In this document: positions 1 through 64,000 of the stretch, piece by piece | How the letters are laid out: each line of letters opens with the position of its first letter | How positions within the stretch are numbered: position 1 is the first letter of the stretch | Sequence record: PV357171.2 | Source: a phage | Direction: 5' to 3' (one strand) | DNA length: 64,000 nucleotides | Notes under the pieces: generated by a model | What the model was told of the DNA's origin: nothing | Database searches by the model: none | What the model saw: only the letters and a program-made list of their open reading frames with translations | Translations under genes and position numbers: made by a program

Positions 1-1
1 A

Positions 2-256
2 ACTGGTATTGAAAGCTCAGTATGTAAATCCTGGGGTGGTTGGGAAGGTGAGATCGAGTGGCTTTATTTCTACAATGTAGAACTTCTTCCAGAGATCAAA
101 GCTCAATGTATTGAGGCTGGTATGGCTCCTGATGCTACGGCTGATGTTGAAATCAGCATGAATAAGCTAGAGGGTCGAGTAGTCACTGTTACTGATGAAG
201 GTGAAGAGGTATTCGAACTTCCATTCACTTTGAAAGTCACTCCTTCATTTGATTAA
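2..256 (+). CDS. hypothetical protein, 3' end only (start upstream of window)
   Basis: Frame open from window start to TAA at 254-256, no internal stop. Confidence 0.45.
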   Translation, partial: TGIESSVCKSWGGWEGEIEWLYFYNVELLPEIKAQCIEAGMAPDATADVEISMNKLEGRVVTVTDEGEEVFELPFTLKVTPSFD

Positions 257-312
257 CTGATACAGCACTGAGCAAGTTCTTTAAAATTTGACTTGCTCAG
301 TACCTTAAAACT

Positions 313-321
313 TGGTATAAT
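313..321 (+). promoter_or_regulatory. extended -10 promoter element (TGGTATAAT)
   Basis: TGnTATAAT match read in the intergenic region after the first CDS. Confidence 0.3.
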
Positions 322-379
322 AGTTATCTAATTTGGAAACATATTTAAAAGTATTCAAATACTAGTTTAAACACTTTTA

Positions 380-468
380 AATGTACATCGTTGGCAGAAT
401 GGCTATTGTAGCGGTCTGTAAATCCGTGCCCTTCGGGATTGGTGGTTCGAATCTTACACGGCCCGCCA
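380..468 (+). other. degenerate tRNA-like element
   Basis: GGTTCGAATC T-loop-like motif and 3' GCCA, but T-stem and acceptor stem do not pair. Confidence 0.2.
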
Positions 469-570
469 AATTCTGTGTAGAGTTAAGTAAACCGGTAGCC
501 AACCAGCTATCATTGCTGACATCGAATTCAGCCACAGATACCATTTTCATTAATAACTGAGGAAATAGAT

Positions 571-756
571 ATGACAACTCGTGCAATTGCTCGACTAGAA
601 GCTGATCGTGATAATCTGATTAATAATATTAAGGTTCGTGGTAATATTATTAAGGCTCTGAAAGCTGAACTTCTTGAAGAACTTCAAGGTCAAGTAGAGC
701 GTCGTGAAGCTCTAAAAGAGGTTGAGGAAGCTATCGAAAAACTCAAAGCTGAGTAA
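571..756 (+). CDS. hypothetical small coiled-coil protein
   Basis: 61-aa ORF with GAGGA Shine-Dalgarno upstream of ATG. Confidence 0.5.
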   Translation: MTTRAIARLEADRDNLINNIKVRGNIIKALKAELLEELQGQVERREALKEVEEAIEKLKAE

Positions 757-759
757 ATT

Positions 760-1341
760 ATGCACGGAATATCCTTACCAATTCCAGGGTTTGAGGAGTA
801 CTTAGTAAGTTTGGATGGGTTAGTATTTAGTATCAAATCAAACAAAATACTAACCCCAATAACCAGTAATTACGGATACTTATCTATACGTCTCCATAAA
901 AATGGTCAACAGAGAAATACCGGTGTACATAGGATTTTAGCATGTGCATTTAAGAAATTACCAAGTCTAGACTCTGAACTAGAAGTTGACCATATTAACA
1001 CAGACATTACTTATTGGGGTCTTAATAACTTACAAGTGCTCACAAAAGAGCAGCATCTAGAAAAGACTTTAAAAGATAAAGGATTTAGTAAACTAAACCA
1101 TGATAATTGTTGTAAGGATTGTGGTAAAGCTATTTCTTTAAAAGCTGAAAAATGTCAGGAGTGCTCTTCACATAAACCAAAAGATATCTCTATAACTAAA
1201 GAAATAATCGAGGTTACAGTAAGAGAGCTAGGCTGGTCAGGTGCAGGGAGAAAGTTAAGTTATTCAGATAATGGGTTGCGTAAAAGATACACTTCTTTAG
1301 GAGGCAATCCTAAAGAACTTAAAAAGTTAAAGGTACTATAG
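760..1341 (+). CDS. HNH homing endonuclease
   Basis: 193 aa; ELEVDHIN HNH-type motif and C-terminal CxxC pairs; paralog of 3431..4015. Confidence 0.75.
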   Translation: MHGISLPIPGFEEYLVSLDGLVFSIKSNKILTPITSNYGYLSIRLHKNGQQRNTGVHRILACAFKKLPSLDSELEVDHINTDITYWGLNNLQVLTKEQHLEKTLKDKGFSKLNHDNCCKDCGKAISLKAEKCQECSSHKPKDISITKEIIEVTVRELGWSGAGRKLSYSDNGLRKRYTSLGGNPKELKKLKVL

Positions 1342-1406
1342 TCTAACGGTTAGGATACTCCCCTGTCACGGGAGAGGTAGGGTTTCGATTACCCTTAGTA
1401 CCGCCA
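1332..1406 (+). tRNA. tRNA-Asp (anticodon GTC)
   Basis: Acceptor GGTACTA/TAGTACC, anticodon loop CTGTCAC, T-loop TTTCGATT, 3' GCCA; overlaps the stop of the HNH CDS. Confidence 0.75.
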
Positions 1407-1412
1407 AATTAT

Positions 1413-1489
1413 ACATCCATAGCTCAATTGGTTAGAGCTACCGCCTCTTAAGCGGTAGGTTCTAGGTTCAAGTCCTAGTGGGTGTACCA
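1413..1489 (+). tRNA. tRNA-Lys (anticodon CTT)
   Basis: Acceptor ACATCCA/TGGGTGT with one G-U pair, anticodon stem ACCGC/GCGGT, loop CTCTTAA, T-loop TTCAAGT, 3' ACCA. Confidence 0.65.
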
Positions 1490-1571
1490 AACATCAGAGC
1501 AGCGTGATGTACTGCAAAGACCCAAAGTCCGGGGTGGACTTCTTGATTCAAAGGAGCAGGCACTAATTATC

Positions 1572-1693
1572 ATTCTAGCGTGGTGGAGAGGGGACACCAG
1601 CTTGCCGAGGGTAGAAGCTCGTTCGATTCGAGTGAAAGAATGGTTCTCGTAAATCCGCACAAGTGATAGCAGGTTCAAGTCCTGCCTAGATTG
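1572..1693 (+). other. tRNA-like element(s), non-canonical
   Basis: Two T-arm-like hairpins (GCTCG-TTCGATT-CGAGT and GCAGG-TTCAAGT-CCTGC) with no clean acceptor pairing or CCA. Confidence 0.2.
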
Positions 1694-1702
1694 ACTTATT
1701 AT

Positions 1703-1776
1703 GCGTTCGTAGTTAAAAGGTATAATTTTTGGTTGCCAACCAGAAGTTGAGGGTTCGATTCCCTCCGACCGCACCA
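1703..1776 (+). tRNA. tRNA-Gly (anticodon GCC)
   Basis: Acceptor GCGTTCG/CGACCGC (one mismatch), anticodon loop TTGCCAA, T-arm GAGGG-TTCGATT-CCCTC, 3' ACCA. Confidence 0.65.
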
Positions 1777-2029
1777 AATTTAGGTTTCTGCTTCCTAGAG
1801 AACGGACTCCTAGATAAACAAGGCGATGAGTTTCCGGCCGGTTCTAGTCGCTGAAAATCCTCCCGACCAGGTAGGTGTAAGTAAATGAAAGTTTACTTAT
1901 TGAGTAGGTTCCGATAGACCGGCGGGTCTATTCTGGCATTTAAGAGAGGTCTCGCAAACTTCTTTGTCAGCCGTGGGGTTGGTAGCCTCCAGGTGGCCTA
2001 CACAATAAGTAAATTTATTAAAAATTCAT

Positions 2030-2058
2030 TTGCTATTCTGCTTAATTCTCTGTATAAT
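2030..2058 (+). promoter_or_regulatory. sigma70-type promoter (TTGCTA-N17-TATAAT) with A/T-rich upstream tract
   Basis: -35/-10 hexamers with 17-bp spacer read directly; 32 nt upstream of tRNA-Pro. Confidence 0.6.
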
Positions 2059-2089
2059 ATATTTTATAAAGTGAGTTAACAAAAATTAA

Positions 2090-2165
2090 CAGTGCGTAGC
2101 GCAGTTGGTAGCGTGGGAGCCTTGGGTGCTTCGGGTCGCAGGTTCGAGTCCTGCCGCACTGACCA
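2090..2165 (+). tRNA. tRNA-Pro (anticodon TGG)
   Basis: Acceptor CAGTGCG/CGCACTG, anticodon stem GGAGC/GCTTC, loop CTTGGGT, T-arm GCAGG-TTCGAGT-CCTGC, 3' ACCA. Confidence 0.75.
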
Positions 2166-2171
2166 AACAAT

Positions 2172-2249
2172 TGCGGGTTAGATCTCTGGTAGAGATCGCT
2201 AGTCTCATAAGCTAGAAAGAGGTAGGTTCGATTCCTGCACCCGCTTCCA
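2172..2249 (+). tRNA. tRNA-Met (anticodon CAT); could be elongator, initiator or Ile2
   Basis: D-stem GATC/GATC, anticodon stem CTAGT/GCTAG, loop CTCATAA, T-loop TTCGATT, 3' TCCA; 1:72 positions T/T unpaired. Confidence 0.65.
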
Positions 2250-2269
2250 TTTTAATAGAGGATTTCGAA

Positions 2270-2434
2270 ATGAAAGTATTTCGATTAGTAGTAAGTGACA
2301 AACGGTTAGGTAAGAATACATCAAAATCCTTACTTGCTCATTATGGTAAAAATTGGGATGAAGTAATGGCAGAGTTTAATACTAATCACCCTTACTTGAA
2401 AGTTCACTCTATTAAGGAAGTTTATGCTTATTAA
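2270..2434 (+). CDS. hypothetical small protein (54 aa)
   Basis: ATG preceded by TAGAGGA Shine-Dalgarno; below the 60-aa cutoff of the ORF track. Confidence 0.3.
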   Translation: MKVFRLVVSDKRLGKNTSKSLLAHYGKNWDEVMAEFNTNHPYLKVHSIKEVYAY

Positions 2435-2897
2435 CAGGGTGCTTCAAGCTCTAGATCTTCCAGAGCTCTTTACTATTACCGACCCCTTAATACATCGGTA
2501 TATGGAAAAGTATAATGAAATCTCTGGTAAAAAAGGGAAACTAAAATCCTCAGAATTTAAGTTCTGTTATAGAATGGCAGCATTAAACCTCTTAAAGTAC
2601 AAGAGGGAGCATAAAATCCCTATAACAGAAGGATTTGTCTATGTAATAGGTAGTCCAGCATGGCCTGGACTATATAAGATAGGTATGACAGTAGATGTGA
2701 ATGAAAGACTGTCTAGTTATCAAACATATTCGCCTTATCGTGATTACAAGTTATACCATTTCAGATTCTCCTCGGACAAGAGAAGAACTGAAAAAGCATT
2801 ACATAACCTTCTGAAGGACTACAAAGTATCAGGAGAATGGTTTGAAGTACCTCTGTTAGACGCCTTCAAACTATTAGTAGAAAATTTGGATTGCTAA
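2424..2897 (+). CDS. T5orf172 / GIY-YIG-like domain protein
   Basis: 157 aa; GFVYVIGSPAWPGLYKIGMT...ERL matches the T5orf172 (MUG113) domain pattern. Confidence 0.65.
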   Translation: MLINRVLQALDLPELFTITDPLIHRYMEKYNEISGKKGKLKSSEFKFCYRMAALNLLKYKREHKIPITEGFVYVIGSPAWPGLYKIGMTVDVNERLSSYQTYSPYRDYKLYHFRFSSDKRRTEKALHNLLKDYKVSGEWFEVPLLDAFKLLVENLDC

Positions 2898-2965
2898 CTC
2901 AACTGGATAAGAGTACCGGACCTTTAATCCGTCAGTTCTGGGTTCGAATCCCAGGCAATCCACCA
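2888..2965 (+). tRNA. tRNA, anticodon probably TTT (Lys), isotype uncertain
   Basis: Acceptor GGATTGC/GCAATCC, T-arm CTGGG-TTCGAAT-CCCAG, 3' ACCA; anticodon stem has a top mismatch and C at position 33; 5' end overlaps the upstream CDS. Confidence 0.55.
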
Positions 2966-2983
2966 ATTTCAAGAAAAACTCAG

Positions 2984-3012
2984 TTGCTTGATGCTTAATT
3001 TCTTGTTATAAT
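2984..3012 (+). promoter_or_regulatory. sigma70-type promoter (TTGCTT-N17-TATAAT)
   Basis: Hexamers with 17-bp spacer; followed by palindrome TGATGAGGAGAAATCCTCATCA. Confidence 0.55.
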
Positions 3013-3250
3013 ATTTATATAAATTGATGAGGAGAAATCCTCATCATAGTTCACTAAGGTATTAGCTCGACCTAGGACTGGCTGCCAAAAAGCACGATCC
3101 CTACGATTTGGGAGAAGTTCTAGATTAGTCCACTAGATTCAGCGGCAACTGAATAGTGTATCGGTTTTGCGAGATGACGCGGTTCCTTCCGCTCGAAGCG
3201 AAGGTGCTGTAGTTACGCCGAGCTAATAGCCTTAGTAAACTAAGGAATTT

Positions 3251-3324
3251 GGGGATATAGTTTAATGGTAGAACATCTGCTTTGCACGCAGAAGACGAGG
3301 GTTCAACTCCCTCTTTCTCCACCA
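3251..3324 (+). tRNA. tRNA-Ala (anticodon TGC)
   Basis: Acceptor GGGGATA/TTTCTCC, anticodon stem TCTGC/GCAGA, loop TTTGCAC, T-arm GAGGG-TTCAACT-CCCTC, 3' ACCA. Confidence 0.7.
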
Positions 3325-3329
3325 AATTT

Positions 3330-3414
3330 GGGGCTATGCTGGAACTGGTAGACAATACGGCCTTAGATTCCGTAGCTTAAATGCGTGGGAGTTCGAGTCT
3401 CCCTAGCCCCACCA
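3330..3414 (+). tRNA. tRNA-Leu (anticodon TAG), long variable arm
   Basis: Acceptor GGGGCTA/TAGCCCC, anticodon loop CTTAGAT, 85 nt with extra arm, T-arm GGGAG-TTCGAGT-CTCCC, 3' ACCA. Confidence 0.7.
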
Positions 3415-3430
3415 ACTTATAGGGTAATGT

Positions 3431-4015
3431 ATGCAGTTTGTACCAATAAAAGATGCACCAGGGTATTTAGTAAATGAAACAGGGGATGTGTTATCTACAT
3501 TTACTAATAAAATCTTATCAAGATATATAGTTGATGGGTACCCTGCTGTAAAATTACAGATAAATGGTAAGCAAACTTCGGTACTTATACACCGAATTAT
3601 TTCTCATGTATTTGGGGACTTATATAATCTATTTGACCCTGAATTAGAAGTAGATCACAAGGATAGAGATAGGCTGAATCTATCTAAAGATAATCTTCAA
3701 GTTTTATCAAAAATAGAACATCAGAAGAAAACTAATAAAGATAATGGATGGTCTGATAGTAGAGTACCTTGCCCCTTATGTGGAAATCTAATGCTTCAGA
3801 GATCAGTAACATGTACAAATTGTAAGCCAAAACCTACAGGAAAGTTAATAAAACCAGAATTGTCCTTAGAAGACATAACTGAAAAGGTTTTATTAATGGG
3901 GTGGGTTAAGGCAGCTAAAGATCTAGAAGTATCAGAGTCCACTTTACGTAGACGATATACTAAACTAACCGGATTAAGCCCGAAAGTATTAACAGAACAA
4001 CGGAAAAGCAAATAG
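3431..4015 (+). CDS. HNH homing endonuclease
   Basis: 194 aa; ELEVDHKDRD HNH motif, C-terminal CPLCG...CTNC zinc-finger-like pairs; paralog of 760..1341. Confidence 0.75.
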   Translation: MQFVPIKDAPGYLVNETGDVLSTFTNKILSRYIVDGYPAVKLQINGKQTSVLIHRIISHVFGDLYNLFDPELEVDHKDRDRLNLSKDNLQVLSKIEHQKKTNKDNGWSDSRVPCPLCGNLMLQRSVTCTNCKPKPTGKLIKPELSLEDITEKVLLMGWVKAAKDLEVSESTLRRRYTKLTGLSPKVLTEQRKSK

Positions 4016-4095
4016 ACTGGTGACTAAACCCGATTGGAAATCGGTTGAGTGGTAGCAATACCGCCTTATGGGTTCAACTCCCATCTTTTCCGCCA
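4002..4095 (+). tRNA. tRNA-Ser (anticodon GGA), long variable arm
   Basis: Acceptor GGAAAAG/CTTTTCC, anticodon loop TTGGAAA, 94 nt, T-arm ATGGG-TTCAACT-CCCAT, 3' GCCA; overlaps the 3' end of the HNH CDS. Confidence 0.6.
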
Positions 4096-4107
4096 AACAA
4101 TTTATAT

Positions 4108-4202
4108 GGTAGGTCAATCCAATGGCTGGCGCTGGACTCCGACTTGAAATCGGTTGATCGTAGTGATACGGTGTAAGGGTTCGATCCCCTTACCTACCTC
4201 CA
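4108..4202 (+). tRNA. tRNA-Ser (anticodon TGA), long variable arm
   Basis: Acceptor GGTAGGT/ACCTACC, anticodon loop CTTGAAA, T-arm AAGGG-TTCGATC-CCCTT, 3' TCCA. Confidence 0.6.
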
Positions 4203-4253
4203 AATCTTGAAGTATGCCGGAATCGGTAGACGGGGCTGCCTAAAAGGTTTATA

Positions 4254-4340
4254 GGGAACATCCACTCCCTGCAACATACCTCATAAAGCGGCTGAGATAA
4301 ATGGTCTATCTCGTGAAGGTTCAAGTCCTTCTGCTTCTTG
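4254..4340 (+). other. tRNA-like element, no encoded CCA, poor acceptor pairing
   Basis: Clean T-arm GAAGG-TTCAAGT-CCTTC but the acceptor needs wobbles and a mismatch, and the 3' end is TGAT. Confidence 0.25.
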
Positions 4341-4568
4341 ATACATCTATGGCTCAAAGTGTAACGGTGCTATTTGATGCTCTTGGTAAGACTTCCCCGA
4401 CATGCGTTCGGGAGTAAGCTGCTAAGACTAGAGTAGAAGAGTTTCTGAGAGCCGCCACAATTGAAAATTCGTACTCGTCTTGAGCTGCGTGCAATAGGAG
4501 ATAACTTGATTAGTATTCTAGAACATGCTAATTGAGGATGGTTTCGCTAACCCTGCGAGTTTTCAATT

Positions 4569-4645
4569 GTGGCTATATCATAATTGGTTAATGATCCTGA
4601 TTGTGAATCAGGCCTATGTGGATTCGAATTCCACTAGCCACCCCA
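4569..4645 (+). tRNA. tRNA-His (anticodon GTG)
   Basis: Acceptor GTGGCTA/TAGCCAC, anticodon stem CCTGA/TCAGG, loop TTGTGAA, T-arm GTGGA-TTCGAAT-TCCAC, 3' CCCA. Confidence 0.75.
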
Positions 4646-4670
4646 AATTAACTTAAATAGGAAATAAAAT

Positions 4671-4871
4671 ATGGCTGATTTCTGCAAGCAATGCTCCCTT
4701 GATATGTGGGGCAGAGATACTGGTGACTTATCTGGTCTGATTACAGAAGCCGAAGTCAAAGAAGGTTATAGTGCAGTTGTGATTTGTGAAGGCTGCGGTG
4801 TTATCCGTGTAGACCACACCGGTAAGCGTTTGGAAGAACCAGTTCCAATTGCGCAAGTTCCTGTAGAATAA
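4671..4871 (+). CDS. hypothetical small protein with CxxC...CxxC pairs
   Basis: 66 aa; AGGAAA upstream of ATG; CKQC and CEGC pairs suggest a zinc ribbon. Confidence 0.5.
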   Translation: MADFCKQCSLDMWGRDTGDLSGLITEAEVKEGYSAVVICEGCGVIRVDHTGKRLEEPVPIAQVPVE

Positions 4872-4879
4872 AAAATTAT

Positions 4880-4955
4880 TGGAGTGTAGCTCAACTGGCA
4901 GAGCGACGGTTTCTGACACCGTAGGTTTCTAGTTCGATCCTAGACATTCCAGCCA
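4880..4955 (+). tRNA. tRNA-Gln (anticodon CTG)
   Basis: Acceptor TGGAGTG/CATTCCA (one G-U), anticodon stem ACGGT/ACCGT, loop TTCTGAC, T-arm TCTAG-TTCGATC-CTAGA, 3' GCCA. Confidence 0.65.
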
Positions 4956-4961
4956 AACAAT

Positions 4962-5039
4962 TGGGGATTAGCTTAGCTTGGCCTAAAGCTTCGGCCTTTG
5001 AAGTCGAGATCATTGGTTCAAATCCAATATCCCCTGCCA
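4962..5039 (+). tRNA. tRNA-Gln (anticodon TTG)
   Basis: Anticodon stem TCGGC/GTCGA, loop CTTTGAA, T-arm ATTGG-TTCAAAT-CCAAT, 3' GCCA; 1:72 unpaired. Confidence 0.6.
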
Positions 5040-5047
5040 AACAATAA

Positions 5048-5123
5048 GCGATTAAGCACACGGGTTGTGCCGCAGGCCTTCCAAGCCCCGCTGAGTAGGG
5101 TTCGATTCCCTCTAGCCGCTCCA
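5048..5123 (+). tRNA. tRNA, isotype uncertain (possibly Gly, anticodon TCC)
   Basis: Acceptor GCGATTA/TAGCCGC with one mismatch, T-loop TTCGATT, 3' TCCA; anticodon stem is weak. Confidence 0.5.
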
Positions 5124-5140
5124 ACTTTAAGGAAACATTT

Positions 5141-5362
5141 ATGCACGTTTTTGAGTTTCGTGATAAAAGTAACAATAAACGAGTTATTGTTATTGGAGAA
5201 ACATACCTAGCATACGAACAAACTGATGGCTCTGTTATCTTGAATGATGAGAAAGCAAATTTTAGCTTTTATCCAGAAGAACCTTATGAAGAGTTTCGTA
5301 CTAAGTTTCTTTTACCAGACTGGCTAGCAGTAGCCGAGCAACGAGAATCCGAAGATGGCTGA
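5141..5362 (+). CDS. hypothetical protein
   Basis: 73 aa; AAGGAAA Shine-Dalgarno before ATG. Confidence 0.5.
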   Translation: MHVFEFRDKSNNKRVIVIGETYLAYEQTDGSVILNDEKANFSFYPEEPYEEFRTKFLLPDWLAVAEQRESEDG

Positions 5363-5519
5363 TAACCTAAAATTAAGGGTTGACAAACAAAAGAAATACG
5401 TTGAGGTTGAATTAGGCGAAGAACGCTTAAAGCTAACTTTCGAGTTTCTTCAGCAGTTGGCTATGACAGTCATGACTGATAAGTCTCCTGTTATTGAAAA
5501 AGAAATCCCGTTGAAATAG
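5355..5519 (+). CDS. hypothetical small protein (54 aa)
   Basis: ATG overlapping the upstream stop; below ORF-track cutoff; no strong RBS. Confidence 0.3.
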   Translation: MADNLKLRVDKQKKYVEVELGEERLKLTFEFLQQLAMTVMTDKSPVIEKEIPLK

Positions 5520-5527
5520 GAAGCAAC

Positions 5528-5920
5528 ATGGAGTTTACTTGTTTAAATTGCGGAATCACAAAACCTAAAAGTAGGGGTTCCGCAGGTAAGTATTGTGGTG
5601 CTGCTTGTCAGCAGGAGTACCAGACAAAGCAAAAAGTATTAAAGTGGCTGGCAGGTGAAGAACCTGGTTATACTGGTAAAGCTGCACAATTAAAACCTTT
5701 TGTTAGGAAGTGGCTGTGGGATACTCGTGGTACTGCTTGTGAAGTATGTGGTTGGGATGGGAAACATCCAATTGACGGAGCAGTTTTAACTGAGGTAGAT
5801 CATATAGATGGAGATGCAACTAACTGTTCTCCAGAAAATCTAAAGATTCTCTGCCCTAACTGTCACTCTATGACACCTACGCATAGGGCCAGAAATAGAG
5901 TTTCAACAAGACAACGATAG
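5528..5920 (+). CDS. HNH endonuclease (classical HNH with zinc-binding cysteines)
   Basis: 130 aa; EVDHIDGDATNCSPENLKILCPNCH motif. Confidence 0.75.
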   Translation: MEFTCLNCGITKPKSRGSAGKYCGAACQQEYQTKQKVLKWLAGEEPGYTGKAAQLKPFVRKWLWDTRGTACEVCGWDGKHPIDGAVLTEVDHIDGDATNCSPENLKILCPNCHSMTPTHRARNRVSTRQR

Positions 5921-5994
5921 CTCTTAAAGCATTGCTGGCGATGCAACGGTCTTGTAAACCGTGGAACCGGGTTCGATTCCTGGTGGGAGCACCA
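5920..5994 (+). tRNA. tRNA-Thr (anticodon TGT)
   Basis: Acceptor GCTCTTA/TGGGAGC, D-stem GCAT/ATGC, anticodon stem ACGGT/ACCGT, loop CTTGTAA, T-loop TTCGATT, 3' ACCA. Confidence 0.7.
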
Positions 5995-6010
5995 AAATTA
6001 AAAAATTCAT

Positions 6011-6039
6011 TTGCCTTCTCTCTTATTTCTTGTTATAAT
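6011..6039 (+). promoter_or_regulatory. sigma70-type promoter (TTGCCT-N17-TATAAT) with conserved leader
   Basis: Same module as other early promoters: AAAAATTCATTTGC...TATAAT...ATAAATTAATGAGAGG...ATG. Confidence 0.6.
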
Positions 6040-6069
6040 ATTTATATAAATTAATGAGAGGGAAACCAA

Positions 6070-6363
6070 ATGAAACGTTATCTTTCTGTCGTGTTCCAAA
6101 CTGGTGGTCAACGCTACACTTATGAATTTCCTGAGTCCTGGAAAATTAAAGAAGGTGATCAAGTTGTTGTATTAACACCTCGTGAAGGCTTCAAAGTAGT
6201 AACGGTTAAACAAGTATTTCCAAAAGATCACGAACCATCTAAGGCTATTCAGTACAAGATGATTCATGGTCTGGTACGAAAAGTACCTAGAACAGAAGTC
6301 GAAGTAGATAAAACTGGGGAAGCTAAATACCAGTATACCTCTTACTTAGATGAAATGATGTAA
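6070..6363 (+). CDS. hypothetical protein
   Basis: 97 aa; GAGAGGGAAACC leader before ATG. Confidence 0.55.
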   Translation: MKRYLSVVFQTGGQRYTYEFPESWKIKEGDQVVVLTPREGFKVVTVKQVFPKDHEPSKAIQYKMIHGLVRKVPRTEVEVDKTGEAKYQYTSYLDEMM

Positions 6364-6364
6364 T

Positions 6365-6439
6365 GCTCTGATAGTTCAACAGGTTAGAACAGACGACCGA
6401 TAATCGTCAAATCTTGGTTCGATCCCAAGTCGGAGTACC
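6365..6439 (+). tRNA. tRNA-Ile (anticodon GAT)
   Basis: Acceptor GCTCTGA/TCGGAGT with wobbles, anticodon stem GACGA/TCGTC, loop CCGATAA, T-arm CTTGG-TTCGATC-CCAAG, 3' ACCA. Confidence 0.6.
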
Positions 6440-6446
6440 AAATTAT

Positions 6447-6522
6447 AGTTAGTTGGCAGAGTGGTTATGCACCTCCTTCATACGGAGCGACTACAGTGGT
6501 TCAAATCCACTACTAACTACCA
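6447..6522 (+). tRNA. tRNA with anticodon CAT (Met or lysidine-type Ile2)
   Basis: Acceptor AGTTAGT/ACTAACT, anticodon loop TTCATAC, T-arm AGTGG-TTCAAAT-CCACT, 3' ACCA. Confidence 0.65.
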
Positions 6523-6528
6523 AACAGA

Positions 6529-6563
6529 GGATCTGGTCATTGTACCAGATCTCTGTGTTTATT
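6529..6563 (+). terminator. rho-independent terminator
   Basis: Hairpin GGATCTGGT-cattgt-ACCAGATCT followed by a T-rich tract. Confidence 0.5.
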
Positions 6564-6705
6564 AAACTGAATGGGACTATCAATCCACAAGCCGGACTAC
6601 GAGCGATTATCGGGTATTCACTTAATAAACAGCCTGCCCCCCAGTTTTTATCTTGCTTCTGGGTTAACAAAAAGCTGAGCCAAATTCTAATATCAGGGAG
6701 ATCTA

Positions 6706-7074
6706 ATGAAAGCATATCAAAATCTTAAATCCGGCGTAATTAACCTTGTTCATGAAAATCAGATCATTCAGCTATACTCTAAAGACGGTGAACTTAAACA
6801 GAAAGTTCTAGTTGAAGATCTAGAAGGTATCACACCTCACTTTGACCCTGAAGCCTTTCGCATTGTAGATGTGGAAGTGGTTCCCCAAGTCGAGGGTGGT
6901 CAGCACCTAAATGTCAATGTGTTAAGCCGTGATCAGCTTTTAGATGCACAGAAACATCCTGAAAAATATCCTCAGTTGACCATCCGTGTCTCTGGCTATG
7001 CTGTTCGATTTAACGCATTGACGCGTGAACAACAGAACGACGTTATTAGTCGTACATTTACTCAGGCGATATAA
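6706..7074 (+). CDS. hypothetical protein
   Basis: 122 aa; AGGGAG before ATG. Confidence 0.55.
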
Positions 7075-7155
7075 TGGGGTTTGGATACGATTTCTCCCAG
7101 CTACGCAAGGTAGTCGAGCAAACTCCGTTTATCTCCCAAGTTTTAGGAGAAATGT

Positions 7156-7470
7156 GTGGATCGAGCATTAAGACGCCATCACCGGCAACGTGTGAAGAAC
7201 AACCGCAAGAAGTATTGGACAGTCTTTCCACATGAAGAAAGCCCTAAGCGATTAGGTATTATCACTACTACTCCTTGCATCTGTTCTTGCTGGATGTGTG
7301 GGAACCCTCGCAAATATTATAAGAATAGTAAAGCAGGTATGAAAACCTCGGAGATCAGGAAAATGGGAGCAATGATTATGGGCATCTCAAATGATGAATT
7401 TGATGGCTTTGTAGGATTCGGAGAAGGAACTAGCTCAGGCTGTTTCGAATATGAACTCCCCGATCTGTGA
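7156..7470 (+). CDS. hypothetical basic protein (GTG start)
   Basis: 104 aa; AGGAG 6 nt upstream of GTG; an alternative 51-aa ORF from ATG 7074 overlaps. Confidence 0.45.
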   Translation: MDRALRRHHRQRVKNNRKKYWTVFPHEESPKRLGIITTTPCICSCWMCGNPRKYYKNSKAGMKTSEIRKMGAMIMGISNDEFDGFVGFGEGTSSGCFEYELPDL

Positions 7471-7481
7471 TTAACAACAAA

Positions 7482-7515
7482 CCCCAGCTATGGAATAAGT
7501 AGTCTGGGGTTTTTC
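7482..7515 (+). terminator. rho-independent terminator
   Basis: CCCCAG...CTGGGG hairpin followed by TTTTTC. Confidence 0.5.
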
Positions 7516-7591
7516 TATATACAGGTAAATAATTTATGTATAATAAAATTCACCCACATTAGGTTAATTCAAAAGACTTAATGGAGGTAAT

Positions 7592-7939
7592 ATGAGCCGT
7601 ACTTATCGTAGACAAACTGGTGATCAGTGGTGGAAGTCTAAAGCTAATTACACCCAGGGGTATACTTTCCTCAAAGCAAGTGGCTACTGGATTCGTGTTA
7701 TTTATGCTAAATCCTGGGATGATGTAGAACAGGAAATGAAGGAAGCAACTGTTCGTAATGAGAAAAAGGATGGTTATAACTGGAATTCTATTAGTAAGAA
7801 TGTTAAGTGGCATTCTAATAAAATGGTTCGTCAAGGGAATCGTCAAGAACTCCACCGCGTGATGAAAGATCCAGAAAATTATGATTATAATCGCGATCAT
7901 GACATGCGTAAGCGTGGATTATGGTGGTGCTATGACTAA
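7592..7939 (+). CDS. hypothetical protein
   Basis: 115 aa; GGAGG Shine-Dalgarno. Confidence 0.55.
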   Translation: MSRTYRRQTGDQWWKSKANYTQGYTFLKASGYWIRVIYAKSWDDVEQEMKEATVRNEKKDGYNWNSISKNVKWHSNKMVRQGNRQELHRVMKDPENYDYNRDHDMRKRGLWWCYD

Positions 7940-7956
7940 ATTCTGAAATAATTCAT

Positions 7957-7985
7957 TTGCTAAACCTCTCTTTTCTTGCTATAAT
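7957..7985 (+). promoter_or_regulatory. sigma70-type promoter (TTGCTA-N17-TATAAT)
   Basis: Conserved early promoter-leader module upstream of ORF 8016. Confidence 0.6.
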
Positions 7986-8015
7986 ATATTTATAAATTGA
8001 TGAGAGAGGTTTGAA

Positions 8016-8297
8016 ATGAAAACTCGTCTAGACTGTGCTGTTCATGTTCTTGAACATGATGTTGTGGGAACCTGTATGTCTTACCACGAAGCAGGTCGTT
8101 TAATTAAAGAACGTGTGGCAGATGTGTGCGGATTGAAGATTACTGCTGAGGAAGCTGATGATCTTTTAGGTCAAGCACTAGAGAAAACCGAAATGTTTCT
8201 CTGCGATTCTTGTTCTTGGTGGTGTGAAGCTCACGAACGTTCTTTCAACGATTATGATGTATGTCGTGATTGTAGTGGGGAGGATGAAGATGAATAA
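8016..8297 (+). CDS. hypothetical Cys-rich protein
   Basis: 93 aa; GAGAGAGG leader; ends ...GEDEDE with stop inside GATGAATAA overlap. Confidence 0.55.
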   Translation: MKTRLDCAVHVLEHDVVGTCMSYHEAGRLIKERVADVCGLKITAEEADDLLGQALEKTEMFLCDSCSWWCEAHERSFNDYDVCRDCSGEDEDE

Positions 8298-8589
8298 GTT
8301 TATTATTGCACTGATGATCTCCGCAGTTAGTTTCGGTTCTCTGGCATCTACCAAAGTTTCTATGAAAAATGGTAATGTTAAAGTCCAACAGAACGGCATT
8401 ATTACTGAGTATGGTAAAGTTCGTGATGTTAAGGAACGTAACGGCAGAGTAGAAATATATACTAATAAAAACTTCTCTACTCCGGCTGTTACTGTTAGCA
8501 AACGTGGTGAGATAACTACTCAACGTACTAATAGCTCTAGTTCTTTTACTTGTCGTTATGATTGCGACTTTGAAGGTGAAGATGAATAA
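8290..8589 (+). CDS. putative secreted protein with N-terminal signal peptide
   Basis: Start chosen at ATG inside ATGAATAA overlap; MNKFIIALMISAVSFGSLAST signal-like N-terminus; track ORF begins at 8224. Confidence 0.45.
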   Translation: MNKFIIALMISAVSFGSLASTKVSMKNGNVKVQQNGIITEYGKVRDVKERNGRVEIYTNKNFSTPAVTVSKRGEITTQRTNSSSSFTCRYDCDFEGEDE

Positions 8590-8977
8590 TTTAGATCCTA
8601 GAATTAAATTTGCAATTACAGAAATCCAAGATCAAATTGATGAGGATTTCACTGTTTGGTCAAGGTCTGGTAATGGAGAATATTGCCAGCTTTATAGCAT
8701 GAAAATGGGTATCTCAATTGAGCTTAATATCAACTCTGAAGGTAGAGTAGAAGCCCAACCCATGTTCAGTGTTCCAGGCTTCTCTGGGTTTGTTGCGGGT
8801 ATGAAATTATGCCTACCAAATAACCATCTTCATCGAGTTATTTGTCAGCTAGAGACTATTAAGCATTTCTTGCCAGAAGATAATATTAATGACTACTATC
8901 ATGAAGTTGTAGCAGCTCATATGATGAAAGAATGCAAACGTCGGAGAGAAGAGCGTGAAAAAGCTAAACATCAATAG
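8582..8977 (+). CDS. hypothetical protein
   Basis: Start at the second ATGAATAA overlap; track ORF begins at 8558. Confidence 0.45.
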   Translation: MNNLDPRIKFAITEIQDQIDEDFTVWSRSGNGEYCQLYSMKMGISIELNINSEGRVEAQPMFSVPGFSGFVAGMKLCLPNNHLHRVICQLETIKHFLPEDNINDYYHEVVAAHMMKECKRRREEREKAKHQ

Positions 8978-9251
8978 CACAGTGCAGATTCCAGCAACTA
9001 AGGACATCTTAACATTCCTGCGTAGTGAGAATGCACAATTTTGGCATGATCATGTTACAAAGAATGGTAGCACTCCAGATGTAGTTGCCTTTGCTAAAAA
9101 ACGTATCGAGGAGTATAAAGATCCAGAGATTAAAGATGGCATGATTACTATGCAGTTGTGGGTAGCTATGCAAACTTTTGGCCCCACCATGTGTTTAGGA
9201 AATACTCCATTATTTACAAATATTTTAATTAATGAAAAGGATCTGAAATGA
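8955..9251 (+). CDS. hypothetical protein
   Basis: 98 aa ORF, GTG start overlapping the upstream gene. Confidence 0.4.
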   Translation: MKKLNINSTVQIPATKDILTFLRSENAQFWHDHVTKNGSTPDVVAFAKKRIEEYKDPEIKDGMITMQLWVAMQTFGPTMCLGNTPLFTNILINEKDLK

Positions 9252-9532
9252 TTGTTTCTCCATTTGCTCTTTGGTTCGTCATTGGATCTGTGGTTGCTAT
9301 TTACAGTCTAATAGATGATTTATTCATCTCCAAGAATAAAGATGTAATATTATACGTTATACATAAAACTCGACCGTTAGATCTGCCACCTCTTGATGAC
9401 AAAACATTACTCAGATGTGCTAGATCTGTGATATTTATTGTGGATATTCTTCTAGGCCCAACATCTGTGTTTTTCTTTTATAGAAAAACTCGTAATATGA
9501 AAAAATTTAAAGCTGAAATGCAGAATACTTAA
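9248..9532 (+). CDS. hypothetical membrane protein
   Basis: 94 aa; hydrophobic N-terminus; ATGA overlap with upstream stop. Confidence 0.5.
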   Translation: MIVSPFALWFVIGSVVAIYSLIDDLFISKNKDVILYVIHKTRPLDLPPLDDKTLLRCARSVIFIVDILLGPTSVFFFYRKTRNMKKFKAEMQNT

Positions 9533-9642
9533 AGAACTCGCGTAGGACCGAGTTGCGTCACCTGCAACTGTTACGGATAAGGGAGTCGTGCCCCTTAGTG
9601 CGGTAAGTGGTGAGGTGGCTGCTAGCCCTAACTGGAGATAAT

Positions 9643-9987
9643 ATGACTATATTACTAATTCTTGTTACAACTTGGTTTTTAATCGGTGCTGGATATGCAA
9701 TAGCTATTATTAGACATTTGGATGAACATTCTGCTGAATGGTTTGTTAAATATCTACGCATTGATGATCAAGAACAGAAGTTTAAAGATGAAAAGCAGAA
9801 AAAAGCAGTAAATAATATGACAGCCAAAGAATGCTTGTTCTACATGCGTATTGTAGGGTTCTTTGGACTATTAGTTGCTGGCCCAATTGGTTCTACCATT
9901 GCTCCATATAAAGAAACAGTTGCTGACATCAAGTTGTGGAGAAATGCAGGGGTACTACGCAAAGCTAGAGAAACTAATATTACATAA
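9643..9987 (+). CDS. hypothetical membrane protein
   Basis: Internal ATG after GGAG chosen as start; two hydrophobic segments. Confidence 0.45.
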   Translation: MTILLILVTTWFLIGAGYAIAIIRHLDEHSAEWFVKYLRIDDQEQKFKDEKQKKAVNNMTAKECLFYMRIVGFFGLLVAGPIGSTIAPYKETVADIKLWRNAGVLRKARETNIT

Positions 9988-10032
9988 GATTGACACTAAG
10001 TCAGCTTACTAGCAAAAGCAAATAATGACAAA

Positions 10033-10068
10033 GCCCAGCCTGCACTTTTGCGACTGGGCTATTTTTAT
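10033..10068 (+). terminator. rho-independent terminator
   Basis: GCCCAG...CTGGGC hairpin followed by TATTTTTA. Confidence 0.5.
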
Positions 10069-10081
10069 AATAAAATTTTAG

Positions 10082-10110
10082 TTGCTTAGATGCCCAAACT
10101 TTTGTATAAT
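10082..10110 (+). promoter_or_regulatory. sigma70-type promoter (TTGCTT-N17-TATAAT)
   Basis: Hexamers with 17-bp spacer upstream of ORF 10142. Confidence 0.6.
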
Positions 10111-10141
10111 ATGTTTATAGATTGAGGCAAGAGGATTAAAT

Positions 10142-10840
10142 ATGAGGATTATTTCTAAGTTCGCCGATGTGTATGATTTGCAGAACAGTTTGTTCGACCC
10201 AGATCGTGTGTGGGAACGTAAAACTGAGGAGTTGCTGGTTAAAGTAACCGATGATGCAGAAAAGAATATTGTGCATACTCGCCAGGTATTTCGTGATGGT
10301 TCGCTATCTTTCCGTGGTGATTTCGAATACTTCGTAAACCCCCTATTTGTTGCAGGTGAAGTTTACTGGTTACATGAGCTGTACTGCTGGCATCCAGCAT
10401 TTAGCTTCAAAACGTTCGACCTCGACACTATGTTCGATAAAATGGAAGAGATGGGATTGCATGCTCGCTCTTACTTAATGGATAAGAGTCGTGGAGATGT
10501 TCGTGAAACAATGCGTGATCTGCTCGCTGAAGCAAAACCTAAAGCAGAACGTATCTTATCCGAACTGCGTGTACCGATTGCATATGTGAAAGGTATTAAA
10601 AAGAACGATAACGATGATGTTCGTAACTTCGTAATTCAGACTAACATTCGTTTCCATCAGTCCGGTATTCCGTGGCAGGAAATTGAAAGTAACTTATACC
10701 GTTTACACCAAGTTCTCGAACAGTATATCTTCGGTGTACTAGGAACTGGTGAGCCTGATATGATTAAAGTATCAGATAAAGACAGGTTAGCAGCGCATGG
10801 ATTTGATACAAAAACTTCTTTCAGGAATATGGCACGGTAA
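10142..10840 (+). CDS. hypothetical protein
   Basis: 232 aa; AAGAGGA Shine-Dalgarno. Confidence 0.6.
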   Translation: MRIISKFADVYDLQNSLFDPDRVWERKTEELLVKVTDDAEKNIVHTRQVFRDGSLSFRGDFEYFVNPLFVAGEVYWLHELYCWHPAFSFKTFDLDTMFDKMEEMGLHARSYLMDKSRGDVRETMRDLLAEAKPKAERILSELRVPIAYVKGIKKNDNDDVRNFVIQTNIRFHQSGIPWQEIESNLYRLHQVLEQYIFGVLGTGEPDMIKVSDKDRLAAHGFDTKTSFRNMAR

Positions 10841-11246
10841 GTGGTATATCCTGGGAGCAGGTCTAGCGATAGGCATCGGGTTCGGTGCTTATCACTTAGT
10901 AGATAAAGTGGAGACTTTAGCAGGAGATCTTGCGGTAGCTACTAAAAAGATTTCTTCTCTAGAGACTTCCCTCAATAAGGTGAAAGCTGAAAGCGAACTT
11001 CGTGAGACTAGAATGAATCAGTATTTCACAATGAATAATATTTTGCAAGCAGATCTAGACAAAAAGATTAAGCAGTTAGACAAAGCTCTTAGTCGCCAAG
11101 ATATTATAGCTGCAAAGCCTGGATTGGTAACATTAATTGCTAAAAAGCAGAGTAAAGAGTTCGAGGAAAGATTAGCGTGTTTAACTGGAAACTTGGAATA
11201 CTGCTCGCAGCCGCAATCACAATCACAGGCTGTGCAGAAGAAATAA
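10797..11246 (+). CDS. hypothetical membrane / coiled-coil protein
   Basis: 149 aa; N-terminal hydrophobic segment then coiled-coil-like region; start uncertain. Confidence 0.4.
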   Translation: MDLIQKLLSGIWHGKWYILGAGLAIGIGFGAYHLVDKVETLAGDLAVATKKISSLETSLNKVKAESELRETRMNQYFTMNNILQADLDKKIKQLDKALSRQDIIAAKPGLVTLIAKKQSKEFEERLACLTGNLEYCSQPQSQSQAVQKK

Positions 11247-11530
11247 AACCAGAGCCATCTCATGAGTTAAAGCAAGCTCATGTAGACTGGCCTAAAGGAC
11301 TTCAGCCTTGTAGCTTTGATTTCAAATTCGAAAAGAAATTAGCTACAAATGGCGAAGATGGCGTAGTAGTTGTTGTACCATATAAAGATTGGAATGCAAA
11401 AGCAAAATGTGAGGAAGCAGTTTACTCTTACATTTCACGACTGACTGGTATGGTCTGCTTCTATCGTCAAGATTTACAAGAAAAACGTTGCTTAGTTTAC
11501 TATCCACCCATTACAAATAGGAAAGATTAA
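11177..11530 (+). CDS. putative lipoprotein
   Basis: GTG start; LAAAITITGC lipobox-like signal. Confidence 0.45.
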   Translation: MFNWKLGILLAAAITITGCAEEIKPEPSHELKQAHVDWPKGLQPCSFDFKFEKKLATNGEDGVVVVVPYKDWNAKAKCEEAVYSYISRLTGMVCFYRQDLQEKRCLVYYPPITNRKD

Positions 11531-12282
11531 TGTCAGTATTAGTCGGTTTACATGGTGAAGCTGGTTCGGGAAAAGATACCGTTGCAAAATTAATTATCGA
11601 TTGGTGTAATGACACGTATCCAACGTGTTTACCCCGTCGTTACAGTTTTGCTAAGCCCGTTTATGAACTTGCATCCGTAATCCTCGGTGTAACTCCAGAG
11701 TTTCTAGGAGAGCGCAGGGGAAAAGAGATTGATCAATGGTTTACGGTCACACAATCTCAATTGGAGCGAGCCAGAGATGTGTGGTTTAAGTACGGTATCG
11801 ATAAGTTTGAAGACTTCTCGTACGTTTGGCCTATTTTTGAGGAAAAATATCTTAATCCCCAACAACTTATCTCAGAGAGTAAAGAAGACGGACTTTATAG
11901 TTTATTTATTTCTCCGAGAAAAATGTTACAGCTCGTAGGAACAGAGCTAGGAAGGCAGCTGGTGCATGAACGCATTTGGCTCATAATTCTGGAGCAATCC
12001 ATCGCTAAAGACGACCCAGACGTCGCCGTAATAACAGATGTTAGATTCCCCAATGAAGGAGAGCTACTCAGAGAAACAAACCATTTAGATATGGATTCTT
12101 TGATAGTAAATGTAGTACCCGCTGAGCAGAAGTTCACTATTAAATCAGATCATCCATCTGAAAGTGGTATTCCTGCAAAATATATTACTCACGAATTAGT
12201 TAATAAATTCGATGGTATCAATAACCTTAAACTAGAAGTTTATAACTTCTGTGACTTAGAGCTAGAACCACTAGTTGGATAA
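11530..12282 (+). CDS. P-loop kinase, dNMP kinase-like
   Basis: 250 aa; GEAGSGKDT Walker A near the N-terminus. Confidence 0.55.
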   Translation: MSVLVGLHGEAGSGKDTVAKLIIDWCNDTYPTCLPRRYSFAKPVYELASVILGVTPEFLGERRGKEIDQWFTVTQSQLERARDVWFKYGIDKFEDFSYVWPIFEEKYLNPQQLISESKEDGLYSLFISPRKMLQLVGTELGRQLVHERIWLIILEQSIAKDDPDVAVITDVRFPNEGELLRETNHLDMDSLIVNVVPAEQKFTIKSDHPSESGIPAKYITHELVNKFDGINNLKLEVYNFCDLELEPLVG

Positions 12283-12294
12283 TCAAGGATCGCT

Positions 12295-12894
12295 ATGACT
12301 AATAAAAAAGAAGAAAAGACTAACCTGTTTCACTCCATTCGCCAATCTAACGAGTATACCTTTTTCTTTGATGAAGAGTTAGGCCCGCCGGATGAATACC
12401 GTGATTTATCAATGGTACTTATGCAGGCACATGAGGACGACGAAATTAATCTGATGATTAATGGCCCGGGTGGTTATGTTGATACTGCTGCACAGTTATC
12501 TAACTTAATTGCTAATTGCCGTGGAACAGTTATAGGACACCTGATTGGTCCTAGTGCTTCTGCTTACTGCACAATTTTCCTATCCTGTCATGGATGGGTA
12601 GTACATCCACATGCTACGCTAATGGGACACACGTTCTCTGGCGGATTCTGTGAGAAGGGTCAAGAAATCAAGAAAGCCTATGAATCTTACAACAAGTTCG
12701 TAGAAGATATGATGCTAGATGTCTACTATCCGTTCTTCTCAATAGACGAAATCGACGAGATGGTAAAAGACAACAAAAATATCTATCTAGATAGCAAAGA
12801 AATCCATAAGCGTATTGAAATCTTGGCAAAATATCGATCTGAGCAATATAATAAAGCCCAGTTACCTCAATCAGAGGAGCATAACGAAGAGTAA
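12295..12894 (+). CDS. ClpP-like serine peptidase (S14 family), putative
   Basis: 199 aa; GPSASAY resembles the ClpP active-site serine motif, with downstream His-rich segment. Confidence 0.45.
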   Translation: MTNKKEEKTNLFHSIRQSNEYTFFFDEELGPPDEYRDLSMVLMQAHEDDEINLMINGPGGYVDTAAQLSNLIANCRGTVIGHLIGPSASAYCTIFLSCHGWVVHPHATLMGHTFSGGFCEKGQEIKKAYESYNKFVEDMMLDVYYPFFSIDEIDEMVKDNKNIYLDSKEIHKRIEILAKYRSEQYNKAQLPQSEEHNEE

Positions 12895-12904
12895 GTAATT
12901 TTAA

Positions 12905-12935
12905 GCCAGGGTTTAACGACCCTGGCTTTTCTTTT
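12905..12935 (+). terminator. rho-independent terminator
   Basis: GCCAGGGT-ttaac-GACCCTGGC hairpin followed by TTTTCTTTT. Confidence 0.55.
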
Positions 12936-13050
12936 ATCTAAAATTCTTCTTGACAACGACAAAATTTTATGCTCCAGAAGTGATCTTTAAAAACACATTG
13001 TAATTTTCCTCCAAAATTAGTATAATGGTACTGGTTAGAGGAGGTTACAA

Positions 13051-13707
13051 TTGGAAAAGTTCTTACAATTATTAACGGTACTGCTCCAAGAAGCGAAAGA
13101 TCCAGCATCGCTTCTTAAACGTCTGCTAACTATCTTAGTTGCTGTCATTATTTTCTTATTTGTTAGTAATACTAGCGAGGTGATGTCATTCTTAAAGACT
13201 TTCTCCACGTCTGCGGTTCTACAGGATGTTCAAACTCAAAGGATAGATAACTTTCCTAATGTAGCTAGAGAAAAGAGCATGGTACTTTTTTCTCAAACGG
13301 GTGCGGATGCTGTTTTTGTCGTCAAGTATAAACCAGATGCTATTAATGATTATTCTAACATTATTGCATGGGAAAGCAATGCGCAATTAGATAGGGCTGA
13401 CTTGGCCGATAAAGCGGTAAATAAAACGTCTGAGCTATATAGACGTCACTTGGAGGGCTTTAACTACGCATCGGATTTAAGTGTAAAAGTAAATAAATAC
13501 ATGGGGTTAAATATACCTGCGTTTAAGAACGTTACTTTTAATTACATATACACTTGTCCGTATTTCAATCTAAACAATATCTATGCTGGATATATTGGTA
13601 TTGCTTGGAAAGATAACCCTGTAGATGCAGCCGATTCTGAGAAATTTAAGGAATATTTAACAAAGCTCTGTTCACCACAACAGAGATCTTTAGGTAGATC
13701 AATATGA
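13051..13707 (+). CDS. putative holin (TTG start)
   Basis: 218 aa with one N-terminal transmembrane helix, GAGGAGG before TTG, immediately upstream of and overlapping the endolysin gene. Confidence 0.45.
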   Translation: MEKFLQLLTVLLQEAKDPASLLKRLLTILVAVIIFLFVSNTSEVMSFLKTFSTSAVLQDVQTQRIDNFPNVAREKSMVLFSQTGADAVFVVKYKPDAINDYSNIIAWESNAQLDRADLADKAVNKTSELYRRHLEGFNYASDLSVKVNKYMGLNIPAFKNVTFNYIYTCPYFNLNNIYAGYIGIAWKDNPVDAADSEKFKEYLTKLCSPQQRSLGRSI

Positions 13708-14117
13708 GTTTTAAATTTGGTAAAAATAGCGAAAAACAATTAGCTACCGTTAAGCCAGAGCTACAAAAAGTAGCTCGTAGAGCTTTAGAATTATCTCCAT
13801 ATGATTTCACGATCGTACAAGGTATTCGTACAGTAGCACAAAGTGCCCAGAATATTGCTAATGGTACTTCATTTTTAAAAGATCCTAGTAAAAGTAAGCA
13901 TATTACTGGGGATGCCCTTGATTTTGCTCCATACATTAATGGCAAAATTGATTGGAATGACTTAGAAGCATTTTGGGCAGTTAAAAAGGCTTTTGAACAG
14001 GCCGGTAAAGAACTAGGCGTTAAACTTCGTTTTGGTGCTGATTGGAATGCTTCGGGAGATTATCACGATGAAATAAAACGTGGTACCTATGATGGCGGTC
14101 ATGTCGAACTAGTTTAA
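13704..14117 (+). CDS. endolysin, L-alanyl-D-glutamate peptidase-type
   Basis: 137 aa; size and position match the T5 endolysin as recalled; conserved H/D residues consistent with a zinc peptidase. Confidence 0.65.
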   Translation: MSFKFGKNSEKQLATVKPELQKVARRALELSPYDFTIVQGIRTVAQSAQNIANGTSFLKDPSKSKHITGDALDFAPYINGKIDWNDLEAFWAVKKAFEQAGKELGVKLRFGADWNASGDYHDEIKRGTYDGGHVELV

Positions 14118-14128
14118 TTAATAACTGA

Positions 14129-14151
14129 GGCGGGAATACTCCCGCCTTTTT
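14129..14151 (+). terminator. rho-independent terminator
   Basis: GGCGGGA-atac-TCCCGCC hairpin followed by TTTTT. Confidence 0.6.
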
Positions 14152-14194
14152 AGGCAAAGGGGGCTTTAATAATTTTTAAAGATAGGAGAAAGCC

Positions 14195-14611
14195 ATGTTT
14201 GCAGAACTATTCACTATGATGCTGCTAGGTATCTGGAAAATAAGTCTAGTAGTATTCGTTTTAATGATAGTCTTTACTATCCTTGCATTAACTACCCGAA
14301 ATAGCTTATTAATAAAGGTTATTCACGGACTAGAGTATATAATTATGGGTTCATTCGGCGTTTGTAAATGCAATTGCCATAGAGATACGAAATATTGTTG
14401 GTTATGGATGGAACTAGAGAATCCTATATCCATAGCTTTGGCTGTTTCATTCGGTATGATTCTTATGGCCCTTACTCTAGCATTAATACCTTTGATGTTA
14501 GCTGGGGGAGTTACAGCGTATTTCACCCTTTTCTCCCCGATACTTATGTACTCAATTTACCCAATAACTATGTATCTAGTTAGGAAAAGATTTATACATG
14601 CAGTAGATTAA
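14195..14611 (+). CDS. hypothetical multi-pass membrane protein
   Basis: 138 aa; several hydrophobic helices; AGGAGAAAG before ATG. Confidence 0.5.
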   Translation: MFAELFTMMLLGIWKISLVVFVLMIVFTILALTTRNSLLIKVIHGLEYIIMGSFGVCKCNCHRDTKYCWLWMELENPISIALAVSFGMILMALTLALIPLMLAGGVTAYFTLFSPILMYSIYPITMYLVRKRFIHAVD

Positions 14612-14624
14612 GATAAAAAAGTAG

Positions 14625-14653
14625 TTGACTTTTAGCCCTAGTTATTATATAAT
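14625..14653 (+). promoter_or_regulatory. sigma70-type promoter (TTGACT-N17-TATAAT)
   Basis: Hexamers with 17-bp spacer upstream of ORF 14687. Confidence 0.6.
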
Positions 14654-14686
14654 ATATACATAAATTAGTTAAGAGAGGTATATATT

Positions 14687-15118
14687 ATGTCTGATCGTTT
14701 CTATACTCAAATGGCGGAACATTTTCGTATACCACATTACGAGCTAAACATTGCACTCCGTGATCATGACTCTCCTGAGTACAAAAAGCTCGAAAAGAAA
14801 GCGGAAAAATCTATTGATACAAAGGTAGGTGCATCTATGTCTAAGGGCAAAAAGTTAACTCGTCTTGATCTTAATAAAATTTTAACTGAACTTTTGGGTA
14901 CTGATATTGAAGGTGCTAAATTACCGCTTCTTGTACTAGAGACTATGATTAAAAAGGTCAAAAATAAAGAGTATAAAAAGGTAGAAGTCCCAGAAGGCAG
15001 ATTGAAAGCTCCTTATCAGGAGGCATTAACCGAGTGTTTGGGTGTAAATCTTGATCTAAGCACCGCAACCGTAAAAACTATGAGAAACTTCTTAGAGGCC
15101 ATTAATAACTATGAGTAA
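14687..15118 (+). CDS. hypothetical protein
   Basis: 143 aa; AGAGAGG leader. Confidence 0.55.
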   Translation: MSDRFYTQMAEHFRIPHYELNIALRDHDSPEYKKLEKKAEKSIDTKVGASMSKGKKLTRLDLNKILTELLGTDIEGAKLPLLVLETMIKKVKNKEYKKVEVPEGRLKAPYQEALTECLGVNLDLSTATVKTMRNFLEAINNYE

Positions 15119-15401
15119 ATTAGTATATCTATTAAAAGGTTCCACCTGTAACCCGTGTAAACTTTTCGAGCCAGTATTTGATAAAGTAGTCAATGAATAT
15201 AATTTGGAAGTCCATAAAGAGACTGATAATACAGAATTAATGCAGAAATTTGGCGTACGCCAAGTTCCTGTAGTAGTTCTGGCGGATCGCTTACCTAATG
15301 GTCGAGTAGAAGCTAATCATATTTTGATTGGACGTCAGCTTCGTAAAGAAACTATGCACGAAGCTATTAAAAATTTCCTGGATGATAATCCAGAGGATTA
15401 A
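15111..15401 (+). CDS. thioredoxin/glutaredoxin-fold protein, putative
   Basis: 96 aa; CNPC dithiol motif near the N-terminus. Confidence 0.45.
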   Translation: MSKLVYLLKGSTCNPCKLFEPVFDKVVNEYNLEVHKETDNTELMQKFGVRQVPVVVLADRLPNGRVEANHILIGRQLRKETMHEAIKNFLDDNPED

Positions 15402-15409
15402 TAAACCAA

Positions 15410-15440
15410 GCCTGATCTTAGCGGATCAGGCTTTTATTTT
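15410..15440 (+). terminator. rho-independent terminator
   Basis: GCCTGATC-ttagcg-GATCAGGC hairpin followed by TTTTATTTT. Confidence 0.6.
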
Positions 15441-15442
15441 AC

Positions 15443-15471
15443 TTGCTTTCAGCTAAAAATTTTGGTATAAT
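15443..15471 (+). promoter_or_regulatory. sigma70-type promoter (TTGCTT-N17-TATAAT, extended -10 TGG)
   Basis: Hexamers plus TGn directly upstream of -10. Confidence 0.6.
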
Positions 15472-15498
15472 ACTTATATAAATTGATAGGAGGATTAA

Positions 15499-15744
15499 AT
15501 GTTAGCGGAACAAGCAAAACGTTTAGCTAGGATAAATAGAGCCGCGTCCCTCAAGAGCCGAAAGAAAACGTATAGATGGGTTAAGCGGAGGATAGTATCT
15601 TCTGTCGAGATTGGAGGTTCTTTTGTACAGCTTAATCGTGACGAAATTAGTTATGAAGCTATAAAAGCCCTCAATAAAGAGGGTTATACTCTCAAACTAT
15701 CAAATAATTATGGTACAACTATTTTAAATGTTATTTGGGAATAA
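15499..15744 (+). CDS. hypothetical protein
   Basis: 81 aa; TAGGAGG Shine-Dalgarno. Confidence 0.5.
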   Translation: MLAEQAKRLARINRAASLKSRKKTYRWVKRRIVSSVEIGGSFVQLNRDEISYEAIKALNKEGYTLKLSNNYGTTILNVIWE

Positions 15745-15746
15745 TT

Positions 15747-16610
15747 ATGAAAAAAGAATTTAATGTGCATAAAACACTAGTAGTACCTGATGATGTTAAC
15801 TTATTCTTTGTTGGTGATATTCATGGATGCAACGATTTACTAGAAGATGCACTACAATTAGCTGGCTATAACGGCAAGAAAGATTGCGTTGTATGCGTGG
15901 GAGATTTAATTGATCGAGGCACGCAGAACCTACAAGTTTTAGCCAAATTCCTGTATAATCCACGCTTTATCAGTGTACGTGGTAATCATGACCAATTTAT
16001 GATTGTGGGAGATTGGGCTAACTGGATGTATAACGGTGGTATGTGGGCCATGAATGAACTAGATGCAGATACCATTAAAAATATTGCTGAAGACATGGCT
16101 GAAAAAATGCCAGTATTTCTGACTGTATTGCATCGTGGTAAAAAGTATGGTGTTGTTCATGGTGGTGTACCTTTTACGTACAAAGAATGCGGTAACGAAG
16201 TAGAAACCCCAGTATGGGATAGCCTTATTGCACAAGTAGAAGCAGCTAAGGAAGACCCACATGACCATCCTGGATACCATGTTGAGCCATACTTATGGGA
16301 TCGAGATGTAATCCAAGAAATAGGTTTTCACTTAGCTAAAAATGGTGAAGAACACTCACATTTCCAGCGTTATGCAGGGTTTAAAGAGAAATACATGGTA
16401 GAAGTACCTCCGGTTAATGGAGTAGACTTTGTATTTCATGGGCATACCGGAGTACCTTACCCGATTTTATACCAGAACCGTGTTTACCTAGATACTGGCG
16501 GTGTTTTCAACGGGCAGTTGACGGTTGCGCAGGTTAACGATGAAACTGGCAAAATCACCACATTTACCACAGACAAAAATGATAGCTGCGGTGTACAGAG
16601 GATCCTTTAA
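15747..16610 (+). CDS. Ser/Thr protein phosphatase (calcineurin-like metallophosphoesterase)
   Basis: GDIHGC, GDLIDRG and RGNHD motifs; start set at ATG after the upstream stop (track start 15735). Confidence 0.8.
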   Translation: MKKEFNVHKTLVVPDDVNLFFVGDIHGCNDLLEDALQLAGYNGKKDCVVCVGDLIDRGTQNLQVLAKFLYNPRFISVRGNHDQFMIVGDWANWMYNGGMWAMNELDADTIKNIAEDMAEKMPVFLTVLHRGKKYGVVHGGVPFTYKECGNEVETPVWDSLIAQVEAAKEDPHDHPGYHVEPYLWDRDVIQEIGFHLAKNGEEHSHFQRYAGFKEKYMVEVPPVNGVDFVFHGHTGVPYPILYQNRVYLDTGGVFNGQLTVAQVNDETGKITTFTTDKNDSCGVQRIL

Positions 16611-16897
16611 TGAATGATAGAATGAAAGAAGTACAAGAAGAATTACGAGCAATGCGTATTGATGCCCTTCGTTGGAGGGCATTAGTTAATGCTTTCGTCA
16701 AAGGAGATACCGGAGTAATATATTCTGGAATAGCAGTCAATTTTTGTTTTAATTCTCCTGCTGAAATAGAGATAGAAACAAGGCTTACTACCTACCTTAA
16801 TGAGGTAGACCTTAAGGAAGGAGAGACTCCCGAGGAGTTTAAAACTAGAGTATTAACTACCTGGGTTGATAATTTAATACAAAAAAGGAGTAAGTGA
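16610..16897 (+). CDS. hypothetical protein
   Basis: 95 aa; TAATG overlap with upstream stop. Confidence 0.5.
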   Translation: MNDRMKEVQEELRAMRIDALRWRALVNAFVKGDTGVIYSGIAVNFCFNSPAEIEIETRLTTYLNEVDLKEGETPEEFKTRVLTTWVDNLIQKRSK

Positions 16898-17487
16898 TGA
16901 AGGTTAAATTCTGGTCAGACTTGCACTTAGACCACCCTGGAGCACTACGTTTCCGTCCGTGGTTTAAGAACATGAAAGAGCACGATGAGTATATTCTAGA
17001 TACTTTGTCCAAGCATATTGGTAAACGAACAAAACTTATTTTGCTAGGAGATATTGCAGTAGGTCGTGAAGGTCTGGCCAAATTAAAGTCGGTTATCCAC
17101 AATGTCCCTAATCAACTCATTATGGGTAATCATGATGCGGAGCGTCAAGGACTGAGTATTAGGGACTTAGCGGAAGTTTATGATGATATTCAGGCTCTAG
17201 GTAAACAGACTGGAGGTGGCAAAAAGTTTTGGCTATCTCACTGCCCTTTGCATCCCAATGAACTTCGTGGCAAACTAAATATTCATGGACACGTACATAC
17301 TACTTCTCTACGTGATCCACGTTATATCAATGTTTCATTTGAAATGAGTAAAACTCCAATTCCTCTAGAGGATATTGTGTCTGGTAAGTTTACTAGCTAT
17401 GATAAAGTAGTTAATTGTACTACCGGCGAGGTATTACAAATAGGGGAAGACGTAGCTGCTGTATTACGTGGGGATATAAATGTCTGA
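16897..17487 (+). CDS. metallophosphoesterase
   Basis: LGDIAVGREG, GNHD and GHVH motifs; AAGGAG before ATG. Confidence 0.6.
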   Translation: MKVKFWSDLHLDHPGALRFRPWFKNMKEHDEYILDTLSKHIGKRTKLILLGDIAVGREGLAKLKSVIHNVPNQLIMGNHDAERQGLSIRDLAEVYDDIQALGKQTGGGKKFWLSHCPLHPNELRGKLNIHGHVHTTSLRDPRYINVSFEMSKTPIPLEDIVSGKFTSYDKVVNCTTGEVLQIGEDVAAVLRGDINV

Positions 17488-17602
17488 GTATATAGCTGAG
17501 GCTATTATTAAACGAATCATACAAGCGATAGCAATACTTATAATCATTTGTATTGCTATTGGTACAGGATTAGGCATTTTAATTAAAAGTTTTATTTGCT
17601 AA
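17480..17602 (+). CDS. hypothetical small membrane peptide (40 aa)
   Basis: ATG overlapping the upstream stop; hydrophobic; below track cutoff and overlaps the next promoter. Confidence 0.25.
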   Translation: MSEYIAEAIIKRIIQAIAILIIICIAIGTGLGILIKSFIC

Positions 17603-17624
17603 AATGCTTAAGTTTCTGTATAAT
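17596..17624 (+). promoter_or_regulatory. sigma70-type promoter (TTGCTA-N17-TATAAT)
   Basis: Hexamers with 17-bp spacer upstream of ORF 17655. Confidence 0.6.
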
Positions 17625-17654
17625 TACTTTATAAATTGATGAGAAGGAATCAAA

Positions 17655-18086
17655 ATGAACAAAGTTGATAAAGCTCTAGTTTTCGCAGCAGCAGATAAGT
17701 TTGAACAAGTTAAGGCAACTTTCCGAACCTTGTTCCAGTCTTACGTTCAGGATAAGTCTAATCCTATCTCTGAACGTTTGATGGTCTGGGAATGTCATGC
17801 TTGCAATGCCCTATTAATTGCGGATTATCGTAGCGATATAGATAAAGATCTGTGCGAAATTCTTATCGCTGAGGAGGCAGAACGTTATCAGTTAATCTCT
17901 TTCCAAGATTTGGCGGAGCATATCATTCCTGATGATCTTTGGGATAAATACTACGGTGATCCTGAGGACGAAGGATTGACTCCAGAAGCCTGTATTGAGC
18001 TAATCTGCAAAGATCATCCTGAAATTGCAGAGAAATTTGAAAAAGTTTTTGCTTCTGAGTTCTCCGGCGTTGTTAACGATTGGTAA
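17655..18086 (+). CDS. hypothetical acidic protein
   Basis: 143 aa; GAAGGAA Shine-Dalgarno. Confidence 0.55.
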   Translation: MNKVDKALVFAAADKFEQVKATFRTLFQSYVQDKSNPISERLMVWECHACNALLIADYRSDIDKDLCEILIAEEAERYQLISFQDLAEHIIPDDLWDKYYGDPEDEGLTPEACIELICKDHPEIAEKFEKVFASEFSGVVNDW

Positions 18087-18103
18087 GTAATTAAAAAATT
18101 CAG

Positions 18104-18132
18104 TTGCTTTAAGCCTTAAAATTCTGTATAAT
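18104..18132 (+). promoter_or_regulatory. sigma70-type promoter (TTGCTT-N17-TATAAT)
   Basis: Hexamers with 17-bp spacer; conserved ATAAATTAATGAGAGAGG leader. Confidence 0.6.
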
Positions 18133-18164
18133 AAGTTCATAAATTAATGAGAGAGGAAATTCTA

Positions 18165-18443
18165 ATGGAAAACATGACTAAAGACTTCGACGCCTCTAAC
18201 CTTACCAAGACTGAAATGGCCAATGTATTAGCAATTCTCCTCGACATGCAAGGATTTGAGGGGCAACTGATGAAAATGTCTATTCCGGCGATGAAGAAGA
18301 TGTATGATTCTCTTAACAAGAACGCTATGGCCTTTAACTTAGCAAAACAAGAGGCACGCTTTGCTAAGGAGCATCAAGCAGTGGCAGAACGCCGAGCAGC
18401 TAGCTTTGAGCGTGAAGTCAAGCAATTAAAGAAAAAATGCTAA
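18165..18443 (+). CDS. hypothetical protein
   Basis: Start set at ATG after the GAGAGG leader (track start 18147 lies inside the leader). Confidence 0.5.
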   Translation: MENMTKDFDASNLTKTEMANVLAILLDMQGFEGQLMKMSIPAMKKMYDSLNKNAMAFNLAKQEARFAKEHQAVAERRAASFEREVKQLKKKC

Positions 18444-18967
18444 CACAAGAAAGATTAAAAGAGTTATTTGAATACCGCCCGGAAACGGGCGAGTTTATAA
18501 GGAAAGTCAGTAGAGGACGAGGTAAAGCAGGTAGTATTGCTGGTAGTCCTGATAGGGATGGTTATATATTTATTGGGATAAATAGAAAAAGATATGCAGC
18601 CCATAGGTTAGCCTTTTTGTACATGGAGGGGTATATTCCAAATCTAGTACACCACTTAAATAATATAAGAAAAGATAATAGATGGTGTAATTTAAAAGAT
18701 TGTACGTCCCAAGAAAATAATCGTAGCAAAATCGCTCAATCTAATTCGGGGTACTTAGGAGTTACCTGGAAAAAGATCGACAACAATGGAGAGTCCAGGC
18801 CAGAAGCGCCGAAAGCATTACAGTACACGGAGGCTATTTTAGGTATCTAGATTTAGAGTTGGCAGTTCAAAGAGCTAATGAACTACGTTTAGAACTACAT
18901 GGGCCTAATGCTGTTATAGAAACTTTTGATCATACAAAACCCTTACCTACTTTAGAGGACTTAAATA
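18437..18967 (+). pseudogene. HNH endonuclease with AP2-like domain, apparent -1 frameshift in an A5 run near 18771-18775
   Basis: N-terminal part in the frame of ORF 18437..18850; the expected continuation (…QQWRVQAR…LELHGPNAV) reads in another frame to TGA at about 18965; aligns to the intact paralog 34018..34557. Confidence 0.5.
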
Positions 18968-18968
18968 A

Positions 18969-19250
18969 ATGATTACAGAAATTCTCATTGGATTGCTAGT
19001 TCTTACTACACTAGTAGCGATTGGCGGAGTTATTGGGATTGTGAATGCACGAAAAAGCATGGAAAATATGCTTATTACTAATGATGGACTACACCACCGT
19101 TTGCTAGAGCAAGAGCAGGATATTGAATTAGCACAAAGACGCTCGGATATTCTTAAGGAAAAATTAAATAATATAGAAGCAATAGTTGGGAATAATAAAT
19201 TACCTGCTAAAGTAATGCGTACCCAGATAATCACGGAGATTAAAAAATGA
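18969..19250 (+). CDS. hypothetical membrane protein
   Basis: 93 aa; N-terminal transmembrane helix; AGAGGA Shine-Dalgarno. Confidence 0.5.
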   Translation: MITEILIGLLVLTTLVAIGGVIGIVNARKSMENMLITNDGLHHRLLEQEQDIELAQRRSDILKEKLNNIEAIVGNNKLPAKVMRTQIITEIKK

Positions 19251-19492
19251 TGATGTTTATTCTAGCACTTTACCTAATCGTGGTGGGAGTTCTAGTTACT
19301 AAGTATCACACATGGACACCAAAGAATATAGCTAAGGTAGCATTATTTGTTATTCCAGTACCACTTATTATCTTTTCTATGTTACTGGTGATGTTAATTG
19401 GTAGAGTAACAAAGACCGATGTTAAGCGCATTGCTGACGAATTGCAACAGTCCTGTGATATGATTGAGGATATTATTAAAGATGAAACTTAA
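19247..19492 (+). CDS. hypothetical membrane protein
   Basis: 81 aa; two hydrophobic helices; ATGA overlap. Confidence 0.5.
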   Translation: MMMFILALYLIVVGVLVTKYHTWTPKNIAKVALFVIPVPLIIFSMLLVMLIGRVTKTDVKRIADELQQSCDMIEDIIKDET

Positions 19493-19808
19493 TTTCAATG
19501 AGTTAAATACTTTGCATGAGCTGTTACAGTTTGTAAATAATAATATTAGTATTCCAGATGATACACTAGAAGTTCTCATGTTAATCGAGAAAAAGGTAGG
19601 GGTTGAAATTGAGGATTCTTGGAAACCACTTTCTACATTAACACCTCTTAATATGAAAGTGATTGTTAAAAATATTCATACTGGTGAAGAGTATGAAATG
19701 ACTCGTAAAGAATTAGCTAACAGCTATTCACCAGAGTCTGTAGTGATGCACCATAGTGATACCCCTACGGTTCTACAGACAGCTAATTACGTATGGCGTC
19801 TCCCATGA
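19482..19808 (+). CDS. hypothetical protein
   Basis: Internal ATG chosen (track TTG start at 19464). Confidence 0.4.
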   Translation: MKLNFNELNTLHELLQFVNNNISIPDDTLEVLMLIEKKVGVEIEDSWKPLSTLTPLNMKVIVKNIHTGEEYEMTRKELANSYSPESVVMHHSDTPTVLQTANYVWRLP

Positions 19809-19907
19809 TTGATTTAGTACCAATTACTGCGGGGCTAATAGCACTATTAGTGCTCACAGTTTTCATTATTGTGGAGCAGGCCAAAGTAATAAGGAGACTT
19901 AAAAACA

Positions 19908-20108
19908 ATGATAAAACGTCTTGTTTATCAGGCACCAAAGATTGTAACTGAGTATTTTGTATTACTGCCTCAGATTGTATTTCTAACAGCGTTATTTAAC
20001 ATACTTTTTCGACATCTAGGAATAACGGAAAATATATTCTATACTTCTGGGTTACTTCCTTTTATGTATGAAGGCATTATCATGGCAATTAACGGGGTTC
20101 GTAAATGA
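19908..20108 (+). CDS. hypothetical membrane protein
   Basis: 66 aa; AAGGAG Shine-Dalgarno. Confidence 0.45.
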   Translation: MIKRLVYQAPKIVTEYFVLLPQIVFLTALFNILFRHLGITENIFYTSGLLPFMYEGIIMAINGVRK

Positions 20109-20566
20109 CAGCACTACAACAACTACAGAATTACTGGTTTGATAACCAATTTAACGATCTTTTCATCCAGTTGTTTGTCGAAACGAACGGACGCTTCAAC
20201 TACCGATTCTTTAATAAGTTTCATGAAACAAAATTCTCACATACGGAAATTAACGCAGCGATCCAAGACCTAACTGGTTCTAAAGTAGTTCAATATCGCG
20301 AAGTAGACTTTACTCCAGATTGTTTTGGATTTGAATTGTTTAAGAAAGCATATAAATTTGGTAAGTTTGAAGATGCTCGTCAATGGGTTCACGATTTTTG
20401 GTATAACACCGATATTGTTCCTAGTCGCGTGCTGATTCTTAACTGGATTGCTAAGCAACATCCACCTAAAACGCAATCATCCTTCTTACCGACTGACACA
20501 GGAAACCTCTACCATGACAGAAAAGAAAAATCCATTATTGGAGCAGATGAAGGAGTGGGAGAGTAA
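20105..20566 (+). CDS. hypothetical protein
   Basis: 153 aa; ATGA overlap with upstream stop. Confidence 0.5.
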   Translation: MTALQQLQNYWFDNQFNDLFIQLFVETNGRFNYRFFNKFHETKFSHTEINAAIQDLTGSKVVQYREVDFTPDCFGFELFKKAYKFGKFEDARQWVHDFWYNTDIVPSRVLILNWIAKQHPPKTQSSFLPTDTGNLYHDRKEKSIIGADEGVGE

Positions 20567-20885
20567 TATTGAAACTGGTCTAATAGACGGTGAAGATATT
20601 GTCAACTCCATGCTAGAAGTAACAGTAGATAATATTAATCCTATTTTGGCCGGAGAAACCTCAGATCTTATAGGACTCTCTAGCACATTTGATTCTTTGG
20701 CTAAATTAGCTTTAGACGATGAAGAGATAACCAAAGAAGATCTCGCTACAGCTATGAATATGGCTATTAATGCTTACATCAGTAAACGTACTGATGAACT
20801 TGGTAAACAGATCAATAAGCGTGATGCTACGCTAGGTCTTATGGAAACGGCCACTATGTTAAGAAGTGGTAAACAACTTCATTAA
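20514..20885 (+). CDS. hypothetical protein
   Basis: Internal ATG chosen to limit overlap (track start 20448). Confidence 0.4.
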   Translation: MTEKKNPLLEQMKEWESNIETGLIDGEDIVNSMLEVTVDNINPILAGETSDLIGLSSTFDSLAKLALDDEEITKEDLATAMNMAINAYISKRTDELGKQINKRDATLGLMETATMLRSGKQLH

Positions 20886-20893
20886 TTTTAGGA

Positions 20894-20929
20894 GGCCAGG
20901 ACTTATTTGTTCTGGCCTTTTATGTTTTC
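20894..20929 (+). terminator. rho-independent terminator
   Basis: GGCCAGGA...CTGGCC hairpin followed by TTTTATGTTTT. Confidence 0.55.
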
Positions 20930-20941
20930 AAGGAACTTCAA

Positions 20942-21145
20942 ATGCAAGTATATGTCCTTACCAGAGATATAAATGAGTATAATCAGGATGGTGAGTATTT
21001 TGTAAAAGTATTCGCTGAAAAGCCAAGTAAACAACAGTTATTAGATGCTGGAGTACCGGAAGACCAAGCTAAGTGTTTACTACAAGATAAAGAGTTTACT
21101 GGAGATGCTTACGAATGCTTCTACCTTAACTGTGAGACTATTTAA
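20942..21145 (+). CDS. hypothetical protein
   Basis: 67 aa ORF after terminator. Confidence 0.45.
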   Translation: MQVYVLTRDINEYNQDGEYFVKVFAEKPSKQQLLDAGVPEDQAKCLLQDKEFTGDAYECFYLNCETI

Positions 21146-21146
21146 T

Positions 21147-21593
21147 ATGAGAGAGAAAGTAAATGAATTATTAATCGAGGAAGCTAACAACTTTCCAATA
21201 AATAGGTTCATTAAATCGGATGGTTCTATTAATAGAACTAAGATTAAGCAGCTACATCCCGACTTTCAACAAGAAGCGCTAAACCTTATATTTATCAAGA
21301 AAGCTGTTGCAGCTCATGGGGCTTTCTTCGGGTATGAGCGTGTAAATTATAAGACAATGCAACAGCAAGTCGAGATCTATTGTCCAGACCATGATGGCTA
21401 TTACTGGCAAACTGCTAGATCTCATTTAGAAGGGCATGGTTGTCGACTGTGTGCACACAAGGTTGTGCAGCGTGTCACGGATTATGGAACTTATACCGTA
21501 CCAGCATGTTACCATAAATTTGTAATTGACGATAATCACATAGTTTGGTATAATAAGTTTTCAAAGCTAAGAATGGAGATAAGTAGTGAGTAG
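21147..21593 (+). CDS. hypothetical protein with Cys/His-rich C-terminal half
   Basis: Start set at ATG directly after the upstream stop (track start 21045). Confidence 0.45.
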   Translation: MREKVNELLIEEANNFPINRFIKSDGSINRTKIKQLHPDFQQEALNLIFIKKAVAAHGAFFGYERVNYKTMQQQVEIYCPDHDGYYWQTARSHLEGHGCRLCAHKVVQRVTDYGTYTVPACYHKFVIDDNHIVWYNKFSKLRMEISSE

Positions 21594-21876
21594 CTATATT
21601 ATATGGTCAAATCCATTAGCAGCACTTAGTAACAAACTATTTAAAACAACGTGGGGGTATAATGAAATAGACTTAGGTAGTCGCCCAATACCAAACAAAC
21701 ACCCCTTAGTTCCAGAGCTGTATAGGGTAGTAATAAATGACACAGAGTATTTGGTTGATAAATTTGACAGAAAACGTTTACTAGAGGGTATCTACGATAA
21801 TTCTATATCGATAAATGAATTAGTAGAACATGCCCAAATATACGATAAGAGCTGGATGTTAATATGGAGATCATAG
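21586..21876 (+). CDS. hypothetical protein
   Basis: 96 aa; GTG start overlapping upstream stop. Confidence 0.4.
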   Translation: MSSYIIWSNPLAALSNKLFKTTWGYNEIDLGSRPIPNKHPLVPELYRVVINDTEYLVDKFDRKRLLEGIYDNSISINELVEHAQIYDKSWMLIWRS

Positions 21877-22097
21877 TAATTATTTTAGCAGTTATGTTAT
21901 TTATTGTAACATTAGTATCGTTTGCTATTATGCGCAGAGCTAAAGAACTAGCGGAAGATCTAACAAAATTACGCGGTGAGTTAGCTGCTCTTAAATTACA
22001 GCGTGAGGCTTTAAAGTTGTTTGTGGTTCAGGGTAGCGTAGAACATACAACGGAAGACTTCATCACGTATCTCAAACGTTACATGGGAATTAAATAA
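21864..22097 (+). CDS. hypothetical membrane protein
   Basis: 77 aa; N-terminal transmembrane helix then coiled-coil-like region. Confidence 0.45.
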   Translation: MEIIVIILAVMLFIVTLVSFAIMRRAKELAEDLTKLRGELAALKLQREALKLFVVQGSVEHTTEDFITYLKRYMGIK

Positions 22098-22282
22098 TGG
22101 AAACTCTTTTTCTTTTAATGCTAGTAGGTTCCTTGCTAGTTATATTAGCACTTCTACTGATCTGCAATATTCTTAATAATAAGAATCTAGAGCTAAAGTG
22201 TGAAAACCAAATCCTTAATCGTGAACTTAAACAATATAACATAGCAGCGCACAAGCTACTAGACAAATTGGAGAATAAGTAA
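22097..22282 (+). CDS. hypothetical membrane protein
   Basis: 61 aa; TAATG overlap; hydrophobic N-terminus. Confidence 0.4.
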   Translation: METLFLLMLVGSLLVILALLLICNILNNKNLELKCENQILNRELKQYNIAAHKLLDKLENK

Positions 22283-22887
22283 TGACTTTATATGCACAAC
22301 AACCTGTTCAAGTAGTACCAGACCATGAATTAAATACATGGGATTATGATTTTAAAGACTTAACTGCCACTGTACAGTTCAAATCTATGAAATTAACCTT
22401 TGCGCACACTGATATTAAAGCCTGTAAAGATCTTGAGCATAAATTAAAAGAAGCTCGTAAGATCTTTGGCAAGGCTCGGATTCCAGCTGATAACCTTATT
22501 AACGCATTAATAGATGCTGGTTATAAACTCGTAAAGACTGAGGTGAACCGCCCTAGTACTCCTGTGACTGTTGGAGGTTCCTGGACCAAAAGTGGTATCG
22601 CATTTAATCCTAAAATAACGTCGGATTTGCACAATGTTCCATGTGGTGGCGTTATAGAAAATAATTCCTCATATCGAGTTGGTGAAGATTACGGCCCTTC
22701 TGTACAGTTGCAACATACTCAAGAAGCTTTTGAATCTGATATGCGAAGCGTAGCACCTGTGGATACTGAAGGTTTTAGAAGTCCCAGCTATGTTACTCAC
22801 TTTAATAATCTTAGGCCTGGGAGTATAAATGATACTATCCTTGAGGCGTTGGGAGCTGCTCTTAACGAAGATAAGAGAGGTAGTTAA
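22282..22887 (+). CDS. hypothetical protein
   Basis: 201 aa; TAATG overlap. Confidence 0.55.
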   Translation: MTLYAQQPVQVVPDHELNTWDYDFKDLTATVQFKSMKLTFAHTDIKACKDLEHKLKEARKIFGKARIPADNLINALIDAGYKLVKTEVNRPSTPVTVGGSWTKSGIAFNPKITSDLHNVPCGGVIENNSSYRVGEDYGPSVQLQHTQEAFESDMRSVAPVDTEGFRSPSYVTHFNNLRPGSINDTILEALGAALNEDKRGS

Positions 22888-22964
22888 TCCTCTAATACAT
22901 GAGCCTCTACAGAGGCTCTAAAATAAAAAGAAGGTCGTCCAGACCTTAAAAACGGGAGATAATA

Positions 22965-23849
22965 ATGTATAACTTTAAAGATAAACTAAGACAAAATGCT
23001 GGTAAAACAAAACCTAAAGAGAACAATAATGTTCCTAATGCCAAAGTATTACCATTTCCAGAACTATCCCAAGAAGAAAAAGATAAGTTAGCATTTATGT
23101 TTGATGCACTTATAGGGCTAAATGGACGTTTATATTCCTCTCTCAATATTAATGAGAAACGTTTAGTAGAGATGTTTTGTAAACGTTACCAAGTTACTTC
23201 AAAGGGCAATTCTTATAAAGAAGGTGAGAAAGCATTTACAGTCTTAAAGATTAGCGCATATGCACATCGTTTCTTAGTTTATGGGTTGCAAATGGAATAC
23301 TTTACTATCCCATCATTTAGCTCTTTCCATATCTTTGAAGATGAACGAATGAATATTGATGATCTCTACGGGGATACATACAAATACTCAGGAAGTCCAT
23401 TCCACGATGCATTAAGGAGTTACCCATCTAACTATTTACCCATTAGAGCATCTCAAGGTAAAGCTAGCATCTTTGCTGTATACTCAGGATCTAAAGCATC
23501 GGATCTAGAAACTTATATATTTAAAGAGCGTAAATCTGTGCTTCCAGATGAAGCATTGTATAACAATCCATTGCTTCCAGAAAAAGAACCAGAAAAAATT
23601 GATGTAACCCCACCAATACCGTCTGACTCTCAGTATTTAATTTATGAGAAACAAGTTAAGTTATCCCTAGAAATTGGATTAGTTACACCGCTTGCTGCAG
23701 CATTCATAAATAGATATCTAGAAATTCCTGATGAGTTCCACACACGTTATAATACGAATATTCAGATAACGGATGAACTAATTGCGTTAGCAAAAGATAC
23801 ACCTACAGATACTGAGGCGTATCAAAAAGCATACCAAGAGTTACTATAA
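22965..23849 (+). CDS. hypothetical protein
   Basis: 294 aa; GGGAGA before ATG; last + strand gene before the repeat-rich block. Confidence 0.55.
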   Translation: MYNFKDKLRQNAGKTKPKENNNVPNAKVLPFPELSQEEKDKLAFMFDALIGLNGRLYSSLNINEKRLVEMFCKRYQVTSKGNSYKEGEKAFTVLKISAYAHRFLVYGLQMEYFTIPSFSSFHIFEDERMNIDDLYGDTYKYSGSPFHDALRSYPSNYLPIRASQGKASIFAVYSGSKASDLETYIFKERKSVLPDEALYNNPLLPEKEPEKIDVTPPIPSDSQYLIYEKQVKLSLEIGLVTPLAAAFINRYLEIPDEFHTRYNTNIQITDELIALAKDTPTDTEAYQKAYQELL

Positions 23850-23905
23850 TACTCTGCATGTCTCGGTGCACAATACCTGTACCGAGACTCAAATACAAAC
23901 TCTCG

Positions 23906-23934
23906 TTGACAGATAGCTAAATGTATGTTATCAT
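23906..23934 (+). promoter_or_regulatory. candidate sigma70 promoter (TTGACA-N17-TATCAT)
   Basis: Consensus -35 with 17-bp spacer; no ORF follows, it reads into the repeat region. Confidence 0.3.
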
Positions 23935-24243
23935 AACTCTATGAGTTAATAGAATTAACCATTTAGAGTTGCCACACAGAAGGTGTGGTGGTTCAGTAAT
24001 TTAAAATTACTAACTTGTAGCGGAGGATACGGAGCGACAGGACAAGTTAATAAGTAATTTAATATAAATTACTAGAAACATCACGAGACCTTCTGGCGGG
24101 GGGCAAAGCTCTATATGAGAACCCTGGGGGATCTTATATTTAAAATAAAAGTAAAACTTTTGACCACATAATTTACATTCAAGATGATACACCTGTTGCC
24201 GCTCATCTGCTAGGATGGCACAACACTTTCTTCTAGACTCCTA

Positions 24244-24572
24244 AGTTTCTAGGAAATTGATAAGCACAAATTCTAGAGATCACACAAAAATATTCATCGG
24301 ATTTGCACATATTCTAGGGCAGTTTTCACTGTTCCTAGAAACTCCAGCAATAGGCGGTTAATACAGGGCGGTTATAGGGAGGGCGGTTATTTCTAGGAGA
24401 CATTTTTTGAAAACACATTTCCAGAAATTACTGTCGGATTTGCACATTGTGTTTCTAGAAATTTATGGTCGGATTTGCACAAACGCCTAAGTTTTTAGGA
24501 ACTCTTACTCTCCTGAAAATAGCAGCATTATTTCGGGCCGAAGGCCCATGATTGCCTGAGTTTTTAGAGCCA
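24244..24572 (+). repeat. about six dispersed copies of GTTT(C/T)TAG(A/G)AA motif
   Basis: Copies read near 24244, 24321, 24380, 24450, 24487 and 24559. Confidence 0.5.
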
Positions 24573-25034
24573 CAAGAATTTTCACTTGTCAAGCTATTTT
24601 GCCCCATTTTGCTAATAAAATTTTACTTTTTCTGCACCTATCTCAAATTTCCCCAAATTATCTCAACTCTTCCCCAAAATCCCCGCAAATCAGGTGCTCC
24701 GCACCAATCCTGCGCCTACTTCCTTCTAGTCCCAAAATTTCTCTCACTCTCTCATCCTCTCCTCAAACCTATACAATCACACACCCTCTCATCGAAGTCA
24801 TAAAAATCTTGTCGGATTCGCACATCTCAACACATGTCGGATTTGCACATACTCTAGCTAATCCCACAGGATTCGAACGCAGTTCGTGATTGCTGGAGTT
24901 TTTGGGAAAATTCATTGTCGGATTTGCACACTATAAAAATTTTTCGGGTCGGATTTGCACACTACCAAAAATTGTCGGATTCGCACATACACGCCCACGC
25001 GTAATCCATGGGGGCAAATGTCGGTTTTGCACAA
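24297..25034 (+). repeat. nine direct copies of 15-bp motif GTCGGAT(T/C)TGCACA (iteron-like array)
   Basis: Copies at about 24297, 24433, 24468, 24811, 24836, 24917, 24948, 24974 and 25020, all same orientation. Confidence 0.7.
24595..24795 (+). repeat. about 200-bp polypyrimidine (C/T-rich, G-poor) tract on the + strand
   Basis: Strong strand asymmetry with repeated CCCCAAA(A)T units. Confidence 0.6.
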
Positions 25035-25059
25035 AAGCGCAGGGCAATTGCCCTGCTCG

Positions 25060-25255
25060 CCTGAATGCGAATAAAAATAAGAATCATTCTCATTTAAAAA
25101 GTGGAATGCGAATGAGAATCATTATCATTTAGAAAACGGAATGAGAACTATTCAAGAAGTGAAATGATTCTCATTTAAAAAGTGGAGTGATTATCGATTA
25201 GCTAGTGAAATGCGAATGATAATGATTCGCATTTAAAAACGGAAGTGAGAAACAC
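25060..25255 (+). repeat. four degenerate tandem units sharing (C/T)CATTTA(A/G)AAA(GT/C)GGA(A/G)TG and GAATGCGAATGA cores
   Basis: Units read at about 25089, 25124, 25168 and 25228. Confidence 0.5.
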
Positions 25256-25266
25256 TGCTATTTAAG

Positions 25267-25275
25267 TTATCCACA
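25267..25275 (+). promoter_or_regulatory. DnaA-box consensus 9-mer TTATCCACA
   Basis: Perfect match to the high-affinity DnaA box consensus. Confidence 0.5.
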
Positions 25276-25327
25276 GACTTATTAACAGCACGATTTGACT
25301 TGACAGAATCCTAGCCATTTTGAGGCG

Positions 25328-25336
25328 TTATCCACA
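25328..25336 (+). promoter_or_regulatory. DnaA-box consensus 9-mer TTATCCACA (inside left inverted repeat)
   Basis: Perfect 9-mer. Confidence 0.5.
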
Positions 25337-25491
25337 GACTTATCCCCAGGTTATTCTACTGTATAAATATACAGTATTCCTATGCAGTGAATAATTCTAA
25401 TATAGGCTTAAAACGTCCTGAGTGGTGGTACTAAAACAAAGGGGTATTTATCTGAAGGACTGAAAAACTGGGATCTGCTCCCCGCTTGTTA

Positions 25492-25686
25492 TCAGTCCGG
25501 TAATTGATGCGTGATCTTCTCCTCCTCCCCGTAGGAATCCACCAAATGCTGATAATACCCATCGTTATCATAAATCACTTTATCATAATCGCCACGCTCG
25601 ACCGCTTGCCGATTTTCCAGCGTATCAGGCACAAAGAAAGTATCAACGGTAACAGTAGTTTTAGTTACAACAATTTTATCACTCAT
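25492..25686 (-). CDS. hypothetical protein
   Basis: 64-aa ORF inside the inverted-repeat cassette. Confidence 0.35.
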   Translation of the reverse strand: MSDKIVVTKTTVTVDTFFVPDTLENRQAVERGDYDKVIYDNDGYYQHLVDSYGEEEKITHQLPD

Positions 25687-25812
25687 AACGCCATCGCCCC
25701 TAGAATGAGAATGATTATTATTACCATTACAAGCCCGTTACTAAATCGTAAACGCTGGGAATGTTTACCAGCGGTATTATTAGATTTATGGGATTGCGTT
25801 TTACGCCACCAG

Positions 25813-26013
25813 CTATTCACGGTAGACACGCCAGCCGTCTAGCTTCCATTCTTCCCCCTTGCGAATATTGAAAAACCAATCATTAAAATTGTAACCATCT
25901 TCTGACATGATCACGCCGTTTTCTTTCATGTACAAAAATTCATTGCTAGTAAAATATTGATTACTAACTTTAAAACCTTGTTTCATTTTTTCTAGTGCTT
26001 CATCTTTAGTCAT
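25813..26013 (-). CDS. hypothetical small protein (resembles a small phage-associated family with conserved Trp residues)
   Basis: 66 aa; EALEKMKQGFKV...DGW pattern; family assignment is by recollection only. Confidence 0.4.
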   Translation of the reverse strand: MTKDEALEKMKQGFKVSNQYFTSNEFLYMKENGVIMSEDGYNFNDWFFNIRKGEEWKLDGWRVYRE

Positions 26014-26354
26014 TGCGCCACCTTTCGAAACGCTGTTTCAATACTATCCGCAGTGGATTGAATATACGCGCCTTTCATTATCAGGCGCTCGGTACATACC
26101 TTGCGGAAAATATTAATAAAATCATCTTCGTTTTCTGCAATTAATGCTTCACCCATAACCTGAACGTCACAAGATGCAAAGGTCAAAAATTGAAACGCTA
26201 GTTCACGGGCAACGACCGCATTAATTTTATAGTGCGCCTTGCCCTCATAAATATTAATAACGCCCTTATATTCAGGGGAAAGCTGATTTAAATAGTTTGC
26301 TAATAATGCCGGACGGCAATTAGCAACAAAACGATTGCCCTCATAAATTACCAT
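26010..26354 (-). CDS. hypothetical protein
   Basis: Start set at an internal ATG next to the upstream stop (track extends to 26393). Confidence 0.4.
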   Translation of the reverse strand: MVIYEGNRFVANCRPALLANYLNQLSPEYKGVINIYEGKAHYKINAVVARELAFQFLTFASCDVQVMGEALIAENEDDFINIFRKVCTERLIMKGAYIQSTADSIETAFRKVAQ

Positions 26355-26355
26355 T

Positions 26356-26568
26356 TTATAACACTCCACGAAAGGCCGCGTAAAAGGTGGCAAAATGTTT
26401 AACCGTCTCAGCGATCACGTTGCCCCGTTTATCGAATTTCTTTTCTGTAACACGAAAGGCGTTTTTGTTGCGTGCTACATATTCGATTTTACAATCTGGA
26501 CGCTCGAACGTGTTAACGTCCACCAGCTTAAAGCCTTTCGAACGTGTAAGGGAAACGTTACGGATCAT
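26356..26568 (-). CDS. hypothetical basic protein
   Basis: 70-aa ORF in a back-to-back array. Confidence 0.4.
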   Translation of the reverse strand: MIRNVSLTRSKGFKLVDVNTFERPDCKIEYVARNKNAFRVTEKKFDKRGNVIAETVKHFATFYAAFRGVL

Positions 26569-26570
26569 TT

Positions 26571-26759
26571 TTATTCTCCTTTACTAGTCATGCAGCCCAG
26601 CAGATAAGAAAAAACGGCGATACCCGCGCCAATAATAACCATTGGTTTTGTATTTACTAAACCACAATAGGAATCCTGAATACCATAAGCGGTGGCGAAA
26701 AGAGTCAGAATAGCGCCCAAGATACCTGCTAGAATAGCTCGAAAAATAACCATTTTCAT
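26571..26759 (-). CDS. hypothetical membrane protein (two transmembrane helices)
   Basis: Internal start MKMVIFRAILAG... chosen (track extends to 26840). Confidence 0.4.
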   Translation of the reverse strand: MKMVIFRAILAGILGAILTLFATAYGIQDSYCGLVNTKPMVIIGAGIAVFSYLLGCMTSKGE

Positions 26760-26800
26760 TCTCCTAGAAATTAGAGGCGAAAGTAACGCCCAGTTATTGG

Positions 26801-27028
26801 TTACATTAAAACGATTTTGGCGGCTTGTTTTTTGGTGCAATGTTCCGCTTTCAATTCATCCAGCAAAAATCCAGCTGTTTGCTGATCAATCTTGTCATTA
26901 TTGTAAAGCTCCTGAATGGTAACATAAGTTTTAGCAATCCCAAATTCAGAAACCATAACGCTTACAATAGCGGGAACGGATACCCATTCCATACCATTAA
27001 AAATTGCAGAAGATGATGAATGTACCAT
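26801..27028 (-). CDS. hypothetical protein
   Basis: 75-aa ORF, first gene of the - strand array. Confidence 0.35.
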   Translation of the reverse strand: MVHSSSSAIFNGMEWVSVPAIVSVMVSEFGIAKTYVTIQELYNNDKIDQQTAGFLLDELKAEHCTKKQAAKIVLM

Positions 27029-27357
27029 TTTAACGCCTCCTAGAAATCAGGGAAAATTTTCAATCCACCGTTTTGGTGTAAAGGCATTATAACAAAAAAG
27101 GCCACCATAAAAGGCGACCTTTACAAAACTTTACATTAGGTTAATTATTACTCGCTTTCGGTGCTAACGGTAAAAGTAGAAATATCAATACCTTTCACCA
27201 TTTCCAGCATTGCCGCCACCTGGCCGCCGCGTTGGGTCTTTACTTTAATATTACCCCACAGCGTTTAGCTCGTTAGAAAGCGATTTAGGCCGCTTATTTT
27301 GGGCATCATTATAGTATGCTTCCCATTTACCCTGTATATTTATACAGTGGAATAACC

Positions 27358-27366
27358 TGTGGATAA
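27358..27366 (-). promoter_or_regulatory. DnaA-box consensus 9-mer (TGTGGATAA on + strand; inside right inverted repeat)
   Basis: Perfect reverse-complement 9-mer. Confidence 0.5.
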
Positions 27367-27430
27367 GTCTGTGTAAAAGTGCTGTAAAGCCTTCCTATTG
27401 TGTCAATCAAATTTACAAAATGTATAAACC

Positions 27431-27439
27431 TGTGGATAA
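27431..27439 (-). promoter_or_regulatory. DnaA-box consensus 9-mer (TGTGGATAA on + strand)
   Basis: Perfect reverse-complement 9-mer. Confidence 0.5.
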
Positions 27440-27581
27440 CTTAAATGATAGTGGTTCTCACTAACTAATTTATACAGTTATTATATAACAAAATATAGTT
27501 AGTTGGCTAATAGGATTTTAAAGTGATTATGAGTCTGCTAAGTAAACCTGAAAAACTCATTAGGTAGTCTGCTAATGATTT

Positions 27582-27590
27582 TGATATAAT
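27582..27590 (+). promoter_or_regulatory. extended -10 promoter element (TGATATAAT)
   Basis: TGnTATAAT followed by AAACTAATA...AAGGAAACA leader before the HNH gene. Confidence 0.4.
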
Positions 27591-27630
27591 ATAATAGAGA
27601 TTAAACTAATAACATAAGGAAACAATAACA

Positions 27631-28149
27631 ATGGGTCTATTTAAAGATATAGATTATTCGCTTGCTAATGATAACTTTTATTATGATGAAACATCCCCAT
27701 CATTTCTAAGATGGAAAGTACAGAAAGGTAATAGTAAGGTGGGGGATATTGCAGGGCATTATAGTAACACAGGTTACTATCGAGTAAAGTTAGCAGGCGA
27801 ACAATACGCAGTGCATAGAATAATATGGGTATTATTTAATGGTGAGATTGATAGCAATCTAACAATCGATCATAATGATCGTAACCGTGCTAATAATAAC
27901 ATTAATAATCTTCGCTTAGTAGATCATAAGCAGAATACGAATAACAAGAAAGATTATAAGCGTGCTAATAAGTTGCCTAAGCATATCTATTATAATGGTT
28001 CTAGAGTTGATAATAACGGAAGAAACTATTTGCGCGCTATAGTTAAAGATCCTACTAGTAACAAAAGTGTTAGTAAATCAGGTTATGATTTACAAGAGTT
28101 ATTATTATGGGTAGAAACTAAAAAAGCTGAATTTGGGATTGTCAATTAA
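27631..28149 (+). CDS. HNH homing endonuclease
   Basis: 172 aa; YYDETSPSFLRWKV N-terminal motif and DHNDRNRANNNINNLRLV HNH-like core. Confidence 0.7.
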   Translation: MGLFKDIDYSLANDNFYYDETSPSFLRWKVQKGNSKVGDIAGHYSNTGYYRVKLAGEQYAVHRIIWVLFNGEIDSNLTIDHNDRNRANNNINNLRLVDHKQNTNNKKDYKRANKLPKHIYYNGSRVDNNGRNYLRAIVKDPTSNKSVSKSGYDLQELLLWVETKKAEFGIVN

Positions 28150-28494
28150 TTTATTTTATAAATTAACGCAATGCCACTTGATTTTAAAAAGTCAATACCT
28201 TTTCCAACTATTTTTCAATTTTGCTTTTGTTAAATATTTGTTAAATCGAAAATGGGCCGCCTAAAACGCCCTAGAAAGCGGTAAAATTTTCAGGTATGCC
28301 ATTGCATTGCCTACCCTCGTTTATCGCTACCACGAGCTTTCTAGATTTTGTCAATATCCCCAAAGCAAATATAAATGAAAAAATTACTTGCCTATCTGCT
28401 TGGTTTTATGGTATTCACGCGCCCGTTCCTTTTAATTTAGGTGAGCGCCGCACGCCGTCCGGTGAAACTGTATTAGCCATATTGCTAATAATTT

Positions 28495-28503
28495 TGGTAT
28501 AAT
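28495..28503 (+). promoter_or_regulatory. extended -10 promoter element (TGGTATAAT)
   Basis: Near-duplicate of the 27582 promoter-leader. Confidence 0.4.
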
Positions 28504-28537
28504 ATAATAACCAAATGAAACTAATAGGAGAATATTA

Positions 28538-28879
28538 ATGATTGAGCTAACAAAAGATATTGATTTAGAAACTGTGCTAGATAATCTTTACTATGATGAA
28601 ACTAGTCCCAGTTGCCTACGGTGGAAAGTATCCCGCCCCGGTTGCGCCCTTCATGGGGTAGCAGGTACTAAAAGAAAGGATGGTTACTGGTCTGTACAGC
28701 TCAATAAAGAGCGTTACCTAGCGCATCGTATCGTGTGGTTATTATTTAATTATAAAATAGATAGCAAACTAGTAATTGATCATATTGATCGTAACCCTAG
28801 TAATAATTTTATTGATAACTTACGGTTAGTAACTCAAGCCGAAAACAACCAAAATAAGGGAGGCTATAGAAAGGCGTAA
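28538..28879 (+). CDS. HNH homing endonuclease paralog, C-terminally shorter (possibly degenerate)
   Basis: 113 aa; same N-terminal and HNH motifs as 27631..28149 but ends about 60 aa earlier. Confidence 0.5.
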   Translation: MIELTKDIDLETVLDNLYYDETSPSCLRWKVSRPGCALHGVAGTKRKDGYWSVQLNKERYLAHRIVWLLFNYKIDSKLVIDHIDRNPSNNFIDNLRLVTQAENNQNKGGYRKA

Positions 28880-28966
28880 AACTTACGTTTCTTTACAAAA
28901 ATAAGGTTGCGCCCTTTTCGGGAATCTCCTATTATTTATCACGTAGGGCGGCAATGACGAACTACA

Positions 28967-28995
28967 CGGCGGGAAGTTTACCGCCGCGCTCTTTA
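28967..28995 (+). terminator. candidate terminator hairpin
   Basis: CGGCGGG-aagttta-CCGCCG followed by a moderately T/A-rich tract. Confidence 0.35.
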
Positions 28996-29308
28996 AAAAT
29001 TGGGTACATCTTAAAGCCTATCGGCGGTAAACTTATTCATTATAAGGAATCGACGATATGAAACAAACTTTATTGATCACTGGCAAGCCTAGCAAGGCAC
29101 TAGATAGCAAAACAAAAAATTTGTTGACAGTAGCGCAAAATTCTGTAAAATGGCGATTCAAGCAATATTTGCAAGGTCGCCAGCAAGGTTTAGAAATGAT
29201 CTGGCGAAACATTATGATTGACCTGAAGGAAAATCATAAAAAATCTCAAAAAATTGTTTGACAGCCTAGCCGATAGGTTTTAAGATGTACCCAGTTCGAA
29301 AAGAGCGA
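28987..29308. other. small ORF flanked by about 39-bp imperfect inverted repeats (28987-29025 and 29270-29308)
   Basis: Left CGCTCTTTAAAAATTGGGTACATCTTAAAGCCTATCGGC versus reverse complement of right CGCTCTTTTCGAACTGGGTACATCTTAAAACCTATCGGC. Confidence 0.5.
29058..29261 (+). CDS. hypothetical basic protein
   Basis: 67-aa ORF between the inverted repeats; internal TTGACA-N16-TAAAAT promoter-like site. Confidence 0.4.
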   Translation: MKQTLLITGKPSKALDSKTKNLLTVAQNSVKWRFKQYLQGRQQGLEMIWRNIMIDLKENHKKSQKIV

Positions 29309-29490
29309 TAACTTGATAAAATTTGACGGTCGGCACTTACCATAATGTGCCCCGCCCCCTAACGGGATATAGCGGCCTACGTGGAGTTCTTTAAATTGAT
29401 TATATTGGCGAGCGGATTGTTACTTATTACCTGCTGTTACTTTCTAGCAGGTAATGCGGAACAATCCCCAAATAACTAGGAGTTTATATT

Positions 29491-29742
29491 ATGAAAAACG
29501 TTATTACCGCGCCTAAAATTGGTCAATCCGTTTTCATCCCTTTCGTTACTAAAACGGATGAATTAACCGGAAAAGCCGAGCGCATCAAAGGCGCAGCGCT
29601 TATGCCATTTGATACAATCGACGCGGTATACGCTGAAACGGAACGAAGTAACAACGGAAAAACTATTTACAGCGTTCGGGTTAAATCCGGCGACGTTGTA
29701 AAGGTTGTTCAACGCAACGAAAAATGGGAAGCTGTATTGTAA
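29491..29742 (+). CDS. hypothetical protein
   Basis: 83 aa; TAGGAG Shine-Dalgarno. Confidence 0.5.
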   Translation: MKNVITAPKIGQSVFIPFVTKTDELTGKAERIKGAALMPFDTIDAVYAETERSNNGKTIYSVRVKSGDVVKVVQRNEKWEAVL

Positions 29743-29840
29743 TTTAGTGTTAACTTTATATCCCCCAGTAGTTCGGGGGATATAACGATTAACATTATGT
29801 TAATCTAATCCCTTAAATTAAACTAATAGGAGTTTTTACC

Positions 29841-30248
29841 ATGACTAACGCAAAAACCGCAAAATTCGCATGGAATGAAGAAAACACTCAGAAAGCTGTT
29901 ACCATGTACCAGCAGTTAATCAACGAAAACGGTTTAGATTTTGCAAATAGCGACGGCCTGAAAGAGATTGCAAAAGCAGTAGGCGCGGCTTCTCCTGTGT
30001 CTGTTCGCTCAAAATTGACCAGTGCAAAAGCCTATCAAAAAAGCGATAAGCCGCGTAAAGTTGGCGGCGGTAGTTCAATCCGTAAAGCGCATTATGTGCG
30101 AGTAATTGCAAAACACGCTATCGATTCCGGCATTATCAAAGACGCCGATGATCTGGCAAGCCTTGAAAGTGCTAAACTGGAAACGCTGGACGCAGTAGCG
30201 CAACTGTTAGGCGTTGCCGATGAAGTAAAACAGGCCGCAGGTGAATAA
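29841..30248 (+). CDS. hypothetical pre-early-type protein (possibly A2-like)
   Basis: 135 aa; TAGGAG Shine-Dalgarno; sits upstream of the A1-like gene; A2 identity is a guess from size and position. Confidence 0.45.
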   Translation: MTNAKTAKFAWNEENTQKAVTMYQQLINENGLDFANSDGLKEIAKAVGAASPVSVRSKLTSAKAYQKSDKPRKVGGGSSIRKAHYVRVIAKHAIDSGIIKDADDLASLESAKLETLDAVAQLLGVADEVKQAAGE

Positions 30249-30303
30249 TTATATACCTTGCCCCCTTTAGTGAGGGGGCAATAATATAACTGTTTAGCGA
30301 TAG

Positions 30304-30534
30304 TTGTTATCTTCCCTTAAATCAGGAGTTTTAAAAATGATTTTCTTTCCTACTGAGTCATTAATTTTAGGCTTGTTTATTATGGCGGCCTCGTTATTGT
30401 TCGCTTATTTTCAAAATGATTTAGATTCATATTATTTTAAACGTAAATCTAAATTAGCAAAACGTTTAGGTCTGCTTTGTTTTATCGCTGCCGTTGCTTG
30501 TGGTGTTAGTTCTAGCCTAGTGCCTTTAAATTAA
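30304..30534 (+). CDS. hypothetical membrane protein
   Basis: 76 aa with two hydrophobic helices. Confidence 0.45.
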   Translation: MLSSLKSGVLKMIFFPTESLILGLFIMAASLLFAYFQNDLDSYYFKRKSKLAKRLGLLCFIAAVACGVSSSLVPLN

Positions 30535-30624
30535 TGTTGCAAATTATAACGCCTATTGTTCGAGGCGTTATATTTGGCAATATTGCCGTTATTAACCTAA
30601 TCCCTTTAATGGAGCTTTATTACT

Positions 30625-32295
30625 ATGATTATTTCCGCAGAAAAACAAACCGTTATCCTGAAAATGGCCGCTGACTTTAATTTCTATGGTAAACGTCTGC
30701 GCGCTACTAAACTGGAGGTCTGCGACGATATATCAAAAGCAGTCTACGATACAACGAAACATTCCACCGCCATTTGTGATTGGCTGGAAGCAAACAAACC
30801 AGCGAAACCAAAAGCGGCAAAAGTAGCAAAAGCCATTAAAAACGATGAGCGCCCCGAAGCGGCGGGGATTGTTTCTAGCACGGTTGAACAGTGGGAAGTA
30901 AAACAGGGTAAACGCTTTATTATTACGTCGATTCAGAATAATACTTTCCCGCATAAAAACTTTTTAGCCTCGCTTGAACAATTTGCTAAATATATCGGCG
31001 CTGATTTGCTTGTTTCTAAGTATATTTATAATAAAAACGGTTTTCAAAATGGCGAGGGCGCGGATGGAATAAAGTATGATTCCGCGTTCGATAAATATAT
31101 TTGCAGCAAAAACGTGTTTTTACATAACCGCCGTTTTGCTTTCATGGCTGAAATTAATGTTTTGCCAACCGCAGATTATCCGCTTTCTGGATTCGCAGAA
31201 ACTGCTACCGCGCTCAATATTGAAGGGCTGGCAATTGGTCACGCTAAAATTACCGCCGAAAGCGTGCCAGCTTTAAAAGGTGAAGTAGTGCGCCGTATGT
31301 ATTCAACCGGAACGGCAACGCTCAAAAACTACATTCAGCAGAAAGCAGGACAAAAGGCCGAGGCGCTGCATAACTTCGGTGCGCTTATTGTTGAGTTCGA
31401 TGATGATGGGGAATTTTTTGTTCGCCAGCTTGAAACAATGGACGAAAGCGGGGTGTTTTATGATCTGAATGTTTGCGCTACTCCTGCCGGATGCTATGAA
31501 ACATCGGGGCATGTTTTAGGCTTGCAGTATGGCGATATTCACGCCGAAAAATTAGATGAGGAGTGCGCCGCCGCATCTTGGGGGCATGGTGATACCTATG
31601 GGCTAGTAGATATTCTTAAACCAAAATATCAGTTTGTGCATGACGTGCATGATTTTACATCGCGCAATCATCATAACCGCGCATCCGGTGTATTCCTAGC
31701 GAAACAGTATGCCGCCGGACGTGATAAAGTTCTGGATGATCTTATCGATACCGGTCGCGTGCTGGAATCAATGGAACGTGATTTTAGTCAAACAATCATT
31801 GTTGAATCGAATCACGATTTGGCGCTATCCCGTTGGCTTGATGATCGTAATGCTAACATTAAGGACGATCCCGCCAACGCCGAACTATATCACCGCCTGA
31901 ATGCTGCGATTTACGGAGCTATTGCAGAAAAAGACGACACCTTCAACGTGCTAGATTATGCGCTGCGCAAGGTTGCAGGTTGTGAATTTAACGCCATTTT
32001 CCTAACGACTGACCAATCTTTCAAGATTGCAGGTATTGAATGCGGCGTACACGGTCACAATGGCATTAACGGGAGCCGTGGCAATCCGAAACAATTTAAG
32101 AAATTGGGCAAATTAAACACCGGACACACTCATACCGCCAGCATTTACGGCGGCGTTTATACCGCTGGCGTGGCTGGTAGTCTGGATATGGGTTACAACG
32201 TTGGCGCGTCAAGCTGGACACAAACGCATTTAATTACCTATGCAAACGGTCAACGCACTTTGATTGACTTTAAAAACGGTAAATTCTTTGCGTAA
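30625..32295 (+). CDS. A1: A1-like pre-early protein, calcineurin-like metallophosphoesterase fold
   Basis: 556 aa; GDIH, NHD, GHNG and GHTH metallophosphoesterase motifs in order; length matches T5 A1 as recalled. Confidence 0.65.
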   Translation: MIISAEKQTVILKMAADFNFYGKRLRATKLEVCDDISKAVYDTTKHSTAICDWLEANKPAKPKAAKVAKAIKNDERPEAAGIVSSTVEQWEVKQGKRFIITSIQNNTFPHKNFLASLEQFAKYIGADLLVSKYIYNKNGFQNGEGADGIKYDSAFDKYICSKNVFLHNRRFAFMAEINVLPTADYPLSGFAETATALNIEGLAIGHAKITAESVPALKGEVVRRMYSTGTATLKNYIQQKAGQKAEALHNFGALIVEFDDDGEFFVRQLETMDESGVFYDLNVCATPAGCYETSGHVLGLQYGDIHAEKLDEECAAASWGHGDTYGLVDILKPKYQFVHDVHDFTSRNHHNRASGVFLAKQYAAGRDKVLDDLIDTGRVLESMERDFSQTIIVESNHDLALSRWLDDRNANIKDDPANAELYHRLNAAIYGAIAEKDDTFNVLDYALRKVAGCEFNAIFLTTDQSFKIAGIECGVHGHNGINGSRGNPKQFKKLGKLNTGHTHTASIYGGVYTAGVAGSLDMGYNVGASSWTQTHLITYANGQRTLIDFKNGKFFA

Positions 32296-32351
32296 TTAAA
32301 TTATTCCCCTAGCGGCTTGAAATATAGCCGCTATTATAGGAGCTAAATTAA

Positions 32352-32609
32352 ATGAAAGTTACATTACCCAAAACATTGGACGAAAAAGTATTTATTTCAC
32401 CGGATGAAATGGAATCTGATAAAGTTTACAGCTTCGGGCCTATCCTAGCCGCCAAAACTAATACGGATGGTATTATTTCCGTCGATTCCCGTGATAACGA
32501 TATTGTTCCTTTTGATGATGATGGCGCTTTTTATGAGTGGCTAAGCGATAATAATTTACCCGTAAACGGTGAATTAACGCCATACCAGATGCAGATTATT
32601 ATCAAATAA
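32352..32609 (+). CDS. hypothetical acidic protein
   Basis: 85 aa; TAGGAG Shine-Dalgarno. Confidence 0.5.
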   Translation: MKVTLPKTLDEKVFISPDEMESDKVYSFGPILAAKTNTDGIISVDSRDNDIVPFDDDGAFYEWLSDNNLPVNGELTPYQMQIIIK

Positions 32610-32647
32610 ATTAAATCCATTATTAAACTAATTGGAGTTTTATAAAT

Positions 32648-33040
32648 ATGAAAAAGCAAAATATTCCCTTCGATCGCGCTCAGTCCTCAATTGTTCTGGT
32701 TTATTCCAACGGCGAACGTTACCACGTCGAGGCTGGACACGTTATTGATGACCTATTAGATTTCAATGACGCTTTGCAGGTTACTACCTTTGCATATACG
32801 CAGGGCAAACTAACCAGCCATATTAAAGCAAAAGGCGTTTATGTTGACACGGTGAAACAAGAAACGATTATCATCGACGCCGTAAAATCCGGCCTAGCCT
32901 TTGCAGTTGTCGCGCCTTGCCTCGCTTGCCTTGATGATCAATTGATTAGTGCAAAGGTCTACACATGTGCGGGGATTCGTTCTAGCGTATCCGGTGAGGA
33001 TGTTAGTTTTATCGCTGATGCGTTGGCTTATGGTCTTTAA
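32648..33040 (+). CDS. hypothetical protein
   Basis: 130 aa; GGAG Shine-Dalgarno. Confidence 0.5.
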   Translation: MKKQNIPFDRAQSSIVLVYSNGERYHVEAGHVIDDLLDFNDALQVTTFAYTQGKLTSHIKAKGVYVDTVKQETIIIDAVKSGLAFAVVAPCLACLDDQLISAKVYTCAGIRSSVSGEDVSFIADALAYGL

Positions 33041-33120
33041 TAGTTGATTTATTATTGCCCGCTTATAAATAGCGGGTAATGCTGAATTAATCTAATCCCT
33101 TAAATGGAGAACGTAACAAA

Positions 33121-33855
33121 ATGAATCAAGTTAAAACGAATATTACCCGTAATTTCCCGCATATTTCCCGCGTCATGATTTGGGATCTTGATGGCACTAT
33201 CGTTAATTCATTCCATCGTGTCGCGCCTTGCTTTGATAGCGACGGGAATTTAAATTTAAATAAGTATAAAAATGAGGCTTGCAAACATGATTTAATAATG
33301 CAAGATACTTTATTGCCTTTGGTGGAATATATGCGCCAATGCATGAATGACGCAAATACTTTAAACATTATTTGCACCGCTCGACTGATGAGCAAATCAG
33401 ACTATTATTATTTGCGTAAACAAGGATTGCGCGGGCGTGGTGATAGTAATATCCGTGTATTTTCCCGCGATACACTGCATAAATATTTTGAGGCTGATAA
33501 GGTTAGCGAAATATACCACAGCAAAGACGCAGTTTATAAATCGTATTATTTTGAGCTATTCAAACAACTATATCCGAACGCTGATTTTACAATGATTGAT
33601 GATCATAAAGGTGTATTATCAGCGGCAGCGTCATACGGATTTAAAACGCTGGACGCGCAAGCCGTTAATGATATTCTATCAATCGGCGTGGCATTGATAG
33701 GCGGAACCTTTATTGATGAATCTCTCGATGATGATAATGATTATCAGTTCCTAGCGGACCGATTGAAATTATGTTGGGAAAGTATGACCGAGGAAGAACG
33801 CGCAGAATATAGTTGCAGCCCGCAACAATATATTGAGAAATTAAAAGTTGCGTAA
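33121..33855 (+). CDS. dmp: HAD-superfamily phosphatase, 5'-deoxyribonucleotidase (dmp-like)
   Basis: 244 aa; DLDGT HAD motif I near the N-terminus; location in the pre-early block. Confidence 0.6.
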   Translation: MNQVKTNITRNFPHISRVMIWDLDGTIVNSFHRVAPCFDSDGNLNLNKYKNEACKHDLIMQDTLLPLVEYMRQCMNDANTLNIICTARLMSKSDYYYLRKQGLRGRGDSNIRVFSRDTLHKYFEADKVSEIYHSKDAVYKSYYFELFKQLYPNADFTMIDDHKGVLSAAASYGFKTLDAQAVNDILSIGVALIGGTFIDESLDDDNDYQFLADRLKLCWESMTEEERAEYSCSPQQYIEKLKVA

Positions 33856-34017
33856 TAATTAAAGTTGAAATAGTCACGGTGTGTAATGATAACATGCCGT
33901 GACTATTAGCTTGCTAAGTACCGGGCGGTAATGAGACTCATTCTCATCTGGGGGGCCACTGCACCCACCCACGCGTACGTAATCCAAAGAATTTGGCAAA
34001 AGTCATTTTAGTGCTAA

Positions 34018-34557
34018 TTAACTGTTTAATTGGGCAACGTCTGGTATACTTCCTTTGAACATCTCCTGTATTGCAAAGTCACCATGAAATGTCCTTCTTA
34101 GTAAATTTGCATAATTTACGGCATCTTCTAATCCGCTATAGGGAAAGTACTTAGTAGTACCCCTTATCAGCCCCTGTTTATCATGTAATCTTACCATCCA
34201 CTTCTGAAGTTCTTTATGCCATGTAACATTTAGATAGCCTGATGATGCTCTTGAGATTCTGCCATTATGATTATTCTCTGTAATTGAAGCCTCTCTTAAA
34301 TTTGACCATCTATTATTTAGTTTATTCCTATCTATGTGGTCTACACATTCCTCTGGCCATCTATTCTCCATAATAACAAAAGCTACTTGATGTGCATAAG
34401 CTTTAAACCCTCGATACTTAAGCTGCCTATATCCCCTATTTAAAGTACCTGCTTCTTTACCCTTACGATTGCCTCTTTTCCAGGTAAAAACTCCGGTTTC
34501 GGGATCATAAGCAAATACTTCTTGTATTTCCTGTATGTTTAAATTATTCTTCATCAC
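34018..34557 (-). CDS. HNH endonuclease with AP2-like DNA-binding domain
   Basis: 179 aa; CVDHIDRNKLNNRWSNL HNH core; intact paralog of the frameshifted 18437 gene. Confidence 0.7.
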   Translation of the reverse strand: MMKNNLNIQEIQEVFAYDPETGVFTWKRGNRKGKEAGTLNRGYRQLKYRGFKAYAHQVAFVIMENRWPEECVDHIDRNKLNNRWSNLREASITENNHNGRISRASSGYLNVTWHKELQKWMVRLHDKQGLIRGTTKYFPYSGLEDAVNYANLLRRTFHGDFAIQEMFKGSIPDVAQLNS

Positions 34558-34789
34558 TCACCTTTGCCCGAAATCTCTTCCGCGACGCCCGAGATCCATC
34601 CGACCACTCCCGCTCAAACTCCGCACGTTTCTCGTCAAACTTCCGCTCCCTTTCCGCAATCTTCCGCTCCCTTTCCGCAATCTCCCGCGATACTTCCGCA
34701 GTATACTTACGATGCTTGTTAATAGCCGCAGTCATTCCGAAAACTCCCGCAAGTACCCCGATAATAAAAGCAATTATAATACTAAACAT
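34544..34789 (-). CDS. hypothetical membrane protein with charged repeat tail
   Basis: 81 aa; N-terminal transmembrane helix; REIAERERKIAERERK repeat. Confidence 0.45.
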   Translation of the reverse strand: MFSIIIAFIIGVLAGVFGMTAAINKHRKYTAEVSREIAERERKIAERERKFDEKRAEFEREWSDGSRASRKRFRAKVSDEE

Positions 34790-34976
34790 CTAATTCCCTC
34801 TCAATTTGCAGAATACGGGTACTATCACAACGTTGGAGTTCTACTAATTTTTCTAGAGCAAATTGTTGTTGTTTTACCTGAGCTTCTAGAGTTTTTAGGC
34901 GAACATACGCGTTATAAGAAACAATGAAAGTTGCCCAGACTAGTATTACTATTAGTGTAGCTACTACTTCCATCAT
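34782..34976 (-). CDS. small membrane / coiled-coil protein
   Basis: 64 aa; N-terminal transmembrane helix; ATGA-coupled to neighbours. Confidence 0.4.
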   Translation of the reverse strand: MMEVVATLIVILVWATFIVSYNAYVRLKTLEAQVKQQQFALEKLVELQRCDSTRILQIERELDV

Positions 34977-35080
34977 TTACGTTTCTCCGTTAGTAAAGTT
35001 TCAATTCTAGCTAAGTGATTATCTAAAATACATTGCCCAATAATCATAATTCCCAGTAATGAAATAATTACCCATTCCAT
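34975..35080 (-). CDS. small membrane protein (35 aa), paralog of 35080..35235
   Basis: Begins MEWVII and ends RIETLLTEKRK; GAGGAG Shine-Dalgarno; below track cutoff. Confidence 0.3.
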
Positions 35081-35235
35081 TATTTACGCTCCTCTAATAA
35101 AGTTTCAATTCTAGATAACCTATTACTCAACTGCATTAATTTAACCTCTACTTGGGTTACAGAGGTATCTATTACACGTAAGCCTACAAAGAGAAGTATC
35201 AGTAGGATGAATATGCCAATAATTACCCATTCCAT
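35080..35235 (-). CDS. small membrane protein (51 aa)
   Basis: Begins MEWVII and ends RIETLLEERK; GGTGGA Shine-Dalgarno; track ORF extends to 35265. Confidence 0.35.
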   Translation of the reverse strand: MEWVIIGIFILLILLFVGLRVIDTSVTQVEVKLMQLSNRLSRIETLLEERK

Positions 35236-35363
35236 TAAATCCACCCCGCCATAGCTGCTAACCAAAAACCTACGAAGATTAGGAATAATACAAAACCAAA
35301 TCCGTAAATATTAATCCACGCTTCGTACACTTCTCCGCGTCTGTTCTTTCTTTTGTTTGACAT
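35235..35363 (-). CDS. small membrane protein (42 aa)
   Basis: Internal ATG after AGGAG chosen (track extends to 35426). Confidence 0.3.
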   Translation of the reverse strand: MSNKRKNRRGEVYEAWINIYGFGFVLFLIFVGFWLAAMAGWI

Positions 35364-35539
35364 ATCTTTCCTGCTCCTATAAATATAGTATTTGGAATAT
35401 TTTATAATTTGCGCATAGCCAACCATGCTCGTGATTTCCTAGAAGGGCTTTTCACTTTCTTGCATAGTGTTTTCTGCTAGTACACCATCCAAGAAATAAA
35501 AAATTTAGTTTACTTGGATGTCTTTTTGCTTTATACTAA

Positions 35540-35806
35540 TTACAAGTAATTAGATTGCTCTAGTTTAAATTTACAATCACCATATTTAAGGTCAAACTGA
35601 CTGAGATCCCACCATCCAAACTTAGTACGGAGCTGTACTACTGGAAAGCGATCTCCCTTAATACGAACTTTTTGAACCTTGAGACCGTAATGTTCTTCTC
35701 CCTCACCACCAAAAGATTTTACAAATCCAGTACAAAATGGTTTGGGAGCAGGTGCACAACCAGATAACATAACTGCGGCAACTAGTGTAATCACAAACTT
35801 TTTCAT
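35540..35806 (-). CDS. llp: lipoprotein, Llp-like (candidate receptor-blocking superinfection-exclusion protein)
   Basis: 88 aa; signal peptide with LSGC lipobox; divergently placed next to the receptor-binding protein gene as in T5. Confidence 0.6.
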   Translation of the reverse strand: MKKFVITLVAAVMLSGCAPAPKPFCTGFVKSFGGEGEEHYGLKVQKVRIKGDRFPVVQLRTKFGWWDLSQFDLKYGDCKFKLEQSNYL

Positions 35807-35891
35807 ATTTATCTCTCCATTTCTAATTTATGAATATATTATAGCAAAATAGAGAGATGAAAGCAAATACATTTTTATAATAGGAGATTAT

Positions 35892-37649
35892 ATGGGTTTT
35901 TTCGCTGGAAAATATAGCGATGGTAAGACCGTACTATCTTTAAATACTGAATCTGGTGGTGACATTAATCGTCACTATAGTCCAAATACCAATAGTATTT
36001 TTCATAGTGATATGCCATTTGTCCTAGTTGATGGTACTTATGAGTCTGGGTTAGGTGATGCCGGTAATGGGTTTTTTGTATGTCAGATGCCCTCTGACAT
36101 AATAAATATTAAATCCAATGACCCCGGTAGAGTTATATTAACTGCTATTGAGATTAATGGTACTCACAGAGCTTTTCTTAATGGTACTCAGAGTAAGGTG
36201 GGTCAAACTATAGTTGCCACTCAAGCAGATCCTTTTAGATCTTTTGCTAGTGTTTCCCAGACTAGTGGATTTGCATTTGGTAATAGCCTGGCATCTGGTA
36301 CATATAACTATAATCCATCTATAGGGCATGAAGAATCTATTTCTAGGAATGGTACAGGGGGTACTACCTTACATAGTACGTATCATGGTATAGTTAGGCC
36401 GGGTGCAGGAGCTCCAGTAGGTATTACTGTTGCAGAAGCTTTTGCACAGTTAGGATTCCCTACTAATAGTAGTACAGTACCTATAGATGGTAATAACCAA
36501 TATTACTGGGACCCAGGATGGATGTCTCCTTTAGGATCAGCACACAGAGGGCACGATTGGTTTTATGTTTGTAACTCTAACATACGTGGGTATGGTGGGG
36601 TAAGACAAGGTCTTCCTGGTAATGTAAATACTATGTATCATGATGGAGGTAACAGATTTGTTTGTAGGGGGTCTACAACTAATTTAGCTAACCAATCTGG
36701 TAACGCTACAATATTACAGGATTGGTATAACATAACCCCTACTAAAGTTATTTGGTATGTTCTGAATTTAAGATACTCAAATGGTGGTATGAGTATCTCT
36801 GGTAATCCTTTTACTGGTTCAGATATTCTTATATCTCCTTCTAATTTCATAATTAAAGGGGTTAGTCTTCCCAATACTGGATACAAGTTTATTAACCAGA
36901 ACGCTTTTGGTAACTTAGGTTATAGACCAGATATGGAGTATATAGGAAATAACGCAGCGTATACCGGGGTTTTTGGGGATACCACGGCAAGGTGTGAACT
37001 TGTAGGATCTAGTAATGGGGGTTTGTGGTCTCCTGTAGATTATGGAGGGGCTAAATCTCAAATTAGTATTTATAAATTCGGAGCTGGTAAGCAATGGTAT
37101 GTAAACTCTAGGGATAATACTATCGGTAATGAACACGGGGTTGTTTGGGGACCATCAGCAGTTCCATTACGACTTTTTGGTGGAAATGTAGGTAGCTCTT
37201 ACATGGGGGATGATATTACTCCCAGCTACCCGGGAACAGGGGATAGATACGTTGGTTTATCAACTATTGGGCTAGGTATACCGGGTGGCAATGCTACAGT
37301 AATTCTTACCACTGAAGTTATATCAGGTAACCTTAACTGTGCAGGTGTTCCTGCTAATACATGGAATAACGGTGTGTTTCAAGTGCAAGGAAGAAGAGCA
37401 TATAGCTATAGTAATGGAGATGCAATATTCCACCAGATTTTAACATTACCAGTAGGGTATTTAGTACCTTTTCATACTACATCTGCTTTTAGATACACAC
37501 CTAACAATGCCCTAAGTAGAAATAGTTTTATATACACTGCTAAAAATCTGGGGAATGGAAATGTAGAGTTAGGGGTAGTTATGCACGTAAGTTTAGGTAG
37601 TGCAGTTTTCCTACCGAGATTAAGAGTAACAGTTCAACGCCTTACCTAA
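35892..37649 (+). CDS. receptor-binding tail protein (pb5-like)
   Basis: 585 aa; N-terminus MGFFAGKY...SGGD...IFHSDM and C-terminal ...QRLT resemble T5 pb5 as recalled; paired with llp. Confidence 0.6.
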
Positions 37650-37659
37650 AGGAGGAAAT

Positions 37660-38142
37660 ATGGCAAATGATGTATTAGTACCAGATCTTATGTCCCCTGA
37701 AGGGATGGATGTAATTGAAGCATATTTACAGTGTGGGAGTGATGTGCCTTCTGCCGCACGTAGTCTTGGAATGTCCGAAATTGCTTTTAGAGATATTATG
37801 AATCGTAGTGAAGTTAAGAACTACTTAAATGATATTTTTATGGAGAGTGGTTTCCGTAACAGAGATCGTTTATTTGGTGTTCTGGATGAAGTTATCAAGC
37901 GTAAACTAGAGGAACTAGAAGAAACTGGCATGGGTTCTGACCAAGATATTATGGATATTCTCTGGAAAGCACATAAAATGAAAATGGAAGAAATGAAAAT
38001 GATGGTAGAACTGGAGAAAGTTAAGGCAGCAGCCCGTACTCCAGCTAACCAGACCAACATCCAGAATAATATTATTGCTGGAGCTGGGGATCAAAACTAC
38101 ATGGACTTAATTACTTCCCTAGCTACTGGAGGTAAGAAGTAA
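37660..38142 (+). CDS. putative terminase small subunit
   Basis: 160 aa immediately upstream of and overlapping the large terminase gene; call is by position only. Confidence 0.4.
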
Positions 38143-39458
38143 TGGAAGTATCAAGACCTTACGTTAATACAGTAGATGTTATTGATTTCGGAATAGATAA
38201 ACGTTTCTTTCGTCTACCTGTTTCGGGAATACTAGCACAAGAAGGTATTACACCTAATGGTCCTCAAATAGCGATTATTAATGCTCTAGAGGATCCTAGA
38301 CATCGTTTTGTAACGGCGTGTGTATCACGCCGTGTAGGTAAATCCTTCATCGCATATACTCTTGGGTTCCTAAAATTGCTGGAACCTAATGTGAAGGTGT
38401 TAGTAGTTGCTCCTAACTATTCACTGGCCAACATCGGATGGTCTCAGATTCGTGGTCTTATTAAAAAATATGGCCTACAAACTGAACGTGAGAACGCTAA
38501 AGATAAGGAAATTGAGTTAGCTAATGGTTCTCTGTTTAAACTAGCTTCCGCTGCTCAGGCTGACTCCGCAGTTGGACGTTCATATGATTTTATCATCTTT
38601 GACGAGGCGGCAATTTCCGATGTGGGTGGTGATGCCTTCAGGGTTCAGCTGCGTCCTACCCTAGATAAACCTAATTCTAAGGCTCTATTTATTTCCACCC
38701 CTCGTGGAGGTAACTGGTTTAAAGAGTTTTACGCCTACGGATTTGATGATACGTTGCCTAACTGGGTATCTATTCATGGTACATATCGTGATAACCCTCG
38801 TGCTGACCTGAATGATATAGAAGAAGCACGTCGTACGGTTAGTAAAAACTACTTCCGCCAGGAATATGAAGCTGACTTCTCTGTATTTGAAGGTCAGATT
38901 TTTGATACTTTCAATGCTATTGACCATGTTAAAGACCTTAAGGGTATGCGTCATTTCTTTAAAGATGATGAAGCATTCGAAACGTTGCTTGGTATCGACG
39001 TTGGTTATCGTGATCCTACAGCAGTTCTTACTATTAAGTATCATTACGATACGGATACTTACTATGTATTAGAAGAGTACCAGCAGGCGGAGAAAACTAC
39101 AGCTCAGCATGCTGCTTACATTCAGCACTGTATAGATCGTTATAAAGTTGATCGTATTTTTGTTGACTCCGCGGCAGCTCAGTTCCGTCAAGACTTAGCT
39201 TATGAGCATGAAATTGCATCAGCTCCAGCTAAAAAATCTGTCCTAGATGGCCTAGCATGCCTGCAAGCACTGTTCCAACAGGGTAAGATTATTGTAGATG
39301 CCTCATGCTCCTCCTTAATTCATGCACTGCAGAACTATAAGTGGGATTTCCAAGAAGGTGAAGAAAAATTATCCCGTGAAAAACCACGTCATGATGCTAA
39401 CTCTCACCTTTGTGATGCGCTGCGCTACGGAATTTACTCTATTTCCCGTGGTAAATAA
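38142..39458 (+). CDS. terminase large subunit
   Basis: 438 aa; Walker A SRRVGKS and Walker B DFIIFDEAA, C-terminal nuclease-like region. Confidence 0.8.
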   Translation: MEVSRPYVNTVDVIDFGIDKRFFRLPVSGILAQEGITPNGPQIAIINALEDPRHRFVTACVSRRVGKSFIAYTLGFLKLLEPNVKVLVVAPNYSLANIGWSQIRGLIKKYGLQTERENAKDKEIELANGSLFKLASAAQADSAVGRSYDFIIFDEAAISDVGGDAFRVQLRPTLDKPNSKALFISTPRGGNWFKEFYAYGFDDTLPNWVSIHGTYRDNPRADLNDIEEARRTVSKNYFRQEYEADFSVFEGQIFDTFNAIDHVKDLKGMRHFFKDDEAFETLLGIDVGYRDPTAVLTIKYHYDTDTYYVLEEYQQAEKTTAQHAAYIQHCIDRYKVDRIFVDSAAAQFRQDLAYEHEIASAPAKKSVLDGLACLQALFQQGKIIVDASCSSLIHALQNYKWDFQEGEEKLSREKPRHDANSHLCDALRYGIYSISRGK

Positions 39459-39467
39459 ATAAGTATA

Positions 39468-39501
39468 GGATGGGATACTACTCAGTTGGTATCCCATTCC
39501 T
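39468..39501 (+). terminator. candidate terminator hairpin
   Basis: GGATGGGATAC...GTATCCCATTCC inverted repeat followed by A/T-rich sequence. Confidence 0.35.
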
Positions 39502-39629
39502 GCATTTTAAAATCCCCTTTACAAATTCGATATGATTATGTATACTATATTCATTGATCGGGAGAACTTCTCCCATAATAGAACGTAAACAAGAAAAATT
39601 AATGCTCTACATGAGGTGTAGGAGATTCT

Positions 39630-40268
39630 ATGGGTCGACAAAAGCTAACAATAAAAGATATAAATACTAGATTAGCTGATCGTGGAATCCAAATTGTCGG
39701 TGAATATGTAAACCAGCGTACAAAAACAGTATTTAGATGCCAGAGAGCACACGTTTGGGAAGCAACACCACATTCTGTACTTCATATGAGGAGAGGTTGT
39801 CCACACTGCTCCAATAATACAATATCGTTAGATGAAGTTAGTAACAGAATATCTAATATAGGGTATACTCTGTTAAGCAGCTATACTAATGCTAAAACAA
39901 AACTACATCTACGTTGCAATAATGGGCATGACTGTTTCATTACCCTAGATGGATTGACTCAAGGTAAAAGATGTCCTTATTGTTCTCTTAAATGGGAAAA
40001 TGGCGGATTCCTCTATATCATGTCCTCCTGCAGAGGTACTAAAGTAGGCATAAGCTTATACCCTGAGAAGCGGCTGAACGAGGTTAAAAGAGAATCTGGA
40101 TTTTCTGACATATACTTGTTCACCGTGTATTATCTGCCGGATAGAGAGACTGCTTTAGATTTAGAGAAGGAAGTTCACAGAAAATATTATAATAAAAACT
40201 GTGGGTTTTCTAATTTTACAGGAAGTACGGAATTTTTTAATGTTGCTCCTGAAGATGCTTTCAAATAG
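39630..40268 (+). CDS. putative homing endonuclease with zinc-ribbon N-terminus and T5orf172/GIY-YIG-like C-terminus
   Basis: 212 aa; CPHCS and CPYCS pairs, then GGFLYIMSS...GTKVGIS...EKRL resembling the T5orf172 pattern. Confidence 0.45.
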   Translation: MGRQKLTIKDINTRLADRGIQIVGEYVNQRTKTVFRCQRAHVWEATPHSVLHMRRGCPHCSNNTISLDEVSNRISNIGYTLLSSYTNAKTKLHLRCNNGHDCFITLDGLTQGKRCPYCSLKWENGGFLYIMSSCRGTKVGISLYPEKRLNEVKRESGFSDIYLFTVYYLPDRETALDLEKEVHRKYYNKNCGFSNFTGSTEFFNVAPEDAFK

Positions 40269-40494
40269 GGAAGCATTCTACAAGAAATATGAGCATGAGT
40301 TAGTTAGGGACGTGGTAACATTGTGCCAGCACCATCACCAATTATTACATAAGGTTTACACAAAAGAACCTCCTTTATTTTCTGCTAATAAGCAAAAAGT
40401 GTGGGTTCAAAAGCAGAAAGACAAATTACAGAATCCTCAAGAAAAGACACAAGTCAAGACTGAAACAAAATCAGGATTCGCAAGGTTCTTATAA
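40201..40494 (+). CDS. hypothetical protein (uncertain; overlaps neighbours)
   Basis: 97-aa track ORF overlapping the 3' end of 39630..40268 and abutting the portal start. Confidence 0.25.
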   Translation: MGFLILQEVRNFLMLLLKMLSNREAFYKKYEHELVRDVVTLCQHHHQLLHKVYTKEPPLFSANKQKVWVQKQKDKLQNPQEKTQVKTETKSGFARFL

Positions 40495-41594
40495 TGGGTT
40501 TTAAAAGCTGGATTACTGAAAAGCTAAATCCGGGTCAACGTATTATAAGAGACATGGAACCAGTTAGTCATCGCACTAACCGTAAGCCTTTTACCACTGG
40601 ACAAGCCTACAGTAAAATTGAGATTCTCAATAGAACTGCTAATATGGTTATAGATAGTGCGGCGGAGTGTTCTTATACTACTCTCTTAAATGTACGACCT
40701 AATCCATTCATGGATATAAGCACATTCCGTAGACTTGTAGTCACTGACCTACTTTTTGAAGGTTGTGCATACATCTATTGGGATGGCACATCGCTTTACC
40801 ATGTCCCTGCTGCACTGATGCAAGTAGAGGCAGATGCCAATAAGTTTATCAAAAAATTTATATTTAATAACCAGATAGACTATCGCGTAGATGAGATTAT
40901 CTTTATAAAAGATAACAGTTACGTGTGTGGCACAAATTCTCAAATTTCTGGACAATCTCGCGTTGCTACTGTTATTGACTCTCTTGAGAAGCGTTCTAAG
41001 ATGCTTAACTTTAAAGAGAAATTCCTCGATAACGGAACTGTGATTGGTCTTATTCTTGAGACGGATGAAATCCTGAACAAGAAATTGCGTGAGCGTAAAC
41101 AAGAAGAATTACAACTAGATTATAATCCTAGTACTGGTCAGTCCTCTGTCCTGATAGACTTTAAGGAAGACATCGAAGGATTTAATAAATCCATCTGTCT
41201 AGCCTTTGGTGTTCCGCAAGTGCTACTTGATGGCGGTAATAATGCGAACATTCGACCAAACATCGAATTGTTCTACTATATGACTATCATTCCTATGCTG
41301 AACAAGCTGACTAGTTCTCTTACTTTCTTTTTTGGTTATAAGATTACTCCTAATACTAAGGAAGTAGCTGCATTAACACCAGATAAAGAAGCTGAGGCTA
41401 AACATTTAACCTCATTGGTTAATAATGGTATTATGACTGGTAACGAGGCTCGTTTAGAGCTGAACCTTGAACCTTTAGATGATGAGCAGATGAATAAGAT
41501 TCGTATTCCTGCTAACGTTGCTGGTTCTGCAACAGGTGTATCTGGTCAAGAAGGTGGTAGACCTCAAGGTTCCACCGAGGGAGATAAAGAATGA
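40494..41594 (+). CDS. portal protein
   Basis: 366 aa between terminase and protease/capsid genes; true start may lie upstream. Confidence 0.6.
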   Translation: MGFKSWITEKLNPGQRIIRDMEPVSHRTNRKPFTTGQAYSKIEILNRTANMVIDSAAECSYTTLLNVRPNPFMDISTFRRLVVTDLLFEGCAYIYWDGTSLYHVPAALMQVEADANKFIKKFIFNNQIDYRVDEIIFIKDNSYVCGTNSQISGQSRVATVIDSLEKRSKMLNFKEKFLDNGTVIGLILETDEILNKKLRERKQEELQLDYNPSTGQSSVLIDFKEDIEGFNKSICLAFGVPQVLLDGGNNANIRPNIELFYYMTIIPMLNKLTSSLTFFFGYKITPNTKEVAALTPDKEAEAKHLTSLVNNGIMTGNEARLELNLEPLDDEQMNKIRIPANVAGSATGVSGQEGGRPQGSTEGDKE

Positions 41595-42085
41595 TTGATT
41601 ATAATGGTCTAAAGACCATTTTTGGTGAAAAACTGCCAGAATCTCATATCTTCTTTGCTACGGTTGCTGCGCATAAATATGTTCCTAGCTATGCTTTTCT
41701 GCGTAGAGAACTAGGGCTTTCATCTGCGCATACTAACCGTAAAGTATGGAAGAAATTTGTAGAGGCTTATGGTGAAGCAGTTCCTCCGGCCCCACCGGCC
41801 CCACCATTAACTCTTTCTAAAGATTTAACTGCTAGCATGTCAGTTGAAGAGGGAGCAGCATTAACACTTTCTGTTACTGCAACTGGTGGTACTGGTCCAT
41901 ATACTTATGCATGGACTAAAGATGGTTCTCCTATTCCGGATGCTTCAGGAGCTACCTATACTAAACCTACAGCAGCAGCTGAGGATGCCGGCTCTTATAA
42001 AGTAACTGTAACAGATAGTAAGCAAGTAAGTAAGGATTCTACTGCATGTGCTGTGACAGTTAATCCTACTGTTCCTGGAGGCTAA
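41591..42085 (+). CDS. head decoration protein with Ig-like domain (pb10-like)
   Basis: 164 aa; Pro-rich linker then Ig-like C-terminal domain; position as for T5 pb10. Confidence 0.5.
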   Translation: MIDYNGLKTIFGEKLPESHIFFATVAAHKYVPSYAFLRRELGLSSAHTNRKVWKKFVEAYGEAVPPAPPAPPLTLSKDLTASMSVEEGAALTLSVTATGGTGPYTYAWTKDGSPIPDASGATYTKPTAAAEDAGSYKVTVTDSKQVSKDSTACAVTVNPTVPGG

Positions 42086-42088
42086 TAA

Positions 42089-42721
42089 ATGACACAAGCT
42101 GCTATTGACTATAACAAGTTAAAATCAGCACCCGTTCATTTAGATGCTTATATTAAATCTATTGATAGCGAATCCAAAGAGGGCGTTGTAAAAATCCGTG
42201 GATTCGCTAATACAATTAGTAAAGATCGCGCTGGTGATGTAATTCCTGCTTCTGCGTGGAAAACATCTAATGCACTTGCTAACTATATGAAAAACCCGAT
42301 TATTCTTTTCGGACACGATCATCGTCGTCCAATCGGCAAGTGTATTGATCTTAACCCTACTGAAATGGGTCTCGAAATCGAATGCGAGATCTATGAAAGT
42401 TCTGACCCGGCTATCTTTTCTCTAATTAAAAACGGTGTACTGAAAACTTTTAGTATCGGATTCCGCTGCCTAGATGCAGAGTGGGATGAAGCTACTGATA
42501 TATTTATTATTAAAGATTTAGAACTATACGAAGTTTCGGTAGTTTCTGTACCTTGTAATCAGGACTCAACGTTCAATCTCGCTAAGAGTATGAATGGTCA
42601 TGATTATACTGAATGGCGTAAATCTTTTACTGCAATAAGTTCTAAAGCTGTCCCAGCTCAAGAACGTAATCTTTCTGAACTAGAAAAACTTGCGATAGCT
42701 TTAGGCTACGTTAAAGAATAA
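42089..42721 (+). CDS. prohead maturation protease (HK97 family)
   Basis: 210 aa directly upstream of the capsid gene; conserved His/Ser-containing segments. Confidence 0.65.
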   Translation: MTQAAIDYNKLKSAPVHLDAYIKSIDSESKEGVVKIRGFANTISKDRAGDVIPASAWKTSNALANYMKNPIILFGHDHRRPIGKCIDLNPTEMGLEIECEIYESSDPAIFSLIKNGVLKTFSIGFRCLDAEWDEATDIFIIKDLELYEVSVVSVPCNQDSTFNLAKSMNGHDYTEWRKSFTAISSKAVPAQERNLSELEKLAIALGYVKE

Positions 42722-42738
42722 CGGAGAATTATTTAAAA

Positions 42739-43296
42739 ATGACTATTGATATTAATAAGCTGAAAGAAGAACTTGGTCTGGGTGATCTGGCTAAATCTCT
42801 GGAAGGTCTGACCGCTGCTCAGAAAGCTCAGGAAGCTGAACGTATGCGTAAAGAGCAGGAAGAAAAAGAACTGGCTCGTATGAATGACTTGGTTTCTAAA
42901 GCAGTTGGCGAAGATCGTCAGAAACTGGAACAAGCTCTGGAACTGGTTAAGTCCCTGGATGAAAAATCTAAGAAGAGCGCAGAACTGTTTGCACAGACTG
43001 TAGAAAAGCAGCAGGAAACTATTGTTGGTCTCCAGGACGAAATCAAATCTCTGCTGGCAGCTCGTGAAGGGCGTTCCTTCGTCGGTGATAGTGTGGCTAA
43101 AGCACTGTACGGTACTCAAGAAAACTTTGAAGACGAAGTGGAGAAACTGGTTCTTCTGTCCTACGTGATGGAAAAAGGTGTATTTGATACCGAACATGGT
43201 CAGAGACACTTGAAAGCTGTAAACCAGTCTTCTTCTGTAGAAGTTTCTAGTGAAAGCTATGAAACTATTTTCTCCCAGCGTATCATCCGTGACTGA
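42739..43296 (+). CDS. major capsid protein precursor, N-terminal part (scaffolding delta domain and start of N-arm)
   Basis: 185 aa coiled-coil-rich segment ending ...FSQRIIRD then stop; the frame continues in 43250..43972. Confidence 0.6.
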   Translation: MTIDINKLKEELGLGDLAKSLEGLTAAQKAQEAERMRKEQEEKELARMNDLVSKAVGEDRQKLEQALELVKSLDEKSKKSAELFAQTVEKQQETIVGLQDEIKSLLAAREGRSFVGDSVAKALYGTQENFEDEVEKLVLLSYVMEKGVFDTEHGQRHLKAVNQSSSVEVSSESYETIFSQRIIRD

Positions 43297-43972
43297 GGTT
43301 AAAGGTGCTCTGACTGAAATCCACTTCAGTACTTACAAACTGGCTGCTAAGTCCTTCATTACTGATGAAACTGAAGAAGATGCAATCTTCTCCCTGCTGC
43401 CGCTGCTGCGTAAACGTCTGATTGAAGCACACGCTGTTTCTATCGAAGAAGCGTTTATGACTGGTGATGGTACTGGTAAACCTAAAGGTCTATTGACTCT
43501 TGCTAGCGAAGATGGTGCTAAAGTTACTACTGAAGCTAAAGCTGATGGTTCTGTTCTGGTAACTGCTAAGACTATCTCTAAACTGCGTCGTAAACTGGGC
43601 CGTCATGGTTTGAAACTGTCCAAACTGGTACTGATTGTATCTATGGATGCTTACTACGATCTGCTGGAAGATGAAGAATGGCAGGATGTTGCTCAAGTTG
43701 GTAATGATGCTGTTAAACTGCAGGGTCAGGTTGGTCGTATTTATGGTCTGCCGGTTGTAGTTTCTGAATACTTCCCAGCTAAAGCGGTTGATAAAGAGTT
43801 CGCAGTTATTGTTTATAAAGATAACTTCGTAATGCCACGTCAGCGTGCTGTTACTGTTGAACGTGAGCGTCAAGCTGGTAAACAGCGTGATGCATACTAC
43901 GTTACTCAGCGTGTTAACCTGCAACGTTACTTTAGTAATGGCGTTGTATCTGGTGCTTACGCTGCATCTTAA
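43250..43972 (+). CDS. major capsid protein, HK97-fold C-terminal part (other frame)
   Basis: 240 aa; ...EEDAIFSLL...IEEAFMTGDG... pattern typical of HK97-fold capsid proteins. Confidence 0.65.
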   Translation: MKAMKLFSPSVSSVTEVKGALTEIHFSTYKLAAKSFITDETEEDAIFSLLPLLRKRLIEAHAVSIEEAFMTGDGTGKPKGLLTLASEDGAKVTTEAKADGSVLVTAKTISKLRRKLGRHGLKLSKLVLIVSMDAYYDLLEDEEWQDVAQVGNDAVKLQGQVGRIYGLPVVVSEYFPAKAVDKEFAVIVYKDNFVMPRQRAVTVERERQAGKQRDAYYVTQRVNLQRYFSNGVVSGAYAAS

Positions 43973-43993
43973 TACAGGCTTTTCAGCCGATAA

Positions 43994-44017
43994 GGAGAGC
44001 TTCGGCTCTCCTTTTTT
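43994..44017 (+). terminator. rho-independent terminator
   Basis: GGAGAGC-ttcg-GCTCTCC hairpin followed by TTTTTT. Confidence 0.6.
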
Positions 44018-44031
44018 ATTGGGAAAAATAA
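44017..44031 (+). promoter_or_regulatory. conserved late-gene leader motif TATTGGGAAAAATAAA
   Basis: Same motif recurs at 49025-49042 and a variant at 52737-52751, each between a terminator hairpin and a start codon. Confidence 0.4.
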
Positions 44032-44544
44032 ATGCAAATAATCACAGCTGAAGACTATAGATTATATGGCGGGTTAAAACGACCTGAACTAGAATCTGGA
44101 GTAGAGATGATGATTACTGCTGCCAATGCGCTGATTACTAGCCTTTTAGGTATGGATGATGCTGATGCGGTAGACCAGTTAATCAATACAAAACCTACTC
44201 GTAAAAAATACTTTTTAAGTTCTCCCTCGGCTACTTCAGTAACCAAAATGACTATTAACGACAAGGAGATAGATCCTGAACAGTATAAGTTGTATTCTGA
44301 TGGGGTTATACTTCTTAAATTTAACCCTCCAGAAGGTTATATGGACGTAGAATATACACAAGGTGGATTTAATCCAATTCCTGAAGATCTCAAACTTGCA
44401 GCATGTATGTTAGTAGATCATTGGCACAAACAGGATTATCGCCAAGCTAAAACAATTGGCGGAGAAACAGTTACTTTTAATAATACTAAGTCTGGTATTC
44501 CAGAGCATATTCGTACTATTATTGAAGTTTACAGGAGAGTATAA
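44032..44544 (+). CDS. head completion / head-tail connector protein, putative
   Basis: 170 aa; first gene after capsid; call by position. Confidence 0.4.
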   Translation: MQIITAEDYRLYGGLKRPELESGVEMMITAANALITSLLGMDDADAVDQLINTKPTRKKYFLSSPSATSVTKMTINDKEIDPEQYKLYSDGVILLKFNPPEGYMDVEYTQGGFNPIPEDLKLAACMLVDHWHKQDYRQAKTIGGETVTFNNTKSGIPEHIRTIIEVYRRV

Positions 44545-45311
44545 TGTCTCTTTCTGATTTAGCTACACAAATTATTAAGGAGCAGCTAGATAATGTTGGG
44601 CGTTCCGAGAACAATAAGAATACTGTTGTATATTCTGTTGAAACAGGACTGAAAGATCCTACTAGAGATGGTACTGTTGCTCAGGTATCTTTTAAATTCT
44701 CAAAACCTGTATCCCAAGACCTCCTTAATGTTAGGACCGCTTCTATTCTAAAAGCAGTTTCTTCTAGCTTAGATCTAACAGGAGACTTAGGTGCTTTAGA
44801 AAGTCTTATTCAAGCAACCGCCGGTAAAAAATCCTCTGTAGGTAAAAAACGTTCTACTGGTAGAGTTCAAGTAAACTTTGGGGATCCTAGAGATGTAGAA
44901 GATGGATATTCTGGTGCAGTAACAGGTGCTTCTGGTCGTTTTGTATCTAATAGCAATATGAAGGTTATTCTGGAGTTGGTTGCTAAAGAATACTTAATAA
45001 AGGATATGAAAAAAGCAGGAGCTCCACTTAAATTTAGAACAGGTCGTTTTGCAAATTCTCTGAAAATTAAGGATGTTATGCTTAGAGATGCAGAGACTAG
45101 TAAAGGTGCTCCTGAACTAAACGTGACATATAAGTATATGGTACGTCCATATTCTGTATTTAATCCAGCAGTATCTACATATCGAAGATTATCTCTACGA
45201 CCTTACCCAGGCGCTAGAAACCCCCAAAAACTTATTGGTGAGGCTATAGCAAAAGCTGCAAGAGACCTGATTCACTCTAGATATAAAATCAAGGTTAATC
45301 AAGGAACCTAA
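44544..45311 (+). CDS. tail completion / neck protein, putative
   Basis: 255 aa; TAATG coupling; call by position. Confidence 0.4.
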   Translation: MSLSDLATQIIKEQLDNVGRSENNKNTVVYSVETGLKDPTRDGTVAQVSFKFSKPVSQDLLNVRTASILKAVSSSLDLTGDLGALESLIQATAGKKSSVGKKRSTGRVQVNFGDPRDVEDGYSGAVTGASGRFVSNSNMKVILELVAKEYLIKDMKKAGAPLKFRTGRFANSLKIKDVMLRDAETSKGAPELNVTYKYMVRPYSVFNPAVSTYRRLSLRPYPGARNPQKLIGEAIAKAARDLIHSRYKIKVNQGT

Positions 45312-45314
45312 TAA

Positions 45315-45800
45315 ATGGATCATAGAACAAGTATTGCACAAGCTCTGGTTGACCGTATATCTAAACAGTTGGACGGTTCTCAACCCGACGAATATTTTAA
45401 TAACCTATATGGAAACGTTTCTCGTCAAACTTATAAATTTGAGGAAATACGAGAGTTTCCTTATGTGGCAGTTCATATCGGAACTGAAACTGGGCAGTAT
45501 CTTCCTTCGGGCCAACAGTGGATGTTTTTAGAACTTCCAATCCTGGTGTACGATAAAGAGAAAACAGACATTCAAGAGCAACTTGAAAAACTCGTAGCGG
45601 ATATAAAAACCGTTATTGACACAGGTGGAAATTTAGAATATACTGTTAGTAAACCTAATGGATCGACCTTCCCATGTGAGGCAACTGATATGATCATTAC
45701 ATCAGTTAGTACAGATGAGGGTCTACTGGCCCCATATGGTTTAGCAGAAATAAATGTAACAGTGAGGTATCAGCCTCCACGTAGGTCACTTCGCAGATAA
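45315..45800 (+). CDS. tail terminator protein, putative
   Basis: 161 aa directly upstream of the tail tube gene. Confidence 0.45.
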   Translation: MDHRTSIAQALVDRISKQLDGSQPDEYFNNLYGNVSRQTYKFEEIREFPYVAVHIGTETGQYLPSGQQWMFLELPILVYDKEKTDIQEQLEKLVADIKTVIDTGGNLEYTVSKPNGSTFPCEATDMIITSVSTDEGLLAPYGLAEINVTVRYQPPRRSLRR

Positions 45801-45826
45801 GTTACAGATTAGGAGAAAATAATTAA

Positions 45827-47224
45827 ATGTCTTTACAACTATTACGTAATACTCGAATCTTCGTGTCTACGGTTAAGACTGGTCATAATAAGACCAACAC
45901 GCAAGAGATTCTAGTTCAGGATGATATTTCTTGGGGTCAGGACAGTAACTCAACAGATATTACTGTTAATGAAGCTGGTCCGCGTCCAACTCGTGGTTCT
46001 AAACGTTTTAACGACTCTTTAAACGCGGCTGAGTGGAGTTTCTCTACTTATATCCTGCCATATAAAGATAAAACTACTAACAAACAGATTGTCCCTGACT
46101 ATATGTTATGGCATGCTCTTTCTAGTGGTAAAGCTCTTAACCTAGAAGGTGCTACAGGAGCACATAATAACGAAACCAATTTTATGGTTAACTTTAAAGA
46201 TAACGCGTACCACGAACTGGCAATGCTGCATATCTACATCCTGACTGACAAAGCATGGAGTTACATCGACTCTTGCCAGATCAACCAGGCAGAAGTTAAC
46301 GTTGATATTGAGGATATTGGTCGTGTAACTTGGTCAGGTAATGGTAACCAGCTTATTCCTTTGGATGAGCAACCATTTGACCCTGATACTGTAGGTATTG
46401 ATGATGAAACTTATATGACTATTCAGAGTTCTTATATCAAGAACAAGTTGACTATCCTGAAAATTAAGGATATGGATTCTGATAAGGCATATGATATCCC
46501 TATTACTGGGGGTACTTTCACCATTAATAACAATATTACGTACCTAACCCCGAATATTATGTCTCGTGTTAATATTCCAATTGGTTCTTTTACTGGTGCT
46601 TTTGAATTAACGGGTTCATTAACTGCTTATCTGAATGATAAATCTCTTGGTTCTATGGAGCTGTACAAAGATCTTATCAAGACTCTGAAGGTAGTTAACC
46701 GCTTCGAAATTGCTCTAGTACTTGGTGGTGAATACGATGAAGAACGTCCTGCTGCTATTCTGGTAGCTAAACAAGCACACGTTAATATTCCTACTATTGA
46801 AACTGATGATGTACTTGGTACTTCAGTAGAGTTTAAAGCTATTCCATCTGATCTGGATGCTGGTGATGAAGGTTACTTAGGCTTCTCTAGTAAATATACC
46901 AAAACAACTATTAATAACTTGATTGTTAATGGTGATGGTGCTACTAATGCTGTAACCGCAATTACTGTTAAATCTGCTGGTGATGCTACTACAGTAAACA
47001 ACTCGGCTACTCTTCAAATGAGTGTTGAAGTTACTCCTCCTTCCGCAAAGAATAAGGAAGTTACTTGGGCTATCACCGCCGGTGATGCAGCCACAATTGA
47101 TCCAGAATCTGGCCTATTAACTGCGGACACCACTAAAACTGGTGAAGTAACTGTAGAAGCTACTGCTAAAGATGGTTCTGGAGTTAAAGGTACTAAACAG
47201 ATTACTGTAGCAGCAGGTGGCTAA
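45827..47224 (+). CDS. major tail tube protein (pb6-like) with C-terminal Ig-like domain
   Basis: 465 aa; Thr/Gly-rich Ig-like C-terminus; size matches T5 pb6 as recalled. Confidence 0.65.
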   Translation: MSLQLLRNTRIFVSTVKTGHNKTNTQEILVQDDISWGQDSNSTDITVNEAGPRPTRGSKRFNDSLNAAEWSFSTYILPYKDKTTNKQIVPDYMLWHALSSGKALNLEGATGAHNNETNFMVNFKDNAYHELAMLHIYILTDKAWSYIDSCQINQAEVNVDIEDIGRVTWSGNGNQLIPLDEQPFDPDTVGIDDETYMTIQSSYIKNKLTILKIKDMDSDKAYDIPITGGTFTINNNITYLTPNIMSRVNIPIGSFTGAFELTGSLTAYLNDKSLGSMELYKDLIKTLKVVNRFEIALVLGGEYDEERPAAILVAKQAHVNIPTIETDDVLGTSVEFKAIPSDLDAGDEGYLGFSSKYTKTTINNLIVNGDGATNAVTAITVKSAGDATTVNNSATLQMSVEVTPPSAKNKEVTWAITAGDAATIDPESGLLTADTTKTGEVTVEATAKDGSGVKGTKQITVAAGG

Positions 47225-47228
47225 TTAA

Positions 47229-48128
47229 ATGTACTACTCTCTAATGAGAGAGTCAAAAGTTATAGTTGAGTATGATGGTAGGGCATTTCATTTTGATGCC
47301 CTATCAAACTATGATATACAGACTTCCTACGAGGAATTCAAGACTCTTCGTAGGACTGTTCATCGTAGAACTAACTATGCAGACTCTATTATAAATGCTC
47401 AAACCCCCTCTTCTATCTCTCTAGCAGTAAATTTCAGTAATACTCTTACTGAGGCTAACTTCTTTGAATGGTTAGGTTTTGATAGAAAAGGTAATACTTT
47501 CTTACTCCCGCTATATAGTAGTAATATTGAACCTATTATGTTCAATATCTATATAGTAAATAAAGATAATAACTGTGTATATTTTGAAAACTGTTATGTA
47601 TCTACAGTAGATTTTTCTTTAGATAAGAACATACCAATTCTTAATGTTGGTATTGAGTCTGGGAAATTCTCAGAAGTATCTACGTATAGAGAAGCAGCTT
47701 CTATTATACAGGGTGAAGTAATGTCTTACAGCCCAGTAATAGCTTCTACTAATGGCAGCATCTTACCCGGTCTTATTTCTGCCTCTTTATCTTTCCAGCA
47801 GCAGTGCTCCTGGAGAGAGGATAAGAGTGTTTTTGATATAAATAAAATTTATAATAATAAAAGAGCCTATGTAACTGAAATGAATGCTTCGGCAACCATT
47901 TCTCTGTACTACTTAAAACGTTTTGCAGGAGATATGGTTTATAATATAGAACCGGAGACAGATGTACCTTTAATGATAAGAAATAATAATATTTCTATAG
48001 ATTTTCCTTCAGCACGTATTACAAAACGCCTAGAGTTCTCAGATGTGTATAGAGTTGAGTGGGATATTATACCTATTGCTTCTTCAGACCCAGTGAGAAT
48101 AGATTTCTTTGGAGAAATTAAAAAATGA
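47229..48128 (+). CDS. tail protein (p140-like baseplate tube protein), putative
   Basis: 299 aa between tail tube and chaperone genes. Confidence 0.4.
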   Translation: MYYSLMRESKVIVEYDGRAFHFDALSNYDIQTSYEEFKTLRRTVHRRTNYADSIINAQTPSSISLAVNFSNTLTEANFFEWLGFDRKGNTFLLPLYSSNIEPIMFNIYIVNKDNNCVYFENCYVSTVDFSLDKNIPILNVGIESGKFSEVSTYREAASIIQGEVMSYSPVIASTNGSILPGLISASLSFQQQCSWREDKSVFDINKIYNNKRAYVTEMNASATISLYYLKRFAGDMVYNIEPETDVPLMIRNNNISIDFPSARITKRLEFSDVYRVEWDIIPIASSDPVRIDFFGEIKK

Positions 48129-48529
48129 TTAATTTAAAAGATATTACTCTTGATACTCGTACTATTACTCTTTCCTACCCAGGTATGCCGAACTTTAAAC
48201 TAGAACTTAACTATATGTCTCGTGCTACCTCTAAACGTGTTATTTCTTCTGCTAAACGCGATGAATGGGTTAATGGTACTTTGGTTCAGGTACAGGATGA
48301 TGATAAGTTCATTGAAGCCTTTGTTGACGCAGCTATTAAAGGTTGGACTGGTTTGACTGTAGGTGACGTTGAAAAACTGATGCTGATTGAAACAGACGCT
48401 GATCCTGCTACTGAAGTTCCATTTAGTCGTGATAATGCTGTAATGCTTATGCAGAACTCTGCTGCGTTTGATTCTTGGATCAACCAGACAGTGTTCCATT
48501 TAGACACTTTTCGTAGCTCAAAAGCGTAA
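48125..48529 (+). CDS. tail assembly chaperone, putative
   Basis: 134 aa immediately upstream of the tape measure region. Confidence 0.4.
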   Translation: MINLKDITLDTRTITLSYPGMPNFKLELNYMSRATSKRVISSAKRDEWVNGTLVQVQDDDKFIEAFVDAAIKGWTGLTVGDVEKLMLIETDADPATEVPFSRDNAVMLMQNSAAFDSWINQTVFHLDTFRSSKA

Positions 48530-48590
48530 AGAATTACTAGATGCTGTTGCTGACTTTGCTGATAAATGTATTAAAAGCTCAGCATCTAAA

Positions 48591-48959
48591 ATGACTAAAC
48601 AACAATATTTAATACTTTGTGAATCAATGGGTATAGAACCTGATCCTAAGGCTATGCCTGTTGAACTTGAAGACTTTCCACCTATTGTAGCTATTAGTAT
48701 GAATATTTATAATAGTCTAGTTGACTGTTTCATACCTGGCGACTTTCCTATATTTATAGGTAAAGACAAGGCTGCTTTAGGTGTTTTATTCGATATTTAT
48801 GGGATTACTGATCCCATAGAAAAAGAATTTGTTCTACACATTATCAATATATTTGATTCTAAAGCTGTAGACGCTGCACGTAAACGTGCTGAGAAGCATA
48901 AGCCGCAAAACGGTAGAATACCTAACGTTAAGCCACATGCTAAATCTCGAGCACGGTAA
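48591..48959 (+). CDS. tail assembly chaperone, putative
   Basis: 122 aa, basic C-terminus. Confidence 0.4.
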   Translation: MTKQQYLILCESMGIEPDPKAMPVELEDFPPIVAISMNIYNSLVDCFIPGDFPIFIGKDKAALGVLFDIYGITDPIEKEFVLHIINIFDSKAVDAARKRAEKHKPQNGRIPNVKPHAKSRAR

Positions 48960-48994
48960 AAGTTTCCTCCAATGGGCGTTCCACGATGAGGCTT

Positions 48995-49028
48995 GGCTCT
49001 GGGTGATTTGCCCAGAGCCTTTTTTATT
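48995..49028 (+). terminator. terminator-like hairpin
   Basis: GGCTCTGGG-tgatttg-CCCAGAGCC followed by TTTTTTATT. Confidence 0.55.
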
Positions 49029-49042
49029 GGGAAAAATAAAAT

Positions 49043-52000
49043 ATGACTGATAAGCTAATACGAGAATTACTAATAGACGTTAAACAGAAGGGGGCAACCC
49101 GTACTGCAAAGTCTATTGAAAACGTATCTGATGCATTAGAGAACGCTGCTGCTGCTTCTGAACTAACAAATGAACAGTTAGGTAAAATGCCCAAAACTCT
49201 ATACTCCATTGAGAGGGCAGCAGATAGAGCAGCGAAAAGTCTTACTAAAATGCAAGCTAGCAGAGGTATGCTTAGTATTACTAAATCTATTAATGATATA
49301 GGAGCTAAGTTAGATGATCTCGCTATTACAATGATTGAAGTAGCAGATAAATTAGAAATCGGATTTGATGGAGTTTCTAGATCTGTTAAAACAATGGGCA
49401 ATGATGTTGCAGCTGCAACAGAGAAAGTTCAAGATAGGCTGTATGATACTAATAGAGCCTTAGGTGGTACAGCTAGAGGTTTTAATGATACTACTGGTGC
49501 CGCTGGTAGAGCTTCTAGAGCTATCGGTAATACCTCTGGCTCAGCACGCGGTGCAACTCGTGATTTCGCGGCAATGGCTAAGATAGGGGGTGGTTTACCT
49601 ATCCTGTATGCTGCAATTGCATCTAATATATTTGTTCTTCAGTCCGCTTTTGAGGGCCTAAAAGTAGGTGATCAATTAAACAGACTGGAACATTTTGGCA
49701 CTATCGTTGGGACTATAACGGGTACACCAGTACAGACGTTAGCTCTGGCACTACAAAACGCTACTAACGGTGCTGTATCCTTTGAAGAAGCTATGAGACA
49801 AGCGTCTTCTGCTTCAGCTTATGGATTTGATAGTAAACAATTAGAACAGTTCGGACTAGTAGCCCGTCGTGCTGCTGCTGTTCTTGGTGTTGACATGACC
49901 GACGCACTTAACCGTGTAATTAAAGGCGTATCTAAGCAAGAAATAGAACTTCTAGACGAACTTGGTGTTACTATTCGCCTTAACGATGCGTATGCAAATT
50001 ATGTTAAACAGCTAAATGCTACCAGTACAGGCATTAAATATACTGTAGATAGCCTGACTACCTACCAGAGACAACAAGCATATGCAAATGAAGTTATAGC
50101 AGAATCTACTAGACGTTTCGGATACCTAGATGATGCTCTTAAGTCAACTTCTTGGGAGCTATTTGCTGCTAATGCTAACTCTGCCCTAAGAAGCCTACAA
50201 CAAAGCGCAGCAACATACTTAACCCCTGTTGTAGACACCATCAATGCTTTCTTATATCAAACTAAATCTTCTCAGATGAGGATTTCCGCAATGGCACGCA
50301 GTGCCTCTGCTAAAACCACTCCTACTGAAAATGTTACGGCTCTCATAGAAAACGCTGTAGGTGCACAAGAAGATCTAGATACTTACCTTAAAGAAAGTGA
50401 TGCTCGTGTTAAGAAAGCTCAAGAGATTAAACAGCAGTTAGATGATCTCAAGGCAAAACAAGCTGTTACTGCTCCAGTAGCTAACGCACTTACTGCTGTG
50501 GGCATTGGAGGCGATGAAAGTAATAAATTAGTAGTACAACTTACTAATGAACTGGCTCGTCAAAACCAAGAAATAGCAGAACGCGCTAAAACCGAAAAAG
50601 TTCTCAAACAAGCAGTGGAAGATACTGGGCAAGCCTTACTGCGTAATAGTAATCTAGCTAAGCAATTAGGAGCCAATATGCAGTATGCTGCCACTGCTAT
50701 TCCTGGAGAGACCGGGGTATTTAAGATTGATCCTAATAATCTTAAAGCGGCTGCAGAGGTACAGAAGAACTATGACCAGCTAAAGAAAAGCTCTAGTGAT
50801 ACTGCAAATAATATAAAAATGGCAGCTACTAACATTACCACTGCCAAAAAAGCATCAGGTGACTTAGTTAGCATTATAAAAGCAGTAGGAGATACTGCTA
50901 AGGTAACAGGGCAAAATACAGATACTCTAGTTAAAAATCTGAATCTAGGCTTTGAAAATCTAGATCAAATGAAGGCTGCGCAGAAAGGTCTATCAGAATA
51001 TGTAACTGCTATGGATAAGAATGAGCAGAATGCACTGGAAGTAGCTAAACGTAAAGACGAGGTTTATAACCAGACTAAAGACAAAGCTAAAGCGGAGGCA
51101 GCAGCTAGAGAGGTGCTACTACGTCAGCAACAGGAACAGCTCACAGCAGCAAAAGCACTACTGGCTGTTAATCCAAACGATCCAGAGGCTCTAAAGCAGG
51201 TAGCTAAGATAGAAACAGAGATTCTTAATACTAAAGCTCAGGGATTTGAGAACGCTAAGAAAACTAAAGATCTGACAGATAAAATTCTTGGTGTAGATCG
51301 TGAGATAGCTCTCCTGAATGACCGCACTATGACGAGTACTCAGTATCGTCTAGCACAATTAAGGCTAGAGCTACAATTAGAGCAGGAAAAAACGGAATTA
51401 TATTCTAAACAAGCGGATGGCCAAGCTAAAGCAGAACAGTCTAGACGTGCCCAAGCACAAATAAGTAGAGAACTGTGGGAAGCAGAGAAACAAGCTACTG
51501 CCTCGCATGTGTCAGCTCTCATGGATGCCTTAGAAGTTAACCAAACTCAGAGAAATGTCACTGGTCAATCCCAGATTCTTACTGAAAGGTTATCCATTCT
51601 GCAACAACAGCTGGAGTTGTCTAAAGGTAATACTGAAGAAGAAATTAAATATCGTAATGAGATTTATAAAACTTCAGCAGCCTTAGAACAGCTTAAAAAG
51701 CAAAGAGAGAGTCAGATGCAGCAACAGGTAGGATCTTCATTAGGTGCTGTGTACACTCCTACAACTGGTCTATCTGGGGCAGATAAAGATTTTGCTGATA
51801 TGCAGAATAAGATGGCTTCTTATGACCAGGCTATTTCTAAGCTGTCTGAGTTAAATTCCGAAGCAACAGCTGTAGGTCAAAGCCTTGGTAATTTAACTAA
51901 TGCTATGATTCATTTCTCACGGGGATCTCTAGATACTACGTCTATGATTGCGGCAGGTATGCAAGCTGTATCTTCCGTAATTCAGTATAGTACTAGCCAG

Positions 52001-52702
52001 CAGGTAAGTGCTATTGATGCAGCTATTGCAGCAGAGCAAAAACGTGATGGTAAATCCGAGGAGTCTAAAGCTAAACTCAAGAAACTGGAAGCGGAAAAGG
52101 TTAAGATCCAGCAGGATGCAGCTAAGAAGCAAATCATTATTCAGACGGCAGTAGCAGTAATGCAAGCGGCAACAGCTGTACCATACCCGTTCTCTATTCC
52201 TTTGATGGTGGCGGCAGGTTTGGCAGGTGCGTTGTCTCTTGCTCAAGCATCTTCTGCATCGAGTATGTCAAGTATTGCTGATTCTGGAGCGGATACAACA
52301 AGTTATTTAACCTTAGGAGAGCGTCAAAAGAATATAGATGTGTCCATGTCTGCTAATGCAGGTGAACTATCTTATATCCGAGGCGATAAAGGAATAGGCG
52401 GTGCTAACTCTTTCGTTCCTCGTGCTGAGGGTGGTAATATGTACCCAGGGGTTAGTTACCAAATGGGTGAACATGGTACAGAAGTAGTTACCCCTATGGT
52501 TCCTATGAAAGCTACACCTAATGATGAGCTAAAAACCTCATCTAACTCAACTTCAGGAAGACCTATCATCTTGAATATTAGTGCTATGGATGCTGCAAGT
52601 TTCAGAGAGTTTGCTTCTAGTAATAGTAGTGCTCTAAGAGACGCAGTAGAATTAGCTCTGAATGAGAACGGTGCTAGTCTGAAAACATTAGGAAATTCTT
52701 AA
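49043..52702 (+). CDS. tail tape measure protein (pb2-like)
   Basis: 1219 aa, long coiled-coil Ala/Gln-rich protein; length equals T5 pb2 as recalled. Confidence 0.85.
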   Translation: MTDKLIRELLIDVKQKGATRTAKSIENVSDALENAAAASELTNEQLGKMPKTLYSIERAADRAAKSLTKMQASRGMLSITKSINDIGAKLDDLAITMIEVADKLEIGFDGVSRSVKTMGNDVAAATEKVQDRLYDTNRALGGTARGFNDTTGAAGRASRAIGNTSGSARGATRDFAAMAKIGGGLPILYAAIASNIFVLQSAFEGLKVGDQLNRLEHFGTIVGTITGTPVQTLALALQNATNGAVSFEEAMRQASSASAYGFDSKQLEQFGLVARRAAAVLGVDMTDALNRVIKGVSKQEIELLDELGVTIRLNDAYANYVKQLNATSTGIKYTVDSLTTYQRQQAYANEVIAESTRRFGYLDDALKSTSWELFAANANSALRSLQQSAATYLTPVVDTINAFLYQTKSSQMRISAMARSASAKTTPTENVTALIENAVGAQEDLDTYLKESDARVKKAQEIKQQLDDLKAKQAVTAPVANALTAVGIGGDESNKLVVQLTNELARQNQEIAERAKTEKVLKQAVEDTGQALLRNSNLAKQLGANMQYAATAIPGETGVFKIDPNNLKAAAEVQKNYDQLKKSSSDTANNIKMAATNITTAKKASGDLVSIIKAVGDTAKVTGQNTDTLVKNLNLGFENLDQMKAAQKGLSEYVTAMDKNEQNALEVAKRKDEVYNQTKDKAKAEAAAREVLLRQQQEQLTAAKALLAVNPNDPEALKQVAKIETEILNTKAQGFENAKKTKDLTDKILGVDREIALLNDRTMTSTQYRLAQLRLELQLEQEKTELYSKQADGQAKAEQSRRAQAQISRELWEAEKQATASHVSALMDALEVNQTQRNVTGQSQILTERLSILQQQLELSKGNTEEEIKYRNEIYKTSAALEQLKKQRESQMQQQVGSSLGAVYTPTTGLSGADKDFADMQNKMASYDQAISKLSELNSEATAVGQSLGNLTNAMIHFSRGSLDTTSMIAAGMQAVSSVIQYSTSQQVSAIDAAIAAEQKRDGKSEESKAKLKKLEAEKVKIQQDAAKKQIIIQTAVAVMQAATAVPYPFSIPLMVAAGLAGALSLAQASSASSMSSIADSGADTTSYLTLGERQKNIDVSMSANAGELSYIRGDKGIGGANSFVPRAEGGNMYPGVSYQMGEHGTEVVTPMVPMKATPNDELKTSSNSTSGRPIILNISAMDAASFREFASSNSSALRDAVELALNENGASLKTLGNS

Positions 52703-52707
52703 AACTG

Positions 52708-52735
52708 GAGGAGGACTTTGAGTCCTCCTTTTCTT
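52708..52735 (+). terminator. terminator-like hairpin
   Basis: GGAGGACT-ttg-AGTCCTCC followed by TTTTCTTTAT. Confidence 0.5.
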
Positions 52736-52755
52736 TATGGAAAAATAAAAATTTC

Positions 52756-52784
52756 TTGATAAAATTTTCTAATACTATTATAAT
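52756..52784 (+). promoter_or_regulatory. sigma70-type promoter (TTGATA-N17-TATAAT)
   Basis: Hexamers with 17-bp spacer; followed by ATTAAAGAGGAGAAATTAACTATG leader. Confidence 0.5.
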
Positions 52785-52811
52785 ATTGTTATTAAAGAGG
52801 AGAAATTAACT

Positions 52812-53426
52812 ATGAGATTACCAGACCCATACACGAATCCAGAACTTTCAGGCTTAGGATTCGAAAGTGTTAACCTGATTGATAATGACCCAGTAATTCG
52901 TGATGAGTTACCAAATGGTAAAGTTAACGAAGTTAAGGTATCTGCTCAATACTGGGGTATAAATATTTCTTATCCAGAATTATTTCCAGATGAATATAGT
53001 GTTCTAGATGCTTTTATTCTAGAATACAAAAGGACTGGTGGTTATATAGATGTTATATTACCCCAATACGAAGCTTTTAGAGTTAGAGGTAATACTAGTC
53101 TAGTAAATATACCTGCTGGACAGAAGGGTTCTAATATAACTATGGATACAAAAGGGCTTCTTACAGGTACTCCAAAACCGGGGGATCTATTTAAGCTGTC
53201 TAGCCACCCAAAAGTATATAAAATAACATCATTTAACAAATCAGGTAATACATGGTCTATAAACTTATACCCTGATTTATTTATAACTACTACTGGAGCG
53301 GAGAAGCCAGTATTCAATGGAATACTATTTAGAACAAAACTCATGAATGGTGATGCTTTTGGATCTACACTAAATAATAACGGAACATACTCCAACATCT
53401 CATTAAATTTACGGGAAAGTCTATGA
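52812..53426 (+). CDS. distal tail protein (pb9-like)
   Basis: 204 aa directly after the tape measure gene; strong AAAGAGGAG Shine-Dalgarno. Confidence 0.6.
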   Translation: MRLPDPYTNPELSGLGFESVNLIDNDPVIRDELPNGKVNEVKVSAQYWGINISYPELFPDEYSVLDAFILEYKRTGGYIDVILPQYEAFRVRGNTSLVNIPAGQKGSNITMDTKGLLTGTPKPGDLFKLSSHPKVYKITSFNKSGNTWSINLYPDLFITTTGAEKPVFNGILFRTKLMNGDAFGSTLNNNGTYSNISLNLRESL

Positions 53427-56272
53427 AAAAAATATTAGATAGTGCTAGAAACTACTTAAAAAATAATAGCAGAATAAAAACTGCTAGTCTAATTTCTCTA
53501 GAATTACCCGGCTCTACTGGTACTAGTACTGCTTTTATTTACTTAACTGACTATTTTAGAGATGTACTATATAATGGTATTTTGTACCAGGCCGGTAAAG
53601 TTAAGTCTATTAGCACACATAAACAAAATAGAGATTTATCTATTGGCAGCCTATCTTTTACTATTACAGGTACAGCGCAGGATGAAGTACTGAAATTAGT
53701 GCAGAATGGTGTGTCTTTTTTAGATAGATTAGTATCAATTCACCAAGCAATTATTACAGAAGATGGTTCTATTTTACCTGTAGACCCAGACACAAATGGG
53801 CCTTTATTATACTTTAGAGGTAGAATTACTGGTGGAGGTATTAAGGATAATATTAGCACTTCGGGAGTTGGAACCTCCACAATTACTTGGAATTGTTCTA
53901 ACCAATTCTATGATTTTGATAGGGTTAATGGTAGATTTACTGATGATGCTTCTCATAGAGGGCTTGAAGTTGTAGCAGGGCAATTAGTTCCATCTAACGG
54001 GGCTAAAAGACTTGAGTATCAAGAAGATTATGGGTTCTTTCATGCCAATAAAAGTATCTCTATTCTAGCAAAATATCAGGTACAGGAAGAAAGATACAAG
54101 CTAAAGTCTAAGAAAAAGCTATTTGGCCTATCTAGAAGTTATAGTCTTAAAAAGTATTATGAGACTGTTACTAAAGAAGTAGATATAGATTTTAACCTTG
54201 CTGCTAAGTATCTACCAGTAGTTTATGGTGTACAGAAAATACCGGGAATACCTATTTTTGCGGATACGGAATTACACAATCCTAATATAGTTTACGTAGT
54301 ATATGCTTTTGCTGAAGGAGAGATAGACGGTTTTCTTGACTTTTCCTTTGGGGATAACCCTATGATTTGTATGGACTCTAATGATAGCTCTGCTAGAACC
54401 TGTTTCGGTGTTAAAAAAGTAGCCGGAGACACCATGCAAAGAATAGCATCAGGAACACCTTCTAGTAGTCCTTCCGTGCATGGGCAGGAGTATAAGTATA
54501 ATGATGGGAATGGTGACATAAGAATTTGGACGTATCATGGAAAACCTGACCAAACGGCTTCTGAAGTACTAGTAGATATAGCTAAAGAACGTGGGTTCTA
54601 CCTTCAGAATATGAATGGCAATGGACCGGAGTACTGGGATGCTAGGTATAAACTACTAGATACTGCATACGCAGTGGTGCGCTTCACTATTAATGAAAAT
54701 AGGACTGAGATTCCTGAAGTTAGTGCTGAAATTCAAGGTAAAAAAGTAAAAGTCTATCATTCTGATGGTAGAGTAACTGCTAATAGTACTAGTTTAAATG
54801 GTATTTGGCAAACACTTGATTACTTAACCTCTGATAGATATGGCGCTAATATTACCATTGATCAGTTCCCCCTTCAGCAATTAATACAGGAAGCAGATAT
54901 TTTAGATATTATAGATGAATCCTATCAGGTATCTTGGCAGCCATATTGGAGATACGTTGGGTGGACTGATCCACTAGCAGAAAATAGACAAATAGTACAA
55001 ATGAATACTATTCTGGATACATCTGAATCAGTATTTAAAAATGTGCAAGGTTTGTTAGAGTCCTATGGTGGGGCTATTAACAATTTATCTGGCCAGTATA
55101 GGGTTACTGTAGAAAAATACTCTAATACTCCATTAGAGATTAATTTTCTAGACACTTACGGTGATTTGGAGCTATCTGATACTACCGGTAGAAATAAATT
55201 CAACTCAGTTCAAGCATCTATTGTGGATCCCGCCCTTAGCTGGAAAACTAATTCCATTACCTTCTATAATTCCAAGTATAAGGAACAGGACAAAAACCTG
55301 GATAAAAAACTACAATTATCTTTTGCAAATATAACTAACTACTATACTGCTAGAAGTTTTGCAGACAGAGAACTTAAGAAATCTAGGTATTCTAGAACCC
55401 TCTCATTCTCTTTACCATATCAATTCATTGGTATTGAGCCTAACGATGCTATTGCATTTACATACGACCGTTACGGATGGGATAAGAAGTACTTTTTAGT
55501 AGATGAAGTAGAAAACTCTAGAGAAGGAAAGATAAATGTTACTCTACAGGAATATGGTGAAGATGTATTTATCAACTCTGATCAAGTAGATAATAGTGGT
55601 AATGATATACCAGATATTAGTAACAACGTTCTTCCTCCTAGGGATTTTAAATATACTCCTACACCCGGTGGTTTAGTTGGTTCTATAGGAAAAAATGGTG
55701 AGTTATCTTGGCTTCCAAGCTTAACTAATAACGTAGTTTATTATTCTATCGTACATTCCGGTCATGCTGAGCCTTATACTGTGCAGCAACTAGAAACAAA
55801 TCCCAATGAACGCATGATCCAAGAGATAATTGGAGAGCCTGCAGGCTTAGCGATATTTGAAATAAGAGCTGTGGATATAAACGGTAGAAGAAGTTCTCCA
55901 GTAACATTATCTATAGAACTTAACTCTGCTAAAAACCTAAGTGTAGTATCTAATTTTAGGGTAACTAATACGGCTTCCGGGGATGTAACTGAATTTGTAG
56001 GCCCAGATGTAAAACTAGCTTGGGATAGGATACCGGAAGAAGATATAATAGAAAGTATATTCTATACTCTGGAAATCTATGATTCCCAGAATAGAATGCT
56101 AAGAAGTGTACGTATTGAAAATCAGTATACTTATGACTATTTATTAATGTATAATAAGGCAGATTTTGCTCTTCATAACAGTGATGCTCTAGGAATCAAT
56201 AGAAAACTATATTTTCGTATTAGAGCAGAAGGAGATGATGGGGAACAGTCTGTGGAGTGGGCATCCATTTAA
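53423..56272 (+). CDS. baseplate hub / tail tip protein (pb3-like)
   Basis: 949 aa; size and position match T5 pb3 as recalled. Confidence 0.65.
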   Translation: MKKILDSARNYLKNNSRIKTASLISLELPGSTGTSTAFIYLTDYFRDVLYNGILYQAGKVKSISTHKQNRDLSIGSLSFTITGTAQDEVLKLVQNGVSFLDRLVSIHQAIITEDGSILPVDPDTNGPLLYFRGRITGGGIKDNISTSGVGTSTITWNCSNQFYDFDRVNGRFTDDASHRGLEVVAGQLVPSNGAKRLEYQEDYGFFHANKSISILAKYQVQEERYKLKSKKKLFGLSRSYSLKKYYETVTKEVDIDFNLAAKYLPVVYGVQKIPGIPIFADTELHNPNIVYVVYAFAEGEIDGFLDFSFGDNPMICMDSNDSSARTCFGVKKVAGDTMQRIASGTPSSSPSVHGQEYKYNDGNGDIRIWTYHGKPDQTASEVLVDIAKERGFYLQNMNGNGPEYWDARYKLLDTAYAVVRFTINENRTEIPEVSAEIQGKKVKVYHSDGRVTANSTSLNGIWQTLDYLTSDRYGANITIDQFPLQQLIQEADILDIIDESYQVSWQPYWRYVGWTDPLAENRQIVQMNTILDTSESVFKNVQGLLESYGGAINNLSGQYRVTVEKYSNTPLEINFLDTYGDLELSDTTGRNKFNSVQASIVDPALSWKTNSITFYNSKYKEQDKNLDKKLQLSFANITNYYTARSFADRELKKSRYSRTLSFSLPYQFIGIEPNDAIAFTYDRYGWDKKYFLVDEVENSREGKINVTLQEYGEDVFINSDQVDNSGNDIPDISNNVLPPRDFKYTPTPGGLVGSIGKNGELSWLPSLTNNVVYYSIVHSGHAEPYTVQQLETNPNERMIQEIIGEPAGLAIFEIRAVDINGRRSSPVTLSIELNSAKNLSVVSNFRVTNTASGDVTEFVGPDVKLAWDRIPEEDIIESIFYTLEIYDSQNRMLRSVRIENQYTYDYLLMYNKADFALHNSDALGINRKLYFRIRAEGDDGEQSVEWASI

Positions 56273-58329
56273 TGATTTCGAATAATGCACCAGCCAAAAT
56301 GGTCTTAAATAGTATAATGACTGGATATACAATGGCATATGTCCAGCACTCTATATATACTGACTATGACGTTATTGGTAGATCTTTTTGGTTAAAAACA
56401 GGGGAAAGTATAGATAGACGTGATTATACTGGTATAGATACTTTCTTCGTAATGATTAATAACCTGACCCCTTCAACCTCTTACGAGATTCAAGGGGCTT
56501 TTTATGATTCTATTATAGACTCTGAGCTATTAGAGGCTAAGATCGGTATAAATTTATCTAATAAAACTACCTTTAGTACTAAGAGAAAACCTACTATTAC
56601 TGCTGCTCGATCAGAAGCAGATCCAGTAGATGTGGGTGTTGGTGCTCCAATAGTAGTTATAGAAACTACGGGAGAAGCTAGTTATTGTACTATTGAGCTA
56701 AAGAGTACTCAACCTTCAAATAGCCCGTGGGTAAAGCATTATATAGGTCCACTATCCCCCACTATTAGATTTGGTGGTGTTCCTGTTGGGGATTACAAAG
56801 TACGCATATCAGGGCAAGTTACTATGCCTGATGGTGTAACGGTAGACTCCTCTGGGTACTTTGAATTTTCCAAAGTTCTTACTGTAGAATATAACTTTGT
56901 ACCTCCTACTGCTCCTAATAACATTACCTTCAAAGCTGCAAGAATAGCGGATGGTAAAGAGAGATATGACCTTCGTGTACAGTGGGAGTGGAATAGGGGA
57001 TCTGGAGCCAATGTTCGAGAATTTGTCGTTTCTTATATAGATTCCACAGAATTTGCAAGAACTGGATGGACTAAAGCTCAAAAAATTAACGTAGGTGCTG
57101 CACAAGCGGCAACTATTATATCGTTCCCGTGGAAAATTGAGCATAAATTTAAAGTCTCCTCTATAGCGTGGGGGCCAGATGCTCAAGATGTAACAGATTC
57201 TGTAGTACAGACTTTTATACTAAATGAGGATACCCCTCTTGATAATAGTTTTGTTAATGAAACTGGTATAGAAGTAAACTATGCGTATATTAAAGGTAAG
57301 ATTAAAGATGGCTCCACGTGGAAGCAAACATTTTTAATCGATGCTACTACTGGTGCTATTAATATAGGTCTTCTAGATGCTGAAGGAAAAGCACCAATAT
57401 CTTTTGATCCGATTAAAAAGATAGTTAACGTTGATGGTAGTGTTATAACTAAAACTATCAATGCTGCTAACTTTGTAATGACCAATCTAACTGGCCAAGA
57501 TAACCCTGCAATCTATACTCAAGGTAAAACTTGGGGGGATACAAAATCTGGTATCTGGATGGGAATGGATAACACTTCTGCTAAGCCAAAGCTAGATATA
57601 GGTAATGCTACTCAGTGGATACGCTATGATGGCGATGTGCTACGTATTTCTAGTGGAGTTGTTATTGGAACTCCTAATGGTGATGTAGATATTGGTACTG
57701 GGATGCAGGGTAAGCAAACAGTATTTGTTTATAAGTTAGCAACATCTCTACCCGCTAAACCACTAGAACAAGATTATCCGCCTCCTGGTTGGTCAAAAAC
57801 TCCACCTAATCGTACAGATATGACACAAAATATCTATGCGACTACTGGTACACTTGATCCAGTTACTAACAAACTTCTTGAAGGTACTAGCTGGTCTGAT
57901 GTAGTTCAATGGAGCGGTACTGAAGGTACTATTGGTGCAGATGGTCAAAGGGGTCCTGGCATGTATTCCTTAGGTATTCCAGGTCTTGGTGGTTGGGATG
58001 ATGGGCAAGCTAATACCTTCTTCCAGAATAACTTTGGTAGTCCACCCGTTAGATATGATGTATTGACTGAGTTTAATAGTAATGCTCCGCAATCTGCATT
58101 TACTCGTCAATGGAATGGTTCCGGTTGGGTTAATCCAGCAATGGTACTGCATGGCGATATGATAGTTAACGGTACGGTAACCGCCAGTAAGATTGTAGCA
58201 AATAATGCCTTCTTATCTCAGATCGGTGTTAACGTTATTTATGATAGAAACGCTGCATTATCTGATAATCCGGAAGCCTATTACAGAATGAAGATAGACC
58301 TGCAAAACGGGTACATCCATATAAGGTAA
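56272..58329 (+). CDS. tail tip / central fiber protein (pb4-like)
   Basis: Start set at ATG overlapping the pb3 stop (track start 56257). Confidence 0.55.
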   Translation: MISNNAPAKMVLNSIMTGYTMAYVQHSIYTDYDVIGRSFWLKTGESIDRRDYTGIDTFFVMINNLTPSTSYEIQGAFYDSIIDSELLEAKIGINLSNKTTFSTKRKPTITAARSEADPVDVGVGAPIVVIETTGEASYCTIELKSTQPSNSPWVKHYIGPLSPTIRFGGVPVGDYKVRISGQVTMPDGVTVDSSGYFEFSKVLTVEYNFVPPTAPNNITFKAARIADGKERYDLRVQWEWNRGSGANVREFVVSYIDSTEFARTGWTKAQKINVGAAQAATIISFPWKIEHKFKVSSIAWGPDAQDVTDSVVQTFILNEDTPLDNSFVNETGIEVNYAYIKGKIKDGSTWKQTFLIDATTGAINIGLLDAEGKAPISFDPIKKIVNVDGSVITKTINAANFVMTNLTGQDNPAIYTQGKTWGDTKSGIWMGMDNTSAKPKLDIGNATQWIRYDGDVLRISSGVVIGTPNGDVDIGTGMQGKQTVFVYKLATSLPAKPLEQDYPPPGWSKTPPNRTDMTQNIYATTGTLDPVTNKLLEGTSWSDVVQWSGTEGTIGADGQRGPGMYSLGIPGLGGWDDGQANTFFQNNFGSPPVRYDVLTEFNSNAPQSAFTRQWNGSGWVNPAMVLHGDMIVNGTVTASKIVANNAFLSQIGVNVIYDRNAALSDNPEAYYRMKIDLQNGYIHIR

Positions 58330-58332
58330 ATA

Positions 58333-58755
58333 ATGAGTACTGAAAATAGAGTTATAGACTTAGTAATAGATGAGAAAGTACCATATGGTTTAATGATGCA
58401 GTTCTTAGATGTTGATGATAGTACTTATCCACCTACAAGTACCCCTGTTAACTTAACTGGGTATTCTCTAAGGGGTACTATAAAAAATAGCCTAGATGAG
58501 AATGCGGAGATATTGGCATCCTTTACTACTAATATTATTGATGCTGCTCAAGGGGCTGTAGCTATAAGTTTACCAGTAGAATCTGTGGAGAATATAGGAG
58601 CTAAAGCATCTAAAGATAGAGATAAATATAATCCTCGTCAGCGATTCGCAGGATACTATGATATAATTATGACTAGAGATGTTATAGGATCTGCAATTAG
58701 CTCCTTTCGTATAATGGAGGGTAAAGTATTTATCAGTGATGGGGTAACTAAATAA
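58333..58755 (+). CDS. collar protein (p132-like)
   Basis: 140 aa immediately upstream of the fiber gene. Confidence 0.5.
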
Positions 58756-61103
58756 TGGCAGTAACTACTAAGATTATTGTACAACAGATACTAAATATTG
58801 ATGATACTAAAGCTACTGCTAGTAAATTTCCTAGATATACAGTAACTCTTGGTAACTCTATTAGCTCTATTACTGCAAGTGAGTTAGTATCATCTATTGA
58901 GGCCGCAGCTAAGTCTGCTGCAGCTGCAAAAGACTCTGAAATAGCTGCTAAGACTTCAGAGCTTAATGCTAAGAACTCTGAACAGGAAGCTGCTATTTCT
59001 GCTGGAGCTTCTGAAGCCTCTGCCACTCAGTCCGCTACATCTGCTACTCAATCTGCAGAATCAGCGGATAGATCTGCAGAATCAGCCGCAGCAGCTAAAG
59101 TATCAGAGACTAATGCGAAAGCTAGTGAAACTAAAGCTAAAACATCCGAGACTAATGCAAAAGCCTCAGAAACTAATGCAAAGTCTAGTGAAACCAAAGC
59201 TAAAACCTCGGAAACTAATGCTAAAACTAGTGAAACCAACGCTGCTGCTTCCGCTGCTGCTGCAAAAATTAGTGAGACTAATGCTAAGACTAGTGAGACT
59301 AATGCTGCTGAGTCTGCTGCGTCTGCTGCCGATTCTAAAGGTTTTAGGGATGAAGCAGAAACATTTGCTGCACAAGCGGCTGCCTCTGCTGCGGCTGCTA
59401 AAGTATCCGAGACTAAGGCAAAAACATCAGAAACTAATGCAAAGTCTAGCGAAACTAAAGCTAAGGCTAGTGAAACAAATGCTGCTAGTTCTGCAACTTC
59501 AGCTAGTCAATCAGTAACCACTATTCAAGGTCTAAAATCTGACGTTGAGGAATTAAAATCTGATACTCAAACCATAAAGAATAGTGCTGTAACTGAGACA
59601 ACAGCTTTAAAAAATCAAGCGGCTACTTCTGCAACTAATGCTGCTGCATCTGCTACTGAAGCGGGAAAACAAGCTACTAATGCTGCTAATAGTGCTAATA
59701 GTGCTAAAACTGAGGCTGACCGTTCAAAAACTGAAGCTGATCGTGCTAAAGCTGAGGCAGATAGATCTGAAGCCGCTATTAATGATACTCCTGAGCTGCA
59801 GCCGTTACCTGATGTATGGATACCTTTTAATGACTCCTTAGATATGATTACCGGCTTCTCACCTAGCTATAAAAAGATTATAATTGGTGACGATGAAATT
59901 ACAATGCCTGGTGACAAGATTGTTAAGTTTAAACGTGCATCAACTGCGACATATATTAATAAATCCGGCGTTTTCACTGTTGCGGGAATTGATGAACCAC
60001 GTTTTGAACGTGATGGTCTGCTTATTGAGGGGCAAAGAACAAACTATATTCTTAACTCCCTTACTGTTTCTAAATGGGGTGCATCTTCGTGGTTGACAAT
60101 CTCATCAAGCGGAGTTGATAGCTTTGGTTTTACATATGGCCGATTTGATGTTCAGTCTAGTAATGTTGGAAGCACAACATCCGGTAATATTGCTGTGGCT
60201 CCTTCACCAAGAGCTTTTGACGTTACTGGTGATGAGAAGTATTGCACTATATCTTGCCGATGCAAATGTGAATCAGACATAGATATTCGATGCAGACTCC
60301 GATTTGAGAACTACGACGGGACTGCCACATCCTTCATTGGCGATGCGTACATGAATATGCAGACTTTAGATATAACAACTACAGGTGGAGCAGCAGGTAG
60401 AATTACAGCTAAAGCGGTCAAGGATAATGCTACAGGATGGATATTTTTTGAAGCGACAATAAAAGCACTAGATACCGAAAATATGATTGGTGGCCAAGTT
60501 CAGATAGCACCATCTCAAAGAGTTGGATCTTTTGCAGATGGCGATCATATTATTGTTGCAACGCCGCAATTTGAAGGTGGGGCGACTGCATCGTCATTCA
60601 TCATATCTGATACAGTTGCAGCGACAAGGGCTAGCGATATGGTGACAGTGCCAATTAAAAACAATCTTTATAGCTTACCTTTTACGGTTCTTTGTGAGGT
60701 ACATAAGAATTGGTACAAAACACCGAATGCAGCACCGCGAGTTTTTGATACTGCAGGTCATCAAACTGGAGCAGCAATCATTCTTGGATTTGGTTCTTCA
60801 ACAAATTACGATGGGTTTCCATATTGCGATATTGGTGGGTCTAACCGACGTGTTAACGAAAACGCATCGCTTGAAAAAATGGTTATGGGGATGCGTGTGA
60901 AAGAAGATCAGATGACATGTGCGATAAGTAATGGGCGTATATCTAGTGAGACAAAGACAACTTGGACTTATATTCAAAGCTCTGCAACCATTCGTATAGG
61001 TGGTCAGACAACAACAGGGCAGCGTCATTTATTCGGGCATGTCAGAAATTTTCGAGTATGGCATAAAGCATTGACTGACCGTGAATTGAAGGAGTCGGTA
61101 TGA
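58755..61103 (+). CDS. L-shaped tail fiber protein (LtfA-like) with Ala/Ser/Thr-rich repeat stalk
   Basis: 782 aa; N-terminus [14 protein letters not shown]...SISSITAS; tandem SETNAK-type repeats. Confidence 0.6.
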   Translation: MAVTTKIIVQQILNIDDTKATASKFPRYTVTLGNSISSITASELVSSIEAAAKSAAAAKDSEIAAKTSELNAKNSEQEAAISAGASEASATQSATSATQSAESADRSAESAAAAKVSETNAKASETKAKTSETNAKASETNAKSSETKAKTSETNAKTSETNAAASAAAAKISETNAKTSETNAAESAASAADSKGFRDEAETFAAQAAASAAAAKVSETKAKTSETNAKSSETKAKASETNAASSATSASQSVTTIQGLKSDVEELKSDTQTIKNSAVTETTALKNQAATSATNAAASATEAGKQATNAANSANSAKTEADRSKTEADRAKAEADRSEAAINDTPELQPLPDVWIPFNDSLDMITGFSPSYKKIIIGDDEITMPGDKIVKFKRASTATYINKSGVFTVAGIDEPRFERDGLLIEGQRTNYILNSLTVSKWGASSWLTISSSGVDSFGFTYGRFDVQSSNVGSTTSGNIAVAPSPRAFDVTGDEKYCTISCRCKCESDIDIRCRLRFENYDGTATSFIGDAYMNMQTLDITTTGGAAGRITAKAVKDNATGWIFFEATIKALDTENMIGGQVQIAPSQRVGSFADGDHIIVATPQFEGGATASSFIISDTVAATRASDMVTVPIKNNLYSLPFTVLCEVHKNWYKTPNAAPRVFDTAGHQTGAAIILGFGSSTNYDGFPYCDIGGSNRRVNENASLEKMVMGMRVKEDQMTCAISNGRISSETKTTWTYIQSSATIRIGGQTTTGQRHLFGHVRNFRVWHKALTDRELKESV
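59097..59505 (+). repeat. tandem about 18-nt repeats inside the fiber gene (encode ~6-aa SETNAK/SETKAK units)
   Basis: Repeated AGTGAAACTAA(A/T)GC(T/A)AAA-type units read in the sequence. Confidence 0.5.
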
Positions 61104-61375
61104 AAGACTTAACTATGAAATTTAAGGACAAGAAAGCATTTGAGGATTTTCTTGTGGTTATTGATTGGGAAGGTAATGAAACTTTGCAAAATCAAATAAT
61201 ACTTGATGTTATCGGATATACTTATACACAAACTGGTGGCTCAGAGGAAGAGCCCATATATACCCAGAATGGGGGATATTATGTGAACGTAAGGGTTATT
61301 GATGATTCAATTGACTTCACTCAATACAGTGATCATAGTGTTATTCTTGAACAGTCTCTTAGAGAGTGGGCATAA
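61100..61375 (+). CDS. hypothetical protein
   Basis: 91 aa; ATGA overlap with the fiber gene stop. Confidence 0.45.
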   Translation: MKDLTMKFKDKKAFEDFLVVIDWEGNETLQNQIILDVIGYTYTQTGGSEEEPIYTQNGGYYVNVRVIDDSIDFTQYSDHSVILEQSLREWA

Positions 61376-61384
61376 GGTTTTATA

Positions 61385-63128
61385 ATGGTAACTAAAACAG
61401 TAATTCCTACGGATATTACAAAACTTAAAAATGAGTCACTTAATAAAAATAATAACCTGAGTGACTTAGCAGACCGTGCAGCAGCCTGGCTAAATGTGCG
61501 TCCTATTGGGTCCACCCCTCTTGCGGGGGATCCTGTTGGGGGACTATGATGCCGCAACTAAACGTTGGGTAGAGAATAAGATTAACACTGGTACAGTTGG
61601 ACCCACTATGAATGGTGTTATGAACTACGGTGTTGGTGATTTCCACCTTCGAGATAGCCGTGCATACATTCAACCATACGAGGTGGTTTCTGATGGGCAG
61701 CTCCTTAATAGGGCTGACTGGCCGGAGCTTTGGTCTTACGCTCAAATGGTGGGGGCAATTAGTGATGCAAAATGGTTAGCAGATCCACATGAGAGAGGCA
61801 AATACTCAGTTGGTGATGGTCGAACAACCTTCCGTGTTCCTGATCGAAATGGTGTTCAATCTGGCTCCTTTAAAGGTCTTTTTGGACGTGGTGATAGTGG
61901 GGTAACTTCTAACCTCGGTAGAACGAATGAGTCTTCTGCTCCTAACTTAACTGCCTACTTCAGAACCGTAACTGATACGTCAATTATTGAAAATGATGCT
62001 GCAAGTGGTGCTGGATACCCATCCGAGGCATACCAAAAATATGCTCGGCTAAGCGCTATTAAAGAAGAGGCTGCACTAGAAATATACCCACGTAGATGGA
62101 ACTTTGATGCTTCTCGCCAATCTAGTGTATATGGGCGTTATGGTAATACAGATGAGATTACACCTAATAACTTCACCGGTGTATGGGTAATCCGGGCGTC
62201 TGGTGGTTTCGTTGCAGCAAATACATCTTGGAGTGTTATTAACGGCGATGCGACCAGACCAACAGACAGCACAAGAGTTGAATCAGGGAAAGTAAGCGTA
62301 GAATATAAGATTGGAACGGCTATTGAGGCGCAGGGTAAAGTCTATACTGCTGCAACAATGGGCGGGACATATTCTACCCAGCTCTCTGTTAAAAATGCCA
62401 CTACGGGTAAAGAGAAAGATATCAGCGTCACAGAAGATGGTGATCTGTGGTCTGACCGCTTTAAGGGTAGATTTGGCACCCGTATGGCTTGGAGTCAGAC
62501 CGGCTGGGTCTATGGCACATTTTCCCAAGCCAACCAAGCCATCGGTAACGACTACAGTTTCTACAGTATTCTTAGCGGCTCCCAAAGTTCAAGCTCGGGC
62601 TATAAAACTCATACCCATATTGGTCAAATCCATAATGACAATGGTTCATTTGCTGATAGCTGCTGGCATGTTGCAGGTGATGATGATAATAAATATGGTG
62701 TACGTTTAAAAATTCAGCCTAATAATAATAGTATTTATTTCTATTCTTGGTGGCCTAATGGTGCAGCAACCTATACTTTGCAATTAAATGCTATATCTGA
62801 TTCTCGCTTAAAGCATGATATTAAGGCTATAGATGCAACTAAATCCATCGAAATATTAAAAGGATTGGAATTCCAATCCTTTGTATATAATAACGATGAA
62901 AAATCTCGTATCCGACGTGGGGTTATTGCTCAGCAAGTAGAGACTATAGAACCACTTTATGTAAAAACTAGAAGATTTTATAATAATGATGGGGTAGAGC
63001 AAGAACAGAAGGAATTAGATACGACTCCAATGCTTCTTGACACTATGCATGTCGTGCAAGAACTTATAAAACGGATTGAATCTTTGGAAGAAGAACTCAA
63101 GCAATTAAGAGCAAACCTAGTGCAATAA
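61385..63128 (+). CDS. tail fiber protein (LtfB-like) with C-terminal intramolecular-chaperone (peptidase S74-like) domain; apparent frameshift in a G-run near 61520-61545
   Basis: Fiber-like N-terminal 54 codons from ATG 61385 end at TGA 61547-61549; body 61494..63128 is in another frame; C-terminus has SDSRLKHDI...coiled-coil typical of self-cleaving chaperone domains. Confidence 0.5.
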
Positions 63129-63136
63129 TGTAAGAA

Positions 63137-63177
63137 AACCCCAGTGGATTTTGTCCACTGGGGTTTATTATTTATTT
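63137..63177. terminator. bidirectional rho-independent terminator between convergent genes
   Basis: AACCCCAGTGGA-ttttg-TCCACTGGGGTTT hairpin flanked by T-rich tracts on both strands. Confidence 0.6.
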
Positions 63178-63187
63178 GATATGTAGA

Positions 63188-63634
63188 TTATTTATTTCCC
63201 GAACTTCCAAACCCGCCTTCACCACGATCAGTTTCCCCTAGTTCATCAACAATTTCAAAATTATGTGTTGAGTAGTGTGGTACTACTACCAACTGACAAA
63301 GTCTTTCAAAATTCTCCAGAGTTTGCATTTCAGAACCGTAATTATAGAGGTTCATCTTAATAGTACCACGATAGTCTGAGTCGATCACCCCTGCGGTGTT
63401 TGCGATCATCAGATGACGCTTACCTAAAGAGCTGCGAGGAACTACCAAACCGAACCAACCTCGCGGAATTTCTACCGCGACACCGGTGTCAATCATTAAG
63501 GATTTGCCTGGTGCAATAGCACGTAAATCTGCAGCAGGGTTAGTACCAAAGAATGCTCGCAGATCCATACCTGCGGCATCTTCGGAACCAATCTTAGGCA
63601 TACAATCTGGATGAGTTAATTTAATTTTAATCAT
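63188..63634 (-). CDS. dut: dUTP diphosphatase (dUTPase)
   Basis: 148 aa; AGMDLRA, GVIDSDYRG and RGEGGFGSSG dUTPase motifs. Confidence 0.9.
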   Translation of the reverse strand: MIKIKLTHPDCMPKIGSEDAAGMDLRAFFGTNPAADLRAIAPGKSLMIDTGVAVEIPRGWFGLVVPRSSLGKRHLMIANTAGVIDSDYRGTIKMNLYNYGSEMQTLENFERLCQLVVVPHYSTHNFEIVDELGETDRGEGGFGSSGNK

Positions 63635-64000
63635 TGTTCTGCAATCTCCAAAATATCTTTTGTAAACTTATCTAATACATCTTGACCTACAGCAGCAATA
63701 GCGTCCACACAGTAGGTAGGTAAATCAACTAAAATTAGGTTTCGATAAAGCAATTCTTCCGAAGCATTTAAATTCTGTATATATTTCTGTTTTCCAGGTA
63801 GTGGAAGCTGATCAATAATATCCAGAACGTTACCAAATTCACGAATAATATTATATCCGCGTTTTGCCCCAATACCTTCAACACCTCGGATATTATCCCC
63901 TAAATCACCCATAATTGCTTTCAGAGAGATAAACTGCTCTACATCGTCAACATTATGATGCTCGTACATATCACGAAGATGATATTCACGATGTGTTGTG
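63631..64000 (-). CDS. 5'-3' flap exonuclease (D15-like), C-terminal part; start beyond window end
   Basis: H3TH motif GDLGDNIRGVEGIGAKRG; reading frame continues past position 64000. Confidence 0.8.
   Translation of the reverse strand, partial: TTHREYHLRDMYEHHNVDDVEQFISLKAIMGDLGDNIRGVEGIGAKRGYNIIREFGNVLDIIDQLPLPGKQKYIQNLNASEELLYRNLILVDLPTYCVDAIAAVGQDVLDKFTKDILEIAEQ

Follow-up and report, generated by a model that had tools for sequence, protein, structure and literature searches.

The window, a 64,000-nucleotide stretch of phage DNA (sequence record PV357171.2), contains the pre-early region of a T5-like phage, in which the genes run in the order HNH, hdi, T5.007, A2, A1. The hdi gene (T5.008) encodes a 67-aa protein that is basic, since it carries 14 K/R vs. 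4 D/E residues by direct count, and Hdi is known as a division inhibitor targeting FtsZ (PMC10714956; bioRxiv 10.64898/2026.04.02.716235). The product is 82% identical to the copy in a contig taken as T5 (L025), has the genomic position of that family, and shares the motif QQGL(E/P)MIW(R/D)N with its homologues in Klebsiella GZ8, Pectobacterium My1, and L073. Conservation by codon position was 0.863/0.893/0.735, position 3 being the most variable. A T5 hdi deletion mutant is viable (PMC10714956), and the intact unit is therefore not essential in the laboratory.

A first-pass annotation of this sequence had described the ORF as bracketed by 39-bp inverted repeats, and our repeat search recovers both the ORF and the repeat: two arms of 39 nt at 28987-29025 and 29269-29307 that are 87% complementary and lie 243 nt apart. 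The left arm stands as first placed, and the right arm, originally given as 29270-29308, shifts by one nucleotide. The 15-nt core TGGGTACATCTTAAA occurs only in the two arms across the 64-kb window with up to 2 mismatches allowed (0.23 expected). Outside its boxA portion (below), the left arm has a mean pairwise identity of 0.949 among relatives vs. 0.831 for the hdi ORF. The right arm spans the spacer, −10 hexamer, and about +1 to +15 of the next promoter, with the −35 hexamer immediately outside the arm. The features of the locus are as follows.

28885..28935, plus strand: predicted upstream pre-early promoter (−35 TTGCGC at 28907-28912, 17-nt spacer, −10 TATTAT at 28930-28935)
28967..28986, plus strand: GC hairpin CGGCGG-GAAGTTTA-CCGCCG, directly 5′ of boxA, present in the minimum free energy (MFE) and centroid folds
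28974..29034, plus strand: alternative local hairpin with a 13-bp perfect stem (28974-28986 with 29022-29034), from the repeat search
28987..29025, plus strand: left arm, the counterpart of T5 inverted repeat A′ and the proposed 5′ strand of the helix
28988..28998, plus strand: boxA-like element GCTCTTTAAAA, an exact match to GYTCTTTAANA, in the outer part of the left arm
29044..29049, plus strand: hdi ribosome-binding site AAGGAA, read from the sequence; an RBS is annotated at the equivalent place in phage Shivani
29058..29261, plus strand: hdi (T5.008), 67-aa host division inhibitor, the cargo between the arms, from the ORF list and homology
29124..29151, plus strand: homologue of P-H22, TTGACA-16-TAAAAT, inside hdi (scan 11/12; T5 annotation)
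29258..29286, plus strand: homologue of P-D/E20, TTGACA-17-TAAGAT (scan 10/12), with an inferred start near 29293
29269..29307, plus strand: right arm, the counterpart of T5 inverted repeat A and the proposed 3′ strand of the helix; it takes in P-D/E20 from about −24 to +15
29386..29396, plus strand: second boxA-like element GTTCTTTAAAT, an imperfect (10/11) sequence match in the P-D/E20 leader
29414..29467, plus strand: 22-bp local hairpin, downstream of the second boxA-like element and upstream of the T5.007 RBS, from the repeat search

The inverted repeat is the same feature as A/A′ of T5, which flanks T5.008 in Repeat Region 1 of the T5 left terminal repeat (AY587007; Davison, bioRxiv 10.1101/866236). 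As published, A/A′ has 25-nt arms in a region termed untranslated, with no function assigned (AY587007; bioRxiv 10.1101/866236). Inverted repeat A of T5 occupies 4682-4706 inside T5P1 (4663-4737; AY587007) and is overlapped by P-D/E20, annotated at 4664-4738 (AY692264). The repeat in the window likewise flanks T5.008 between T5.007 and the HNH gene/IRB of the terminal repeat, one of its arms overlaps P-D/E20, and its arms differ from those of L025 by 1-3 bases each. The first-step-transfer repeats of T5 have been catalogued since genome sequencing, and reviews term them conserved yet unexplained. In the searchable literature we found no report of boxA, promoter-core pairing, or cross-genus covariation for A/A′; three results given below, the invariant boxA, the complementarity without sequence conservation, and the variable cargo between the arms, were likewise not found there. 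Searches of this literature for RNA-end, RNase III, or Nus-binding data on T5-like phages also returned none.

Three promoters are relevant to the arms. The TTGACA-N17-TAAGAT promoter-like site in the first-pass annotation proves to be the homologue of P-D/E20, which, like P-H22, is stated to be experimentally characterised in T5. The TGA stop of hdi (29259-29261) lies within the −35 hexamer of this promoter (TTGACA, 29258-29263). The predicted upstream promoter, to which the A/T-rich CTTTACGTTTCTTTACAAAAATAAGG belongs, falls below the scan threshold (3/6 in the −35) and carries no annotation in T5 records; its block is conserved in T5, Erwinia KEY, Klebsiella GZ8, Gostya9, and Proteus Stubb. 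Transcripts containing both arms would originate from it. The GC hairpin downstream of it has a mean pairwise identity of 0.934, and an equivalent precedes boxA in KEY, GZ8, and My1. We also considered the left arm as a divergent minus-strand promoter and rejected this, as the promoter scan gave no match in the arm on either strand, and no −35 at usable spacing and no TGn were seen in three lineages. An intrinsic terminator or attenuator was rejected too, with no terminator-like site (GC-rich local hairpin plus T run) in 28200-29900, as was a known RNA family, with no match to Rfam covariance models at E ≤ 1 in 26000-32000.

The left arm matches, in its outer part, the gamma-proteobacterial boxA consensus GYTCTTTAANA (PMC5725501). 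This boxA, GCTCTTTAAAA, is invariant in 28 unique relatives (identity 1.000 vs. 0.83-0.95 for neighboring segments) and recurs at equivalent positions. In the window it is co-oriented with all pre-early genes and lies about 50 nt after the predicted TTGCGC-17-TATTAT promoter, and in Stubb, KEY, GZ8, and My1 the copies lie 15-25 nt past clear −10 hexamers. More generally, GCTCTTTAA[A/C]AA follows the pre-early promoters examined in KEY, GZ8, My1, Stubb, and Vibrio 70E37.6, so that boxA copies are present after the promoters examined in five genera, and Stubb has five perfect boxA 12-mers in 5.4 kb, all co-oriented with genes. The host rrn boxA, TGCTCTTTAACAATTT, is found in 7 copies per E. coli genome, upstream of 16S, and a 15-nt run, GCTCTTTAACAATTT, is common to it and to the boxA copies of KEY, Stubb, and Vibrio 70E37.6. 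The 11-nt consensus is not enriched in the window (2 found vs. 0.76 expected); counting is not significant, and the argument rests instead on position and conservation. No boxA was found in the leftward pre-early operon of the window, and Stubb has one there. Vibrio members have boxA before A2, no promoter-pairing helix, and no cargo genes at that place; the inverted repeats found in them belong to the DnaA-box region.

Downstream of the right arm, identity is 0.967 over 29384-29396, which includes the second boxA-like element; other lineages have a perfect boxA directly after the right arm. The local hairpin at 29414..29467 repeats the order boxA, helix, RBS without cargo, and counterparts with other sequences are found in L073, KEY, and GZ8 (by eye) and in Gostya9 (repeat search). 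At the left arm, the loop of the alternative hairpin at 28974..29034 contains boxA and most of the arm, and the 3′ half of that hairpin is mismatched in some relatives.

Loss of the arms in relatives with the same ORF had been named beforehand as a refuting outcome, and we find instead that all relatives examined in which cargo genes are present have retained the arms. Across Demerecviridae subfamilies and genera, at A2 identities down to about 42%, arms of 25-39 nt are kept. The Erwinia, Klebsiella, Pectobacterium, and Proteus relatives have arms of unrelated sequence, yet they retain a complementarity of 25-38 bp, which always links the RNA just 3′ of boxA to the next promoter's spacer, −10, and start. 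The 5′ strand begins shortly downstream of boxA (+0 to +13) in 8/8 strong units. Even the two units of a single phage, My1a and My1b, have unrelated arm sequences, which makes recognition by a single sequence-specific protein unlikely. What lies between the arms also differs among phages, being hdi or other small ORFs (one or two, of about 50-100 aa), and these swaps are bounded by the RBS/start codon and the −35 and do not coincide with the arm ends.

Complementarity is under selection across the family. At least 2 Watson-Crick pair types occur at 34/47 positions in a table anchored on the −10 hexamer. In an alignment of 19 sequences, 88.1% of cells pair, a share that drops to 30-47% on sliding the partner; in seven pairs both bases change (a number reached by 1/500 shuffles), and the covariation score is 0.131 vs. 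0.098 (0/500). Individual compensations include TAC/GTA to AAC/GTT in the L070 clade, TAAGAT/ATCTTA to TAAAAT/ATTTTA in DT57C, and GGTATC/GATACC to GGTGTC/GACACC between KEY and L097, and L024 has a compensated 1-bp insertion in both arms. (L097 comes from a metagenome scan based on a 3-sequence A2 alignment, which gave 17 loci, mostly close relatives.) In a strand-specific wobble test for a constraint at the RNA level, sites with G·U vs. A·C number 10:7, which is no significant excess (p = 0.31), and cells 39:8, although cells are not independent. The flanks of the cargo vary yet covary, as in a leader-trailer helix. Judged from these alignments, the arms co-evolve to remain complementary across T5-like phages, one beside a boxA of the host antitermination type and the other on the next promoter, and this suggests an RNA design resembling that of rRNA operons.

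RNA folding is consistent with such a design. The first-pass annotation proposed that a transcript through both arms could form a stem enclosing the whole gene, and this stem is predicted in both MFE and centroid structures of the plus-strand RNA 28942-29330 (−130.7 kcal/mol, z = −10.5), as is the long-range helix in those of KEY and Stubb. The predicted helix of the window has 38 pairs, 31 of them in the inner stem, and the other lineages have 24-34 pairs, in each case above the 17 bp that leader-trailer helices must exceed. When the 44 nt after boxA were paired with the next 1 kb, the best duplex in the window reached −49.6 kcal/mol vs. −23.0 ± 2.3 kcal/mol for shuffled left arms (n = 100; z = −11.4). 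The comparison covered the window, DT57C, L070, L073, Erwinia KEY, Klebsiella GZ8, Pectobacterium My1 (two tandem units), and Proteus Stubb, and in the window and all 7 relatives the best partner of the post-boxA RNA within 1.1 kb is the core of the next promoter (−39 to −59 kcal/mol vs. a background of −20 to −31). All 100 shuffles are beaten by 8/9 units, the Stubb1 unit being marginal (z = −2.0), and the −10 hexamer lies within every partner. The mean is −43 kcal/mol for cognate arms and −19 kcal/mol for non-cognate arms. Plus- vs. minus-strand duplex energies are mixed across lineages.

We propose that the arms form a long-range RNA helix only in read-through transcripts, where it would probably serve as an RNase III or insulation site, a proposal whose truth and falsity we weigh about equally. 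Transcription from the upstream pre-early promoter (about 28907-28935) would pass first through the GC hairpin and then through boxA (28988-28998), which may recruit a host antitermination complex of the rrn type, based on NusB/NusE, with 5′-CGCUCUUUAAAAAUU as the putative NusB-NusE target RNA. The RNA directly 3′ of boxA, overlapping boxA in the T5 clade, could pair with the RNA copy of P-D/E20 at 29269-29307 once polymerase has passed hdi and crossed that promoter. In the predicted structure, an inner stem of about 31 bp closes hdi into a loop and is joined through a 3x3 internal loop to an 8-bp stem. Only plus-strand transcripts that start upstream of hdi and read into the next promoter would form it; transcripts from P-H22 or P-D/E20 lack the left arm and would therefore be unable to do so. 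The helix is most likely a site for double-strand-specific (RNase III) processing or for insulation, in which case it would split the toxic-cargo mRNA from the essential T5.007-A2-A1 message and set the stability of the cargo mRNA. In the T5 clade the helix takes in the first 7-8 nt of boxA and therefore would compete with NusB/NusE binding. A broader generalization, that the Demerecviridae pre-early operon is built like a host rRNA operon, with boxA/Nus, a promoter-pairing helix around the cargo, and an RNase III cut, is attractive but on balance doubtful, and we offer it tentatively. It would assign a role to Repeat Region 1, whose conservation has long lacked an explanation, and would make T5.009 leader RNA.

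Three options had been offered for this locus at the outset, a miniature mobile element, a recombination site, and a structure controlling expression of a pre-early gene, and it is the last that the comparative data favor. A miniature mobile element with inverted-repeat ends, or a cassette for site-specific recombination or inversion with hdi inside it, would account for a small gene between inverted repeats and for cargo that varies among phages. We nevertheless regard both as extremely improbable. There is a single pair of arms in 64 kb, the flanking CGCCG (left) and ATAAC (right) show no target-site duplication of the MITE/IS type, and the arms consist of promoter and boxA sequence and differ between lineages and between two units of one phage. 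Moreover, cargo is exchanged at the RBS and the −35 rather than at the arm ends, and the relatives examined contain neither inverted cargo nor an empty site, the latter among 461 matching records. A related possibility is that the repeat has no function of its own, being either an inverted partial copy of the promoter core, of single origin, whose arms gene conversion or recombination keeps alike, or the conserved regulatory flanks of a gene-swap hotspot. Cargo is indeed swapped among phages, and phage recombination systems are generally known to work on short homologies; the hdi deletion mutant is also viable (PMC10714956). This reading is unlikely, however, given that arms of 25-39 nt last across Demerecviridae genera despite complete sequence turnover, that the left arm never has a −35 and always abuts boxA, that it is conserved above the adjacent coding sequence, and that G·U intermediates are frequent while A·C states are rare singletons.

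Selection might also act on the arms as DNA. If they were an operator pair bound by a phage or host protein, such as A2 or the A1-RNA polymerase complex that shuts off pre-early promoters, hdi and P-H22 would be looped out and P-D/E20 repressed, and this fits a right arm that extends over the −10 and start site of a strong promoter, the reported dampening of pre-early promoters by A1, the DNA binding of A2, and a plus/minus strand asymmetry of the RNA type that is not significant. Nevertheless, one sequence-specific protein cannot recognize arms that are wholly different between lineages and units (My1a/My1b; Stubb), the left arm always directly follows an RNA-level boxA signal on the transcribed strand, and the compensated substitutions and insertion preserve Watson-Crick register rather than a motif; we judge an operator pair quite improbable. 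Closer to the read-through helix is the possibility that the helix acts on polymerase itself, releasing or resetting the boxA-Nus complex or altering pausing or termination when it forms in the wake of an elongation complex reading into the next promoter, and so limits interference between tandem strong promoters. In its favor, the 3′ arm is always on a promoter core, a fresh boxA follows immediately in most lineages, and boxA itself would be sequestered in the T5 clade. Against it, no U-tract follows the 3′ arm and there is no terminator-like site, and promoter and boxA may simply fill the whole intergenic space because the stop codon is inside the −35. We consider an action on polymerase unlikely, and an RNase III or insulation site formed upon read-through is the reading that we prefer.

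These data yield a specific, testable RNA model for one long-known repeat, namely a boxA-linked, promoter-pairing helix. The model predicts that the first minutes of T5 infection depend on host factors (NusB/E, SuhB, RNase III). If it is correct, the annotated gene T5.009 would be leader RNA rather than a gene, and deletions at the hdi locus would also remove RNA elements. Virulent phages would have a second, N-independent way to hijack the Nus machinery, and the expression of a toxic FtsZ inhibitor on the same read-through transcript as the essential A2/A1 would be explained. If it is wrong, the finding amounts to the re-discovery of an annotated repeat.

A close parallel is the rrn operon, with its boxB-boxA-boxC leader and the leader-trailer helices around 16S and 23S rRNA (PMC10250234). 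There the 5′ strand of such a helix, which must exceed 17 bp, comes after boxA; the boxA complex keeps the helix close to the RNA exit, and the RNase III site is part of it (PMC10250234). Like rrn operons, the phage units have a promoter (a predicted one in the window), a hairpin, boxA, and the 5′ strand of a predicted helix longer than 17 bp, with the 3′ strand beyond the cargo, a new boxA before the next unit, and flanks that vary and covary; the GC hairpin followed by boxA also recalls the boxB-then-boxA order of rrn leaders. In contrast to rrn, where the distance from the boxA start to the 5′ strand is 18-19 nt, it is 0-13 nt in the phage units; their 3′ strand is at the same time a promoter core, and the cargo consists of one or two small protein-coding genes rather than rRNA, so that the phage element may work like a leader-trailer helix but would not be a member of that family. 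Consensus boxA is also found upstream of CRISPR arrays and suhB, in roles of Rho protection or gene regulation (PMC7665894, PMC5725501). Unlike the T5-type unit, those are host loci whose boxA has no partnered long-range helix.

Other phages offer partial likenesses. The RNase III sites that separate T7 early genes are also dsRNA of about 20 bp in host-polymerase transcripts, and the 22-bp hairpin at 29414-29467 resembles them, but those of T7 form locally and have no link to boxA or promoters. In lambda, boxA (CGCTCTTA...) modifies polymerase in the nut sites, and in sib retroregulation a downstream RNase III substrate that controls the upstream gene (int) is completed only on read-through by antiterminated polymerase. 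A read-through-dependent RNase III substrate matches the logic proposed here, although the T5-type units have no recognizable boxB/N system and the sib substrate is a local hairpin rather than a gene-spanning helix. PeSL (promoter-early stem-loop) cassettes of T4-type phages are direct repeats of an early promoter plus a local stem-loop flanking small early genes. They share with the T5-type units a conserved regulatory sequence with an early promoter around small, variable, and often toxic genes, as well as gene shuffling, whereas the repeat described here is inverted, spans the gene, and co-evolves pairwise.

The window is of the T5 type (452 matching phage records, most of them Salmonella and Escherichia Tequintavirus), and the region considered here belongs to the pre-early (first-step-transfer) portion of the terminal repeat, reversed relative to the T5 map. 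Two HNH genes are followed by a 67-aa ORF, T5.007, A2, and A1. Since the match to most relatives begins only at 28883, we take the second HNH gene to be an insertion directly upstream of the conserved promoter block. Records OR848616 and OR846838 (Listeria phage) and MG065692 (Campylobacter phage C13) have >90% identity to this enterobacterial T5-like DNA or its A2 protein, and their host labels look doubtful.

Features of the window at the inverted repeat
27631-28149 and 28538-28879, +: HNH homing-endonuclease genes, upstream of the conserved promoter block
28967-28986: GC hairpin (predicted fold), preceding the boxA-like element
28987-29025 and 29269-29307: arms of the inverted repeat (repeat search), 39 nt, 87% complementary, 243 nt apart
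28988-28998: boxA-like element GCTCTTTAAAA, an exact GYTCTTTAANA match, in the outer part of the left arm
29058..29261, +: 67-aa ORF, between the arms
29258-29286, +: TTGACA-17-TAAGAT promoter site (promoter scan)
29386-29396, +: imperfect boxA-like element GTTCTTTAAAT, the next one in the window's clade
29414-29467, +: local 22-bp hairpin, between the imperfect boxA and the T5.007 RBS

The inverted repeat that the first-pass annotation described around the 67-aa ORF is present in the sequence; its right arm had been placed one base off. Chance does not explain it: the arm duplex is more stable, by 11 standard deviations, than shuffled controls from a scan of the same 1 kb, and the predicted MFE and centroid structures of + strand 28942-29330 both contain the long-range stem (z = -10.5). 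Across the 64 kb, no copy of the 15-nt core was found outside the two arms, with up to two mismatches allowed (0.23 expected). The TGA stop of the ORF (29259-29261) falls inside the -35 hexamer, so that the right arm comprises the spacer, the -10, and approximately +1 to +15 of the promoter, without the -35. A perfect 13-bp local stem (28974-28986/29022-29034), with boxA and the greater part of the left arm in its loop, is a possible alternative leader fold before the right arm is transcribed.

Much of this locus is known. The ORF corresponds to T5.008 in three T5 records and is flanked in AY587007 by an annotated "inverted repeat A" (4682-4706) and "A'" (4950-4974), making the observation itself a rediscovery; Davison assigned IRA, IRA', and IRB to "Repeat Region 1" (bioRxiv 10.1101/866236). 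In the T5 annotation P-D/E20 (4664-4738) overlaps arm A and P-H22 lies inside T5.008, and both promoters are stated to be experimentally characterized (bioRxiv 10.64898/2026.04.02.716235). T5.008 is now Hdi, an FtsZ-targeting host division inhibitor; expressed by itself it is toxic, and plaque formation does not require it (PMC10714956; bioRxiv 10.64898/2026.04.02.716235); an hdi deletion mutant of T5 grows (PMC10714956). Judged by its sequence the ORF is a real gene, as codon position 3 varies most (identities 0.863/0.893/0.735) and homologues in distant relatives have a common QQGL(E/P)MIW(R/D)N motif. The feature is real and previously annotated, with gene and promoter known; what appears to be new is the boxA element and a family-wide, pairwise co-evolving complementarity between the leader RNA that follows boxA and the core of the next promoter.

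Other repeats occur nearby. A direct repeat at 29113-29130 (CAAAAAATTTGTTGACAG) and 29247-29264 (CAAAAAATTGTTTGACAG) consists of the A-tract and -35 of P-H22 and P-D/E20, promoters arranged in tandem at a distance of 134 bp. Large inverted repeats at 25244-25374 and 27332-27462 (75 nt at 77% plus 39 nt at 85%) carry TTATCCACA DnaA boxes, have approximately 2 kb of leftward genes between them, and correspond to Davison's IRD'-spacer-IRC' and IRC-spacer-IRD, which are candidate injection stop signals.

Both arms were found, nearly invariant, in 25 unique close relatives, with mean pairwise identities of 0.949 for the left arm outside boxA and 0.918 for the right arm, vs. 0.831 for the hdi ORF and 0.848 for the downstream leader. 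The cargo (the gene or genes between the arms) is hdi alone in most relatives. Two relatives, L032 and L024, carry an additional 52-aa ORF (MQTIYNDHPATHDTIEKIEQW...) between the conserved RBS and hdi (1346-1504 in L032, where its stop overlaps the hdi start as ATGA; same position in L024), and keep both arms, spaced approximately 155 bp wider. DT57C and Gostya9 have an unrelated 58-aa ORF, and the Erwinia phage KEY, Klebsiella phage GZ8, Pectobacterium phage My1, and Proteus phage Stubb have two ORFs. The first-pass readings of a miniature mobile element or a recombination site fail, as replacement boundaries fall at the RBS/start codon and the -35, not at arm ends, no empty site was seen among 461 matching records, and the 64 kb hold a single arm pair.

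Distant genera have arm sequences unrelated to those of the window, and the inverted repeat is still there, its right arm again covering a TTGACA/TTGCAA-N17 promoter from the spacer through the -10 to the start.

Arms in distant genera
KEY: AATCTGGTATCCATTATGCGCCGCT / AGCGGCGCATAATAGATACCAGATT
GZ8: TTGGGATTCTATAAAAAGCGTTATCGGC / GCCGATAACGCTTTATTATAGAATCTCAA
My1: two tandem units, arms differing between units
Stubb: GCTTATTATAGGTGACTCA / TGAGTCACCTATAATAAGC

We scanned each upstream boxA for RNA duplexes with the following 1.1 kb. The best partner is the next promoter core in the window, DT57C, two further relatives (L070 and L073), KEY, GZ8, both My1 units, and both Stubb units, at -39 to -59 kcal/mol except for the weaker first Stubb unit (-26.7); boxA copies without cargo after them reach -20 to -31. 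With boxA excluded, 8/9 units beat all 100 shuffles, the first Stubb unit being marginal, and each partner covers the -10 hexamer. Cognate arms pair at a mean of -43 kcal/mol, non-cognate arms at -19, and in a table anchored on the -10, 34/47 positions show at least two Watson-Crick pair types. In a 19-row MAFFT alignment with two rows out of register, 88.1% of cells pair (30-47% with the partner slid), both-sided changes occur at seven pairs (reached by 1/500 shuffles), and the covariation score is 0.131 vs. 0.098 (0/500 shuffles). Compensation is seen as TAC/GTA to AAC/GTT in the L070 clade, as TAAGAT to TAAAAT in the -10 with ATCTTA to ATTTTA in DT57C, and as A-U to G-C on going from KEY to L097, a metagenomic relative with a 25/25 helix; an extra A in the left arm of L024 is balanced by an extra T in the right.

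The repeat is under selection for complementarity. A single sequence-specific DNA-binding protein explains it poorly, because two units of one phage have unrelated arms; what is conserved is nucleic-acid complementarity. Gene conversion between the arms may be another source of it. As a test of RNA constraint on the + strand, wobble sites number 10 G.U vs. 7 A.C, which is not significant (P = 0.31), and wobble cells 39 vs. 8, with G.U in many genomes and A.C as singletons; duplex energies of the two strands are mixed.

The repeat also keeps a constant position relative to boxA and the promoter core. GYTCTTTAANA is the gamma-proteobacterial boxA consensus (PMC5725501), and the element at 28988-28998 is invariant in 28 unique relatives. 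In KEY, GZ8, My1, and Stubb, the pre-early promoters examined have GCTCTTTAA[A/C]AA 15-25 nt downstream of their -10; five perfect copies occur within 5.4 kb of Stubb (947(-), 1364, 1539, 2241, and 2329), all co-oriented with the genes they head and soon after a -10 hexamer, one heading a leftward operon, and Vibrio phage 70E37.6 has one copy before A2. The host rrn boxA TGCTCTTTAACAATTT, present at 100% identity seven times per genome in 5,426/5,426 E. coli genomes and approximately 140 nt upstream of 16S in the copy inspected, has 15 consecutive bases in common with the KEY, Stubb, and Vibrio copies. The helix 5′ strand starts 0-13 nt after the boxA start in 8/8 strong units, and most lineages have a fresh boxA after the right arm. 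The hairpin at 29414-29467, replaced by hairpins of other sequence in Gostya9, L073, KEY, and GZ8, seems to repeat the boxA, helix, RBS order without any cargo. Simple counting found no enrichment of consensus boxA in the window; the argument is built on its position, invariance, and recurrence. No boxA motif was found in the leftward operon of the window (27030-27140, minus strand). Further boxA-like strings outside the pre-early rightward operon are GTTCTTTAAAA (exact) and GCTCTTTAAAT (one mismatch), at 276-286 (+) and 23519-23529 (-).

T5.009 of AY543070, a 35-aa ORF at 28954-29061 (+), lies wholly on the leader hairpin, boxA, and left arm. Relatives L070 and L072 have lost its ATG (GGCAATGACG to GGCAAGACGG). 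T5.009 is probably not a gene but leader RNA, a point that matters because "009" was retained in a recent T5 minimal-genome study.

The order of elements, namely promoter (predicted, and conserved from T5 to the Proteus phage), hairpin, boxA, 5′ strand, cargo, 3′ strand, and next boxA, is that of rrn operons. In these, the Nus antitermination complex assembles on boxA and is believed to keep the leader close to the RNA exit so that it pairs with the trailer, in a helix of >17 bp that carries the RNase III site (PMC10250234). We therefore propose a leader-trailer-type helix for the phage arms, which would form in + strand transcripts begun upstream of hdi and reading through P-D/E20. No terminator-like site lies between the arms, and the predicted MFE and centroid structures of KEY and Stubb also contain the long-range helix. 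RNase III processing or insulation would be its most likely use, keeping the essential T5.007-A2-A1 message apart from that of the toxic cargo; alternatively, the helix could act on polymerase at the next promoter. The 3′ strand may coincide with the promoter because promoter and boxA fill the intergenic space, the stop lying inside the -35. That Nus is recruited, that the helix forms in vivo, that RNase III cleaves it, and what follows for regulation are what we infer. The boxA-linked complementarity makes a long-unexplained conserved T5 repeat directly testable. We would rate the arrangement as a long-range helix of the rrn type, linked to boxA and put to use in phage mRNA. Because P-H22 and P-D/E20 transcripts lack the left arm, such a helix would mark read-through RNA only. 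Lambda sib is likewise completed only in antiterminated read-through RNA.

Follow-up and report, generated by a model that had tools for sequence, protein, structure and literature searches.

The closest described relative of the locus studied here is a gene cluster of phage T5. In the T5 genome record (NC_005859) the genes T5.159-T5.162 are labelled "contains single transmembrane domain", and thus the cluster is already known, at present as an annotated gene cluster and not as a discovery. A search of the accessible literature found no paper mentioning T5.159-162. The array genes are not mentioned in the papers on BF23, phiR2-01 and Cit2, and nothing on them is contained in Davison's T5 preprint or in the HIDEN-SEQ essentiality maps, which do not include a T5-like phage. 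A published toxicity screen of T5 genes (Qimron) spanned T5.002-T5.017 only.

The window, by which we mean the whole 64-kb stretch of phage DNA that was analyzed, comes from a T5-like phage (Markadamsvirinae) and carries the T5.159-T5.162 cluster with one addition, a duplicated T5.160. Together the genes form an operon of five tiny single-pass membrane-protein genes, here called o1 to o5, on the - strand beside llp. Four of the genes, o1, o3, o4 and o5, are orthologues of T5.159 to T5.162 (identity ~79-91%), and the array resembles that of T5 in gene order, strand, overlapping junctions and its slot between llp and the right terminal repeat. The window differs from T5 by the extra T5.160 paralogue, o2, which T5 itself lacks and which was found in only 36 of ~440 phage records, by an HNH endonuclease gene to which the T5.162 homologue is fused at its end, and by a 21-nt tandem duplication within that same homologue, o5. 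Furthermore, the llp and receptor-binding genes of the window are non-homologous to those of T5.

Layout and junctions of the array

The sequence-only reading had described an array of four ORFs, each with an N-terminal transmembrane helix. These four are present on the - strand as described, but the array has five members: the last one, o5 (34544-34789, - strand, 81 aa), had been missed, and only then does the HNH endonuclease gene follow. When chains were defined as tightly packed small ORFs on the same strand, each with a transmembrane-grade hydrophobic window, the array formed the only chain of five in the window, the runner-up having a length of 2. In 100 order-2 Markov simulations, which served as a chance control, the longest chain was 1 in 99 runs and 2 in the remaining one, so that the array lies well outside what chance would give.

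Each of the five proteins has one strongly hydrophobic helix, with 19-residue hydropathy windows of 2.07-3.10. In o1 (35235-35363, - strand, 42 aa), the homologue of T5.159, this helix is C-terminal and not N-terminal as had been claimed. It has a hydropathy of 2.35 at residues 24-42, contains a small-xxx-small pattern and ends the protein (FWLAAMAGWI). The N-terminal tail of o1, MSNKRKNRRGEVYEAW, is basic, with five K/R residues, and the protein is tail-anchored in appearance, probably with an N-in topology. An N-terminal helix is indeed present in the other four proteins. In o2 (35080-35235, - strand, 51 aa), a lineage-specific paralogue of o3/T5.160, it is followed by a heptad-patterned tail with RIETLLEERK at its end. 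In o3 (34973-35080, - strand, 35 aa), the homologue of T5.160, the tail is amphipathic and 16 residues long, and the motif GQC(I/V)LD-HLAR(I/V)E is nearly invariant. The T5.161 homologue o4 (34782-34976, - strand, 64 aa) has a heptad-patterned tail of 43 residues with ERELDV at the end, and its AlphaFold2 model is a single continuous helix (residues 2-63, pLDDT 84). Finally o5, the homologue of T5.162, has a GxxxG motif in its helix (FIIGVLAGVFG), then a juxtamembrane NKHRKY and a charged, E/R/K-rich helix, modeled by AlphaFold2 as one helix over residues 2-80 (pLDDT 68). The short coiled-coil tails noticed earlier are thus recovered as heptad periodicity in o2, o3 and o4, to which this pattern is limited; the tail of o5 is not a heptad coil.

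The proteins o2 and o3 are clear paralogues, as the sequence-only reading had recognized. The first 20 nt of their genes, including the TAATG overlap, are 100% identical, and a 3' block of 37 nt is 81% identical, and the alignment of o2 with o3 has insertions of 3 and 14 residues. In a profile-profile comparison of the five genes, o2 with o3 was the only supported pair. A common origin of all five was rejected, the o2/o3 profile matching o4 with a probability of 68% over the hydrophobic helix only. No further paralogues of the array genes were found elsewhere in the window.

The junctions between o1 and o2 and between o2 and o3 are TAATG and that between o3 and o4 is ATGA, exactly as had been read before, and o4 and o5 overlap by 8 nt (ATGTTTAG). 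A Shine-Dalgarno-like motif precedes every start in the array. For example, GGAG is found ~10 nt before the ATG of o1, and at least its GG is kept in all aligned relatives. Among 29 distinct arrays, start/stop overlaps were present at every junction, except in two with a truncated o4. Overlaps have also been rebuilt after the loss of o4 or the gain of o2: in seven of the 29 arrays o4 is missing by an exact indel, after which a TAATG junction is again in place. Because the overlaps are kept in this way, the array genes should be translationally coupled, and their products made in roughly fixed proportions.

Genomic neighborhood and expression

Upstream of the array, llp (35540-35806, - strand) encodes a Cor/Llp-type receptor-blocking outer-membrane lipoprotein, as indicated by the Pfam LPAM_1 lipobox and by PHROG 1119 (Cor, E=2.2e-26). 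It is the first gene of its transcription unit. A T5-type promoter (TTGCTT-17 nt-TATAAT, 35866-35838) was read from the sequence ahead of it, and the equivalent place is annotated as a promoter in T5. The spacer between llp and o1 (35364-35539, - strand) is 176 nt long and includes the Shine-Dalgarno site of o1. A scan of this spacer detected no intrinsic terminator and no sigma-70-type promoter ahead of o1, it had no match in Rfam, and its fold z-score of -1.86 is unremarkable. Since no terminator follows llp and no such promoter precedes o1, we infer that llp and the array are read from the llp promoter as one early transcript. Homology of the spacer with phages bearing a different llp module is limited to the last 45-50 nt before o1. 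T5, L011 and L015 have a non-homologous llp, yet o1, o3, o4 and o5 are kept, which indicates that a swap of the receptor-binding/llp module leaves the array genes in place.

Downstream of the array lies the HNH homing endonuclease gene (34018-34554, - strand; Pfam HNH_3, E=7.6e-12; PHROG 99, E=7e-52). It sits at the 3' end of o5 with an 11-nt overlap and replaces the usual C-terminus of o5, which differs with the HNH insertion. Relatives may have or lack this gene, and where present it varies in size and in its similarity to the enzyme of the window; the o5 tail is different in each case. The array had been placed at the predicted genome terminus beside llp. It does start 176 nt downstream of llp, but it occupies the rightmost part of the unique region and abuts the terminal-repeat boundary, not the physical end of the genome; the boundary, at ~33965, was placed by alignment with the one annotated in T5. 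The dmp gene and the llp/o1-o5/HNH unit converge on each other, and between them, slightly within the terminal repeat, there is an inverted repeat with 19-bp arms (33869-33907). T5, HildyBeyeler and MET_P1 have a hairpin at the corresponding position, and the repeat is likely a transcription stop for both units.

In phage Bas33 the homologous operon gives rise to transcripts during infection, roughly as abundant as those of llp. At 20 min, the summed RNA-seq counts were 2290 and 1632 for o1-o5 and 1108 and 531 for llp, and both dropped to 0 or 1 counts once the second-step DNA transfer was blocked (PMC13250531). These data are not strand-specific and the counts per gene are erratic (2, 479, 1, 1704, 104), probably as a result of reads longer than the genes.

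Conservation, selection and family searches

All five ORFs are real protein-coding genes under purifying selection. Their dN/dS values range from 0.12 to 0.36 (o1 0.12, o3 0.21, o4 0.36, o5 0.35). In o1, o3, o4 and o5, nucleotide diversity peaks at the third codon position of the sense frame, as for example in o1, with 0.232 at the third position versus 0.079 and 0.065 at the other two; o2, for which only four sequences were compared, gave no signal. Both o1 and o5 occur in ~440 sequenced T5-like genomes, essentially all of them: o1 had tblastn matches in 439 phage records and o5 was found in 444, next to 442 records with dmp at an identity of at least 80%. The third gene, o3, was present in all 29 distinct arrays compared. 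Therefore o1, o3 and o5 are a universal core, and o2 and o4 are optional cassettes. Some viable isolates have truncated o4 and o5, which means that at least these two genes are dispensable in the laboratory.

Conserved motifs in o1 are RGEVY and WLAAMAGW, and the boundary motifs are invariant or nearly so among all the different sequences compared, 25 of o3 and 26 of o1, which come from phages of Escherichia and Salmonella. The same gene order was found in T5, HildyBeyeler, NBSal005, MET_P1_100_107 and 26 IMG/VR loci, and in the four named phages the array genes are annotated at the same place. The sequence-only reading had held that it should be given up if the ORFs were neither conserved in related genomes nor expressed. 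The reverse is the case, with ~440 phage genomes, purifying selection and a transcribed Bas33 homologue.

Each array protein matched a PHROG over the whole profile: o1 PHROG 8596 (E=6e-31), o2 and o3 both PHROG 6369 (E=1.4e-14 and E=1e-24), o4 PHROG 5851 (E=2.8e-35) and o5 PHROG 6447, described as "membrane protein" (E=1.6e-39). Across Pfam, PHROGs, NCBIfam and PADLOC, these uncharacterized PHROG families and sub-threshold generic bitopic matches were all that was retrieved for o1-o5. Searching 5.8 billion proteins with the o5 profile gave 93 clusters, all of them close relatives with at least 64% identity save one frameshifted copy, and a full HMMER search against 1.84 billion representatives gave five matches, all already in those 93 clusters. 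The o4 profile gave 270 protein clusters; among the 120 listed, identity to the query was ~80% or more, and every source name was a T5-like phage or its enterobacterial host. In these profile searches, for o4 among the matches listed, no array homologues beyond T5-like phages were found.

Possible functions and comparison with known systems

The best explanation, and one toward which we incline with a little more than even confidence, is that the array is a conserved accessory operon, whose products form an inner-membrane microprotein complex that is expressed with llp and possibly blocks DNA entry independently of the receptor. To judge from their sequences, o2-o5 would cross the inner membrane so that the N-terminus lies outside and the tail in the cytoplasm, because their N-terminus is acidic and, in o4 and o5, basic residues are clustered just after the helix. 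The o1 peptide would insert by its C-terminal anchor, so that all soluble parts of the complex would face the cytoplasm. The helices, through GxxxG in o5 and small-xxx-small in o1, and the heptad tails could pack into a hetero-oligomeric membrane complex. More speculatively, this complex might alter the infected cell's inner membrane irrespective of the receptor. Its effect would most likely take the form of a DNA-entry block against T5-like phages that evade Llp by using another receptor, which would parallel T4 Imm or HK97 gp15. T5 and BF23 were crossed by mixed infection, hence any such exclusion cannot be immediate.

Superinfection exclusion and injection control had both been suggested for the array from sequence. 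A receptor-specific form of exclusion is unlikely, since the array stays the same beside llp modules that are not homologous to each other; a receptor-independent form acting at the inner membrane would be a candidate. No superinfection-exclusion family (Imm, gp15/YebO-like, SieA) was matched at E-values up to 0.1 in Pfam, 0.01 in PHROGs and 1 in NCBIfam. A role in the phage's own injection is improbable, because in T5 the array DNA is part of what enters in the second transfer step, being located in the unique region at its right-hand end. We also considered a more far-reaching version of the exclusion model, which we think doubtful. Here the array would be a position-conserved, fast-evolving module of the Demerecviridae (Tequintavirus/Epseptimavirus, Priunavirus, Sugarlandvirus) whose products assemble into an inner-membrane complex closing or blocking the DNA channel of the tape-measure protein, providing a receptor-independent mutual immunity that complements Llp, with o2 and o4 tuning which competitors are excluded.

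The microproteins could instead bind or modulate a host inner-membrane machine, as host-takeover or anti-defense factors, an explanation that we regard as possible though rather unlikely. Candidate partners are FtsH/LapA/LapB/YhcB envelope homeostasis, the divisome, a transporter or a membrane-bound defense effector. In bacteria, AcrZ, MgrB and MgtS are examples of small membrane proteins that modulate partner proteins, and SPO1 gp56 acts on the divisome. The near-invariant motifs of o1 and o3 at the boundary between membrane and cytoplasm would fit a conserved partner, and other small transmembrane early genes of T5 (T5.020/021, T5.030/031) would fit a membrane-takeover repertoire. There is also some likeness to bitopic host proteins, but all of these family matches are below curated cut-offs and reflect only a generic helix-plus-coil architecture: o5 reached 23.5 bits with the LapA domain (PF06305; gathering threshold 28), and among the array proteins the match to DivIC scored 13.4 bits (E=0.07; cut-off 28.9) and that to FtsL_COG5462 13.4 bits (E=0.044; cut-off 50). 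Moreover, the charge distribution predicts cytoplasmic tails, opposite to the N-in/C-out topology of FtsB, FtsL and DivIC, and no PADLOC or anti-defense match was found. Membership in the FtsB/FtsL/DivIC and LapA families was rejected. The holin/antiholin-like activity proposed earlier, meaning holin-, antiholin-, pinholin- or viroporin-like peptides that make membrane lesions or control them, adjusting the membrane potential or the time of lysis, fares worse, and we consider it improbable. The array proteins are small, each with a transmembrane-grade helix, and their size and single helix are reminiscent of small holins, type I toxins and class I viroporins; interchangeable paralogous subunits would suit a homo- or hetero-oligomeric pore, and the positional analogues in Providencia phages are almost pure transmembrane helices. 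However, a holin (T5.041), an endolysin (T5.040) and two Rz-like spanins (T5.044/045) are already encoded in T5 ~90 kb away, T5.041 and T5.040 mapping at 20-21 kb in T5, and no lysis gene adjoins the array. No holin family in Pfam, PHROGs or NCBIfam matched o1-o5, and the apparent co-expression with the early llp would place a depolarizing pore at a time when it would harm the phage. An Rz/Rz1-type spanin role is disfavored too, as the tails are only 16-58 residues long and predicted to be cytoplasmic, none of o1-o5 has a lipobox, and spanins are encoded elsewhere in T5.

That the ORFs are spurious, with the region being non-coding, coding for a 130-aa antisense ORF (34535-34927, + strand) or coding for virion proteins, is largely refuted and has next to no probability left. 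A stop-free antisense stretch of at least 99 codons is present in 23 of the 29 relatives, and some records as well as UniRef name o3, o4 and o1 tail or receptor-blocking proteins. Nevertheless, the peak of diversity at the sense third position is the first position of the antisense frame, on which ground the antisense ORF was rejected. Its product is a low-complexity mirror of E/R/K codons, the sense-frame dN/dS is well below 1, and the five-gene chain was never reproduced in simulations. A "tail fiber" protein of 35 aa, the size of o3, is implausible, no tail family was matched, and o4 has 64 aa and is modeled as a single helix; where records use the labels "tail fiber protein" or "tail assembly protein", we regard this as unsupported annotation. 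The label "receptor blocking protein" on o1 is likewise unsupported by the lipobox and Cor tests, in which only the neighboring llp, and none of o1-o5, matched LPAM_1 and PHROG 1119.

Many T5-like phages are candidates for therapy or biocontrol. If the array turns out to be a system of receptor-independent exclusion or of envelope conditioning, it would bear on how such phages are combined in cocktails, and the exclusion proteins known so far would be joined by a type with several subunits. The cluster is compact (<1 kb), probably non-essential and easily deleted or expressed, which makes it a tractable case for studying phage membrane microproteins.

Tiny membrane-protein arrays without detectable sequence homology to o1-o5 occupy the same slot in Providencia (Priunavirus) and Klebsiella (Sugarlandvirus) phages; at the equivalent position in Vibrio phage phi 3 no such array was found. 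In Providencia PR1/PSTCR5 and Klebsiella IME260, as in the window, the array follows a gene diverging from the receptor-binding gene and precedes the terminal repeat. Its genes are on the same strand, packed or overlapping, with one tail-anchored member like o1, and in IME260 an HNH gene follows as well. The Priunavirus array has five peptides of 29-46 aa, and that of Sugarlandvirus two larger proteins of 74 and 151 aa.

Among cellular proteins, FtsB/FtsL/DivIC and LapA/YhcB-type proteins share with the array a helix at the N-terminus and, behind it, a coiled or charged one, as reflected in the sub-threshold profile matches. The array proteins are much shorter, score below the cut-offs and are predicted to have the orientation opposite to FtsB and FtsL. 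Small holins and class I viroporins (T7 gp17.5, HIV Vpu) resemble the array in having one helix, a size of 35-81 aa and a charged cytoplasmic helix. They oligomerize through the helix, as the array proteins may also do. The array differs from them in its place away from the lysis genes, in coming from a phage type that already has the holin T5.041, and in being probably early; the match to HIV Vpu is at chance level (E=0.089).

Mechanisms of superinfection exclusion are described in a review (PMC11436027). The exclusion proteins T4 Imm, HK97 gp15 and P22 SieA are single proteins, unlike the four or five coupled microproteins of the array, with which they have no detected sequence similarity. 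All three are small, non-essential products of phage genes that reside in the inner membrane of an infected or lysogenic cell, features that the array proteins probably share. T4 pairs the membrane protein Imm with an envelope partner, Sp. The combination of llp and the array might mirror this Imm/Sp pairing.

Organization of the array and its surroundings

The window originates from a T5-like phage, a Tequintavirus, and its array region matches 306 phage records, with 89-98% identity to GenBank phages such as MET_P1_100_107, ECOP18 and HildyBeyeler/Bas33. On the - strand, the first gene of the unit is llp (35806-35540), encoding a receptor-blocking lipoprotein with a lipobox and a PHROG 1119 Cor match. 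After a 176-nt spacer follow five tiny membrane-protein genes, o1 (35363-35235, 42 aa), o2 (35235-35080, 51 aa), o3 (35080-34973, 35 aa), o4 (34976-34782, 64 aa) and o5 (34789-34544, 81 aa), and directly after o5 an HNH endonuclease gene (34554-34018). The sequence-only reading had recognized o1-o4 and their position beside llp, but missed o5. The TAATG and ATGA overlaps that it described are present at the first three junctions (TAATG, TAATG, ATGA), followed by ATGTTTAG at o4/o5 and ATGAAGAATAA at o5/HNH. A Shine-Dalgarno-like motif precedes each start, located within the upstream gene. A strong promoter lies upstream of llp (TTGCTT-17-TATAAT, 35866-35838), and a scan found neither a terminator nor a sigma-70-type promoter ahead of o1. 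The array is probably transcribed from the llp promoter.

A pre-early gene, dmp (33121-33855, +), converges on this operon from the other side. An inverted repeat with 19-bp arms (33869-33907), just after the dmp stop codon and inside the terminal repeat, separates the converging dmp and HNH/o-array transcripts; T5, HildyBeyeler and MET_P1_100_107 have a different but equivalent hairpin at the same place. When aligned with T5, whose boundary is annotated, the terminal repeat starts at about 33965, and the array is not at the physical end of the genome, where it had been predicted to lie.

The 3′ end of o5 (34018-34560) is a hot spot of homing-endonuclease insertion. Among the compared loci (the window and relatives L001, L009, L016-L019, L021, L024, L026, L029 and L031), the inserted HNH genes fall into four sizes (157, 165, 178 and 179 aa) and differ widely in similarity to the window enzyme; five junction types occur. 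The o5 C-terminus becomes MSESGDKPVDRRSS with the 157-aa enzyme, KINGKS or KIDGKS with the 165-aa enzyme and AKVSDEE with the 178-aa enzyme, while next to the 179-aa gene, which lies 42 nt downstream, o5 keeps its usual EFRPEHRFDDPSMR tail. Loci with no detected HNH gene can have the MSESGDKPVDRRSS tail as well. In L021, another HNH gene lies between llp and o1 and overlaps the o1 start.

Coding evidence and expression

The array is more than chance. All five proteins contain a 19-residue hydropathy window of 2.07-3.10, in agreement with the transmembrane helices proposed earlier, and their chain of packed, same-strand small hydrophobic-helix ORFs is the only five-member one in the window (the runner-up has two). 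Order-2 Markov simulations (100 runs) gave maximum chain lengths of 1 or 2. The proteins match PHROGs 8596, 6369 (both o2 and o3), 5851 and 6447 (E=1e-14 to 1e-39). The T5 reference NC_005859 annotates four of the genes, T5.159-T5.162 ("contains single transmembrane domain"), and all five are called in HildyBeyeler, NBSal005 and MET_P1_100_107. Pooled over 31 related loci, dN/dS is 0.12 for o1, 0.24 for o2, 0.21 for o3, 0.36 for o4 and 0.35 for o5, compared with 0.17 for llp. In o1, o3, o4 and o5, nucleotide diversity is highest at the third codon position of the sense frame; o2, with four sequences only, gave no signal. We are almost certain that o1-o5 are real genes.

A 130-aa antisense ORF was dismissed as a by-product of E/R/K codons, because diversity peaks at the sense-frame third position. 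The sole other packed chain in the window is a pair of overlapping small hydrophobic-helix ORFs (93 and 81 aa; 18969-19492, +), probably the T5.029-T5.031 group; the T5 annotation lists further single- or double-helix early ORFs (T5.020/021, 027, 029-031).

Conservation and expression, on which the sequence-only reading had staked the array, are both found: o1 occurs in 439 and o5 in 444 phage records, and reads are present in Bas33. As dmp (at least 80% identity) is found in 442, virtually every Tequintavirus and Epseptimavirus carries the core of the array. In published, not strand-specific Bas33 RNA-seq, 20 min after infection (PMC13250531, Dataset S1; bas33_0187-0191), the two replicates gave counts of 2 and 2 for o1, 479 and 334 for o2, 1 and 2 for o3, 1704 and 1243 for o4, 104 and 51 for o5, and 1108 and 531 for llp. 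When second-step DNA transfer was blocked, all fell to 0 or 1 (PMC13250531). Summed per nucleotide, array coverage is similar to that of llp. Counts of adjacent, overlapping genes (2, 479, 1, 1704, 104) lie up to 1000-fold apart, probably an artefact that arises when 150-nt paired reads are assigned to genes of 108-246 nt; microgene-level values from standard RNA-seq pipelines should not be trusted.

Protein anatomy and evolution

An N-terminal helix had been proposed throughout, but in o1 the helix follows a basic N-terminal tail and extends to the C-terminus (tail-anchored type). In o2-o5 it lies at the extreme N-terminus, which lacks basic residues; o2, o3 and o4 carry an acidic residue at position 2-3, and basic residues cluster directly after the helix in o4 and o5. 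By the positive-inside rule, this charge pattern predicts an N-out, C-in topology for o2-o5. Matching the coiled-coil tails proposed earlier, o2, o3 and o4 have heptad periodicity in their tails, with strong hydrophobics at 67-89% of the a/d positions versus 8-19% elsewhere; the o5 tail, overlooked earlier, is a charged helix rich in E/R/K. AlphaFold2 models o4 (residues 2-63, pLDDT 84) and o5 (residues 2-80, pLDDT 68) each as a single continuous helix. Packing motifs occur in o5 (conserved GxxxG) and o1 (small-xxx-small), and invariant or near-invariant membrane-boundary motifs in o3 (GQC(I/V)LD-HLAR(I/V)E) and o1 (RGEVY, WLAAMAGW). A 21-nt perfect-frame tandem duplication in o5 (34636-34677) adds IAERERK to the charged helix and the relative P0066 has another in-frame duplication (EKRA); apparently, this helix can vary freely in length. 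An inner-membrane location of o1-o5 is quite likely, and for assembly into a hetero-oligomer we see the chances as even.

The extra gene o2 occurs in only 36 phage records. It is a paralogue of o3, as had been noticed, with identical ends and a longer, diverged middle. Over the stop/start overlap and the first six codons, the two genes share 20 nt (35063-35082, 35218-35237) at 100% identity; against the diverged middles, this points to gene conversion or to a constrained re-initiation site. Seven of 29 distinct arrays lack o4, a precise indel of the cassette having recreated a TAATG junction, and two more have it truncated; two isolates carry an o5 with a truncation or an internal deletion. 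The overlap junctions are kept throughout the compared arrays, an argument that coupled translation is under selection.

Several GenBank records (e.g. OQ383620, NC_105825, MF402939, PQ462666) and UniRef name o3 (35 aa) "tail fiber protein", o4 "tail assembly protein" and o1 "receptor blocking protein". We found no support for these names, which look like propagated annotation errors.

An o5 profile searched against 5.8 billion proteins retrieved 93 clusters, all close relatives and none outside T5-like phages; full HMMER on 1.84 billion representatives gave five matches, all among these clusters. The 120 matches listed for o4 are close copies, named, where at all, after T5-like phages or enterobacterial hosts.

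Possible functions and comparison with known systems

Our literature search found no paper mentioning T5.159-T5.162, and the T5 toxicity screen ended at T5.017. The earlier observation of the array stands with corrections, and its interpretation in part only. A function as holin, antiholin or spanin is disfavoured: the holin, endolysin and spanins that T5 possesses are encoded far from the array, and o1-o5 match no holin family. Control of the phage's own injection, likewise suggested earlier, is unlikely, as this stretch of T5 DNA belongs to the second-step-transfer segment, at the right end of the unique region. Exclusion tied to one receptor is unlikely too: T5 and phages L011 and L015 have a non-homologous llp yet keep o1, o3, o4 and o5, with shared sequence starting only about 45-50 nt upstream of o1, so that array and receptor module do not vary together.

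This leaves a predicted accessory inner-membrane complex. As our tentative best guess, which is less likely than not to be right, it would stop DNA entry of rival T5-like phages, whatever their receptor; in the main rival reading, it would modulate a host membrane machine. Being already annotated and catalogued in PHROGs, the array is of low novelty; its appeal is that of a universal, compact and easily studied gene set.

In two other genera, the same genomic slot holds arrays non-homologous to o1-o5. Providencia phages PR1 and PSTCR5 carry five tiny membrane peptides (29-46 aa), one tail-anchored as in o1. In PR1 (L033 6366-6905; KY363465 107365-107904) these ORFs of 29, 30, 42, 44 and 32 aa lack annotation; PSTCR5 (86.7% DNA identity) has conserved, annotated copies, and no gene call for a sixth PR1 ORF (25 aa, 6280-6357). 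In Klebsiella phage IME260, genes for two helix-plus-coil proteins are followed by an HNH gene. No tiny membrane-protein array was found in the equivalent slot of Vibrio phage phi 3; there, just before the right terminal repeat (L035 4644-4981), direct repeats of about 135 nt replace the membrane ORFs and give repeated ORF translations (MQVITSLITASTRNR...) across the terminal-repeat boundary. The tentative block on DNA entry takes T4 Imm and HK97 gp15 as its models.

Follow-up and report, generated by a model that had tools for sequence, protein, structure and literature searches.

A predicted BtuB-specific host-recognition and superinfection-exclusion cassette in a T5-like phage

The analysed window comprises 64,000 nucleotides of a phage genome (record PV357171.2), in which two genes pointing away from each other are separated by an 85-bp intergenic region (35807-35891). 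The gene on the (-) strand, llp (35540-35806), encodes an 88-aa lipoprotein according to the ORF call and to Pfam and PHROGs matches, and the gene on the (+) strand, rbp (35892-37649), encodes a 585-aa tail-tip receptor-binding protein (RBP), the homologue of Oad of T5 and Hrs of BF23. They are followed immediately by terS (37660-38142) and terL (38142-39458), in the same order as in T5. The preliminary description of this locus had stated that the lipoprotein and the 585-aa tail protein diverge as in T5, and the ORF map agrees with this. The same gene order, i.e. a small divergent exclusion gene, rbp, terS and terL, was found in the annotated records of T5, BF23, DT571/2 and other phages, and T5-like phages keep their receptor-binding gene at a fixed site, upstream of the terminase genes. 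Over 87-93% of its length, the 24-kb stretch around the locus is 91-93% identical in nucleotides to ECOP18, SP01, mar004NP2, SPLA5b and IME178 of Tequintavirus. Judged from its sequence, the phage is a T5-like one (Tequintavirus) and an isolate distinct from the nearest records, from which it differs at the level of approximately 92% nucleotide identity.

In a blastn comparison with T5 (NC_005859) the DNA similarity of 86-95% stopped at position 35412 and restarted at position 37633. The only match to T5 between these two points, of 70%, covered both gene starts (35796-35911). The terS gene is 98.3% identical to its T5 counterpart, compared with 49-58% for llp, the spacer and rbp. This difference, and the drop of similarity at 35412 and 37633, indicate a sharply bounded cassette of about 2.2 kb (35413-37632), comprising llp, the spacer and nearly all of rbp, that has been replaced relative to T5.

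The spacer is 96.5-97.6% identical to the spacers of BF23, DT571/2 and IME178. A promoter-like element for llp was read by eye on its (-) strand, with TTGCTT at 35866-35861, a gap of 17 nt and TATAAT at 35843-35838, followed downstream by the GGAGAG ribosome-binding site of llp. The AGGAG ribosome-binding site ahead of the rbp ATG also lies in the spacer. A scan for sigma-70 consensus promoters and terminators found no element inside the 85 bp; it missed the llp element because the -35 hexamer fits the consensus in three of six positions only. The TTGCTT/TATAAT pair is accordingly a putative promoter, a reading rather than a demonstration. Hypothetical early and late promoters are annotated in the same spacer in the BF23 record. 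A (+) strand TATAAT (35876-35881) was considered as the promoter of rbp and rejected, being too near the start codon.

The Llp precursor begins with MKKFVITLVAAVMLSGC, as translated from the ORF. The signal peptide with its lipobox was read directly from the translation as residues 1-17 (MKKFVITLVAAVMLSG/C; 35756-35806, (-) strand). The lipobox is L-S-G-C, with the cysteine at position 17, and residues 1-18 matched Pfam LPAM_1 (E 6e-5). Lipidation is thus predicted at Cys17, with which the mature protein would begin. Under the +2 rule of Lol sorting in E. coli, the alanine found at position +2 of Llp fits sorting to the outer membrane. The protein matched phrog_1119, 'Cor superinfection exclusion protein', with E 2.2e-26, and T5 Llp belongs to the same family (E 1.1e-19). 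The two lipoproteins share 25% identity; Cys24 and Cys78 of the window Llp (precursor numbering) match, on a reading of the sequences, the position of the disulphide between Cys11 and Cys58 of mature T5 Llp. Since the phrog_1119 profile, the lipobox signal peptide and the similarly placed cysteine pair are common to both, they are distant homologues and not unrelated proteins, and the same three features place the window protein among the Cor/Llp lipoproteins.

A much higher similarity links it to the Llp of BtuB phages. Of its 88 residues, the window Llp shares 86 with BF23 Llp and 85 with DT571/2 Llp; overall it is 96.6-97.7% identical to the BF23 and DT57C-DT571/2 Llps, and the llp nucleotide sequences are 96.5-97.6% identical. 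The window RBP is therefore paired with a predicted BF23-type lipoprotein for receptor blocking and superinfection exclusion. It has been shown previously that BF23 Llp blocks BtuB and that plasmid-borne expression of DT57C Llp, a protein one residue away from that of BF23, lowers the plating of BF23 and of the DT57C group of phages by a factor of more than 100, T5 being unaffected (PMC4728585). Two residues are private to the window Llp, A7T and A35E; the latter, situated in the mature protein, is absent from all ten compared Llps of the BtuB clade that carry a lipobox. A search of PDB sequences with Llp gave matches at chance level only (E 0.45 or worse), so that no solved relative of BF23-type Llp was found there.

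The RBP matched phrog_4815, 'receptor binding tail protein', over residues 1-585 (E 2.8e-274), and had no match in Pfam. Full-length homology, together with the slot next to terS and terL and the divergence from a small exclusion gene, places it in the pb5/Oad family of Markadamsvirinae (phrog_4815). dN/dS of rbp against five close relatives was 0.03-0.06, with dS of up to 0.58, so rbp is a real gene under strong purifying selection within its allele group. The length of T5 pb5, given in the preliminary description as about 640 aa, is exactly 640 aa in NC_005859. A tblastn comparison over the full length (100% coverage, E 1e-49) gave 30.1% identity between the two proteins, and global alignments gave 33-34%; high full-length identity, which the same description had named as the observation that would speak against a receptor other than FhuA, was not seen. 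The description was also right that the first 40 or so residues and the C-terminal QRLT, identical in both proteins, resemble pb5, but not that the similarity ends there. HMMER aligned residues 1-141 and 270-531 to the pb5 chains of PDB 8b14 and 8a8c (E 2e-50), and the blocks 286-345 and 391-435 are 43-57% identical to T5 pb5, as high as the N-terminus (53% over residues 1-45). T5 pb5 was the only protein found in the PDB sequence search with the RBP, and a structure of a BtuB-type RBP was absent from it.

In the pb5-FhuA structure pb5 carries four inserted loops, of which L1 (Gln115) and L2 (Phe170) touch the FhuA plug and L4 corresponds to residues 570-590 (PMC9586334). Residues ~91-285 of the window RBP align with L1 and L2. 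In the alignment L1, L2 and L4 are all unconserved, and most of the T5 segment 560-600, which holds L4, is absent: the window has only residues 528-547 there, with gaps of 12 and 6 residues among others. The window protein, 30-34% identical to T5 pb5, thus does not conserve the features specific for the FhuA-binding type, L4 being largely deleted.

Reference RBPs were extracted from annotated records and aligned, with the exception of the EPS7 RBP, whose gene is split by frameshifts in its record. Alignment to pb5 homologues with known receptors was the check proposed in the preliminary description. The window RBP was 73.8% identical to the RBP of DT571/2, 70.8% to that of S114, 68.3% to that of BF23 and 56-57% (56.0% in the matrix) to that of the Yersinia phage phiR2-01, all of which use BtuB, against 33.3% for T5 (FhuA) and 31.8% for H8 (FepA). 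In a neighbour-joining tree of 13 sequences, a single tree calculated without bootstrap, it fell within the BtuB clade as the sister of DT571/2, with phiR2-01 as the deepest branch of that clade. It thus groups with the BtuB types, at 56-74% identity to the classical ones and 97-99% to that of SPLA5b and DaisyDussoix, and apart from T5 and H8, at 32-33%.

The nearest proteins form a group of 585-aa alleles carried by Tequintavirus phages: IME178 (99.1% identity), ECOP18 (98.6%), DaisyDussoix (97.9%), SPLA5b (97.8%), and Cit2 and JLBYU40 (97.3% each). The allele is also present in SP01 and SSP1, and of the 541 phage records that matched, about 100 carry it at 95% identity or more. The aligned alleles are equally long, show no gaps and are flanked in the same way, by a BF23-type llp, the 85-bp spacer and terS. 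Between 5 and 16 residues separate the window RBP from them; there are 13 differences from SPLA5b (572 of 585 residues identical) and 12 from DaisyDussoix, several of which are located in the presumed receptor-contact region. In the alignment of six alleles, T33 is the sole residue that occurs only in the window. T33 of the RBP and A7T and A35E of Llp are the only private features of the cassette, and there is no indication of a functional change.

Receptor data exist for two members of this group. A TraDIS transposon screen flagged btuB as a susceptibility gene for SPLA5b, and deletion of btuB in S. Typhimurium abolished SPLA5b plaques (PMC10949491). Outside this group, DT57C too is reported to lose infectivity on btuB mutants (PMC4728585). 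For DaisyDussoix (Bas31) the terminal receptor is given as BtuB in the S5 table of the BASEL study, in which surface-protein mutants, among them btuB knockouts made for the purpose, were used to test the isolates by spotting (PMC8594841). According to that study, BtuB is the target of the vast majority of T5-like phages.

The RBP is conserved very unevenly when compared with other BtuB-type alleles. Residues 1-105 (35892-36206), the conserved N-terminal part and the presumed attachment end on the pb4 side, are 90-100% identical to ABTNLsp4; the role of this part towards pb4 is transferred from the T5 structure (PMC9586334). Residues ~91-285 (36162-36746) are the most variable among the BtuB-type alleles and represent the presumed receptor-contact region, with a sliding identity of 30-70% to BF23, S114 and ABTNLsp4 versus 93-100% to DaisyDussoix. 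Within residues 106-285 the identity was 40-70% to the BF23, S114 and ABTNLsp4 types and 57-83% to DT571/2. Residues 286-420 are again 80-97% identical to ABTNLsp4 and mostly 70-97% to BF23 and S114. A second variable stretch, residues ~436-555 (37197-37556), is 50-80% identical to other BtuB-type alleles and contains the segment corresponding to pb5 loop L4. The protein is therefore a mosaic: residues 1-105 and 286-420 are near the BF23/ABTNLsp4 type, and for residues 106-180 and 526-585 DT571/2 is the nearer one. The same mosaic pattern was described earlier for DT57C and ascribed to recombination within the module, tolerated as the receptor is unchanged; one Llp serves diverged RBP alleles, all of them using BtuB (PMC4728585).

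Across the BtuB-type phages with mosaic RBPs, llp and the spacer are 96-98% identical. The suggestion of the preliminary description that the lipoprotein co-evolved to block the receptor holds at the level of the receptor, BtuB, and fails at the level of the RBP sequence, since the same Llp (96-98%) accompanies RBPs that are 68-74% identical. Alleles only 30-60% identical over the presumed contact loops and combined with one near-invariant Llp are the pattern to expect of an Llp that works allosterically, from the periplasmic side. Should this be true, Llp would work on conserved parts of BtuB and not by mimicking or masking the RBP site, and allele switching within rbp could evade mutations in the BtuB loops with self-exclusion kept. 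The reading as a whole, in which the 585-aa allele and BF23 Hrs are structurally different solutions for one receptor, BtuB, is put forward only tentatively and is rather doubtful.

The cassette is very probably the BtuB-specific host-recognition and superinfection-exclusion module of a T5-like phage. BtuB was chosen as the receptor because of the position of the RBP in the BtuB clade, its near-identity to the SPLA5b and DaisyDussoix proteins, the BF23-type Llp and the low identity to the H8 and S124 RBPs. The assignment is made by homology, at 98% identity to RBPs of phages with receptor data, and is almost certainly correct. Points against it are the differences from SPLA5b and DaisyDussoix in the presumed contact region and the A35E change of Llp. 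The expectation of a receptor other than FhuA, with BtuB or FepA given as examples, is thereby borne out for BtuB.

Binding to FhuA in the manner of T5 pb5, with the divergence of the protein due to drift without a change of receptor, would be compatible with its being a genuine full-length pb5 homologue, and FhuA has in fact been proposed as the receptor of Cit2, whose RBP is 97.3% identical to that of the window (PMC12980165). That proposal was derived from a stated identity of 96.9% between the Cit2 RBP and the T5 RBP of NC_005859 (PMC12980165), a figure that could not be reproduced with this record: the Cit2 RBP and NC_005859 oad are 33.7% identical, and the Llp of Cit2 is of the BF23 type. 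The possibility that NC_005859 carries a non-canonical RBP, which would explain the 96.9%, was rejected, its oad encoding the canonical 640-aa pb5. On its sequence Cit2 is most likely a BtuB phage. For the window RBP itself, the identity to T5 pb5 of only 30-34%, the unconserved or deleted inserting loops L1, L2 and L4, the partner Llp of the BtuB-blocking BF23 type with 25% identity to T5 Llp, and the btuB requirement of SPLA5b, with an RBP 97.8% identical, make FhuA a scarcely credible receptor.

The other receptor named in the preliminary description, FepA, is used by the RBPs of H8 and S124, and the first 45 residues of the window RBP are 80-83% identical to H8. This likeness lies in the tail-facing part of the protein and not in the receptor-facing one, and over the whole length the identity to the H8 and S124 RBPs, which form a separate branch of the tree, is 32%. 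The partner gene points in the same direction: the llp slot of H8 and S124 is occupied by an acidic gene of phrog_16810 that does not encode a lipoprotein, whereas a Cor/Llp lipoprotein is encoded in the window. Moreover, fepA::kan gave no phenotype with any BASEL phage, DaisyDussoix included (PMC8594841), and the probability of FepA being the receptor is practically negligible. It could also be proposed that the RBP binds BtuB in a way unlike BF23 Hrs, or accepts in addition BtuB orthologues or another TonB-dependent transporter, which would broaden or shift the host range. The drop of identity to BF23 Hrs from 68% overall to only 30-60% over residues 91-285 could be read in this way, and so could the occurrence of the allele in phages whose isolation hosts were Escherichia, Salmonella, Shigella and Citrobacter and the continued use of BtuB by diverged alleles, as seen with DT57C (PMC4728585). 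Nothing points to a second receptor, deletion of btuB alone being enough to abolish SPLA5b plaques. BtuB is conserved enough among these enterobacteria to account for the spread of hosts, and in T5-like phages the lateral tail fibres and the O-antigen are the main determinants of host range. A broadened or shifted specificity of this kind is thus highly unlikely.

With BtuB as the preferred receptor, the cassette could function as follows. A single RBP molecule, the homologue of T5 pb5/Oad and BF23 Hrs, would cap the straight central tail fibre at its tip, with the N-terminal part (residues ~1-105) probably facing the fibre as in the T5 model. It would bind BtuB, the outer-membrane vitamin B12 transporter, and once bound the phage would be committed to ejecting its DNA. 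On the model of the T5 pb5-FhuA complex, the variable stretches ~91-285 and 436-555 may carry the loops that contact BtuB. In the infected cell Llp would be made early from the putative spacer promoter, receive its lipid at Cys17 and be directed to the outer membrane. There it may bind BtuB at the periplasmic face, lock the plug and fold the extracellular loops inward, as seen in the Llp-FhuA structure; binding of a TonB-dependent receptor by Llp at the periplasmic face is known structurally only for T5 Llp and FhuA (PMC9586334). BtuB inactivated as a phage receptor in this way would exclude superinfecting BtuB-dependent relatives and spare the progeny adsorption to debris.

It is predicted that the phage requires BtuB, is excluded by cells expressing BF23-type Llp and selects btuB mutants. 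Such a receptor prediction is useful for the design of phage cocktails spread across receptors. The case of Cit2, with its 97%-identical RBP, calls for caution, as here at least one published receptor assignment is apparently mistaken; in T5-like phages the receptor should be assigned from the partner gene and from alignment to real pb5, Hrs and H8 references.

The module is already known. It is of the BF23 type, described in the 1990s-2000s, extended by the work on DT57C and the commonest one among T5-like phages; the window adds one more sequence of a well-sampled allele and raises no new question. The Hrs/Llp module of BF23 (Mondigler et al., summarised in PMC4728585) has the same architecture and the same receptor class, with an RBP of 595 aa (68% identity) instead of 585 aa, and the RBP of DT571/2 has 586 aa (74%). 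The pb5 (Oad)/Llp module of T5 consists of homologous proteins in the same slot and the same divergent layout, and its mechanism is presumed to be the same; it differs in the receptor, FhuA versus BtuB as assigned to the window by analogy, in the size of the RBP (640 aa, 30-34% identity) and in Llp (25%). Structures are available for the T5 system, FhuA-Llp as a crystal structure (PMC9586334) and pb5-FhuA as PDB 8a8c and 8b14. The RBP of H8 and S124, of 637 aa, belongs to the same family and occupies the same slot, with 32% overall identity. The closest known counterpart is the allele group of SPLA5b, DaisyDussoix, IME178 and ECOP18, in which the RBP is near-identical to that of the window, while the surrounding genome is about 92% identical at the nucleotide level.

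Citrobacter phage Cit2 (OP745948) was described as carrying a receptor-binding protein (RBP) 96.9 % identical to that of T5, and FhuA was inferred to be its receptor (PMC12980165). In the deposited sequences the identity between the Cit2 RBP (1201-2958) and the T5 RBP (NC_005859, 4428-6350) amounts to 33.7 %. Since Cit2 possesses the 585-aa BtuB-type allele, 97.3 % identical to the window RBP, and also encodes an Llp of the BF23 type, the published receptor call is doubtful and FhuA was probably assigned wrongly.

Two residues set the Llp encoded in the window apart from the BF23-type Llps. Residue 7 (35786-35788) is Thr and residue 35 (35704-35706), located within the mature protein, is Glu, and both positions are occupied by Ala in all nine BF23-type Llps compared. 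The more distant Llp of phage phiR2-01 also departs from the Ala-type Llps at position 35.

Phages H8 (AC171169; on the minus strand and upstream of the RBP gene) and S124 (767-1078), both of the FepA type, encode in the llp position an acidic protein of 103-108 aa, annotated in the S124 record as a 'receptor blocking protein'. It belongs to phrog_16810, a family with no function assigned, has neither a signal peptide nor a lipobox, and is not a Cor/Llp lipoprotein. RBP/llp modules of the T5-like type, nearly identical to the enterobacterial ones, were also present in the phage collection under the names of Listeria phage LM 4-11-1 (OR846838), Campylobacter phage A148 (MG065642) and Corynebacterium phage CPphiVTCCBPA_418 (PQ773600); contamination or mislabelling of these records is the most likely explanation.

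Downstream of llp, on the minus strand, the window contains four small ORFs of 61-81 aa (34544-35426), the counterparts of T5.159-162, which encode single-transmembrane proteins and are conserved, being 86-92 % identical to T5 and BF23 in nucleotide sequence. Their PHROGs matches are mostly to families of no known function, with one designated 'membrane protein'. The 130-aa ORF that overlaps them on the plus strand (34535-34927) is probably spurious.

An ORF of 179 aa encoding an HNH endonuclease (34018-34557, minus strand; Pfam HNH_3, E 7.6e-12; phrog_99, E 7e-52) is flanked by the T5.162-like membrane-protein gene and a dmp-like gene (33121-33855). Since T5 has no counterpart of the segment 33875-34568, a homing endonuclease was probably inserted here. 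Directly after terL lies another endonuclease-like ORF (39630-40268).

On the llp side of the module, between 30625 and 35426, the pre-early genes, namely that of an A1-like DNA transfer protein (30625-32295) and the dmp-like gene, directly adjoin the genes of the small membrane proteins. It is at the corresponding junction that the right terminal repeat starts in T5, and the window therefore looks like an assembly in which the long terminal repeat was collapsed, or else like a genome that was joined circularly. The window also contains a cluster of 15 tRNA genes (1332-6522, plus strand), which is typical for T5-like genomes.
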